The position numbers were made by a program, and so were the translations under genes. 64,000 nt of DNA from Eledone cirrhosa (lineage: Eukaryota): the NCBI GenBank assembly GCA_964016885.1, contig OZ024741.1, positions 160,518,001 to 160,582,000 of the forward strand, in the 5' to 3' direction. The notes beneath the pieces were generated by a model that did not search any database, was not told the DNA's origin, and saw only the letters and a program-made list of their open reading frames with translations. Below are positions 1 to 64,000 of the stretch, piece by piece (positions within the stretch are counted from its first letter, which is position 1; each line of letters starts with the position of its first letter).

Positions 1-329
1 TCTGTGGATCCAATGGCTACAACATAGTGAACTCCACCAAACGAACATATGGGCCGAGAGATATTGTTAAACTGGATATTGTGATTTGTTTACTATCCAT
101 ATGCGTCTACCACCCAGATGTGTCTTCCATTCACATATGTCAACCATCCTGATCTGTCTAGTATCCTCATGTGTCTGTCATCCACATGTTTCCGCTATCT
201 TGATATGTCTATCTTCTACGAGAGGTTCCCTTTCACATATGTTTAGCATCCAGAAACAAACAAAAACGTCGAGAGACATTCACCCCATATACGATAGGAA
301 TGTAATTTCATAAATACCAGCCTTGGTTG

Positions 330-752
330 TCATGATTATGATGATGATGGTGCTGTGGTGGAGGAGGTGGCGGTGGTGGTGGTGTTGTTGTTGTTGGCGG
401 CGGTGGTGGTGGTGGTGTTGTTGTTGGCAGTGGTGGTGGTGGTGGTGGCGGTGGGGGTTGTGGTGGTGGTGGTGGTGGCGGTGGTGGGGAGTGTGATGAT
501 GATGACAATCATGACAATGACGATCGTGATGATGATGACAATGGTGATGACGATGAGGAGAGGGGGGGGAGGGGATATTGATGATGGTGGTGGTGACGAC
601 AATGACGACGATGATGATGATGATGATGAAAAGGAAGAGGAGGAGGAGGAGGGGAGGAGGAAGACTTTGCCGATGATGTTGATGTTGATGATGATATTGA
701 TGGTGGAGAAGGAGGGGGTTTAATGATGATGATGATGATGACAATGATGACT
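330..752. repeat. Compound trinucleotide microsatellite (GGT/GAT/GAG)n
   Basis: Direct reading; the overlapping poly-H/P/T/V ORFs are translations of the repeat. Confidence 0.9.
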
Positions 753-872
753 ATAATGAAACAGATGTAATATTTATCGGCGGGCACCATAATTGTAGAA
801 CTAGTTTCCAATATTTCCAGACAATTTGACGAGTGTTCACAACTAAATATAAAAACAGCACACCATTACAGA

Positions 873-2886
<2,014 letters not shown>

Positions 2887-2890
2887 ATAC

Positions 2891-2921
<31 letters not shown>

Positions 2922-2958
2922 TATAGTGTGTATATATATATATATATATGTGTGTGTA

Positions 2959-3019
<61 letters not shown>

Positions 3020-3185
3020 TACATATATATAAAATATATATATATATATATACATACATACTTATGTACAAACATACATACCTATATATACATACATCTA
3101 TGTATATATACATATATATATATATACATACATGTATATATACATATATATTATATATATACATATATATAATATATATATATGT

Positions 3186-3239
<54 letters not shown>

Positions 3240-3241
3240 TC

Positions 3242-3281
<40 letters not shown>

Positions 3282-3313
3282 GTATATATATATATATATT
3301 CGTATATATATTC

Positions 3314-3347
<34 letters not shown>

Positions 3348-3348
3348 G

Positions 3349-3379
<31 letters not shown>

Positions 3380-3403
3380 GTATATATATATATATATATA
3401 TTC

Positions 3404-3471
<68 letters not shown>

Positions 3472-3493
3472 GAATATATATATATATATATAC

Positions 3494-3567
<74 letters not shown>

Positions 3568-3849
3568 ATGTATGTACATATATGTGTGCATCTTCTATAT
3601 GTATGTATACACACACACATAAATACATACCCGCACATAAGAATATTTATCCTGAATTTCAAAATGAATCACCTGTGTATTTGACATCAACTATCATATT
3701 GGATAATATTAGATTATTTTCTGATTTCAATGTCGACACACGCCCTCAATGGAATCCCATGAAACCTTGCATTATTGTATTTGTGGTTTGGGCAGCGTAT
3801 ATATATGTATCTGTAGCTATGTGTGTATGTGTATATATATTTATATATA

Positions 3850-3916
<67 letters not shown>

Positions 3917-4078
3917 CTATATAGATGCATATATATATATGTGTATATATATTTATGTATGCATATATATATGTATATATATGTATACATATATATATAT
4001 ATATATATGTATACATATATATATATATACACACACACATATATATATGTGTGTGTATATATATATATATATGTATAC

Positions 4079-4164
<86 letters not shown>

Positions 4165-4422
4165 AGGGGGGTGTATGTATATATATATATATACATAAAT
4201 AGATAGATAGAACTAAATAAAAGATGTAGAACAGATAGGTAAACTATATACACAGACAGATTCACATATATTTAGAGAGATCGTTAGATGAATCAATGTG
4301 TATGTGTGTATGAATATATATGCACGTACGCACGCACATGCAAACACACACATACACACACACACACATTCATGTATTTTAATGGTATATATGCTTACAT
4401 ATATATGTGTGTATGCGTATAG

Positions 4423-4453
<31 letters not shown>

Positions 4454-4488
4454 ATATACTGTATATATATATATTTCTATGTGTATTG

Positions 4489-4593
<105 letters not shown>

Positions 4594-4749
4594 ATGCATT
4601 ATGTATATGTACATATACTTACATAGATGTTTTTTTCTTCTTTTTTCTTTTACTGTATTTTGTCAGGGGAGTTGAGTTGCCTTCATTGGAAAATGTTGAC
4701 ATATATATATATATACAAACATATATATATATATATACAAACATATATA

Positions 4750-4815
<66 letters not shown>

Positions 4816-4920
4816 TATATATATATATATATAAATATATATATATACAAACATATATATATATATATATATATACAAACATATATATATATGTATATAT
4901 ATATACATACATTCATATAT

Positions 4921-4963
<43 letters not shown>

Positions 4964-5015
4964 CAAACATATATATATATGTATATATATATATATACAT
5001 ACATTCATATATATA

Positions 5016-5143
<128 letters not shown>

Positions 5144-5656
5144 TGTCATATAATTAATTTAGAAAATATTCAGGTAGGAAATAAGAAATTTTTAATTTTA
5201 CCTTTTTCCTCAATCCTGAGATAATTGTTCTGGTTTGGGAGGGTTCTGTGAGAATTACCAAAATCTGGAATTATCATTGACGACAAAGATCTGATTGGAA
5301 TGTAACTTCGGGAATAACATATACACTGACGCATAAGCTTAGATTTTTACACATATAAATACGTATATATATACATACATATATGCATATACAAATATAC
5401 ATATATGCCTATATATATATGCCTATATATATATATTTGAATACTTATGTGTACATATATATATTCACACATATATATATATGTGTGTATGTGTATGTGT
5501 GCGCGAGTAAGTGTGTTGGTATAGATCTGCACATATATATATATATATATACATATGTGTACGTGTGTGTGTGGCAGTTTTTCTTTGATAACGAGACTCC
5601 AATATGTTTATTGTATATAAATATATACTGCATGCTTTCATATATACCCCTATACC

Positions 5657-5783
<127 letters not shown>

Positions 5784-6519
5784 AGAATGGAAGCTAGTAA
5801 AAACATAGTTGCGGCGCTCGGCCAGCATCCATGAAAGACACACTATTCGGAAACACTCAATAAGAAGATATCAATAAATCGATAAGTTACATCTTAGAGT
5901 AATAAGCATACGTTAAATGGCGTGACGAATTGAAAACTGTGGTTAATGGGACAAAGCCACAGAAGCCACTACAACAACGAAAATACTATCAGGATTATAT
6001 ATATAATATATATATATTTGAAATAAAGGTTTTTAATATGTACCAGACAGGTAAAACTATAAGAAAAAGAACTTGGAATGTAATTGGAGTCTTTCGGAAG
6101 GTTTTACAATAATGTGTGGCTCTGCCGGTTTCACAAGTTTCATGATTTTCAAGAGTCAAATGAGATGGAAAAATGTGTGGTTTTGCCAGCTTGTATATCT
6201 AATTGATGTTGGGGATTTCTTTCAGTTTTATACAAAAAAAATGTGGTTCAGATTGCTATGTTTCAAGTACAAATTTATAGGTTGAGGAAGGTCACATTTT
6301 TAGTTAATTTCGCACACAAAATTTTGCAGAAAAGAGGCTCAAGTTTAAAGTATATTTTGATAAGTTAAGGATCATCAATTGATTAGGCATCGTGTTTGGT
6401 GATATATTTGAATTTGGACAAGAAATAAAAAGGCGTGGAAAGGCCAACTGGAGGCAAAAAAAAAACATAAATAAAAGTGAAAAACATGAGCAGCTAAAAG
6501 CTTATTTTGTTGAATCTTT

Positions 6520-7080
6520 ATATATATAGGTTTAACAGTTTACTATCTACTCTTGTTCGGATATATACTCCACCTGTGAACTCGTTCACCCTATTTTGAA
6601 CTACAGCACCCACGAACAATGCCCGTGTTAAACCGAGTATATGGGATTGTTTTGCAGCATGGGCAACCAGAAATGAGGCTGAGCTGTCGCTCCCAAGTGA
6701 GATTGTAGCAGACATACTCTCGGTGAAGTGTCTGACTATCCTCACAAATTTGTCCAGAAATCTATAGATTTTGATTAGAATCCATAAACCATCTCTTCCT
6801 ACACTGCCCTTGTAAAGTCGATGAATTCGACGAAAAATATAACTCGATGATCAATAGCCTGAATCTGTCTCAAGATGAAAATCATGTCATTGCTGTCCTA
6901 TATGAATGGTAGATCATTTTTATAGTCACCTGGTTAATATTTTTTCTAGAGTTTTCCCTGCGTATGATAGTAGAGAAATTACTCGATAATTTCCATCGTC
7001 CTGTTGGTCAGTCTTCCGCCTGTATGTATTGATCATTTGAGTATATTTGAACTGTTGTTGGAGGTTTACACATTCCCAAC
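6520..7080 (-). mobile_element. Degenerate RTE-clade LINE reverse transcriptase fragment
   Basis: GNYRVISLLSYAGKTLEKIL and KFVRIVRHFTESMSATISLGSDSSASFLVAHAAKQ resemble RTE RT motifs (GNYRGISLLS..GK; F.V..GVKQG). Confidence 0.75.
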
Positions 7081-7485
7081 ATTCTGTAAAGAATTGGAGA
7101 AGCCTACAGTGAAATTCCATCCTACCGTAGTGTAGACCTCCATGGGAGGTCACACCGGTGCCTTGAGAAAGCAACAGCAAATATCAACCCGGGAGATATC
7201 AATGAATCGAAACAACAGAAGTAATTATTATTTCTTTATGATTTTCTGGGGGGGGAGGGGGTCTGTTTAACTTCTAGCTGCTTGATGAGGTCATAACTGT
7301 TACATAATGGTTGTCACTGAAATATATATAACAACGATTATGAATAAATGAAGTGAATTCTAACCTTTTGACTTGTACTTCCTGATTATAATTATACTCC
7401 AGAGTAAACAGACTTACCTATGTTCTTCGTAGAGTGCTCTACCCTGCATACAATATTGTCGGTGATTAACTAACACATACTTTAC

Positions 7486-7533
<48 letters not shown>

Positions 7534-7699
7534 TAATAATTATATATGTATGTGTGGGTGTGTATGTATGTGAGCGCACACACATAGATGTATATTTATA
7601 TATATATATACATGTGTGTGTGTATGTGCGTGTATATGAGCGCACATACACACCTATATATATATATGTATATATGTACATATATATATATATATAACT

Positions 7700-8225
7700 G
7701 GTAACATGTATCCCAGTACAACCTGTCCCATGGTCGGGTCGTTGGCGACTAAACTGGCAACCCCACCAAGGTTTCTTGGTGAGGAGGGTGACTTTGGACA
7801 TCCTGCAGGACTAAAAACAAAACCTGTCAAAGGGCAAAGGAGCTCTTAAGAGTCAATGGCCATCCAAAATCACCAGGAGAGATGACCCCTTAGCCTTTGT
7901 CAAGGCAGAATTCTAGGAGAAGGAAAACTCTGATATAACACCTGCAACCCTGATGGTTTCCAATGATGTTGACTTGTTCTTCTTTTTGGTAAATATCATC
8001 TTGGTTAAGAGAGTGGGACTGGCTTTGTGCAGTGCCTTTGCTCACTATAAAAGCTTCACAGCACAGGCATTGCTTTATATCTGGAGATCTCTCTGCACTT
8101 GTCGTCACATGGTACCATGGGCCCAGCACTATGTGTCAATAATTGTCACAAGTGTAGTGTTTGTACCAGAGTTTTCAAGTCGCTGGCTGGACTAAAAAGT
8201 CACACTTATTCAGCGCATCGGTAGG
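7700..8225 (+). mobile_element. RTE-related remnant ending in C2H2 finger
   Basis: ~8150-8220 translates to [22 protein letters not shown], the typical RTE ORF C-terminal zinc finger; upstream part resembles an RTE 5' region (weak). Confidence 0.5.
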
Positions 8226-8281
8226 GGTTCTCCTACATGGATATAAAGTAGTGGCCGTACTCGAAAACGAGTTGGCAGCCA

Positions 8282-8326
<45 letters not shown>

Positions 8327-8408
8327 CAAAAAAGTAAGTGTTGGTAAAATCCAGTACTTCATATATAGCAGTAAATAAAGGATTATGAGTTCATGCAATT
8401 GACTTATG

Positions 8409-8476
<68 letters not shown>

Positions 8477-8479
<3 letters not shown>

Positions 8480-9218
8480 TTTAGCGAGGTTTTTTTTATA
8501 TGAAATCGTGTGTCGAAACAGATATTGTTATACTTGGGGAGGGTCATATTTGCGTGATATTGCCAGAATTAATAACAGAACACACTCACTGTTTGGTTGG
8601 TTTTCGCTTCTCGCTGTCTTTTATATCTGCGATCTAACTTACTCGGTCCTCAATGTTGCCATTGACTGACCGACGGTCAAAAATAATACAGATACAATAT
8701 AGACACAAACACATATATATAGTTTACATAATTTACATAAATCTTTCGTTGCACATCTGCAACATCGTCAGTGGTGTTATATTCTTTGTTCCTCCTGTTG
8801 TGTTGTATGTCTACGCCATTTTTTATTCAGTCTGTCTATATATTTATTTATTTATTTGCTTGTTTGTTTATCTTATTTTATTTTGTCTTCTTTGCGCATG
8901 CGTTTGCGTGTGTGTATGGTGTTATGTGTGCTGTGTGACTAGTGTGTATAGTGTTGTGACTGCTGGGTGACTAGTGTGTGTTTATGTGCTTGTTGTTATT
9001 GTGCTTGTGTATGTATTTCTTTATCTTATTTTATTTTATTTTATTTTATTGTATTATTTTTGACCGTCGGTCAGTCAATGGCAATATTGAGGACCGAGTA
9101 AGTTAGATCGCAGATATAAAAGACAGCGAGAAGCGAAAACCAACCAAACAGTGAGTGTGTTCTGTTATTAATTCTGGCAATATCACGCAAATATGACCCT
9201 CCCCAAGTATAACAATAT
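8477..9218 (-). mobile_element. Non-autonomous PLE pseudo-LTR unit with ~169-bp inverted arms (8522-8690 / 9050-9218)
   Basis: Arms are near-perfect reverse complements; the end gtttagc.ag..tt..at.tgaaa.cgtgtgt.gaaac.gatattgttat.ctt.gggagggtcat is shared with the 29795-29860 tail of the Nematis-like PLE; flanked by (TA)n on both sides. Confidence 0.75.
8735..8775 (-). ncRNA. Minimal hammerhead ribozyme motif
   Basis: Minus strand ccaCTGACGAt-gttgca-gatg-tgcaac-GAAAgatTTA: core boxes and 6-bp stem II present; stem I weak. Confidence 0.6.
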
Positions 9219-9223
9219 ATATA

Positions 9224-9445
<222 letters not shown>

Positions 9446-9446
9446 C

Positions 9447-9752
<306 letters not shown>

Positions 9753-9757
9753 GTACA

Positions 9758-9808
<51 letters not shown>

Positions 9809-9813
9809 GTACA

Positions 9814-9851
<38 letters not shown>

Positions 9852-9853
9852 GA

Positions 9854-9886
<33 letters not shown>

Positions 9887-9891
9887 GTACA

Positions 9892-10015
<124 letters not shown>

Positions 10016-10427
10016 CTTTTATAATTTTTTTTAATGTTTATTATTTTCTATCTGGTATATTTATTGATTAAATTTCTGCATTTTTCACGTCTTTTTCTTC
10101 GATGTTTGGCAATTTTCCTATATAATTTTACCAAACTCTCCTACTTTAAGTCAGAAATCAGTAAATTACTGATCAAATTACCTGGCACTAACTTCTCCCA
10201 AGTCACCTTAGAAGACCTTGATTGAACAATGATAATGAACTAAGAAGAATTATAGAGGGGATAAGTAGAGTCGAGAGTAGAAAGATGGTAGTGGAAAATT
10301 CAATGTATAAAATTGACAATTGTCATAGAATAGGTTCAATATATATAAAGAAGAAGAAGAAGAAGAAGAAGAATGGGAGGAGGAGGAAGGAGACGTAGAA
10401 AAATTGTTCTCATTATTTTTATTATTA

Positions 10428-10620
10428 TGGTGGATTGGGAGTATCGGTAGAGGGTCGGACGCCATTCTTTGACGTATAGAGTTACGCCCCTTGCCATTCT
10501 GAGTTCAAATCCCGCCGAGGTTAACTTTGCCTTTCATCCTTACGGGGTCGATAAAATAAAGTACCAGTAATACACTGGGATAATTGCTGGCCTTGTGCCA
10601 AAAGTAGAAACAATTATTAT
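10428..10620 (+). mobile_element. tRNA-derived SINE (family A)
   Basis: A-box-like ggattgg.agtatcggtagag, B-box gagttcaaatccc, body ctttgcctttcatcct..ggggtcgataaaataaagtaccagt, tail ggccttgtgcc.aaagtagaaacaattatt; many copies in the window. Confidence 0.85.
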
Positions 10621-10623
10621 TAT

Positions 10624-10668
<45 letters not shown>

Positions 10669-11139
10669 CAGCAGCAGCAGCAGTAGCAGCAGCAGATATT
10701 GTAATCACATTTGTAGAATCTAGCATAAAGGATTTGAGAAGTAATTTGTATTTATGTAGTAGGTTCCTAGGCAATGTAGACATAAATAGAGGTATTTTCC
10801 AGGGTAATTCCGTTTATGCCTCAACAGAGATACGGAGTATAAAAAACTTATGAGACGAGTCCCTGCAGAGAAAAAAGAAATAGTTGTTGAAAAAATATGG
10901 TCTATTTAAACGATTGGAATGTTTAGGGGTTGATTCTCCCACGGTGATCTAAAAAGCGCTACTGAAATACTATTGATCTCAGTCCAAGACCAATCTTTAA
11001 GTGCTATGTCGGTAACTAAAGGAATATATCTTCTTGGTAAAAGTGGGAAGTGCCGTCTGTATGGAATTAATATAGAAAGTACCACCCATATTATGAGTGC
11101 GTGCAATATGCTTGCTCAAAAAGAGTATATATAAAGGAA

Positions 11140-11390
11140 GTCTTGGCAAGGTCTGTATGTACCTTCACTTGTCAATGTACAAGTGTGGCTATCAGATGTG
11201 CGATAAGTGGTACCAGCATGTCCCAGAAATTGTCCTTGATGATAGAAGCAAACTCAAACGGCTTCACTATCCAAACGGACCGCAAATTTAAACACAACAT
11301 ACCAGATATATGCATGAACGCCAGATTATTGATGTTACCATCCCAGGAGACCACGACATAGTCTTAAAAGAAATTGGAAAACTAACACAA
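11140..11390 (+). mobile_element. R4/Dong-clade LINE fragment (RLE endonuclease region)
   Basis: CDKWYQHVPEIVLDD...FTIQTDRKFKHNIPDI matches KWYEHKPEAVIEN..WDFRIQTDKRLEHNRPDL at 48641-49345. Confidence 0.7.
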
Positions 11391-11404
11391 TATACTTACT
11401 AACT

Positions 11405-12235
11405 TCATCATCATCATCCACTTTATCCAGCAACGTTGCTGGGTCGTGGCCATTGTAAATCGAGGTTCTCTCCAGCTATCCCTTTCCAAAGCATCCTCCT
11501 GTGTCAATCCGCTTCTTGACAGATCTTTTATGTTATCATTCCACCGTTTTCTAGCCCTTCCAACAGGTATTCTGCCATCTATCTCCATTATCCATGCTTG
11601 CTTGACAGAGTTGTTTTCACTCATCCAGACAACGTGCCCAAACCACCTTAATTGGACCACTCGAATCCTTTCAATGAAAGGGTCTACATCCATTTCTTTT
11701 CTAATAGCTTCACCTCTAGTATGACCCAACAAGGTAACTCCTTTTATTCTCCGAAGCATTCTCATTTCGGGGGCTTCCAAGATGTTTTCCTCCTTTGTTA
11801 TTAAAGGACGTTGGAACTGATCGTATAATTGATTTGTATAGTTTAGCTTTGAGTTTCTTCTTTTGTCATAAATAACTCCACTTATTTCTTTCCATTCAAC
11901 CATGCTGCATTTTCACAAGCTCTCACTGCCATTACTGATCCCCCATCTTCACTTAACATCACCCCCAAACAAACCTGTTTTCATATGGTGTTATTACTGT
12001 CAACGACATTTATTTATTTGTGGGGTTTTGTACTGGCCATCACTCCTGCCATTGAGGTATTAACGTTTAGTCCATGAGATGCTAGTAATTTTGCTGCACT
12101 TCATCTATTGTTCTTCTCATAATTACCAAGTACCCCATAAAAAGTAATTCCCAAGAAATTCCTCTTCTACAGACATCGGTTATTGTATCCAGAACCACAA
12201 CAAAAAGAAAAGGATTCAATGTAGATATTTCTTGG
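11405..12235 (-). mobile_element. RTE-clade LINE 3' portion
   Basis: LNPFLFVVVLDTIT (RT), EMRMLRRIKGVT, QLRWFGHV, GRARKRWNDNIK; short (GAT)n 3' tail at 11405-11418. Confidence 0.85.
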
Positions 12236-12299
12236 GACATGATACGGCGTTCAGGTGGTAGTACACCATTGAGGCGATATAGGCATTTGCCAAATCAGC

Positions 12300-12495
12300 C
12301 CGGCCTTTCGATTACAGCTTTTTCTCAGCCCATTTCTGGGCGAAACTGACCAGTTCGATAGTGACCTCTTCCCAGTTCTTGTCCATCTGGAGATCCGGTT
12401 CAAACCAAACCCAGTGTACTTTACTCTGGCACTCGGTCTAGCGATGGAAATTGCAGCTGAGCATCATGGAGATGCCTTTACAAGAACCAAGTGGT
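12300..12495 (-). mobile_element. Tx1/L1-clade LINE fragment
   Basis: ccagttcttgtccatctggagatccggttcaaaccaaacccag is homologous to 28125-28170 (LGVWFGPDLQVEKNW). Confidence 0.65.
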
Positions 12496-12555
12496 AAGCC
12501 TACAGAATTCTCCCCCACTTAAGCGTGTATCTGTCGCCTGTTCGTATTACCGCTC

Positions 12556-12915
12556 CTTTATTTTTCGAACCCGAAAGGATGAAAGGCAAAGCTAACCTCG
12601 GCGGGATTTGAACACAGAACATAAAAGGCCCTGAACTGTAATATCGGTAGATCGTCGGACAAAATGCTGTAAAGCATTTTGTCCGACGATCTACCGATAC
12701 TGCCAAAGTTAACCTTGGCGATATTTGAACTCAGAATGGCAAGGGCCGTAACTCTATACGTCAAAGCATGGCGTCCGACCCTCTACCGATACTGCCAATC
12801 CACCGCCCTATATAGATAATTGTTTCTACTTTAGGCACAAGGCCAGCAATTACCCAGTACATTACTGGTACTTTATTTTATCGACCCTGTAAGGATGAAA
12901 GGCAAAGTTAACCTA
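12556..12915 (-). mobile_element. Cluster of nested/partial SINE family A copies
   Basis: Repeated aaggatgaaaggcaaag.taacctcggcgggatttgaac and ctaccgatactgccaatccacc. Confidence 0.8.
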
Positions 12916-13624
12916 ATGTTGATAATAGTACAAAGGCGAAATATAAAAGAAAACAACAAAAAAGATACAGGTAGGGGAATTAAATATGAAATCAATATTT
13001 AGTTACAACTACATTTGGTTGTTATTTCTAGCAGACTCAGCCACTACATAGAACCCTCATCGTTGATTTTACGCCATCTCTATCCTCCCTGTTTATTTAA
13101 ACAAAACAAAAGAAACAAGTTTGGTTCATTTTGTTCAGATTTATGCCCTTCTCGGCAGTCATTTTTGATTGTCGACCTTTCATTTCTAATGTTCTTAGAT
13201 TTTTACGAGCAGTCAAGGGCGACACTGTTTTTTAATTAGGCGCTATTTTATGCCTCTTACTAATCGCCATTGATGTATTTACCTTTATTTGAGTGTGGCA
13301 GTAGGAATTGCTTGAAGCAGACGACAGGCTTATCTTTCTTTCTAGCTGACGTCACTCTAACTGCCCCTTCTCTTCATCCCACTCTTACTCTTCCCCCTCT
13401 CCACTCTCCCTCTCCCTCTCTCTTTTTCTCTTTCTCCCTCTCTTTCTCTCTCTCTCTCTCTCTCACTCTCTTTCTCTCTCTCATACTCTGTCACTCTCAC
13501 TCTCTTACTTTGTCTCTCTGACTGTCCCTCTTTTCATCTCTCTCGCTCTCTCGCTCTCGCTCTCTCTGTCTTAACGTTCATTTCTTCCCTCCCTTCTCTT
13601 TACAATGTAGAAACTTTACCATTT

Positions 13625-14340
13625 TAACACTACTGCCACTGCAACCGTTACCACCAACACCATCTTAACTATTACACGACCACCATCTCTATCCCCAACA
13701 CCACCACCACCGTATCACACCAACACCTTAATACACAAACGTTACTTTCTCTAAACATCACAGCCATCACTTCACCACTATTACAACTACCATCACAACA
13801 ATTACCATTGCTTCTTCCACTACCACCACTACATTTTCCCCTGTCATCACTACTGTACCACCACATCCCTACTACCACTATCACCACCATACCACTACAA
13901 CCACTACTGCAACCATCACCACCAGCATCACCTCTATTACTACCGCTACCACCATTTCCTCAACCACTACCACCACTACTACTGCTATCACCACCATACC
14001 ACTACCACCACTATTGCAACCACCACCAAAACTACAACCGCTACCACCATCATCACAAACACTACCACCACTACTACCGCTATCACCACCACCACTACTG
14101 CACCCATCACCACCACCACCACCACTACAACCGCTACCACTATTATCACAACTACTACCACCATCACTACCGCTATCAACACCACCACCAAAACTACAAC
14201 TACTACCACCATCACAACAACCGCCACCACCATTACCTCAACCACTATCATCACTACTACTGCTATCACCACCACTACTGCAACCATCACTACCACCACT
14301 ACCACTACTACTGCTATCAGCATTACCACAACCACTACCA

Positions 14341-14372
<32 letters not shown>

Positions 14373-14560
14373 ACCACCACCACCATCACAACCAATAACT
14401 ACCGCAGCTATTCACCACTGGCACCACGAACGCCAACAACAATCACAACCACCACTACCGATGACATTACCAGCGTTATTACAACCACCGTTACCATAAT
14501 GCCGACTCTCCACCACCAACACAACCACCGCCACCACAAACCCTACCAACCCCCATCACT
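13625..14560. repeat. Degenerate (ACC/ACT/ATC)n low-complexity tract
   Basis: Direct reading. Confidence 0.85.
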
Positions 14561-14794
14561 AGAGGTCACTATATCATTCCCATCTATATCATTAGGTAAT
14601 AAAACTCTGTTTTGATTGGTGCTAGCATAATTGACATTGCCATTTACGAGAGGTCACGTGACATTTTATTTAGTCGTCGGCTGGGACTGAACCATTGTCA
14701 GCTACATAACGAAGTGAAGAGCGGCGTGTTGTTTATGGGTGTTGTATTAGGTTAGGTGATGTGCAATAAGAGGTGTTGAGTATCAGTGTAGTAG

Positions 14795-15530
14795 TAATGG
14801 TGCTGGTGGTGGTGGGGTAGTAGTAGGGATGTTAGTGTTGGTGGTATTAGTGGTGGTGGTTCCGGTGGTGGTATTCGTGCTGGTGGTGGTGATAGTACTG
14901 ATGTTAGTGCTGGTCGTATTAGTGGTGGTGGGGTAGTAGTAGGGATGTTAGTGTTGGTGGTATTAGTGGTGGTGGTTCCGGTGGTGGTAGTCGTGCAGGT
15001 GGTGGTGATAGTATTGATGTTAGTGCTGGTCGTATTAGTGGTGGTGGTGGCGGGTGGGGGGGATAGTAGGGATGTTAGTGTTGGTGGTATTAGTGGTGGT
15101 GGGGGGGGGGGGTAGTAGGGATGTTAGTGGTGGTGGTATTAGTGGGGGGGGGATAGTAGTGATGTTAGTGTTGGTGGTATTAGTGGTGGGGGGGGGGGGG
15201 GTAGTAGGGATGTTAGTGGTGGTGGTATTAGTGGTGGTGGGGGGGGGGGATAGTAGTGATGTTAGTGTTGGTGGTATTAGTGGTGGTGGGGGGGGGATAG
15301 TAGGGATGTTAGTGCTGGTGGTATTAGTGGTGGTGGTGTGGGGGGGGGGGCAGTAGGGATGTTAGTGTTGGTGGTATTAGTTGTGGTGGTGGTGGTGGTA
15401 TTAGTGGTGGTGGTGGTGGTGGCGGTCGTGGTGATGGTGGTGGTGATGGTGGTGGTGATGGTGGTGGTGATGGTGGTGGTAATAGTAGTGGTGTTAGTGT
15501 TGGTGGTATTGATGGTGGTGTTAGTTGTAA

Positions 15531-15582
<52 letters not shown>

Positions 15583-15713
15583 CGTTGTAGTGGTGGTGGT
15601 GGTGGTGGTGGTGGTGGTGGTGGTGGTGGTGGTGGTGGTATTAGTGGTGGTGGTGGTGGTGGTGGTAATAGTAGTGATGTTAGTGTTGGTGGCATTGATG
15701 GTGGTATTATTAT

Positions 15714-15768
<55 letters not shown>

Positions 15769-15825
15769 GGTGGTGGTGGTATTAGTGGTGGTGGTGGTGG
15801 TGGTGGCGGCGGTGGTGGTGATGGT
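14795..15825. repeat. G-rich minisatellite (tagtagggatgttagtgttggtggtattagtggtgg + G-runs) grading into (GTA)n/(GGT)n
   Basis: Unit reiterated about 10 times or more, with G7-G14 runs. Confidence 0.85.
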
Positions 15826-16229
15826 CTTGACGTTCATTCTACACAAACTGCAGTGTCTTAGATAAGTTTTCAATCAACCAAGTTCCGCCGATGACTCGGT
15901 TTCGATTCCCAGTAAGAACCAGTTTAATGTATCTCTATTGCCGAGTAAGGCTAGAATATCACAGCTTCCTGTTTCACCTTCTGCCCTAATCAGCCGAAAT
16001 CACAATCCACCGGCTTAAAAAAAAAGACACAACAGATAACGTGATTCTGGGTTCGCTTCACAGGAAAAAACCAGGATGGCCACTGCAATCGTCAGCACCA
16101 GCACCATCTAAACCAGAGATTCTCAAACTCTTTGGTCCACTGCCCCCTCACGGCCACGTAATACCCTCAGTCCCCCCCCCCCCCTCCGGCCCCTATTTCC
16201 AGAGAGATCTGCCTACACACAAATTATAA

Positions 16230-16322
16230 ATAATTGTTTCTACTTTAGGCACAAGGCCAGCAATCACCCAGTGTATTACTGGTACTTTATTTTATCAACC
16301 CCCGTAAGGATGAAAGGCAAAA
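16230..16322 (-). mobile_element. SINE family A 3' half
   Basis: ataattgtttctactttaggcacaaggccagcaat...aaggatgaaaggcaaa. Confidence 0.8.
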
Positions 16323-16333
16323 TAAATAATATA

Positions 16334-16886
16334 TCTATATATATATATAAATAAAACTGAGGATGTCTGTGTGTGTGTGTCTGAGTTTGAATCCCTAAAA
16401 CTCGAGAAGCACCCAACCGACTGTTTTCAAACTTTACACATGTAATACTTATGTTTCAGGGACTATTCTGAGCAAAAAAGAATTTCAAATTTTCAATGCC
16501 CTAGGGACCGCATTATGCGATTTAGCGATCTCTCTCTATAATTCTTAGTCTTTCTCTTTTTAGATAGATACTTACATATAACGTCGCGCCCTTATAATAT
16601 CTGTAGGGCTTTTTTTAGGCGTTAAGTCTAGCCGATTTTCCCCGAAATTTCAAGGCATATTATACACATAAAAAAAATTAATTTTCTTGATGCTCTAGGT
16701 GGAAACCTGCATTTTTCCTGCTTCATCGAGGAAAATCTTAAAGATTATCCAGCCATCAGAGTATTCGGTTTATTTTCTTTACATATTGTCGAGGCATGCA
16801 GTGTTTCTACGATTAGGTCTGTTGGCGGCCCGCTTTCCAAAATACCTTATCCCGTGCAACGCCGGGTACCAGGGTACCACTGATAG
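16334..16886 (+). mobile_element. Non-autonomous Helitron-like element
   Basis: 5' TCtatatatatataaa, internal (GT)n, 3' GC-rich hairpin cccgtgcaacgccggg followed by a CTAG-like end (gatag). Confidence 0.6.
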
Positions 16887-17515
16887 TAATAAATAAAATC
16901 GTTAATTTATATATAATAAATAATATAATATATACTATGCATAAATAAATATATATTATTTACTTTATTATATTTATATATATTATGTATCATTTGATAT
17001 TTAATATACTATTATATCATCTCTACCACTCCTCCAGCGCCCCATCTCTACCACTTCTCGACGCCACCCGAGGGCGGTAGCGCCTACTTTGAGAACCTTT
17101 GATCTAAACCATCAGCATTACTACCATCACAACCATTACGCAACAACCATCTCTATTATCCATACCACCACCACTACTACTACCAACACCTTAATATACA
17201 AACATTACTCTCCCTAAATACTATTATTGGAATGTCTTTGATCATAGGTCAACTCAATCGGGGCTGATCTGGTGCTAATCACCAACACCAACAGCAACCC
17301 TTTCTATGTGATTCCCAACTCTGTGACATCAGCCGGTTGACCCTAGGATAGGAGATATAGAACTCCAGCTTAACAATCGACACTCTTGGCAATAAAACCC
17401 TCACGAGAAACGAGCGACTGACTCATCATTCGAGTGTTGGCTGTATGTCTCAGCTGCGCCCCTCAAACAAAATGGTGAGGGCAGTGCCGCTGAGAACAGC
17501 CAGCGATACCTACTG

Positions 17516-17710
17516 CAGACCTGCCAACCTCTAAAATCCCAAACGGAAAGTACCATGAAAAAAAGTGCCCCAAAACGGGGAGATATGAGGCAAAATGGGG
17601 AGATTTTACATAATGAAAGCTATACCCATTTTCACTGGAGAAGACATCTCTCACCCACCACAAAGTGGGTGGGGGATCTCCCCATCGGACGGAGAGAGTT
17701 GACAGGTCTG
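17516..17710. mobile_element. MITE (hAT-like TIRs)
   Basis: TIR cagacctgccaac / gttgacaggtctg (12/13); no clear TSD. Confidence 0.55.
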
Positions 17711-17989
17711 CTGTTGCATTAGCCAATCTACCTCATAAGACTCCTTCCTCGTGTGGAATGCACTACTCCCAATTTCGAGTATTAAAACGACACCAGGGAT
17801 TCGACGGCGACTGGCATGAAAGGAAGGGCGAGTCAGGTCTCTCTCTTTGGCTGCCTTCCCCTTTTCCGTTTTACGAGCAGCAGGGCTAATTTACACATTT
17901 AGTTCGGGACGCCTTACATTCAAATCCTGTCAAGAGTAACGTAGCGGTGTGGAATCGTGATTGTGGTAGCCATGGTAGTCATGATGGAA

Positions 17990-20900
17990 TAGTGATGATC
18001 AAGTATTCATGGTTGGGGTAGAGGTGGTTTAGTAGACATGGTTGTGGTAGTGATGGTTGAGTTGTCATGGTTATGGTAGTGATGGTTGAGTAGTCATGGT
18101 TGTGGTAGTGATGGTTGAGTAGTCATGGTTGTGGTAGTGATGGTTGAGTAGTCATGGTTAAGGTAGTGATGGTTGAGTAGTCATGGCTGAGTAGTCATGG
18201 TTATGGTAGTGATGGTTGAGTAGTCATGGTTATGGTAGTGATGGTTGAGTAGTCATGGTTATGGTAGTTATGGTTGAGTAGTCATGGTTGAGTAGTCATG
18301 GTTATGGTAGTGATGGTTGAGTAGTCATGGTTATGGTAGTGATGGTTGAGTAGTCATGGTTGTGGTAGTGATGGTTGAGTAGTCATGGTTGAGTAGTCAT
18401 GGTTGTGGTAGTGATGGTTGAGTAGTCATGGTTATGGTAATGATGGTTGAGTAGTCATGGTTGAGTAGTCATGGTTGAGTAGTCATGGTTGTGGTAGTGA
18501 TGGTTAAGTAGTCATGGTTATGGTAATGATGGTTGAGTAGTCATGGTTGAGTAGTCATGGTTATGGTAGTGATGGTTGAGTAGTCATGGTTGAGTAGTCA
18601 AGGTTGTGGTAGTGATGGTTGAGTAGTCATGGTTATGGTAATGATGGTTGAGTAGTCATGGTTGAGTAGTCATGGTTATGGTAGCGATGGTTGAGTAGTC
18701 ATGGTTGAGTAGTCATGGTTGTGGTAGTGATGGTTGAGTAGTCATGGTTATGGTAGTGATGGTTGAGTAGTCATGGTTGAGTAGTCATGGTTATGGTAGT
18801 GATGGTTGAGTAGTCATGGTTGAGTAGTCATGGTTGTGGTAGTGATGGTTGAGTAGTCATGGTTATGGTAGTGATGGTTGAGTAGTCAAGGTTGAGTAGT
18901 CATGGTTGAGTAGTCATGGTTATGGTAGCGATGGTTGAGTAGTCATGGTTGAGTAGTCATGGTTGTGATAGTGATGGTTGAGTAGTCATGGTTATGGTAG
19001 TGATGGTTGAGTAGTCATGGTTGAGTAGTTATGGTTATGGTAGCGATGGTTGTGTAGTCATGGTTGAGTAGTCATGGTTGTGGTAGTGATGGTTGAGTAG
19101 TCATGGTTGAGTAGTCATGGTTGTGGTAGTGATGGTTGAGTAGTCATGGTTATGGTAGTGATGGTTGAGTAGTCATGGTTGTGGTAGTGATGGTTGAGTA
19201 GTCATGGTGGAGTAGTCATGGTTATGGTAGCCATGATTGAGTAGTCATGGTTGAGTAGTCATGGTTATGGTAGTGATGGTTGAGTAGTCATGGTTGAGTA
19301 GTCATGGTTGTGGTAGTGATGGTTGAGTAGTCATGGTTATGGTAGTGATGGTTGAGTAGTCAAGGTTGAGTAGTCATGGTTGAGTAGTCATGGTTATGGT
19401 AGCGATGGTTGAGTAGTCATGGTTGAGTAGTCATGGTTGTGATAGTGATGGTTGAGTAGTCATGGTTATGGTAGTGATGGTTGAGTAGTCATGGTTGAGT
19501 AGTTATGGTTATGGTAGCGATGGTTGTGTAGTCATGGTTGAGTAGTCATGGTTGTGGTAGTGATGGTTGAGTAGTCATGGTTGAGTAGTCATGGTTGTGG
19601 TAGTGATGGTTGAGTAGTCATGGTTATGGTAGTGATGGTTGAGTAGTCATGGTTGTGGTAGTGATGGTTGAGTAGTCATGGTGGAGTAGTCATGGTTATG
19701 GTAGCCATGATTGAGTAGTCATGGTTGAGTAGTCATGGTTGTGGTAGTCATGGTTGAGTAGTCATGGTTGAGTAGTCATGGTTGAGTAGTGGTGGTTGAG
19801 TAGTCATGGTTATGGTAGTGATATTTAATTAGTGATGGTTGAGTAGTCATGGTTATGATAGTGATGGTTGAGTAGTCATGGTTGAGTAGTGATGGTTTAG
19901 TAGTCATGGTTATGGTAGTGATGGTTGAGTAATTATGGTTGAGTAGTCATGGTTGTGGTAGTGATGGTTGAGTAGTCATGGTTAAGGTAGTGATGGATGA
20001 GTAGTCATGGTTGAGTAGTCATGGTTATGGTTGTGATGGTTGAGTAGTCATTGTTATGGTAGTGATGGTTGAGTAGTCATGGTTATGGTAGTTATGGTTG
20101 AGTAGTCATGGTTGAGTAGTCATGATTGTGGTAGTGATGGTTGAGTAGTCATGGTTATGGTAGTGATGGTTGAGTATTCATGGTTGAGTAGTCATTGTTA
20201 GGGTAGCGATGGTTGAGTAGTCATGGTTGAGTAGTCATGGTTGTGGTAGTGATTTTTGAGTAGTCATGGTTATGGTAGTGATGGTTGAGTAGTCATGGTT
20301 ATGGTAGTGGTGGTTGAGTAGTCCTGGTGGAGTAGTCATGGTTGAGTAGTCATGGTTATGGTAGTGATGGTTGAGTAGTCATGGTTGAGTAGTCATGGTT
20401 ATGGTAGCGATGGTTGAGTATTCATGGTTGAGTAGTCATGGTTGTGGTAGTGATGGTTGAGTAGTCATGGTTATGGTAATGATGGTTGAGTTGTCATGTT
20501 TGTGGTAGTGATGGTTGAGTTGTCATGGTTATGGTAGTCATGGTTATGGTAGCGATGGTTGAGTAGTCATGGTTGAGTAGTCATGGTTGTGGTAGTGATG
20601 GTTGAGTAGTCATGGTTGAGTAGTCATGGTTGTGATGGTTGAGTAGTCATGGTTGAGTAGTCTTGGTTATGGTAGTGATGGTTGAGTAGTCATGGTTATG
20701 GTAGTGATGGATTGAGTAGTGATGGTTGAGTAGTCATGGTTATGGTAGTGATGGTTGAGTAGTCATGGTTATGGTAGCGGTGGTTGAGTAGTCATGGTTA
20801 TGGTAGTGATGGTTGAGTAGTCATGGTTATGGTGTGATGGTTGAGTAGTCATGGTTGAGTAGTCATGGTTATGGTAGTGATGGTTGAGTAGTCATGGTTA

Positions 20901-21620
20901 TGTTAGTGATGGTTGAGTAGTCATGGTTATGGTAGTGATGGTTGAGTAGTCATGGTTGAGTAGTGATGGTTGAGTAGTCATGGTTATGGTAGTGATGGTT
21001 GAGTAGTCATGGTTATGGTAGTGATGGTTGAGTAGTCCTGGTTGAGTAGTCATGGTTATGGTAGCGATGATTGAGTAGTCATTGTTGAGTAGTCATGGTT
21101 GAGTAGTGGTGGTTGAGTAGTCATGGTTGAGTAGTCATGGTTATTGTAGTGATGTTTAATTAGTGATGGTTGAGTAGTCATGGTTATGATAGTGATGGTT
21201 GAGTAGTCATGGTTGAGTAGTGATGGTTTAGTAGTCATGGTTGAGTAGACATGGCTGAGGTAGTGATGGTTGAGTAGTCATGGTTGAGTAGTGGTGGTTG
21301 AGTAGTCATGGTTGAGTAGTCATGGTTGAGTAGTGATGTTTGAGTAGTGGTGGTTAGGTAGACATGGTTGTGGTAGTGATGGTTGTGTAGTCATGGTTAT
21401 GGTAGTGATGGTTGAGTAGTCATGGTTGTGGTAGTGTTGGTTGAGTAGTCATGGTTATGGTAGTGATGGTTGAGTAGTCATGGTTGAGTAGTCATGGTTA
21501 TGGTAGTGATGGTCGGGTAGGGATGGTAGAGTAGACATGATTGTTTAATGGTGGTTGAGTCCTCATGGCTGGTTAGTAGTGGTTGTGGTGAAAGTTGAGT
21601 AGTGCTGGTTGTAGTAGTGA
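17990..21620. repeat. Minisatellite of 14-bp (catggttgagtagt) and 15-bp (ggttatggtagtgat) subunits
   Basis: ~3.6 kb of AB/AAB arrangements, degenerate at both edges. Confidence 0.95.
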
Positions 21621-22045
21621 TGGTTGAGTTGTCATAGCCGGTCAGTGATGGTAGTGGTGGTTGTAATAGTGGCTGGTGAGTAGGGATGGTAATGGTCGTT
21701 ATTACAGTGGTGGCAGTGGCGGTAGTGGTGATAAGGCAGTGGTGGTGCTGTGAATAAAACTATAGGGGCTTAGAATGAAACAATAGGGTTGGGTTTCATG
21801 GTTGGCTAGTCATGGTTGGCTAGTCATGGTTAGTCATAGTTAAGTAGTGGTGGTTGTGATAGTGGTGGCTGGGTAGTGATAGTGATGATGGTAGTTATGA
21901 TTATGATGGTGGTGATACGATAGAGGTGGGCTGAGAATGAAACTAAGGACTGAAAGTGTAGGTGTTAAAATGAACCAATAGAGGCCGAGATTGGAACTAA
22001 ATGGCTGCGATTTAAACTATATGTGATTAGAATGAAACTCTAGGG

Positions 22046-22336
22046 CAGGCATGGGCAACCTTTTTTGAGAAGAAAACTGCATGAGATATGGCTCATCACC
22101 AGGCGGGCCGCAAGCGCTAATGTACATTCGTGCCCACATTAAACAAAAGGGCAGTAACTCATGTTGTTTTAATTTGTTTCTTCAGAATTCGTACACGTTG
22201 TTTTCCGCGATCGTAAAAATAATAGAAAGATAAATTACAACTGAAAAGTTGGGGTAAAAAGATCAGAAAGATTTCACTTAGGTGACTTAGGCAAGCCATT
22301 CAGAAAGCTTCGCCAGCCGCAGATTGCCCATGACTA
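22046..22336. mobile_element. hAT MITE
   Basis: TIRs caggcatgggcaac / gattgcccatgacta; degenerate 8-bp TSD ctctaggg / ctttagta. Confidence 0.6.
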
Positions 22337-22414
22337 CTTTAGTATGAAACTATAGAAGCTGAAAATGAAAGTATAGCAGCTGAGAGTGAAATTTTAGATC
22401 ACGGTGGCAGTTGT

Positions 22415-22620
22415 TGAAATTGTTTTTAGACCAAGGCCAGCCCGACTCAGCAAACTTATGATCAAATGCGTTCTAGCCATGACTATCACTACTCCGTCAT
22501 TCTCTCATACATTGTGTATCTAGGAATGTATTATCCAACGTCTCCTTTCATTTTTTTTAAACCATAGATTAATATCTGGCTACTATTTCAAGTGACCATG
22601 TAGAAACTTCCCGCGTCTTC
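22415..22620 (-). mobile_element. SINE-like dispersed repeat (family C)
   Basis: Related ggtcatgactggaatg..tttgatcata.gt...gggctg..ctgg..ctaa segments also at 17225-17295, 26215-26310, 58230-58400. Confidence 0.5.
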
Positions 22621-22799
22621 TCATTGGCCGGTGGACATGTGTGTGATTGGAAGACTGACAGGAGGTGAGAGGTTAGTAAGAAAGCTAAATATTGTTGGAC
22701 ATCCGGCGGTGTCGAGTGTTTTAGTTGTTTCACCAAGAGAACAACCTACTCTTGAAATTAACGTGCAAGTGGTTGAACATTCCACGTGGAATGTGACAT

Positions 22800-23192
22800 G
22801 CTGAGTGACACGGCTGGCTCTTTAAATTGCAGGTATGACTTATTTGTGCCAGCTAAGGGAACTGGAGCAACGTGAAATAAAGTGTTTTCCTCAACACACC
22901 ATTGGAAATCGAACTCACGACCCTACGGTTGCGATACGAACACTTTAACCATTAAGCCACGCGCATTCACATAAAAGCTAGCTATGGGAGATATGAATAA
23001 GCTTTGGGAGTAGGACTTATTTGTGCCAGCTAAGGGAACTGTAGCAACGTGAAATAAAGTGTTTTCCTTAAGGACCCAGCACACCCCTGGAAATCGAACT
23101 CACGGCCTTGCGATTGCAAGCCGAACACTTTAAGCATTAAGCCGCGCACATTCACATAAAAGCTAGCTATGGGAGATATGAATAAGCCCTGG
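22800..23192 (-). mobile_element. tRNA-derived SINE family B, tandemly duplicated (~175-bp unit)
   Basis: gacttatttgtgccagctaagggaactg.agcaacgtgaaataaagtgttttcct...ggaaatcgaactcacg occurs twice; antisense A/B boxes. Confidence 0.75.
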
Positions 23193-23770
23193 AGTTAAAA
23201 TATTTTTTTATTGATAGGGGGAAACTAGAGGAAAAGTGTTCCCGTTAAAGTCTCGCTCTGATGAAGCGATTTCTTCATTAGTTTCCATTAATTAAGCATT
23301 CAACTGTTTGGCATTAATTGGGAAGAGAAACTGAAAACTGGCTGATTAATGAATTATAATCTGAATTAATTAACACTTGGTGTATTTGGTGAAGATTGAA
23401 ACTGCTAACAACAGATCTGGAGATAACGTCTGTTAGTGTGTGTGTGTTTGTGTGGTGTGTGTGTGTGGTGTGTGTGTGGTGTGGTGTGTGTATGTGTGTG
23501 TGTGTGTGTTTGTGTGGTGTAGTGTGTGAAAAAGCGAGAAAGAGAGAGAGAGAGATCTGGAAGAAAAAGAAAGAAATATAGGAGGATATGTATGTGTATA
23601 TACACACACACACATACACATACATATATATATATACTATACATATATACACATACACACATACACACACACACACACACACACAGACACATACACATAT
23701 ATATATATATGCATATATACATATATACATATATATATATATATACATACATATATATATATATACATAT

Positions 23771-23817
<47 letters not shown>

Positions 23818-23860
23818 TATATATATATATGCATATATACATATATATAAACATATATAT

Positions 23861-23915
<55 letters not shown>

Positions 23916-23978
23916 CACAGACACACACACACATACACATATATATATATATATATATACATACACACACACACACAA

Positions 23979-24028
<50 letters not shown>

Positions 24029-24388
24029 TCTAGAAATAGAGTGAAATACGTATGGAGTGAAATGGGGAGCCGTCTGTTGTTTATAAACTTATCGTAAAGC
24101 AATGTTTAACACTTCGGAATTGTGTGAGATTTGAAACTGCAAACATCAGATTTTGAGATAACACTTGGGTGTGGGGAGGTGAGACAAAGAAAGGGAGATA
24201 GAAATGAAGAGTAAAGAGAGGTAGAGAAAGATAGTGAGGGAGTGCGAACGAGAAAGAAAGAGTGAGAGAAAGAACGAATGAGAAAGTGAGAGAGAAAGAG
24301 GTATCTTTCTTCATTAACAATCTTAGAGCATTGATTGACTTGTCTACGTTGACGTTGAGCTCGAAACTGCTAATAACTGATTTAAGGA

Positions 24389-24507
<119 letters not shown>

Positions 24508-24608
24508 TATATGTGCGTGTGTGTGAGCGAGTGTGTGTGTGCATGTGAGTGTGTGTGTGTGTGCATGTGTGTAAGTATGTGTGTGTGTGTGTGTATTAAA
24601 GAGCCTGA

Positions 24609-24644
<36 letters not shown>

Positions 24645-25019
24645 GATAGAAAGAAAGAAAGAAAAAAGAAAGAGATAGAAAGAGAGTGAAAGAAATAGAC
24701 AGATAGATAGTGAGAAAGAGAGGGAAAGAGTATAGGGGAATAAGAAAGAGAGAGAGGTAGAGAGACAGAGAAATAGATAGAGAGAGAGAGAGAGAATGAG
24801 CGATATAGATAGAGAGAAAGAAAGAGAGAGTGAATCAAATACAGACTGTATCCTAATGACGTGTTAGCCTTATCTCAGCCAATTCAGTCAAATCTTTCCA
24901 TCGTCTTCCACCCTCTTTATTTGTATCCCTAACAAACATAATTTAATCATTCAGTTCGTCTATTTTGTTATTTTTTTGTTATTTCCTTAATTTTATATAA
25001 TTATTATCTGTTTTATTTA

Positions 25020-25900
25020 AGATTGGCAGAATCGGTAGAGCGTCAAACAACATTTTCTGCGGCAGAGAGTTACGGCCCTTTACGATCTAAGTTCAAATCC
25101 TGACGAGGTTAGCTTTGCCTTTCATTTTTACAGGGTCGATAAATAAAGCACCAGTAACGCACTAGGGTCGTAAATCGACAGGCATCGACCAAAGTTTTTG
25201 GCCTTGTACCTAAACCAGAAACCATTATCGGGTTAATTTAATGTGGTGGATTGGCAGAATCGGTAGAGCATCGGACAAAATGCCTTACAGTATGTTGTGA
25301 TAGTCTCGACCTCCTGAGTTCAATTCCCAATGAGAATAATTTGCCTTTCACCCTTCCGAGATCGATAAAATAAAGCACCTGTCCAGTACTAAGATCGATA
25401 AAATCGACTTCCCCCTTCATCTAAATTGCTGGCTTTGTGCCAATGCTAGAACTATTCTAAGAGCGGTGGATTGGCAGTATCGGTAGAGCGTCGAGGATAA
25501 AATGTTTAGCATCATATAGTTTCGGGACTACGTTCTGTGTTCAAATCCCATTGGGTCAACTTTGCTTTTCATCCTTCCAGGATCAATAAAATAAAGTAAT
25601 AGTCAATTTTGGGCGTCAACTTAATCGACCTCCCCTCCAATTTCTGGCCTTGTGCCTAAAGTAGAAATCATTCTTTGTTTAATTTTATTTTGCTTGGCTT
25701 ACCTCCCTTTAGTAACTTTTCTTTATATTGTTAAACCTTATATTTTTGCTTAGGCGGCGAATTATCATAGTTTTTACGAGATTTGAATAGAATGCAATGC
25801 GGTATACATTACGGCTCTCTACGCTTTGGGTTCAACTACAACGACGTCAACTTTACCTTTCATTCTTTAGAGATCGATAAATAAAGTAACAACCCAGTCC
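25020..25900 (+). mobile_element. Four head-to-tail SINE family A copies
   Basis: Starts at about 25020, 25243, 25463, 25752; each has a gttcaa B-box and the tttgcctttca..gatcgataaaataaag body. Confidence 0.8.
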
Positions 25901-26133
25901 TGAGTCGTTTCTTAAAATATAATGTAAAATATAATGAATAAAATAATACCTTGCTTTCTCTCTCTCTAACTGCCTCTCATTTATTTACATAATTTCTGCT
26001 CTCTCTCTCACTTTTTTTTTATATACTTCTCTCTTTCATCATATACTTCCTCAAGCTTTTCATTTCCTTTCTTCGATCACTTTATTTATTCTCTTTTTTC
26101 CTCTCAAGTTTTATTCTTTCTTTTGTCCTTATT

Positions 26134-26211
<78 letters not shown>

Positions 26212-26546
26212 AGCAGAAAAACGTATGGCCAAAAAGCATTCCCAGTTATGACCACACCATCCATCACTTGGCCACTGAATATCTAGGGCTACATTATAGA
26301 ATGGACGTTTTCGGCTTCAACCGTTGTGTAGTTGTGTACTGTAAATTTGCATGTATATATAAACATTCGGTGCATCTTCAAATCTGTATTATATAGTAGA
26401 CCAATCGTGACTCGTTGGATCACTTTAATTTAAAAATATTTTTTTTTAAATCATGTTCACTTAAAAATAATTTTTAAATAATCAAAATATACAGACATGT
26501 ATATGATGTAAAATGAAATTGGAAGGCCCATATATATGTGTGTGTG

Positions 26547-26632
<86 letters not shown>

Positions 26633-27064
26633 ATGTCTGTGACCTATATACACTGGTCACAGACACACACACACATATATATATATACCCACACACACAC
26701 ATATACACAAAAATTTAGAAACCTTTCCTATTTAGCAGGAAATATTCGCTACACACATCCTGTTCTAACTCAAGTTATAAGATACATATTCAGTCACCAA
26801 ATTTTAGCTAGATACAGTAAGGCTGTATTCGATTCTTTGAAGTCACCTGTTATAATTTCATTCAACAACACCACCAGCTTTCTCTGTCTCATTCTCTCTC
26901 TCCCCCCCTCCCCTCTCTCTCTCTCTGTCTTTCTCAACTTTCTCTCAACCACTATATCTTTATCTCTATCTTTCTCTCTATATATTTATGAAGGTACCCG
27001 CAAAAACCCCGTATCTCGGGAACCCGTGCACATAATCACAGACCTTTAGTAGTATATAGATAGA

Positions 27065-28277
27065 TATGTTTCTTTATTAGCCACAGGGGCACAAAAGAAG
27101 GGGACAAATACAAAGGGGAAGTTTATATACAATAAAAACATGTAAAATACTATCACAAATGCAATTTGAAAATTAATCGATTTTCCTCAATAGGGGGAAA
27201 CATTGCATATGGGTAACACATACTGCCGAAAAAATATGCAACCCTCATCTCCAGGAGTACGAAGAGTGAGTACCCCTTTCCTCTCTTCCTCTTTTTCCTC
27301 AACCTACAGGCTGATATAGAGAGAAAGCCCATTCACAGGTCGGTAACGCCCGGGCAGTGTACGAATGCGTGCGCGACGGTTTCTTCGTCTGCACGCATCT
27401 CGGACAGATCTTTTTCGAAGGGTCCTTGCCCGGGCGCCCATGTCTGTAGAGCTTGTCTCGAACTGGTAGAGCTCCTCGGTAGCATTGCCAAGCCAGGGAC
27501 TTTTGGAAGTTGTCTATCGGTCCCGGGCGGAAGGTCCTACCGAACAGACTGGCCAGTTCGTCTTCCTCTACGCCTAGAGTTTCTCCGAGCGCGTCGTCGC
27601 ACTTGCTGCGGGCCAACCCTCTATAGAATGACGAAGTGGAGTCTCCACTGATCGCCAGGTCCGCCTGCCAGAGGGCTGTGAGCGCCTGAGCATATTCGAT
27701 GTGCCAGTCGCCCATTTTCCTCGGTCTTTGCTTGACCCAGGAGTGCAGCTCTGTCAGCGAGATGAGTCGTGGGAAGGCTCGCCTCACAACGGGGCCCACA
27801 TCGGTTGTCCGGTGAGGAAATCGTGGAGATTCCACAGCCTGAGCGCGTGTTAGCGCATCGTCAGCACGGCATCCCCAGCCCTCCGTTGGAAGGGTGTTGG
27901 CAGCAGATGGATCTTCTCACCAAAGGAGCCCGCTTCTTCCAAAGGAATTGGAAGAGTGCGCGCTACATTTTGGTGAGCGTTTTGGCTGGACAAGGCACGA
28001 CGATCAAGCGGTAGTAGATGACGGACGCTATAAAAGTGTTCGCCACCTCCGCTCGACTTTTCAAGGATAGTTTGCACTCGGCCCACTTCTGGGTGAGTGC
28101 AAACACCTTGGGCGTCACCTCGTTCCAGTTCTTCTCCACCTGGAGGTCCGGACCAAACCAGACCCCGAGCAGCTTCACCAGTCCTTCCGTCCAGCGTCCG
28201 ACGACGCCATCGGAAGGCATCGGTTTGCCTCTCCACGGTCCGAGTTGCAAACCGATGGACTTGTCCCGGTTCAGCTT
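27065..28277 (-). mobile_element. Tx1/L1-clade LINE, 5'-truncated and frameshifted
   Basis: LLGVWFGPDLQVEKNW, LSLKSRAEVANTFIAS, LAWQCYRGALPVRDKL..CPRC; 3' aataaagaaac; flanked by (GATA)n on both sides. Confidence 0.85.
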
Positions 28278-28514
28278 ATAGATAGATAGATAGATTCAAA
28301 ACAAACTCCACCAACAACACCACACTATCACCACCACCACCATACTACTACCATCACCGCACACCACCACCACCACCACCACCACCACCCTCCACCGCAA
28401 CATATTTTAAACTCCTGTCAAATAATCAACAAAAGCACACCACCAAAAAAAGAAAGATCTATGTCGTTCTTTACAGATGAAAATATTTGTCGTTTCAAAG
28501 TAAAAAATATTGTT

Positions 28515-29690
28515 GTGAGAGGGAGAGAATTTAGTGGTCTAGTGAGAGAGGGGGAATTGTGAGAGAGAGTGAAGTATGTAGTGGGATACAGAGAGGGGTA
28601 TAGTTTAGTAGTCTAGTGAGAGAGGGGGAATTGAGAGAGAGTGGGGTATGTAGTGGCATAGAGTGAGGCGGGAGTTTGTTGTTTTAGTGAAAGAGAGGGA
28701 AATGTTAGAGAGGCTGAGGTATATAGTGAGATATAGAAAGGGGTGAATTTAGTGGTCTAGTGACAGAGGGGGTATTGTGAGAGAGAATGAGATATGTAGT
28801 AGGATAGAGACGGAGAGAGGGAGAGAGATTGTTGGTTTAATGAGAGAGGGGAAATTAAGAGAGTGAGAGAGAGTGAGGTATGTACTGGTATATAGGGAGG
28901 GGAGAGAATTTGGTGACTGAGGGAGAGAGGGAGATTTGTAAGAGAGAGAGTGAGGTTATAGAGTATGTTATAGAGAGGGGGAGATTGATTGATGATCTAG
29001 TGAGAGAGGGGAAATTGTGAGAGAGTGAGGTATGTAGGAATATAGAATGAGGGGGAGAGAGTTTGTTGGTTTACTAAGAGGGGGAATTGTGAGAGAGAGG
29101 GAAGCATGTAGTGAGATATAGAGAGCGGGAGAGAATTCTTTTGTTTACTGAGAAAGAGGGTATTGTGAGAGTGAGGTATGTAGTGCAATATAGCGAGGAG
29201 CGAGAGAATTTGGTGGTCTAGTGAAAGGGGGAATTGTGAGAGAGAGTGAGTTATGTAGTGGGATATACAGATGTGGAGAGAGATTAGTGGTCTAGTAAAA
29301 AAGGGGGAATTGAGAAATAGTGAGGTATGTTGTGGTATAGAGTGAGGGGGAGAGAGTTTGTTGCTTTAGTGAGAGAGGGGAAATTCTGTGAGAGAGTGAG
29401 GTATATAGAGAGGTGGAGTGAATTTGGTGGTCTGGTGAGAGAGAAGGAATTGTGATAGAGAGTGAGGTATGTAGTAGGATAGAGAGAGAGGGAGAGAGTT
29501 TGTTGGTTTAATGAGAGAGGGCTAATTAAGGGAGTGAGAGAGGGGGAATTGTGAGAGAGCGTGAGGCATTTAGTGAGATATAGACAGGGGGAGAGAATGT
29601 GTTGGTTTAGAGAGAGAGGGGCAATTACGTGCATGGAGGAGAGTGAGTTATGTAGTGGAATATAGAGAGGAGGTGAGAATTTGGTGGCCT
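28515..29690. repeat. Degenerate ~73-bp purine-rich minisatellite
   Basis: Unit ~gagaatttagtggtctagtgagagagggggaattgtgagagagagtgaggtatgtagtgggatatagagagggg, about 15 copies. Confidence 0.85.
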
Positions 29691-29779
29691 ATATAATGTA
29701 TGTATGTACGAATATATATATATTTATATATATATATTCATATATACTTATACATATATATCTATATATATATATATAT

Positions 29780-31262
29780 TTCGTTTCTGAATTTGTTTAG
29801 CAAGATTCTTATCTGAAAACGTGTGTTGAAACCGATATTGTTATGCTTTGGGAGGGTCATGTTGCCAATAAGAAACACACGCACCAGTTGCTTTCGCTTC
29901 AATTTATTATAAGTTAAATTTATAAATTTAGGAATTTATAAATTTACGGTTGGTTGGTTGGTTCCACAACCAGGCGATTATTCATATATTGTCAAAGTTC
30001 TTTCGTCACACATTCTGTGACCTCTTCAGTGACTGGGGATTCTTTTCTTTGTTTTTTGTGCCTCTCCTTTGTTCTGTCCTACGCCATCTTGTTTTGGTGT
30101 GTGTTGTGTGCTTAGTTTGCGCATGTGTTACATCCGGGTGTCTGTGTGTGTTTATATTTGTTTATTTATTTGTTTATTTACATGTTACTGGATGGTTGTT
30201 TGTTCTATGTGTGTGTGTGTGTTTTCATTTTGTCCTTAATTGTAAGTTGTGATGTTGCTGTTCCATTCATGTTTTCTATTTAATTTTGGTTGAAGTTCAT
30301 TTATGTTTATTGCCTCTGTGATTTGTCTAAACATTGCGTCTTTTCTGTGTGTAGATTCTATTTTTATTTCTATGTTCTCTAATTTACCCTTATGTTCTAT
30401 TTTAGCATGTTGGTGGAGTACAGATGATTCTTTACTATCTTGAAGCTCTCGCCAGTGTTCATTTATCCGTTTCCCTATACTACGAGCTGTCTCACCTATG
30501 TACACTATATTCTTATCTCTACATTGTCCTTCAGTACATCTTATGCTATATACTACATTTCTAGTTTTACAGTTAATATGGAGGCTTAGTTTACAGATTA
30601 TACATTTCTTATCTATACAGGGAGGCCTTTGAAAAGGGTATGTATTGCTAATAAGTGTTTTTATGGAGGTACCTGGTTTTTCTACTATCTTAATATTGAG
30701 TTTATGTTTATCTAGGGCCCTTCTAAATTTGTAAGCTAATTCACCTCTAGGGGTTGTATCGATGAACATTACACTCTGGTATTTATTTCTATCATACCAT
30801 GAGTTTATTCTATTAAACTTATTCCTAGTTCTTTCTATTATATTCCAAAATTTGCTCCTATACAAGGGGCAGGTCCCATTTGTGTCATTATTTACCATTT
30901 TTCCCATTTGGTTCTGGCTCCTCTATACACTCTGATTTTATCTCTATGATTGTAACCAGAGAACTGCATACGGTGGATGAAGTGTTGTATGTGTCTCTCT
31001 AGTTCCTTGGGGTTGCACATGCGGGACACGTTTCTCATCACCCGTACCAAATCCGCAATCAGTATATTGATTTTGGTATGGTCCGAAACAGCTGAGTTTC
31101 GGTGGATCAGATATTTGGAAGTCATGGGTTTGGCATAATGGGAATGGAGGATTTGTTTTTTGTTATTAATGGTATCTAACCAGAGCTCTGTGTCTAGTAC
31201 GGGTAATCGATGGTTGGGTGTTTGCTTGGGTAGTCTATAGTAACTCTAATACTCTGGTAACA
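29780..31262 (-). mobile_element. Penelope-like element (Nematis-like), 5'-truncated: RT thumb + GIY-YIG endonuclease + pseudo-LTR
   Basis: LPVLDTELWLD, HYAKPMTSKYLIHRNSA, PCIDKKCIICK..CKTRNVVYSIRC..C..VYIGETARS..RINEH..LHQH..EAINI..PKLN; one frameshift at ~30900; HHR downstream. Confidence 0.9.
29991..30033 (-). ncRNA. Minimal type I hammerhead ribozyme in PLE pseudo-LTR
   Basis: gtca-CTGAAGA-g-gtcaca-gaatg-tgtgac-GAAAgaaCTT-tgac: stem I gtca/tgac, 6-bp stem II, vestigial stem III; same strand as the PLE ORF. Confidence 0.8.
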
Positions 31263-31269
31263 TTCATGT

Positions 31270-34200
31270 AATCAAATATATTTCAGAGGTACTGTGCTGT
31301 TTCCTCAGTACGTCCTCATCAGATAAAATAAATTGATGTCTGACATACCTCAACTGTGCTGATGGTTCAATTCCAGTTTTGGCAGTGATTAGTTATTGAA
31401 AACTCAATATTTATATACCATAAGTAGTAACATGACAAACTACATATAATTGAGAGGGTGAGTGTAGAAAAAAATAAAATAAATAAATATATAGATAAGT
31501 AAAATACATAAACACATAAATACATAATATGTAAATATCCGTATTAGAGAAAAACAAATGAGAGAGAAAGAGCTAAATAGAGGAGAAAAGGAAAAGATAG
31601 AGAGATGAAAATAAAAACGAAGGGAGATATAGATGGTATAATATAATTACAATAGGAAAAGAAGAGTAGAGGTTTTTTTTTCAAATATTAAGTTAGGTAG
31701 AAACGATCAATTAAATACCGTGAAATTTTTACTCTATAATATTTGAAAGAAATTATACTATTATATTATATCAAAATTAAAACAATATAGAGTGATTTAA
31801 GATAATATAACATATTTTCAATGATAATCTGGAGCATATTTAAATTAGCAAATACATTCAATAATTTGGTTATAAAATTCAAAATTCAAAATATTATTAA
31901 CTAACAATGGTGCTTACAAATATAGTAAATATAAAATTATTAAACATAACTTATTTAGATATTAGCATCTGTATAAGCATTTTATATAAACAATACTATT
32001 TAAATCTATATTTGTCAATTACATATAGGATTAATTATTAGTTATATTTACACTTGAGAGTATTATTATTTCGATTTAACCAAATTTTACTGTATTCCAT
32101 ACTATAAATCAAGTTAAATACAGATTATTAATCAATTGAGATAAAACCAAACTTATACACGATAAATGTAAACAATATCTTCGTACGACGTATCCAAACG
32201 TTTAAATTAATTAAACTGTTTGAAAGTCTGAAGATATTACAGATCTCAAATTTATAAAATAGAGGATTCTAAATCGAAACTAAAGGTATTTAAACAATCA
32301 AGAGATTATCATATTCTTTTAAAGAACAGGTATGCATTTCCTAAGGTGAGGTAGAAACATTATACACAATATCAATAATAGCAATAATAGCAATAATAGA
32401 AGCATTACAAGAATTATTAATAAGAGTCAATATATTTTCTCACTCAGTCAACGTTTTTTCCTAATTTTATATGATGCTTGAAATGTTGTTGCAGATTTAT
32501 GGAGGCAATTTGAGAATAACTCACTTTTTTTTTAAATTAAATTACCATAATTAGCAATTATTAATAGAGTCTCGGTATTGCAAAGATTGCAGTTAGGTGA
32601 GATGGAATTATTCCGATAAACTTCACAGTTTCGAAGTTTAGTCCAAAAGATTGAGTATTTTATATTTTTCTCTATTAAAGACCATAATAATTGTGATAAA
32701 GAAGTAGAAATTTCTAATCCGGATTAGAAAAAGAATGTTTATGATTGGAAAATCTCAGTTTAAAGGTCGATGAAGTTGCACCTATGTAGTTATAGGTAAT
32801 ATTATTATTTGTTTTAATGGTACATTTATATACTAAATTCTTATCAAGGCAGTTATTTTGCAAAGGGCATTCAGATTTTCTTCTACAGTTACAGTTCGAT
32901 TTCATGCTATTTCTATAATCTAAACTGTTCGCATTATCATTGTTAATATTTGTAGGTGTTCTACTGTAAGTGCTTAAATTAATGTTATTGTTATTCTCTA
33001 TAACTATAGTATTTTTATTATTAATATTGTCATTATCGCTAATTATCTGTTGGTTATAACTAAGAATTCTGCTATTTATTTTTGCAATATTTTGAGCCAT
33101 ATTCATAGTTGTTGAGTAAGATAGTTTAACTGTGTGTCTATTGAAGATAGAGTACTATTTATGTGTTCTAGGGAAACATTTATCTAATTCTTTAAAAAAT
33201 AATTGTGCTAAGGGTGTTTTAATAGCTAAAGATGCTGGTGGGGTATACCAAATAATAGATCTAGTTCTAATTTTTTTCCCCGATTTATTCACGAAATTGG
33301 TATTTTTATTTATATTTGTATTATTTTTATTTTTATTTTTACAGTCTGCTTTATTTATATTATTCCTATTATTATGAATATTTTGCTTATAATTATAATT
33401 ATTATTTTCTACATATTCAATATTATTTTTATATCCTGCCTTATACAACGCTTCTTTATAATATCCAGCTTTACTTTTACTATTAAAAATGGATTTGTTA
33501 GCAGATAATCTAGTTAAACGTTGTTGAACACTATTGACTATTGCATTTTTAACACACTTAGGATGATTGGAATAAAGACTAACATAATTTAGGTTTTCAT
33601 TTGGTTTATGGAAGGGGTAATATAGGCCTGGGTTTAAATTGAGGGTTACATCTAGGAAGTAACTACTTTACTGTTACTTTCTACTTCTAATTTCAGGTCG
33701 TAATTTTTAAAGAATTCTATAATTGTTTTCTTTACTCTATTTAATTCACTATTGCTATGTTTAACTACAGTAAATAATATATCATCTCTATATAAACCAC
33801 CGGTAATCTTCGGCAGTTTTCTATTTATCATATTAAGGATAAAAATTCACAGAAGATCGGTAACCTACGCAGAATCGGACGATCCCATGGTAATGTCGAA
33901 ATTCTTCTGTCTATCCGAACGAGTCCAAAAATCATTATTAAAATTAATCAAGGTTCGTCTAGCCGTTAAAATAATATTAGTCTCCTCACTAGATAGCTCA
34001 GTGTGTTTATATGCGTATGATAAAGCCTTATTCAAAAGGTTAGGAGTTATAGATGAGTAGTAACTCGATATGTCCATTTGAATAAATTTATGATTTTTCT
34101 TATTTTCAATGTTCTTAAACCAATCTATGACTTCCCTAGTGTCCTTCCATAAGTTAAGCTTTGACTTCAATTTTAATGTTGGCAAAATTCTATCTATTAT

Positions 34201-34460
34201 GTTTTTACTAATTATTCCAATGTCCGACTTAGAAGGTGCGATAAGTCTAACCGGCAAGTCCTCTTCGAAATTTCCTTTGTGGTCTTTAAAATTTATCCGC
34301 GGTTGCCTTGGTATGAAAGGTTCGGTCTTCCTTTCAATTCCGAGTTTAACGATTATTTCAAACGCATCATTATTGATATCTACTAGATCTTCAGCCGGGG
34401 CTTTTCTGAAATTCTTTCTCAATTCTTTTAAAATTAAGGCCTTATAACTTGTTTAACTTT
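31270..34460 (-). mobile_element. Penelope-like element (Hydra-clade-like), degenerate RT + GIY-YIG with ~1.1-kb 3' UTR
   Basis: FIQMDISSYYSSI, ITMGSSD, GGLYRDDIL, FLDVTLNL, IIWYTPP; linker CNCRRKSEC (CxCx5C); NLVYKC..YIGATSSTFKLRFSNHKHSF; CNLCNTE..ELFSNCLHK; several stops and frameshifts. Confidence 0.88.
31272..31332 (-). ncRNA. Hammerhead motif at 3' end of Hydra-like PLE (3' stem I arm missing)
   Basis: ttttatCTGATGAggacgtactg-aggaaacagca-cagtacctct-GAAAtatat. Confidence 0.65.
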
Positions 34461-34463
34461 TGG

Positions 34464-34532
<69 letters not shown>

Positions 34533-34539
<7 letters not shown>

Positions 34540-35465
34540 CAAAATATTAATAAATGAAAAATATTCTCAAAATCAAAATATATATTTTATTATACATATT
34601 TCAAAGGTACAATGGTGTTTAAGTACGTTTTCATCAGATAAAATATAAGATTTGATATGCGACATACCGCTACGGTTTTGATTATTCAATTCCAATAGTG
34701 GCAGTGATTTATTTCACCAACCCTCAACGTTTTTATTCCACAAATAATATGATAAACCTAGAGAAGAAGAGGACGTAGAGCAAGGTAGAAATATAGAAGG
34801 AAAGTTGAGATGGAAGATGCAAAGAAAAAGAAAGAGGCAAGAAATAAACAAATAAATAAATAAATAAATGAATGAATAAAAGAAGAAAAAAGATGTAAGA
34901 GAAAAAAGGGGAATAAAAACAAAAGAAAGGGAAGATGTGAGGAGAAAAAAGGAAAAAAGAAGGGGAATAAAGAAAAACGAAGAGGAAAAGGAAAGGATAA
35001 AATAGAGGGGAGAATTAAAAAACATTCTATTCAAATGCTAGACAAAATTAGAAATTAAAAGTTTTTTCTTGTCTTTTTCTTTGTATCTTCCATCTCAACT
35101 CCCCTTGTATATTTCTACCTTGCTCTACGTCCTCTTCTTCTCTAAGTTTATCATATTATTTGTGGCATAAAAACGTTGAGAGTTGGTGAAATAAATCACT
35201 GCCACTATTGGAATTGAATAATCAAAACGGTAGCGGTATGTCGCGTATCAAATCTTATATTTTGTCTGATGAAAACGTACTTAAACGCCATTGTACCTTT
35301 GAAATATGTATAATAAAATATATATTTTGATTATGAGAATATTTTTCATATATTAATATTTTGAATAATATTAAATACTCCAGGAAAATTTACTGCCGAG
35401 TGCTTCTAATCTATTGTAAAATTTTATTCGTTGAATAATCAACGAACCATATTAATCTTTGGTTA
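34533..35465. mobile_element. Inverted pair of PLE pseudo-LTRs (arms 34533-34831 / 35072-35370), each with an HHR
   Basis: ~299-bp near-identical inverted arms; the plus copy continues to 35465 with a tail related to the 37297 and 39985 ends; (TA)n on both flanks. Confidence 0.85.
35256..35322 (+). ncRNA. Type I hammerhead ribozyme (mirror copy on minus strand at ~34581-34647)
   Basis: tatattttgt-CTGATGA-aaacgtac..gtaccttt-GAAA-tatgta-TA-ataaaatata; 10-bp stem I. Confidence 0.7.
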
Positions 35466-35494
35466 TATATATATACATATATATATATACATAT

Positions 35495-35616
<122 letters not shown>

Positions 35617-37258
35617 GAAAAGTATAGAAATTATTGTAGCAGGAAGCCAACAGTATTCCATAATATATAAGTGACTATAGCGTCAAAATGGGAAAATAGT
35701 TAACGTAAGATGTGGGAAAAATAATTCAAACTCAATTCAAAAAGAATCAGGATATAGATTCATCCAACAGAATTTAGTGAAATCCAGGGAAAAATTAATA
35801 GAGCCTTAACTCATGATAAAATAAAGTTTAAAATACTCATCCTTCAATTGGAAAAACTTCAAATGCTCTGTATAGTCTTGAAAAGACTATTTCACGAAAC
35901 TTTCAGTGGGGATGGTCACGGTTGGTCACGGTTGGATATATATATATATATACATATACACACACACACACATTGGAACACAGCGAGAAGATCGGATGTC
36001 TTCATTCATGGCTGGTGTAGAACATGTGAGAACCATTTAGAAGAAGGGTAAGAAGTTCCATGATATGAAAATAAGAAAAAGAAATCAGGTTAAAGAAGTG
36101 AAGAAGATGTCTGAGAAAGTAGCTCTTAAAAGTTTTCCATTCAGCTCAGCTATTAGTGATGATGATCATGAAATCTTCAAGTCAGCACCGCCCGAATATA
36201 ACTGCGAATAAAGCCGAATCTCGACGCCACTCTTGTTGCCACTCAGGAATGAGAGAAACTATCACTACAACCAAGTACTTCTTACATCGCAATTGCGAAG
36301 AATTTTGGTCATGATGTGTCTGAACTTGCTTTCCCCCTCAACCATTTATCAAGTAAGAACCAGTTAACACGAAAAGACGGCTCAGGAAATCGAGTTATCC
36401 GCTTTCCCACCTGAAAACAGATCCTGGCTAGTTTTCCACTGGGATGGAGAATTATTACCATCGGCTTCCCGATCCGGCACATTATAATTAAAATTCATTA
36501 TGTGTACTTAATTTGTTTTGTTTATTAATGCATGTTTAGATGCATGTTTATTAATGCATGTTTAGAATTTATCTAAAATATAATGAACTGATGCGGTTGT
36601 ATTTATCTTAGATAAACCCGAGCAAGGCCAGGTAGAGCTACTCGTCATTCATAATATAAGATGTATTTCAAAGCCATCATAATAATATTCTCTATATATG
36701 GTTGTTCTAGAAATCTTACTAAACTACGTTACTATCCAGCCGTCGGGTATCCATGACAATGATTGTAAAAATATTCGGACATCAACTGCGAAAGAGGAGA
36801 TTAGCATTGCTGTTTCATTTATTACTAGAGGTTTCTATCATTCGTTGCTTTTCCCCTAAATTTATAACTTCGTATGAGAATCGTCAATAACAAAATTGTC
36901 TGCTTGACGATGGCGGTAAGTTTTCTTATATTGGTGAATACCTCATTGGCATATATAGGGAATCTAGGTGGAATCTCATTGGAATATAGAAGGAATCTTA
37001 TTGGAATGTATAAGGAGAGCCTAAGTGCTAAAAATGCTCAAAGAAATAGAATAGATATGGCGGGTTTAACTAATTTACTGGTGAAAATTCAAGAATCGGA
37101 ATTCTTCACGCGCTAATAATATATGTTGCACACATTTAGGTGATGAAGCAATTCTCGAGGTTTCCTAATTTGCCAAACATTAAATACGTTATATATTTAC
37201 CTATAAAGATCCCTAGTCAGTTACCTGAGTTGCTTGCTTTTTTCATATAAATATACAT

Positions 37259-37296
<38 letters not shown>

Positions 37297-38492
37297 GGAA
37301 AGTTATATTTAAATTGTTGGGTTAACAACGAGTAAATATTTATAACTGATATAAAAGCACTCAACAAGTATTTGGAGTATATTTATGATATTAAATAAAT
37401 GGAAACTATATTTATAAAACCATATTTATTTCGTTATATATATTTCAGGGATATCATATTAACAATATGTTATGCCATCTTCAGACAAAATACAATATAA
37501 ACAGTCTTATAAATAAATAAATAGATACGACATACCTTTCAATCACCTTGCATTTGTGGGGTTGATTTGGCAGTAAAAAATATTGTTGACAGTTGTAAAA
37601 AGAAAGAGATAAAGAGAGAAAGAAAGAGAAACGAAGAAAAAGAAGAAATGTATGTGACTAAATAGAGGGGTATAGAAAGATAGATAAAGAGAAGAACTTC
37701 ATGTAAAGAAACAGAGAGAAATATATATAGAGAGAGGAAAAAAGAAAGAGATAGATAGAGAAATTAGGAAGTTGAGTATCGGTTGATACATTTATTTATT
37801 TATTTATTTATTTAGCTCTAGTATTAATGTAAAGAGAGATGTATGTAGTTAAGAGAGAAAATAGCCGTTATATAGAGAGAAAAAAAGAGAAAATGAAAAA
37901 GAGAAAATGAAACATAACCAGACATAAACGATGCAGAATTTAAAACCGCTATGTTTTATCCGTAGATAATATTAGTTCGTATAAAACAGGCATTATAATG
38001 TAAGTACCAGGCATTATAATGTAACTACATACATCTCTCTTTACATTAATACTAGAGCTAAATAAATAAATAAATAAATAAATAAATGTATCAACCGATA
38101 CTCAACTTCCTAATTTCTCTATCTATCTCTTTCTTTTTTCCTCTCTCTATATATATTTCTCTCTGTTTCTTTACATGAAGTTCTTCTCTTTATCTATCTT
38201 TCTATACCCCTCTATTTAGTCACATACATTTCTTCTTTTTCTTCGTTTCTCTTTCTTTCTCTCTTTATCTCTTTCTTTTTACAACTGTCAACAATATTTT
38301 TTACTGCCAAATCAACCTCACAAATGCAAGGTGAATGAAAGGTATGTCGTATCTATTTATTTATTTATAAGACTGTTTATATTGTATTTTGTCTGAAGAT
38401 GGCATAACATATTGTTAATATGATATCCCTGAAATATATATAACGAAATAAATATGGTTTTATAAATATAGTTTCCATTTATTTAATATCAT
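37297..38492. mobile_element. Fold-back PLE pseudo-LTR unit, ~467-bp inverted arms (37385-37851 / 38022-38492)
   Basis: Arms differ only by a few substitutions and a (TTTA)n length; 170-bp spacer; (TA)n flanks. Confidence 0.9.
38385..38450 (+). ncRNA. Type I hammerhead ribozyme (mirror copy on minus strand at ~37427-37492)
   Basis: tattttgt-CTGAAGA-tggcataacatatt-gtt-aatatgatatccct-GAAA-tatata-TA-acgaaata; 8-bp stem I, palindromic stem III. Confidence 0.7.
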
Positions 38493-38546
38493 ATATATAT
38501 ATATATATATATATATTTGAATATATATGTATATATGAGTGCATGG

Positions 38547-39040
<494 letters not shown>

Positions 39041-39042
39041 GT

Positions 39043-39310
39043 GGGGGCACGTGGCCTAGTGGTAAGGGTGTTGGACTTACAATAATAATGTCGTGGGTTC
39101 GATTCCTGGGTTGTCTGTTGTGTTCTTGAGCAAAACACTTCATTTCACGTTGCTCCAGTATACTCAGCTGAAAATGAGTACCAGCAATAGCTGGAGGTTT
39201 AACCCTGCGATGGACTGGCGTCCTGTCCAGGGGGGAGTCTTGTACTCTCAGTCGCTTCACGCCATGAAACCGGGATAAGCACCGGCCAAATGAGCCTTCT
39301 GGCTTAAGAT

Positions 39311-39315
<5 letters not shown>
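39043..39315 (+). mobile_element. Full-length tRNA-derived SINE family B
   Basis: A box gtggcctagtggta, B box ggttcgattcc, CORE-like tgtgttcttgagcaaaacacttcatttcac, 3' aaccctgcgatggactggcgtcctgtccagggg. Confidence 0.85.
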
Positions 39316-39358
<43 letters not shown>

Positions 39359-39663
39359 TATGGTGGTGTATGTATATATATTTGAATATATATGTATATA
39401 TGAGTGCATGGATGTATATATATACACATACAGTATATATATAGTATATATGTATATATATATATCCACACACCCACAGACACATACATCAAACACACAT
39501 GCATACACACGCACACACAAACACACACGCACACACACCCACATGTATATATAGTAGCAGTACCCGGCCGTACTCGGGTTTATAGATACATTTACTTTTA
39601 TGTATTTTAATTATATAAACCGCGTGTCTGTAAATATGTATGTCTATATATACATGTGTGTGT

Positions 39664-39712
<49 letters not shown>

Positions 39713-39750
39713 TGATAATAATGATGGCTGCGCGTTGCAAATGGTGGTGC

Positions 39751-39975
39751 ATATGAAAAAGTAAGTCCTTCATCAGTGACCCTCCAACCGTCCCAGGCAT
39801 TTCATCGCTTTAAGGGCCATATGCCTCAGGTTGGTGCGAACAACGGCTTACGTGTCCCAACGACTTTTTTTAGCCGTTGTTCGCACCAACCTGAGGCATA
39901 TGGCCCTTAAAGCGATGAAATGCCTGGGACGGGGACGGTTGGAGGGTCACTGATGAAGGACTTACTTTTTCATAT
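39751..39975. repeat. ~100-bp arm palindrome (39751-39848 / 39872-39975)
   Basis: Near-perfect reverse complement; the right arm carries a 6-bp ggggac/gggacg duplication. Confidence 0.9.
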
Positions 39976-39984
39976 ATATATATG

Positions 39985-40745
39985 CAGAGGTTATATTTAA
40001 TTTGTTGGGATTCAACAAGCTTAAACATTTTATAACTGATATAAAGCACTCAACAGATTAGTGGAGTAAATATTCAATATATTAATAAATGGAAACTATA
40101 TTTATAAAACCATAATTATTTTATTATATATATTTCAAGGGCAACCAAGGCAAATTATGGTGCGCTTTCATCAAATAAAATACAGATTTGTTTTATAAAT
40201 AAATATTGACATACCCGGAAAAAAGACAACCTTAACGGTTGAAGTTCGCTGGATAGTGGGGATAATATTTTATTGAGGGTGATACAAAGTTATGAGTGAG
40301 TATGCAAATGAGTGTCAGAAAAATTGCAAAAACAACGGTTTATTTAAATTAAACTGTTGGAAATATTGAGAGGGAGAGAGAAAAAATATTGAAAGGGAGG
40401 GAGAAGAAAAGAGAAAGAGAAAGAGAGAAGAAGAAGGAAAGACGAGATTATGTATAGTGATAGTGAAGAGAAGCGAAGCGAACGAAGAAATAAGTTTTAC
40501 ATGGATGAATACTCAGAACGTAAATATAACGTCCATTATGCTATGTTTATAGTATTTATAATGGTAAGATAAAAAATTAAATTAAATTAAGGATAAAAAA
40601 ATTTGTTAAGATTTAAAAATATTGTTAGAATTTAATTACAAATTTAATTAAATTAATTAAAATTTGCCTTGGTTGCTCTTGAAATATATATAATAAAATA
40701 ATTATGGTTTTATAAATATAGTTTCCATTTATTAATATATTGACT
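39985..40745 (-). mobile_element. PLE pseudo-LTR unit of the 37297 family with ~80-bp inverted arms (40076-40156 / 40661-40741) and a mutated HHR
   Basis: Shares taaatggaaactatatttataaaaccata with 37396; minus-strand core reads TTGATGA..aagcgcacca/tggttgccctt..GAAAtatatata. Confidence 0.75.
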
Positions 40746-40845
<100 letters not shown>

Positions 40846-41109
40846 CAAAAATGAGTACTCAATGCTATAATAGATATTATTAATGATTTACTAAAGCCAA
40901 GCCAGAGTCCTGTTACTCTGGAGGTTCGGCAGTGTGACGGTGGTTGGTTGGAGTCGGTAGGGGAGTGTTAGGGCTGGTGATAGTTGTGATGGTGCTGCTG
41001 GTGGTGTTGAGGGATGGTATGGATGACTCACAGGAGTCTTTTCTAATGACTGAATACACGAGCAAAGCTCTTGAGGAACAGGATTCTTGTTGCTACACAT
41101 TTTATCTCC

Positions 41110-41300
41110 AGCCTGTATTGGTTGGCCACGGGTGCCAGAGGGAGTTCATTGCTGCTGCCCTTAGGTTTCCCTTGTGCCTTGCTGTGGGCTCATCCGGGAT
41201 CCTGGATAGCAAGGTGTCGAGATGTTTCTTGAAAACATCCACGTCCACACCATGCAGATCTCTCAGATCCCTCGGCAGCTTGTTGAAGAGTTTAAATTTG
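41110..41300 (-). mobile_element. CR1/L2-group LINE 3' fragment
   Basis: KLFNKLPRDLRDLHGVDVDVFKKHLDTLLSRIPDEP..RAAAMNSL. Confidence 0.7.
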
Positions 41301-41491
41301 GTGGCTTACCACTGGGTAGAATTGGTCATTCTGCAATGTTAACCATGAGGTAATATAAGGAAAGCACTCGATGTTATGCAACTCACCCATCTTCAATGTT
41401 GAATCATGTTGGTGGTGCGGGAACGGAGTAAATGTATTACAAAGTGAAATGACAGGAGGCCAAATATGTTGAATTTCCAGTCATTTCACTT

Positions 41492-41531
<40 letters not shown>

Positions 41532-41762
41532 AAGGACTAGCGTCTGAAACGTTAAGACCCTCTTCCTGCTTTATCAAGCGTTAACCTAGTATGTCCCTTC
41601 CATATACTGTGCCGATTGTGTTGTTATTTATGTTTACCTCATACATATATATATATGAGTGTATATATAGTGTATTTTGCAATACATTGTATGCTTAATT
41701 AAAAGCATTTTGAAGACCTTACGCTATTGTTTTAAAGTAGTGACTATGTCACTTACTTCTTA

Positions 41763-41852
41763 TTTCAACAAACAAAGGGAGATAAGCTGACAGATCTCTG
41801 TTTCATACTGTCGGTATTCCTCAGAGCTTAGCACTCCCTTTGTTTGTTGAAA
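41763..41852 (-). ncRNA. Canonical type I hammerhead ribozyme (GUC site)
   Basis: tttcaacaaacaaagggag-tgc-taagct-CTGAGGA-atac-cgaca-gtat-GAAA-cag-agat-ctg-TC^agctta-t-ctccctttgtttgttgaaa; all core nucleotides and three stems intact; predicted cut between 41789 and 41788. Confidence 0.92.
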
Positions 41853-41956
41853 ATTATGAATGTTGGATTCTTATAAAATTCCAGTAATAAGCTCTGAGGA
41901 ATAGTTTGCAATTTTCAACAGTTGAAAATTGCAAACTTGACTGTCACCACTGAATA

Positions 41957-41995
41957 TGAACTTGAAGATTGCGAAAGCATGAAAGTACTTATTCA
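41957..41995 (+). ncRNA. Degenerate minimal hammerhead-like motif
   Basis: tgaa-CTTGAAGA-ttgc-gaaa-gcat-GAAA-gtac-TTA-ttca; one extra U in the core box. Confidence 0.45.
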
Positions 41996-42380
41996 ATTAA
42001 CATTTAACAGTTAATATTCAACCACACTATTTCATTATAATATCATTATAATTTTGAAGGATTGTAAATAAAACGAGTAAATCAAACAAAGTTGGAATTC
42101 CTTTTATTAATATAATCTTCTGTACACAATCATACACATCCGTGTATATATGATGAAGAAATGAAGAACTAGCGTCCGAAACGTTAAGACCCTCTTCCTG
42201 CTTCAAGCGTTAACCTAATATGTCCCTTCCATATACTGTGCCGATTGTGTTGTTATTTATGTTTACCTCATACATATATATATGAATGTATATATATATA
42301 GTGTATTTTGCAATATACAGTATGCTTAATTAAAAGCATTTTGAAGACCTTACGCTATTGTTTTATATATATATGTATAT

Positions 42381-42572
42381 GAAAAAGTTTAACCCAACGG
42401 CAGAGCTCAAGCCGTTTCGACGGCTATTTCTGGACTCATTCCAGAAATAGCCGTCGAGACGGCTTGAGCTTTGCCGTCGTTGTTAAACTTTTTCCTGTTA
42501 CCCACTCTACTACCCTAAGTATTGAGTACTCTGGTGCGTCCATCTGGTTCCTTACCACACCCCCTTCGTTAT
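42381..42572 (+). mobile_element. Fold-back PLE pseudo-LTR fragment (arms 42381-42433 / 42441-42494)
   Basis: Homologous to 2412-2608, including the hairpin centre gacggcta.tt..aa.tagccgtc. Confidence 0.7.
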
Positions 42573-42939
42573 ATATTTAAAACGACAACTAGAAGATTTT
42601 AATCACTATACATATTTCAATGGCCCAGTTCCAGTTGATTTGCCTACCATAACCACCAGTTCTACACATAACTGATCAAAATGACTTAAATGGTATATGT
42701 ATATACATATACCATATGTGTGTGTGTGTGTATACTTAAAAAATGGATTTTATCCAAAAAAAATAACTATCAGTCCCAGCTAGCCACACCCATTATATTT
42801 GCTATATATACTGTGTCATGTTAAAATGATCAGCAGCAATCCACAAAATACAGAGTAGCATCAGAGAGTAGTATCAGTAAGATAATGATATCGATATAAG
42901 TAATATCAGTAAGATAATGATATCGTATGAGTGTCCAAC

Positions 42940-43265
42940 AAAAGTTCAACTCTCTGGATGGCGGTGTCTCATGCGACATTTCAATCCCGCCGGTGACCCA
43001 CAGACCAAGCCACATAGGTCGCAAGAGCAATAGTTTATGGAGCTTCTTGCAGGTATCAAAGCTGTTTCGTCCCTGTTCGGTCAACACGCAATTTCTCTAT
43101 GCGACTGGATTCTAAGCTCTTGATCGCACTATGGCACTTTTCTCTCCAGTCCTTTCTGTCAGCAACAATTTGTTCTCAATCACGAGAAGGGATTGCAAGA
43201 GCAGTGAGATTTGATTTTAACAGTATTACGCAGGTTCTGTAGGTTCTGTAGGTTCTGTTTTACTA
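42940..43265 (-). mobile_element. RTE-clade LINE 3' end
   Basis: EQIVADRKDWREKCHSAIKSLESSRIEKLRVDR and the C2H2-like CDLCGLVCGSPAGLKCRMRHRH. Confidence 0.7.
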
Positions 43266-43512
43266 CCAAAGAGGCCCGACGAGCTATTGATTCCAGAGTT
43301 TGGCAGATCGATACAGATCGAACCTTGAGCGGATTAGTAGCGAAACGCGCGTACGAACCAAAGTATCGTCTTCCTGTCTTCCTGCGTTCACAGATTGACT
43401 TTGTTAGTTTCAGAAGATCCCGTTAAGGATGAAAGCAGCGATTCTTTGCTTAAACTTTAATCTGTTATTTTAATATATATATATACATATTCATATATTC
43501 ATATACATATAC

Positions 43513-43588
<76 letters not shown>

Positions 43589-43615
43589 CATATTCATATA
43601 TATATATACATATAC

Positions 43616-43665
<50 letters not shown>

Positions 43666-43739
43666 GGTTCTTATATATTTGATATATATTTATCCTTATC
43701 GAGCCCCCTTTGGATTTTAGTCTTCAAATTTATTATTAT

Positions 43740-43785
<46 letters not shown>

Positions 43786-43823
43786 TCATATACATATACT
43801 TATACATATACATGTACATATAC

Positions 43824-43961
<138 letters not shown>

Positions 43962-43989
43962 GTATATGTACTGCGAACACATCACGTAC

Positions 43990-45986
43990 TGCGAACACAT
44001 CACCAACTTTCCCTATGAAAAAATTACAAATAAACGCACGAAATCAAACCTATCTACACACGAATGGGAAGAATTATTCACACTTAGAAACAACCCTGAG
44101 ATAACTATCAAAGAAGCCGATAAAGGCAGTACTGTTGTCATTATGAATACGGACTACTATAGGACCCTCGCACTTAACATTTTAGAAAACAACACATACT
44201 ATGAAAAAACAGAAAACTACAAACACACCAAAACAATGGGGAACCTTTTGACCTTACTGAATAAATACCGCAACAGCTTAACCACAAAAGAGTTTAACTA
44301 TATAAGCCACTTCAAATGCAATACAAGCTCTTTTTACGGCTTACCGAAACTCCACAAATGTAAACCCATAAACGATGCATGTGACACCTCAACCAACAAT
44401 TACATTGAACTAACACCACCAGAAGACCTAAAACTCAGGCCAATTATAGCAGGCCCTACATGTGAAACCCACAGACTTAGCAACTTTCTGGACATCCTAC
44501 TGAAACCCTTTCTACAACATATACAGGGCTACATACGAGATGACCTTGACATGCTGAAACACCTCCCTAAAACAGTAAGTGCAAATACAATTCTTGTCTC
44601 CTTTGACGTAATAAACCTCTACACAAACATACCTCACAACTATGGAATAACAGCAGTCGAATACTGGCTTAACACACACCCATCAGAAATACCGACACGC
44701 ATCAACAAAGATTTTATCACTGACGGACTCCGCTTTATCCTACAAAATAACTACTTCACATTCAATGGTTCAACATACAGACAAGTATCAGGTACGGCAA
44801 TGGGCACGAAAGTAGCACCCACATATGCCAACCTAGTCATGGGATTCCATGAACAACAAATATACAGTCAGTCCCTTCTCTTATTTGGAGACTCTTTCCA
44901 CACACACCTCAAAGCCAATTGGAAAAGATATCTAGACGACTGCTTTATCCTATGGCAAGAAGACATGAACTCACTATGTTTAAAAACATGATAAACAACA
45001 TAGATAATAACATACAATTCACAATGGAATCCAATCCCAAGGAATTAGCCTTCTTGGATATTCTCATCTCTGTAATAGACGGGAAATTAGATACAGATAT
45101 ATTCTATAAACCCACAGATTCCAAGCAATACCTCTTTTTCACATCAAGTCACCCAAAACATACAAAACTTAACATTCCTTACAATTTGGCCAAACGTATA
45201 TGTACCATAGTATCAGATCCACCTAAACGGGAGCAAAGACTAAAGGAACTAAAAGACACCCTTATCTTAAGAGCCTTTCCACTTGAAATAATCAACAATG
45301 GAATAGACAGAGCAAAACACCTAAATCCCCATCAACTTAACAATCCAAAACAGAAAACCACACTCAACACCCTGCCATATGTATCCACTTTCAACCCCAG
45401 AAATACCGAAATGTTTGATCACCTACACAAAAACCTCCCCATCCTACTTAAAGATGTAAAAATGAAGTCTATTCTTGAAACACACAAGATCCTTAAAAGT
45501 AAAAGACAACCCAAATCACTAAAACGCATTCTCACTGGACCAAATATACCCAAACCAATCCTCAACCCTACAGTTACCAAATGTGGTAGAACAAACTGTG
45601 GAACGTGCCTCTACCTCACTGAAGGACAAAAATTTACATTTAAAGATGGCCAAACATTTACAGTAAAAAACAATTTCACCTGCAACTCGGAGAACTTGAT
45701 TTACGCAATAACTTGCGGTGGGTGCAAACACAACTACATAGGACAGACGGGCACCTCATTACGCAAAAGAATGACCATCCACCGCCAACAAATCCGGGAC
45801 GCTAGCACAAGAAAAATCCCCTTGAGCAGCCATATTGCGAACTGCGCAGGAATGACACTACCCAACTTTAAAATCTTCCCCTTCTACAAGTGCTCAGATT
45901 CGTTCACACAGCAACAAAGAATAAACAAAGAAAATCTATTCCTTAACAAATTTAAACCAAAACTAAACGGGTTATCACCCCAATAG
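43990..45986 (+). pseudogene. Penelope-like (Neptune-like) RT/GIY-YIG ORF, 5'-truncated, single frameshift at ~44970
   Basis: [59 protein letters not shown]; then FLDI, KPTDSKQYL..SSHP, KCGRTNCGTC, FTCNSENLIYAITCGGCKHNYIGQTG..RMTIHR..PKLN. Confidence 0.95.
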
Positions 45987-46434
45987 AATTGTCATAAAAT
46001 ATAAACACACATACGCACGGAGTGACAGATATATGTGTTTGTAGGTGTGCATGTATATAATTATCACTACTATTAAAGACCAGAGACCAATTCTGTAGAA
46101 TCAGGTTTATTCGTTGACAGACCATGCCTTTGTGTGACCAACACATCCATGTTAAACCCTGCACGTGCACACACATATATCTATATATATATGCGCACGC
46201 AGAATTCACCACTGTCGGTTGCGGGGCCCAATCTACATGAAGAACTCAATGTGATCAGAATGACTTGTATTTTAATTTCACTGTCCTAACTTCTTATATT
46301 ATGGAAAAAATATATGTGTATGTATGTATATATATATATTTGGAGGCCATTTTTCTGTGTGTGGGTGTATGTATGTGTATATATGTGTGTGTGTCTGTGT
46401 GTGTGTATGTGTGTGCATGTGGATGTATGTATTG

Positions 46435-46510
<76 letters not shown>

Positions 46511-46734
46511 TATCTGGATGTATGCGTATGTGTATATATATATGTGTGTGTATATATATGTGTGTGTGTATGTGTATATATGTGTGTGTGTATGTGTATA
46601 TATGTGTGTGTGTGTGTGTGTTTGTATATGTGTATGTATATATATATATGTGTGTGTGTATGTATGTGTGGGGGTGTGTGTGTATATATATGTGTATGTA
46701 TATGTGTGTATATATGTGTATGTACACATATGTG

Positions 46735-46778
<44 letters not shown>

Positions 46779-46903
46779 TATCTGGATGTATGTGTATGTA
46801 TATATGTGTGTGTGTGTATATATATATATGTGTGTGTATGTGCATATATGTGTGTGTGTGTATATATATGTATGTGTGTGTGTATGTACGTGTGTATATG
46901 TAT

Positions 46904-46977
<74 letters not shown>

Positions 46978-47513
46978 ATATGTGTATGTATATGTATATG
47001 TATGTATGTGTGGATGAAGGTATGTGTGTATATATAGGTGTAAGTGCACTAAATCCCTTTCTATCAATCTCCCCTCTCCTACCTACCACAAGAAGATATA
47101 TGTATGTATATTGCTTCCACCCCCTCATTGACCAGCAGCTGGCCATCTGGCCATTGCTAAATTTGACCTTTATAAAATAACCCACACCCCCAAATAACTT
47201 CTCATTCACTACCAGAAAGGCACCCAGCAGTCAACGAGCTGCTAAACGAGCTGCTACCAAGATGAAAACTACTGTGAAATCCCACAATGAATTTTATACT
47301 TGAATTTTCAAATCTCAAATTTTAACTCTTCTTATTATTAATTTTTCTTAACATTAATCAACATTTGAAAAGATGGCTTTTGGAGACCCATCGAAACCGG
47401 TCATTTTTTATACTCTTTATTATTTCCTTACCTTATAAAATTATATGTTTTTTCACAAAAAAGTATTCTGTCTCTTATATATTCCATGTTCCATTACCAA
47501 CCTCAATTTTCTC

Positions 47514-47515
<2 letters not shown>
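45987..47515 (+). mobile_element. 3' UTR/pseudo-LTR of the Neptune-like PLE, with internal (TG)n and a degenerate HHR at 47365-47404
   Basis: ttgaaaa-gatgg-cttttggagac-ccatc-GAAACCGGTCa; palindromic ACCGGT stem III typical of PLE minimal HHRs; CUGANGA box corrupted. Confidence 0.55.
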
Positions 47516-47545
<30 letters not shown>

Positions 47546-47950
47546 TATACATATAGATTCGCCATTTCTGAACGCATCTTCACAAAATTTGGCACAAAGA
47601 TCCATCTACATCTCAAAATAATCTATTCCTTGGATAACGAAAATTCCGTAAACCACCACCACCACCACTACCACCACCTCAACCATCTCTACCGACACCA
47701 CTTATACTACCACTACCTCAGCAACCGCCAACACCATCGCCATCAGTGCCACCTCAATCACCACTCCCACTACCACTACCACTACCACATCTAAATTCTG
47801 TGTTTACTAAATATCTCTAATAGATTGTTTGATGGTGTGAAACTTTCATGAAGAGTTTTATAAATATTTAATCACTTTTCCTACCCAATTCTCCCCCTTA
47901 ATTTGTCGCTCTCTCTCTCTCTCTCTCTCTATTCCTTTATATCCACCACC

Positions 47951-47987
<37 letters not shown>

Positions 47988-48235
47988 TCTCTCTCTCACT
48001 GTCCCCTTCTCTCTCCCTATCTCTCTCAATCTCTCTCTGTGCCCTCTCTCTCTCTCCCTATCTATCTCAATCTCTCTACCACTCTCCATCTCCCCTCTCC
48101 CTCCTCTTCCTCTCCCCCTCTATCCCTCTCTCCCTCTGTGTAACCACTTTCTCCCACTCTCTCTTTACCTCCATCTCTTACTACTTCTCCCTCTTTCTCA
48201 CTTTCGACATATGTTTCTAACATACACACACTCTC

Positions 48236-48266
<31 letters not shown>

Positions 48267-48519
48267 TTCTACTTCTCTCCTTCTGTGCTTCTCTACGGTA
48301 TTTTCTTCCTACTTTGCTTTTTATTGTTTCATTTTTTATGTTGTGTCACTTTATGCGCCGTGACATAGCGGTACGGCAACTAGAGACCGACAAAAGAAGT
48401 GCTGCACTAAAATAAGTTCTACGAGTGATGTGTTTGAATAAAAACACGTCAAAGTGTTACCCGGCGTGGCCCAGCATAGCGTTACCCATTTCTTCTTCTT
48501 CTTTTTCTTCTTCTTCTTC

Positions 48520-48559
<40 letters not shown>

Positions 48560-48567
48560 GATTATTC

Positions 48568-49285
48568 TTTGAGTCTCAGTCATTGATGTTAGTTAACTGG
48601 AAAGTTTGTTGAAATGAATATCAACCCACTACCTGCAGCCTCAGATATTCAGGACGTATCGGAGGGTTCTTGCTGTTCCCAGCAAGCATGCCTTTTGAAG
48701 CGTTCCAAAAAGCGTGAAGGGGCCAATTTTCTTTAACCATCCCTGGAAACTTTTTGAGATAGTCCCTAGTGCGCCTATGACAATCGGGATCACTTTGACT
48801 TCATGGCAGTTCCAAATCCTTTTTACCTCCCACTTTAAGTCCTGGTATCGGTTAATTTTCTCCCTCTCCTTCTCTTGCACTCTCGTGTCGAATGGGCAGG
48901 CCACATCCACAATCAGACACGATCTTTTTTCTTTGTCCACAACCACCAGGTCAGGTCTATTGTGTTCCAGTCTCTTGTCCGTCTGTATCCTAAAATCCCA
49001 CAGCACCTTCACCTGATCGTTTTCTATCACCGCCTCTGGCTTATGCTCATACCACTTCTCAGAATGTGGTAAATTGTTTACTTTGCATAGGTGCCAGTGG
49101 ATCATCCTGCCCATCACATCATGTCTCCAGCCCTTATAGTGAGTCTGGGCTAGGTGTTTACACTCGGATACAATGTGAGCCACAGTCTCCTCTCTCTCTC
49201 CACAGATCCTGCACAGTGGGCTAGCCTCCTCCTTGTAAATATGGTGTTTCAACCACTTCGTTTTGAGAGCCTGCTCCTGCGCAGC

Positions 49286-49287
<2 letters not shown>
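48568..49287 (-). mobile_element. R4/Dong-clade LINE 3' end (CCHC finger + RLE endonuclease), inserted in (TAA)n
   Basis: AAQEQAL, CRICGEREETVAHIVSEC, RHD, RPDL..D..K..Y; uninterrupted frame to the stop; (ATT)n on both sides. Confidence 0.92.
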
Positions 49288-49322
<35 letters not shown>

Positions 49323-49328
49323 GTTGTT

Positions 49329-49480
49329 CTTTGAGTCTCAGTCATTGATGTTAGTTAACTGGAAAGTTTGTTGAAATGAATATCAAGCCACGACCTGCAT
49401 CTTCAGACATTCAGGCCAATTTTCTTTAACCATCCCTGGAAACTTTTTGAGATAGTACCTAGTGCGCCTATGACAATCGG
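49329..49480 (-). mobile_element. Second, internally deleted R4/Dong 3' end
   Basis: Duplicate of 48568-48790 lacking ~70 bp. Confidence 0.85.
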
Positions 49481-50135
49481 CATGTCCGAGATGCGCGCAA
49501 GGCGACGAAACCGTCCTGCACGCATTCGTCCAGTATCCGAGCATTGCTGACTTGTGGGTTTATGTCGAACACCTGCTGTCGCGTGTAGGACGGATCCAGC
49601 TATCAGCTGAGTCCATCGTGAGGATTGCCCCGCCCTCTCCCTTTAGCCGGGAAAGGCAGGCAATTTTTATCTGTCTGGTGGTCATGACGAAAGAGATAGT
49701 ATGGTGGACACGTTTGAAAGGGCTGAAGACGAGCACTTACCTCTTCGGTGATGCCCTGATTAACTTTTTCAAATTTCATTTGAAAAGGAAAATCAGGGTA
49801 GAGAGGGAGGTGCTCCGTTCCCAGCATTTTGTTGAAAGATGGGTGAGAGAAGCAAGTATGGCCCGTGTGAATGGGCCTACTCTGAGTATGTGCCTGTAAA
49901 TTGAAGGTGGAAAACTGGGAGAGGGCACTTGCCCTGATGGTCAGGGTCACTGTGGCTTTTTTCAATGGTCTTTCTCCACGATGGCCCTCGGAAGTCTCCC
50001 CCCCCCCCCCTATTGAGGAATTTTTCATTGTTTCTTTTTTTACATCCTCTGTTTTTGTTTTATACCGTCCTGTATTGTCCTGTACTGTCCTTAATGTCTA
50101 CTTTATGCCAACCCTTGTGGTTAATAAAGAAAGCA
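49481..50135 (+). mobile_element. Tx1/L1-clade LINE 3' end
   Basis: CPRCAQGDETVLHAF..LWVYVE..KEIVWWTR; 3' ttgtggttaataaagaaa, as at 27065-27090. Confidence 0.85.
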
Positions 50136-50159
50136 TTATTATTATTATTATTATTATTG

Positions 50160-50570
50160 AGAGGGTCGAGGGAGAAGAGTCCTCAAACACTCCTTCCAGC
50201 AGCTCCTGTCAGAAGCAACCATCTCCAACTGATCCGACCGGACCCACAAGCGTGACCAGCCAAGTTCATGGATGTCATCCAACCATCTTGCTCGGAGTCT
50301 ACCCCTGGGTTTTCTGTCGGTTGGTTTTGACTGTAAAATCTGTCCGGCAATTCTTTCCTTAGACATTCTAACCACATGCCCACAGTATGGGAGCTGTGAT
50401 CTCTCGGACAAATAGCGGCTGTACCTGGAGTGGCTCTCTGATCTCCGAGCTACGCTCTCTAGTAACGCTACTCCAAAGGCCCTTCGGAGGAATCCCATTT
50501 CGGCCGCTTGTATTCGCGATCGTATTCTTTCTGTCATTACCCAGTCCCTTCTCATCAGTCGACCTCTGGA
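50160..50570 (-). mobile_element. RTE-clade (Rex3/Expander-like) LINE 3' fragment
   Basis: SRIQAAEMGFLRR, RSQL..CGHVVRMSKERI, KPRGRLRARWLDDI. Confidence 0.8.
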
Positions 50571-51082
50571 TGTCCTTGTGGTTTTAGTACATTAAGATCG
50601 ATATCACTAGCTCCAGTGTACATAGGACAGTTTCAAACAGACGCAAGACAAGAAGATTGGTCTTTCAACTATTTACAAATAAGATAAAATAAAATAAAAT
50701 TTACTACAAACCAATGTGCCGCAACTAAAAAGAATAAATGGGAGCAAGGCCCAACATATTAGCCGAGTAGATAAGTAGGCACAGAATGCAAATTGGAAGA
50801 GAAGAGACAGTTTAGACATTAGTACTAAATAGACACCACGAGCAGAGAGACAGAAAGAGAAGTAGTGAACAGAGAACGGAGGCGATATCACTTTTAAAAC
50901 ATATCAAGTTGAAAGAATGTCCCGCTCGGTTGAGATCTTATAAAATTAATTCAGAAGTAAAAAGAGGATTAACAAGCGATATAATAGGGTTTATTCCAAG
51001 CGTAACATGTTTCGTCGGTATAGATTACTCTAAATTTGAATTAAGGTGACCCAAGTCGATATCCCGTTTACCTTTATATATA

Positions 51083-51146
<64 letters not shown>

Positions 51147-51214
51147 TGAGAGAGAGAGTATATATATATATATATATATAATATATGTGTGTGTGTATGT
51201 ATGCATGTATGTTT

Positions 51215-51550
51215 AAGGCCCCACTCGGTCACGAATGACCATGGTTTTGCACCTAGAAAGTTTCCCTCTGGGGCACAAGCCTGGGCAAGGTTTATTTATG
51301 GAAGACCAGTAGTCGCCCATGCGTACCAGCCTCCCCTCTCCACGCCACCGATGTTGTCATAGGGAAAGTCTATGGCCAATACAGCTTGGCATCAGTGACA
51401 TCACAACTCATTTCTGCAGCTGAATAAACTGGAGCAATGTAAAATAAAGGGTCTTGCTGAAGGACACAACGCATTACTCGGTCCGAGAATCGAGCTCGCA
51501 ACCTCCCAATTGCAAGCCCAATGTTCTAACCACTAAGCCATGTGCCTTCA
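51215..51550 (-). mobile_element. tRNA-derived SINE (family B-related)
   Basis: Antisense ggcacatggcttagtggttag..gagctcgattctc; CORE-like gtgtccttcagcaagaccctttatttt. Confidence 0.75.
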
Positions 51551-51587
51551 CTGTATGTATGTATATATTATGTATGTGTGTATGGGT

Positions 51588-51627
<40 letters not shown>

Positions 51628-51633
51628 GTGTGG

Positions 51634-51666
<33 letters not shown>

Positions 51667-51679
51667 TGTGTATGTGTGT

Positions 51680-51819
<140 letters not shown>

Positions 51820-52322
51820 AAAGTGTAATGCTCCTAATGCAGATGACTATAATTATAATCAATCACTATAAATACTAGTATTAAAAAATCAGGTAAATTA
51901 CTCTGGAGACGGAAAAGGTGGACAGAGGTGCCAGTCAGGGCTTCCGTATCAGACTGGTTTACGATGAGAGGTGTTGGATGCGTTTCTTTTTTTACCCAAT
52001 TTTTTCGTCTCTTATTACCTAATTTTTACCTAATTTTTTTTCTCTGTCGTTTCTACTTATTCAAGTTGTTTTGTTTTCGTCGTCTTCGCCGTTGTCGTTT
52101 ATGTTGTTGTGGAAAGCTATGGGCAGCAGACCCTATATAGAGAACAACTAAGATACGATAAAGTAAATAGACCAAGATCAGAATTAAGAGGAGACACAAG
52201 AAGCAATAATAGTCATTGAGAAAGTCAGAGAATGTGAGGAGAGAAGGTGTCAGACTTAAATATAACAATTAAACAACCGCCCGGTTACTAAATTAACCTA
52301 GGAATGGATTAGTTACCTGACT

Positions 52323-52730
52323 AATAATTGTTTCTACTTTTGGCACAAGGCCAGCAATTACTCAGTGCATTACTGGTACTTTATTTTATCGACCCTGTAA
52401 GGATGAAAGGCAAAGTTAACCTCGGCGGGATTTGAACTGAGAATGGCAAGGGCCGTAACTCTATGCGTCAAAAAATGGCGTCCGACCTTCTACCGATACT
52501 GCCAATCCACCTGATAATGGTTTCTACTTTTGGCACAAGGCCAGCAATTTGAAAGGGGGGTGGAATTCGATTAGATTGACCCAGTACGAGACTGGTACGT
52601 TATTTTATCGACTGCGTAAGGATGAAATGCAAAGCTAGCCTCGGCGAGATTTGAACTTAGAACGTAAATGGCCGTAACTCTATGCTGCGAAGCAGGGTGT
52701 CCGACGCTCCACCGATACTACCAATCCACC
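52323..52730 (-). mobile_element. Two tandem SINE family A copies
   Basis: Full antisense copies at 52323-52511 and 52514-52730. Confidence 0.85.
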
Positions 52731-52955
52731 CCCCAAGTTACCTAACTAATAATAAAACTGAAGTGAAACTCAACTGGTGTGTATATTTTTATTGGGAACA
52801 CAACCCTCCCAAAGTATATATACATATATATATATATATAATGCATGAATGTATGCATAATACATATATATTATGTATGTATGTATATGTATACATGCAA
52901 AATACATATATCATGTATATATATATTTATACACACACACATATATATATATATT

Positions 52956-53013
<58 letters not shown>

Positions 53014-53139
53014 GAGCGTAAAATATTTTAGAATCTTGCTAATTAAAGTAAAGCAAATAACACAACAACAAACAACATAAACTACAAATAGATCTGTGTA
53101 AAAACATGTTATCCTTTCTTTACACATACAGACACGTGT

Positions 53140-53257
<118 letters not shown>

Positions 53258-53874
53258 GTATATATACATATGTATGTATACATATATATATATATGTATA
53301 CATATATATATGTTCGTTTTTTTTTTATATGTATATATACATATGTATGTATACATATATATATATATGTATACATATATATATGTTCGTTTTTTTTTTC
53401 ATTATACATTATCCTCATCCCCTACTTCCTCCCCTCATCCTCTCCTTTTTCTTAATTCTTCTTCGTCTTTCTTTACATCTGCTATTCTCTCTTCTTCCTC
53501 TTAAAAACGCCCGTATGTTCATCTCTCATTAATTAGTGAAATATGAAAACATATAAAGCAAAACTGTCTTGATAGTGAGGTTTGGTAAAAGGCGAAGCGT
53601 CATTGGGATGGAAATACCTTCTCCTTCCTCTTCCTCTTCCTCCTCCTCCTCCTCCTCCTCCTCCGCCGCCTTCTCTTTCTTCTTCTTCTTCTTCTTCTTC
53701 TTCTTCTTCTTCTTCTTCTTCTCCTTCTTCTTCTTCTTCTTCTTCTTTCCTTCCTTCCTTCTTATACGATAAAAAATTGATAATGACATTGTAAAAGTCT
53801 TTGAATTCTAATAAACAGAAAGTTTCTTATCAGAGAATCAATATTCCCAAGATGTTGTTATTACCATCATTACC

Positions 53875-53906
<32 letters not shown>

Positions 53907-53917
53907 TATCATTATTA

Positions 53918-53954
<37 letters not shown>

Positions 53955-54070
53955 TACTACTATTATTATTGTTGTTGTTGTTGTCGTTGTTATTATTATT
54001 ATTGTTATTATTATTATTATTATATTGGATTCTTATATTTTTTTATATTTATTTACCATATTTGCTGTTG

Positions 54071-54114
<44 letters not shown>

Positions 54115-54694
54115 GTGGTGGTGGTAGTGGTAGTAGCGGTGACGGTGGTAGCGGCGGCGGTGGTGATGGTGTTCTAACCAAAAATTCAATTTAAGCATCT
54201 ATAGCTTCTTTCCTCACCGAAGATCAAATTTATAAACTGCAATAGTAATTGAGTTAGCAATCGAAATTAAAGCTGCAGTTTCGTAAAACTCTATTTCATA
54301 TCAATATTTCATTGATATTTTAGAAGTAACTTCTTTTTGTTTTTGTTTTTCATGTGTTTTACATCTGTTTTTCAAACATTGATGCCACTGAAGACGAACA
54401 AGAAGAATTTCCTTATCTTTCAATGTAACCAATTCACAGAAGGGCCAACCAACTCCCTCCCTTCCTCCCACCCTCCTTCCTTTCCTTCCTTCGTTCCGTC
54501 CTACTACCACCCCCACCCTTCCTCAACTCCACTCACTGCTCACTACCTCTTCCTTTTTTCTTTCGTATTCTTAAGTTTCTTTCTTTGTTTTTTTTCTTCT
54601 TTTTCTTCTTTTTCTTCTTTTTCTTCTTTTTCTTCTTTTTCTTCTTTTTCTTCTTTTTCTTCTTCTTCTTCTTCTTCTTCTTCTCCCCTCCCTC

Positions 54695-54740
<46 letters not shown>

Positions 54741-54939
54741 GTAATCACCACAAAAACATAACAACAACAACGAAAAGCATGACCACCAACACAAACACCA
54801 CCACAACAACAGCCACCATAGCAAACACATCAGTCACCGCCACCACCACCATCACCACAACAACAATAACAACAACAACAATAAGAGCAACCACCACCAA
54901 CACAACGACCACTTCAACAACAACTAACACTACAACAGC

Positions 54940-57900
54940 CAAAACAGCAACCACCACAACAACAGCCACAACAACCACAACCACAACCTCAACAACGACC
55001 ACAACCTCAACAACAACCACAACCTCAACAACAACCACAACCTCAACAACGACCACAACCTCAACAACGACCACAACCTCAACAACAACCACAACCTCAA
55101 CAACGACAACAACCTCAACAACAACCACTACCTCAACAACGACCACAACCTCAACAACAACCACAACCTCAACAACCACCACAACAACAACCACTACAAC
55201 AACAACCACAACCTCAACAACAACCACTACCTCAACAACAACCACAACCTCAACAACGACCACAACCTCAACAACAACCTCAACCTCAACAACAACCACT
55301 ACCTCAACAACAACCACTACCTCAACAACAACCACTACCTCAACAACAACCACAACCTCAACAACAACCACAACCTCAACAACAACCACAACCACAACCT
55401 CAACAACAACCACAACCTCAACAACAACCACTACCTCAACAACAACCACAACCTCAACAACAACCACTACCTCAACAACAACCACAACCTCAACAACAAC
55501 CACTACCTCAACAACAACCACTAACTCAACAACAACCACAACCTCAACAACAACCACTACCTCAACAACGACCACAACCTCAACAACAACTACTACCTCA
55601 ACAACAACCACAACCTCAACAACAACCACTACCTCAACAACAACCACAACCTCAACAACAACCACTACCTCAACAACAACCACTACCTCAACAACAACCA
55701 CTACCTCAACAACAACCACAACCTCAACAACAACCACAACCTCAACAACAACCACTACCTCAACAACAACCACAACCTCAACAACAACCACTACCTCAAC
55801 AACAACCACTACCTCAACAACAACCACTACCTCAACAACAACCACAACCTCAACAACAACCACTACCTCAACAACAACCACAACCTCAACAACAACCACT
55901 ACCTCAACAACAACCACTACCTCAACAACAACCACTACCTCAACAACAACCACAACCTCAACAACAACCACAACCTCAACAACAACCACAACCTCAACAA
56001 CAACCACTACCTCAACAACAAACACAACCTCAACAACAACCACTACCTCAACCACAACCACTACCTCAACAACAACCACAACCTCAACAACAACCACAAC
56101 CTCAACAACAACCACTACCTCAACAACAACCACTACCTCAACAACAACCACTACCTCAACAACAACCACAACCTCAACAACAACCACTACCTCAACAACA
56201 ACCACAACCTCAACAACAACCACTACCTCAACAACAACCACTACCTCAACAACAACCACTACCTCAACAACAACCACAACCTCAACAACAACCACAACCT
56301 CAACAACAACCACTACCTCAACAACAACCACTACCTCAACAACGACCACAACCTCAACAACAACCACAACCTCAACAATAACCACTACCTCAACCACAAC
56401 CACTACCTCAACAACAACCACTACCTCAACAACAACCACAACCTCAACAACAACCACTACCTCAACCACAACCACTACCTCAACAACGACCACAACCTCA
56501 ACAACAACCACTACCTCAACAACAACCACAACCTCAACAACAACCACTACCTCAACAACAACCACAACCTCAACAACAACCACTACCTCAACCACAACCA
56601 CTACCTCAACAACGACCACAACCTCAACAACAACCACTACCTCAACAACGACCACAACCTCAACAACAACCACAACCTCAACAACAACCACAACCTCAAC
56701 AACAACCACAACCTCAACAACAACCACAACCTCAACAACAACCACTACCTCAACAACAACCACAACCTCAACAACAACCACAACCTCAACAACAACCACA
56801 ACCTCAACAACAACCACTACCTCAACAACAACCACAACCTCAACAACAACCACTACCTCAACCACAACCACTACCTCAACAACGACCACAACCTCAACAA
56901 CAACCACAATCTCAACAACAACCACAACCTCAACAACAACCACAACCTCAACAACAACCACTACCTCAACAACAACCACAACCTCAACGACAACCACTAC
57001 CTCAACAACAACCACAACCTCAACAACAACCACTACCTCAACCACAACCACTACCTCAACAACGACCACAACCTCAACAACGACCACTACCTCAACAACG
57101 ACCACAACCTCAACAACAACCACAACCTCAACAACAACCACAACCTCAACAACAACCACAACCTCAACAACAACCACAACCTCAACAACAACCACTACAT
57201 CAACAACAACCACAACCTCAACAACAACCACAACCTCAACCACAACCACTACCTCAACAACGACCACAACCTTAACAACAACCACAACCTCAACAACAAC
57301 CACAACCTCAACAACAACCACAACCTCAACAACAACCACAACCTCAACAACAACCACAACCTCAACAACAACCACAACCTCAACAACAACCACTACCTCA
57401 ACCACAACCACTACCTCAACAACGACCACAACCTCAACAACAACCACAACCTCAACAACAACCACAACCTCAACCACAACCACTACCTCAACAACGACCA
57501 CAACCTCAACAACAACCACAACCTCAACAACAACCACTACCTCAACCACAACCACTACCTCAACAACAACCACAACCTCAACAACGACCACAACCTCAAC
57601 AACAACCACAACCTCAACAACAACCACTACCTCAACCACAACCACTACCTCAACAACGACCACAACCTCAACAACAACCACAACCTCAACAACAACCACA
57701 ACCTCAACCACAACCACTACCTCAACAACGACCACAACCTCAACAACAACCACAACCTCAACAACAACCACTACCTCAACCACAACCACTACCTCAACAA
57801 CAACCACAACCTCAACAACAACCACAACCTCAACAACAACCACAACCTCAACAACAACCACTACCTCAACCACAACCACTACCTCAACAACGACCACAAC

Positions 57901-58000
57901 CTCAACAACAACCACAACCTCAACAACAACCACAACCTCAACAACAACCACAACCTCAACAACAACCACAACCTCAACAACAACCACTACCTCAACAGCA
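54940..58000. repeat. 18-bp minisatellite (acaacaaccacaacctca)n, ~170 units; open STTTTT frame
   Basis: Direct reading; ORF 54779-58216 is the translation of the repeat. Confidence 0.95.
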
Positions 58001-58589
58001 ACCAACACCACAACAACCAACACTTCAACTACTACTACCACCGCATCAACCACCAAAAGCAACAACAACAACAACAGCCTCAATAACAAAAAACAAAACA
58101 GCAACAACCACAACAACCACAACAACCTCAACAACAACCAACACCACAACAACCACTACCACTTCAACAACAACCACAGTAACAACTACTATGAGCACCA
58201 TCACTATCAACAATGAGAATACGAACTAGCGAGATAACCTCTATTTAGTCGGGTGATCTGCAAGAAATAGCAGCCAAATCTTCCCCGTGTCACGTTGGTT
58301 AATGTGGTTTTAGATTCTTTGTACATGGTAAAAGAAGAGTTGGTCATGACTGGAATGACTTTGAGTACATTTTTTATCAGTGTTGGACTAAAACAACAAC
58401 CCACAGCAACACAATATCACCACCATTAGCTCTACCACCGAACACCTACCACTACCACCACCACTACTGTCACCATTAACACCACCAACACTATAACCTT
58501 AACCACCATCGTCACTACCACCACCATTATCGCTACTACCATTATCACAACGACCACCACCACCATCAAAACTACCACCACAACTAACA

Positions 58590-59140
58590 GCACCACTGCT
58601 ATCAACAATACCCCACCACTACCATCACCACTACGACGACCACCACCATCAACACCACTACCATCACCATCACCAATACCACCACTACCATCACCATTAC
58701 CACAATTACCATCATCACTACGACCACGACCACTATCACCATCACTAATGCAACCACTACTATCACCATTACCACAACTACCATCACCACTACGACCACC
58801 ACCACCATCAACACTACCACCATCACTATCACCATCACCACTCCCATCAACAATACCCCCACAACTACCATCACCACTACGACCACCACCACCATCAACA
58901 CTACCACCATCACTACCAGCACCACTGCCATCAACAATACCCCCACAAGTACCATCACCACTACGACCACCACCACCATCAACACTACCACCATCACTAC
59001 CAGCACCACTGCCATCAACAATACCCCCACAACTACCATCACCACTACGACCACCACCACTATCAACATTACCACCATCACTATCACCATCACCAATACC
59101 ACCACTACCTCACCATTACCACAACTACCATCACCACTAA
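58590..59140. repeat. ~87-bp ACC-rich tandem repeat
   Basis: ccatcaacaatacccccacaactaccatcaccactacgaccaccaccaccatcaacactacc repeated about 4 times. Confidence 0.75.
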
Positions 59141-59315
59141 TACAACCACCATTACTACCGCCACTAGCACTAACCCCACTAACTCTGCCATCGTCACGAC
59201 TATTCCCACCACATACAAGATCACTACTATCAAGACTACCTACTATAAATAGCCCTACCACCAACTATACTACTAACACTATCACAACCACTATCACACT
59301 AACAACACCACTATC

Positions 59316-59492
59316 CAGGGCCTATCATAGTGGGGGGTTGGGGGGGTTCCAGCCGGTACTTTATTCCGGGGCCCAAGAGCTAAGAAGGTCCCACAGCAAC
59401 CATGCAACATCCATTTTGAGAAAAAATATTTGCCTGATTCGGGCCCCAAAGGGGTTTTGTACCGCCTTGCAAAATTTCTCTTGGAGGCCCTG
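59316..59492. mobile_element. hAT MITE
   Basis: TIR cagggcct / aggccctg; 8-bp TSD ccactatc / ccgctatc. Confidence 0.7.
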
Positions 59493-59947
59493 CCGCTATC
59501 ACCACTGCAGTTACCAATTCTATTGTCAATAAGAATGCCTTCAACACCACACCAACAATAACCATAACCACAATTACAACAACACTACAACCACTATCTC
59601 AACCGGAACTATTGGGTCGTTAAGTATGAAATTTGTAGAAATTTGGGGTTTTTTTGTACAAATTTCTACAAATTTCGTACTTGACGATCCAATACAAACA
59701 CAAATACAACTACAACCGCAACAACAACTACAACCAGAAATCTATAAGTATTTATATAAAGTTGGAATGCTACAAAGGTACATATTGTTTCGTTCTTAAC
59801 CAGAGCTGGTACTTTTGCCCTGATGGAGAATTTAAATTTGTCCTTCTATAATTACATGTACAAAAATAAGGGAAAATGGAGAGATATTTGTTGCGAATCG
59901 GTAGTGTAAATATACATATACCTGTCTGTGTGTGTGAGTGTGTGTGA

Positions 59948-60096
<149 letters not shown>

Positions 60097-60134
60097 TAGT
60101 ATTTATCACACTCTTATACGTGTCTTTGTCATGG

Positions 60135-60400
60135 GTTTTGTACCGCTTAGAAAGATTCTACCAACACTATCTGCACACCGTATTAAACACCCATTGGAGT
60201 GACTATGTTACCAACACAGAGGTCTTCGAGAAAGCTAAGACTACCAGTATTGAGACTACTCTTATGAAAACACAACTATGCTGGGCGGGGCGTGTTCCCA
60301 TAATGGCAAACCTTCACCTAGCAAAGATCGTAGTCAACGGATAATTGCCCTCTGGTTGTCGAAACAGCGGAGTGCCCCAAAAAGCAGTAAAAGAACAGAC
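60135..60400 (+). mobile_element. RTE-clade LINE fragment
   Basis: LERFYQHYLHTVLNTHWSDYVTNTEVFEKA..SIETTLMKTQLCWAGRV. Confidence 0.8.
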
Positions 60401-60619
60401 TGGGAAAGGCCCACAAAGTATGTAAGAATCAATCGGTCACATAGGTCACCAGCATGCATACATGCAGTGGGTGGGGACCCCGACTTTTCGGTATCTTCGT
60501 ATCGAAGTCATCGCCATCATCAATATGAAATAAGTATACATATCAGTGTGCATACATATATATATATGTATACATATATATATATATATTTATATATATG
60601 TACACACACACACACACTC

Positions 60620-60654
<35 letters not shown>

Positions 60655-60711
60655 GTTCGGATCTAACTGTCAAAACGGCCGGAGCTCAGCCGTCCGGGTC
60701 CTGATTCTTTT

Positions 60712-60755
<44 letters not shown>

Positions 60756-60800
60756 TAAACAAATAATGAACAAACAATTCCTTATATTAAACAAAAAAAG

Positions 60801-60955
60801 TTCACTATTTAACGATCGTTTCTAGGGTATATATGTGTTATAATTGGTATGCATATTTAACAGATCTATGTACAAAATTATACAAAATTATACAAATTAT
60901 CAAGATTAAATATACATACCTAACTCATATATACGCCGTCTTCAGAAATAATGAA
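60801..60955 (-). ncRNA. Type I hammerhead ribozyme with greatly extended stem II
   Basis: ttcattattt-CTGAAGA-cggcgtatatatg...(~90 nt)...catatataccta-GAAACGATCGTTA-aatagtgaa; ~9-bp stem I, palindromic AACGATCGTT stem III. Confidence 0.7.
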
Positions 60956-61721
60956 GTATATTTATTGATAATAACAACAATTCAAAATATCAGTTCAAAA
61001 TTGACCAATGAAAACACAAAGGGTTAAAAGCAGTTTGGTGTGTGTATATACATGTAAAAACCTTACACATATTTTACAATAATGTGTGTATAATTTGTAT
61101 GTGCATACTAAAAAGATGGATGCAAACACAAAATTTCAAGGTTAATATCTCTGTAAGCTTAATGCGCTGATAAGATACGCAATGATACTTATGGAGTCAA
61201 GCATATAAATATATTTTTTTCATACTCACACATATCAGTATAATCACACATATATGTGCGTATATGCATAAATATACACATAACCACGAACATACAAACA
61301 CACACACTCCCCCACTCACATTTATATATGTGGATATAAAATCATAAGCAAATAGAAATTAAGTCACTCACATAAAAAACACTGGCACACACATTTCAAG
61401 ATCAAGATACAGAAATTAGGTGGGAGGGGGGGGGAGGGGTCAGTATTAGATTGTCAGACCAGACTGCCTAATATAAATGTATCTATAAATTAAGAAAAAT
61501 AAGAAAATAAAAACAATAAAATATAATAAATATAATATGTACATACACATACAGATATACATACACATACATACATGTACGCGCACATAAAGATATTTAC
61601 ATATACATACATACACACATACCTATACAGTCATACACACACATACATTTATACGAACATACACATACACATATAAAAAGATATAAATACACACACACTC
61701 ACGCGCAACACATACACACAT

Positions 61722-61752
<31 letters not shown>

Positions 61753-61985
61753 CACCTATATACACACACACATAGACTCATATATATATATATACATATA
61801 CATACATATATATAAACATATATATCCACACACTCATACCACCATAAATACACATACAAACACCCACATGTATATATATATATATATATATATATATCCA
61901 CATACACACACGTACACATATATATATATATATACATACATACACATACATATATATATATACACACACATAAAAAACAGACATG

Positions 61986-62016
<31 letters not shown>

Positions 62017-62299
62017 TTCATTACTCTTATATATACACATAGTATATATACATACACAACCTCACTTATACACATATACACATAAGTTATATTACAATAA
62101 TAATAAAGAATAATATATATATAAATATATATATATACACACATACATATATACACATATATATATATATATACATACATACATACACATACATACATAC
62201 ACATAAATATATACATACATAAATACACACATACGAATAAAGACATATATTCACACATAGACACCTATATACACATATATATATATATATATATATATC

Positions 62300-62349
<50 letters not shown>

Positions 62350-64000
62350 CACACACACACACACACACAGACACACATACACACTCACATATATATATAT
62401 ATATATGTGTATGTGAGTGTGCGCAAATACACATATATATACACACACACATACAAACACACACAAACACATACATATGCATACGTGCACACACACACAC
62501 ATATATCACATAGATACGAAGATAAACATATAAATAGAGAGACATACAAATATATACAGAACCCATATACACATACATACAAACACGCATATACATATAC
62601 ATACATATATACACATATATATATATTCCTATATACAAGCATACACATACATACACATATATACATATACATACACATATACATACCACACATTCACATA
62701 CACATACATATATAATACATATATATACATATATATACATACATATGTATGTACAATCATATATACACACTCAATCTTACATTCATATTTACATGCTCAT
62801 ATATGTATTTTTATATTTAGAAATAAATACCAAAACCTATATAGACACCCACCTACACATATATTCATACATATACGCTTACAAAAACAGATGATAATAG
62901 TATGGGGGAAAGGGGGGGTTTGGAGAAGGGGATCAAAGTAAATATATGTTTCAAGAAACATATAATATTTTCCGTATCTTAATTCAATGTATGTTCTTAC
63001 ATATTTTCAGTGCTAGGAAATACGAAATCTATGCATCTCAAAACAAAAAAGTAAACCATTAATCATATGTTAACTAAACCAAAGATAGTCAACATATTGA
63101 TTTCCAAGGTGTAAATTAGTTAGGTTTATAATATTTGAAGCAGAATTATGAAGTCAAACAGTAGTAGATTATTAATTACATTATAACTAAATTAAAGTTA
63201 ATAACGTTATGGTATCAATATTAGGAGATGAATTTAGTAATAGGGAAAAGAAACCCAAATAAAAATAAAATAAAGTATTACATCGGTAGTAGCATATAAA
63301 TTATGTGTTAACTAAATTAAAAATTATATATTTATTTCAATAGTATACGTTAATTAGTATATGTTAATTAGGTATACAATACATAAAGCAGATATTGTAT
63401 TTCATCAATAGCATAATATAATTATATGCAAATAAAAATCAAAATTAATACGCATACATATACATATACATCCACATACACATATATATACATATACACA
63501 CATATATATATATATATATACATATATATACACATACATACATATATACTCACATAAAAATACATACAGATACACATACAACACACACATATATACATAT
63601 ACATATAGATATACATATCATTTTCAAAAAATTACACAGAATATATTAACTAGGTATATATCCAAAACACATCCCATTCTATGATTACATGACATTCTGC
63701 AATTCGTCTGTACAAGGATACTAATTTTAAGCAAATTAAAATTAAAGTTTTAGGTTGATTAAAACTAAAACCAAATAATAAATATATTTCCAAAATGTAT
63801 ATTAATTAGGTCTATAATACTAAAAATTCTTTCTCCGTCATTGGATACATGATATTATTTTGTTATATTTTATCTGTAAAAGAATTATAATAAAAAAAAA
63901 AAAAAAAAATTATTATAATAAAAGGTTAAAATAAATTAAAATTAATCTATAAATTAAATTACTGAGTATATATTAGTAATATTTAAAGGTTTTTCAAAAT

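Follow-up and report, generated by a model that had tools for sequence, protein, structure and literature searches.

A cluster of hammerhead motifs on both strands of Eledone cirrhosa DNA is very probably a single-copy stack of Penelope-like element ends and one arm of a 318-nt retrozyme family

Hammerhead-like motifs lie on both strands of a short interval (41527..42364) within the 64,000-nt stretch of Eledone cirrhosa DNA that was analysed here as a whole (the window), and they raise the question of whether the interval is one ambisense element or an assembly of separate parts. A preliminary description had proposed a 632-nt retrozyme-type element with ribozymes on both strands. The ~205-bp direct repeats on which this proposal was built are present at 41529-41734 and 42161-42365 and are 93% identical, their offset being 632 at the start and 629-631 further along. 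The interval also lacks coding capacity, as had been stated, with no ATG ORF of more than 35 aa overlapping 41400-42500. The window is microsatellite-rich and occupies positions 160518001-160582000 of contig C2 in a 2,996-Mb assembly of 1,796 contigs. Our analysis indicates that the cluster is very probably a one-off stack of three unrelated high-copy mobile families in (TA)n with a local duplication, in which families A and C are represented by truncated 3' ends of Penelope-like elements (PLEs) and family B by one retrozyme arm, likely mobilised by PLEs. The features are as follows.

41495..41527, strand not applicable: (TA)n run, the left landing site.
41527..41640, plus strand: A copy 1, assigned as the 5'-truncated 3' end (pLTR) of an autonomous PLE family by a 32-mer count and by coding sequence upstream in longer copies.
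41641..41890, minus strand: B arm, 250 nt out of a 318-nt non-coding head-to-tail monomer, its 3' end pointing left into a short TA run in common with A.
41763..41852, minus strand: intact type I hammerhead of B, by motif, fold and covariation.
41888..41903, plus strand: inverted 16-nt scrap of the B hammerhead, overlapping the B arm by 3 nt where the two meet.
41903..41937, strand not applicable: palindrome, the short fold-back head of C, present at many C copies.
41919..42151, plus strand: C, assigned as the 5'-truncated 3' end (pLTR) of a second autonomous PLE by a 27-mer count and the near-full copy L125.
42151..42269, plus strand: A copy 2, a local duplicate of copy 1 by a diagnostic 35-mer and rare variants.
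42270..42365, minus strand: 94-nt 3' piece of B that lacks the hammerhead, then a TA run, by sequence match.

To the right of the cluster, a near-perfect hairpin with ~50-bp arms was observed at 42381-42494. It belongs to another dispersed repeat (matches in L008, L026 and L027) and is probably the fold-back head of a further family. The window also contains long minisatellites at 17975-21635 and 54857-58186, with periods of 14/29 nt and 18 nt.

The complete type I hammerhead described on the minus strand was confirmed at 41763-41852, with the core at 41824-41818 and GAAA at 41804-41801. The predicted cut falls between 41789 and 41788, after the C at 41789. The outer stem of the motif has 19 bp, the inner stem I 6 bp and stem II 4 bp, and stem III is nearly palindromic and closed by a 2-nt loop III; the fold of the motif gave a z of -6.6, and 0 of 200 shuffles were equally stable. 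The Rfam search with Infernal that had been suggested as a check called no hammerhead, even for this complete motif: no match at the gathering threshold was obtained in the window, and no hammerhead family was present among the 42 matches at E <=10 in 41300-42700. The assignment of B as a putative hammerhead rests on the motif and on covariation, with no call from Rfam.

This was the sole intact hammerhead of the cluster, and none on the plus strand was intact. The second CTGAGGA box (41888-41903), previously counted among the ribozyme motifs, is the reverse complement of 41815-41830 and has neither a stem II nor a GAAA of its own. Short inverted pieces were observed at other B heads, too. The palindrome with 16-bp arms reported after this box is present at 41903-41937. 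The minimal plus-strand motif quoted for both repeats was found in A copy 1 but not in copy 2, which differs from copy 1 in that 8 nt within the core region are duplicated, 3 nt are deleted and stem II carries G to A at 42167. Both copies lack C3 and the 5' arm of stem I, as had been noticed, and copy 2 is further broken. The degenerate minimal hammerhead at 41957-41995 (+) was also recovered; compared with its own family, C, it has T in place of C3 at 41962 and a broken stem I pair at 41991. No hammerhead core was found on the antisense strand of B. Elsewhere in the window, further CTGANGA...GAAA motifs were observed at 34637 (-)/35266 (+) and 37484 (-)/38393 (+), both pairs lying on opposite strands and facing outward, and at 31322 (-). 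These are likely the ends of other PLE families.

When the whole 838-bp interval was used as the query (40 scored of 6,593 candidates), the self-match alone spanned the full length. The remaining scored matches were separate blocks corresponding to B (41641-41890), to C (41903-42151, a block that includes the palindrome) or to A+B, the last at two loci with 86-87% identity and another B subfamily. The B/C junction gave 1 match genome-wide with <=2 mismatches (3.0-Gb assembly), and the C/A junction gave 1 exact match. Among the contigs listed from three runs of one sample and of unspecified type, none spanned this stretch, an outcome that speaks neither for nor against the arrangement. Furthermore, a 35-mer carrying the A variants of the window matched exactly at the two window copies only, with 1 further match elsewhere at one mismatch. 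The exact pattern counts genome-wide were 2,651 for the A 32-mer, 6,115 for the C 27-mer, and 207 and 404 for the B subfamilies B1 and B2; a 16-mer common to B1 and B2 gave 1,724 exact matches versus 1 control match. In the 250-nt neighbourhood of B insertions, A was found in 3 of 84 cases and C in 1 of 84. Stacking of these families is common.

The copy-number comparison that had been named as the way to decide against the original proposal went against it: the repeat and the interior occur independently elsewhere, and the arrangement is unique. A 632-nt element with ribozymes on both strands does not agree with parts that occur separately as thousands of copies and junctions that occur once each. 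The idea of a retrozyme fails for the 632-nt unit, the junctions of which are single-copy, but holds for another unit, the 318-nt single-polarity tandem family B. The alternative offered in the preliminary description, stacked PLE termini with a local duplication, was right for A and C, both of which lie downstream of RT/GIY-YIG coding sequence, with single-copy junctions.

Copies of A and C were characterised at 30 loci each, taken as the first 30 pattern matches on contig C1. Their 3' ends are fixed in a microsatellite and their 5' truncation is variable; both families have a minimal hammerhead in the pLTR, inverted arms and microsatellite targets. These properties correspond to the partial tandems, inverted 5'-truncated copies, tail and microsatellite bias reported for PLEs (PMC8557442). 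Upstream of C, at locus L125, we found a 775-aa frame with matches to RVT_1 (27.6 bits, below the cut-off of 29.6) and GIY-YIG (27.8 bits, above the cut-off), as well as a 476-aa frame that lies upstream of this RT-EN frame and overlaps it, and which may reflect a frameshift, an intron or a genuine second ORF. The 5' repeat (5' pLTR) of L125 begins within one base of the predicted hammerhead cut. This near-full C element (L125:1090-6430 and beyond) forms a head-to-head inverted pair that is 99.9% identical and looks very young. Upstream of A, degenerate RT- and EN-like frames were detected by tblastn in 5 of 6 loci also matching A; the A frame by itself gave no Pfam match. A Cx4Cx2C linker is present in the frames of both families. 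As judged from these upstream frames, A and C are 3' ends of autonomous PLEs with RT and GIY-YIG, and the linker motif, the only basis of the clade assignment, would place them with the Neptune/Nematis type.

B is a non-LTR retrozyme by genomic criteria, non-coding and with a hammerhead in a single polarity. The family was mapped at 84 insertions, which consist of 25 of 30 pattern loci (5 were dropped as second matches at one place) and 59 from the listed matches; the map is exclusive of the window, five places already included and 107 unlisted matches. Head-to-tail crossing of the monomer junction was observed in 61 of 162 arms, with a period of 318. Upstream of the monomer there was only more monomer, with no upstream sequence common to 27 heads. 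Same-strand cut-site pairs one period apart numbered 82, mostly of B2, and 3 of these were arrays, one of which had 17.3 copies at period 318. Tandem arrays of the B2 type with ~17 units or more were located at L238 (C1:82.39 Mb), L239 (C1:268.93 Mb) and L240 (C2:208.90 Mb), and these are candidate source loci for B; L239 contains a higher-order repeat, and its array terminates in an inverted arm. B has a GC content of 0.33 and lacks LTR and PBS. PLE-coding bits were found in 6 of 114 B loci, one of them a 73-nt mid-ORF scrap fused to the head.

Between the B subfamilies, stems I and II show compensatory changes, and the core is C3-G8 or U3-A8, the latter being a reported natural covariation of hammerheads (PMC4209133). 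In the covariation analysis, 96% of cells were paired versus 29-41% in slid controls, and 5 pairs were changed on both sides (including C3-G8/U3-A8); since the alignment has 13 distinct rows, mostly of two subfamilies, each swap represents about one event and the independent events are few. A third subfamily, ~70% identical, keeps the U3-A8 core, the architecture and the head-to-tail form. The core covariation shows that the putative ribozyme is under selection across the three subfamilies. Autonomous PLEs of families A, C and F coexist with B in the genome. When loci of A, C and F were compared with B in search of a homologous pLTR parent, no match beyond TA-like sequence was found to L125 and L126 (C), L127 (A) or seven F loci.

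The ends of the dispersed B copies carry a regular pattern. Of 162 arm ends, 116 fall at two fixed positions 25 nt apart, and canonical outer ends meet a TA run in 77 of 107 cases versus a background of 10%. Two outward-facing arms were present in 57 of the 84 insertions, some arms being only short fold-backs. The 5' ends of the arms are spread smoothly through the cut site, with 4 of 116 lying within 6 nt of it, and two cut sites on one strand were found at four B1 loci and one B2 locus among 13 checked directly. A linear template starting at the cut site was rejected as the only template of B, as the 5' ends of the arms do not pile up there. Because the 5' ends run through the cut site and two cut sites occur on one strand, the template is expected to be a circle or an uncleaved multimer. 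We infer a circle by analogy with known retrozymes and from the selection on the ribozyme; an uncleaved multimer fits the read-through equally well.

In one in vitro study, a PLE used two start sites and a tail, and cleavage was not needed for insertion; the PLE protein acts on both strands, cleaving and extending each, and a dimeric form of it is predicted (PMC11167929). B has likely been spread around the genome by PLE proteins, as suggested by the form of its insertions. In the proposed course, the tandem arrays would be transcribed, the hammerhead would cut out 318-nt monomers, probably with help from the palindromic stem III folding as a dimer, and the monomers would be ligated into circles. 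A PLE protein would then nick (TA)n and begin reverse transcription at two internal B sites 25 nt apart. Reverse transcription would read through the B cut site round the circle and would often be primed from both DNA ends, giving the outward-facing inverted arms. Since twin arms point in opposite ways, hammerheads on opposite strands are a normal product of such insertion. Opposite-strand hammerhead pairs 100-700 bp apart have been described as a PLE by-product (PMC4209133). In the flanks of L037, L067, L148 and L158, B insertions were nested between inverted copies of other repeats, which suggests that two-armed insertions already in place were hit repeatedly, at their centre or at their ends.

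As for the formation of the locus, the two A copies have four variants in common that are rare among 30 family copies, and they accordingly descend from one insertion. Because both copies carry these common variants, which are older than the duplication, A appears to have landed first. Rare variants amount to 5/235 nt in B and 9/230 nt in C, and each A copy has acquired ~2% since the duplication versus 4-5% in total. The changes in B, in C and in A after its duplication would be of similar, poorly resolved age, the order of events resting on a handful of substitutions. In the sequence of events that we propose, A would have landed and aged, and B and C would have landed later, head to head, with their 3' ends outward. 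A and its TA tail (~120 bp, extending to 205 bp if the B fragment is included) would have been duplicated at roughly the time when B and C landed, either as a long target duplication or in a later local copying event.

The strongest alternative is that B and C arrived in one event, in which a dimeric PLE complex used the left DNA end to insert B and the right one to insert C, and nicks in two TA runs ~120-205 bp apart duplicated the older A. Under this reading, a more specific form of the stacking model that we propose, C would be named as the mobiliser of B. The geometry is the same two-armed outward form as in 57 of the 84 B insertions, the ages by rare variants are similar, and the reported action of a PLE protein on both strands as a predicted dimer (PMC11167929) agrees with it. 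At L067:1100-1730 (C1, ~4,923,260-4,923,890), we observed a TA run, a B2 arm, a short microhomology, a C arm and a TA run, with canonical 3' ends outward, which is a clean counterpart of the expected product. Such joins are rare, however. None of the 27 B heads in the 84 loci joins C; two exact junction patterns, which miss mutated copies including that of the window, gave 1 match (L067) and 0 matches; and no second join was found among 40 scored with L067 as the query. A long direct flank duplication was found at none of the 84 B insertions, and less stringent scanning of 119 loci yielded no clear case. Moreover, the short fold-back heads of B and C often abut unrelated flanks, sequential landing in one TA run would look identical, and stepwise landing followed by local copying fits as well. 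We consider a single event possible but unlikely.

Another composite join was observed at L167:863-1117 (C3, ~13,140,850-13,141,110), where 73 nt from mid-frame in the RT of F have been fused, in sense, to the head of a B arm. F is a third PLE family with ~50% aa identity to C, and at L167 it is absent on either side of the 73-nt piece. This fusion may have arisen when the template was switched from B RNA to the mRNA of F. That the mixed B/C insertions at the window locus (there with an unusually long target duplication) and at L067, together with the B-to-F switch at L167, directly record retrozyme mobilisation by PLE proteins is a tentative reading, which we regard as doubtful; in it, a single PLE complex would have copied a retrozyme circle at one DNA end and the RNA of C, an autonomous PLE, at the other.

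Another explanation takes the 632-nt unit for a chimeric retrocopy: a stack formed earlier would have been transcribed, circularised via the B hammerhead and re-inserted with a partial second round, so that the 205-bp repeat arose in a pLTR-like manner. The layout on the minus strand, a partial head plus a full unit, is like that of B insertions, and both ends adjoin TA runs. This course is nevertheless very improbable: it needs a source locus with identical junctions, and none was found genome-wide; it needs two flanking B hammerheads, and one is present; and the B parts of the two repeats have no rare variant in common. A retrozyme or viroid-like element of 632 nt whose hammerheads work in both polarities, and for which the motifs on both strands within 632 nt and a circle fold better than shuffles (z -5.3 and -8.3) could be cited, is next to impossible, since the unit is single-copy, its plus-strand motifs are broken and come from two unrelated PLE families, the B antisense has no core, the fold score is inflated by known hairpins and circle z-scores fail to separate the 318-nt monomer from the 632-nt unit, and opposite-strand pairs are already reported for PLEs (PMC4209133) and occur elsewhere in the window. 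As a retrozyme, the unit does not recur in the genome and is not bounded by two intact hammerheads on the same strand; as an ambisense viroid-like RNA, it has one intact motif only instead of intact ribozymes in both polarities. The single-copy stack of A, B and C is the reading that we retain.

The locus calls for caution in PLE-rich genomes, where hammerheads on opposite strands arise routinely through inverted twin-arm insertion and common (TA)n targets. That PLEs mobilise animal retrozymes has been suggested on the grounds of co-occurrence and pLTR homology, in work that did not settle the mechanism (PMC7229834; 10.64898/2026.07.22.740005). As judged from its genomic copies, B is a real non-LTR retrozyme family of a known kind, and the informative part is the PLE insertion footprints on these copies: a pair of fixed sites at which reverse transcription starts, passage through the ribozyme site, and twin arms. 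Intact-looking PLE frames are present in the same genome, which makes the question of the helper testable in the existing in vitro PLE assay. If true, the mixed insertions at the window locus and L067 and the switch at L167 would identify the helpers and define the priming sites to be used in such an assay. In the article texts that were searched, we found no cephalopod hammerhead/PLE retrozyme family like B, which may already be catalogued in a repeat library, and the main text of PMC7229834 does not mention cephalopods.

Compared with ambisense viroid-like circular RNAs (CChMVd and the toad and termite HDV-like RNAs; PMC7761336), the cluster is alike in that a few hundred bases contain hammerhead-like motifs of both strands, whereas here the motifs come from different repeat families, one is intact, and the locus is a single chromosomal one. 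A and C resemble PLEs of the Neptune/Nematis type, which have a C-terminal GIY-YIG and the Cx4Cx2C linker (PMC8557442), in RT and GIY-YIG, the minimal hammerhead in the pLTR, 5' truncation, inverted arms, optional tail and (TA)n targets. They differ in that the window holds broken 3' ends only and that the C parent L125 has an extra upstream frame of 476 aa.

Non-LTR retrozymes are short tandem monomers of ~170-400 nt found as dimers to multimers, and B has this form. It is similar to those of coral, mussel and axolotl (PMC7229834; 10.64898/2026.07.22.740005) in its 318-nt non-coding monomer with 33% GC, and also in having one type I hammerhead per unit, copies from monomers to multimers, and PLEs alongside (PMC7229834). 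In contrast to these metazoan retrozymes, stem III of B1 and B2 is longer (5 bp with a palindromic centre), the core is U3-A8 in two of the three subfamilies, B is known here from its genomic copies, and no homologous parent pLTR was found among the A, C and F loci compared. The dispersed B copies also have two-site 3' ends of the PLE type together with twin inverted arms, features that we did not find described for retrozymes in the available portions of these reports. With respect to the PLE studied in vitro (PMC11167929), the two 3' ends of B, 25 nt apart, resemble the two start sites and tail of that element.
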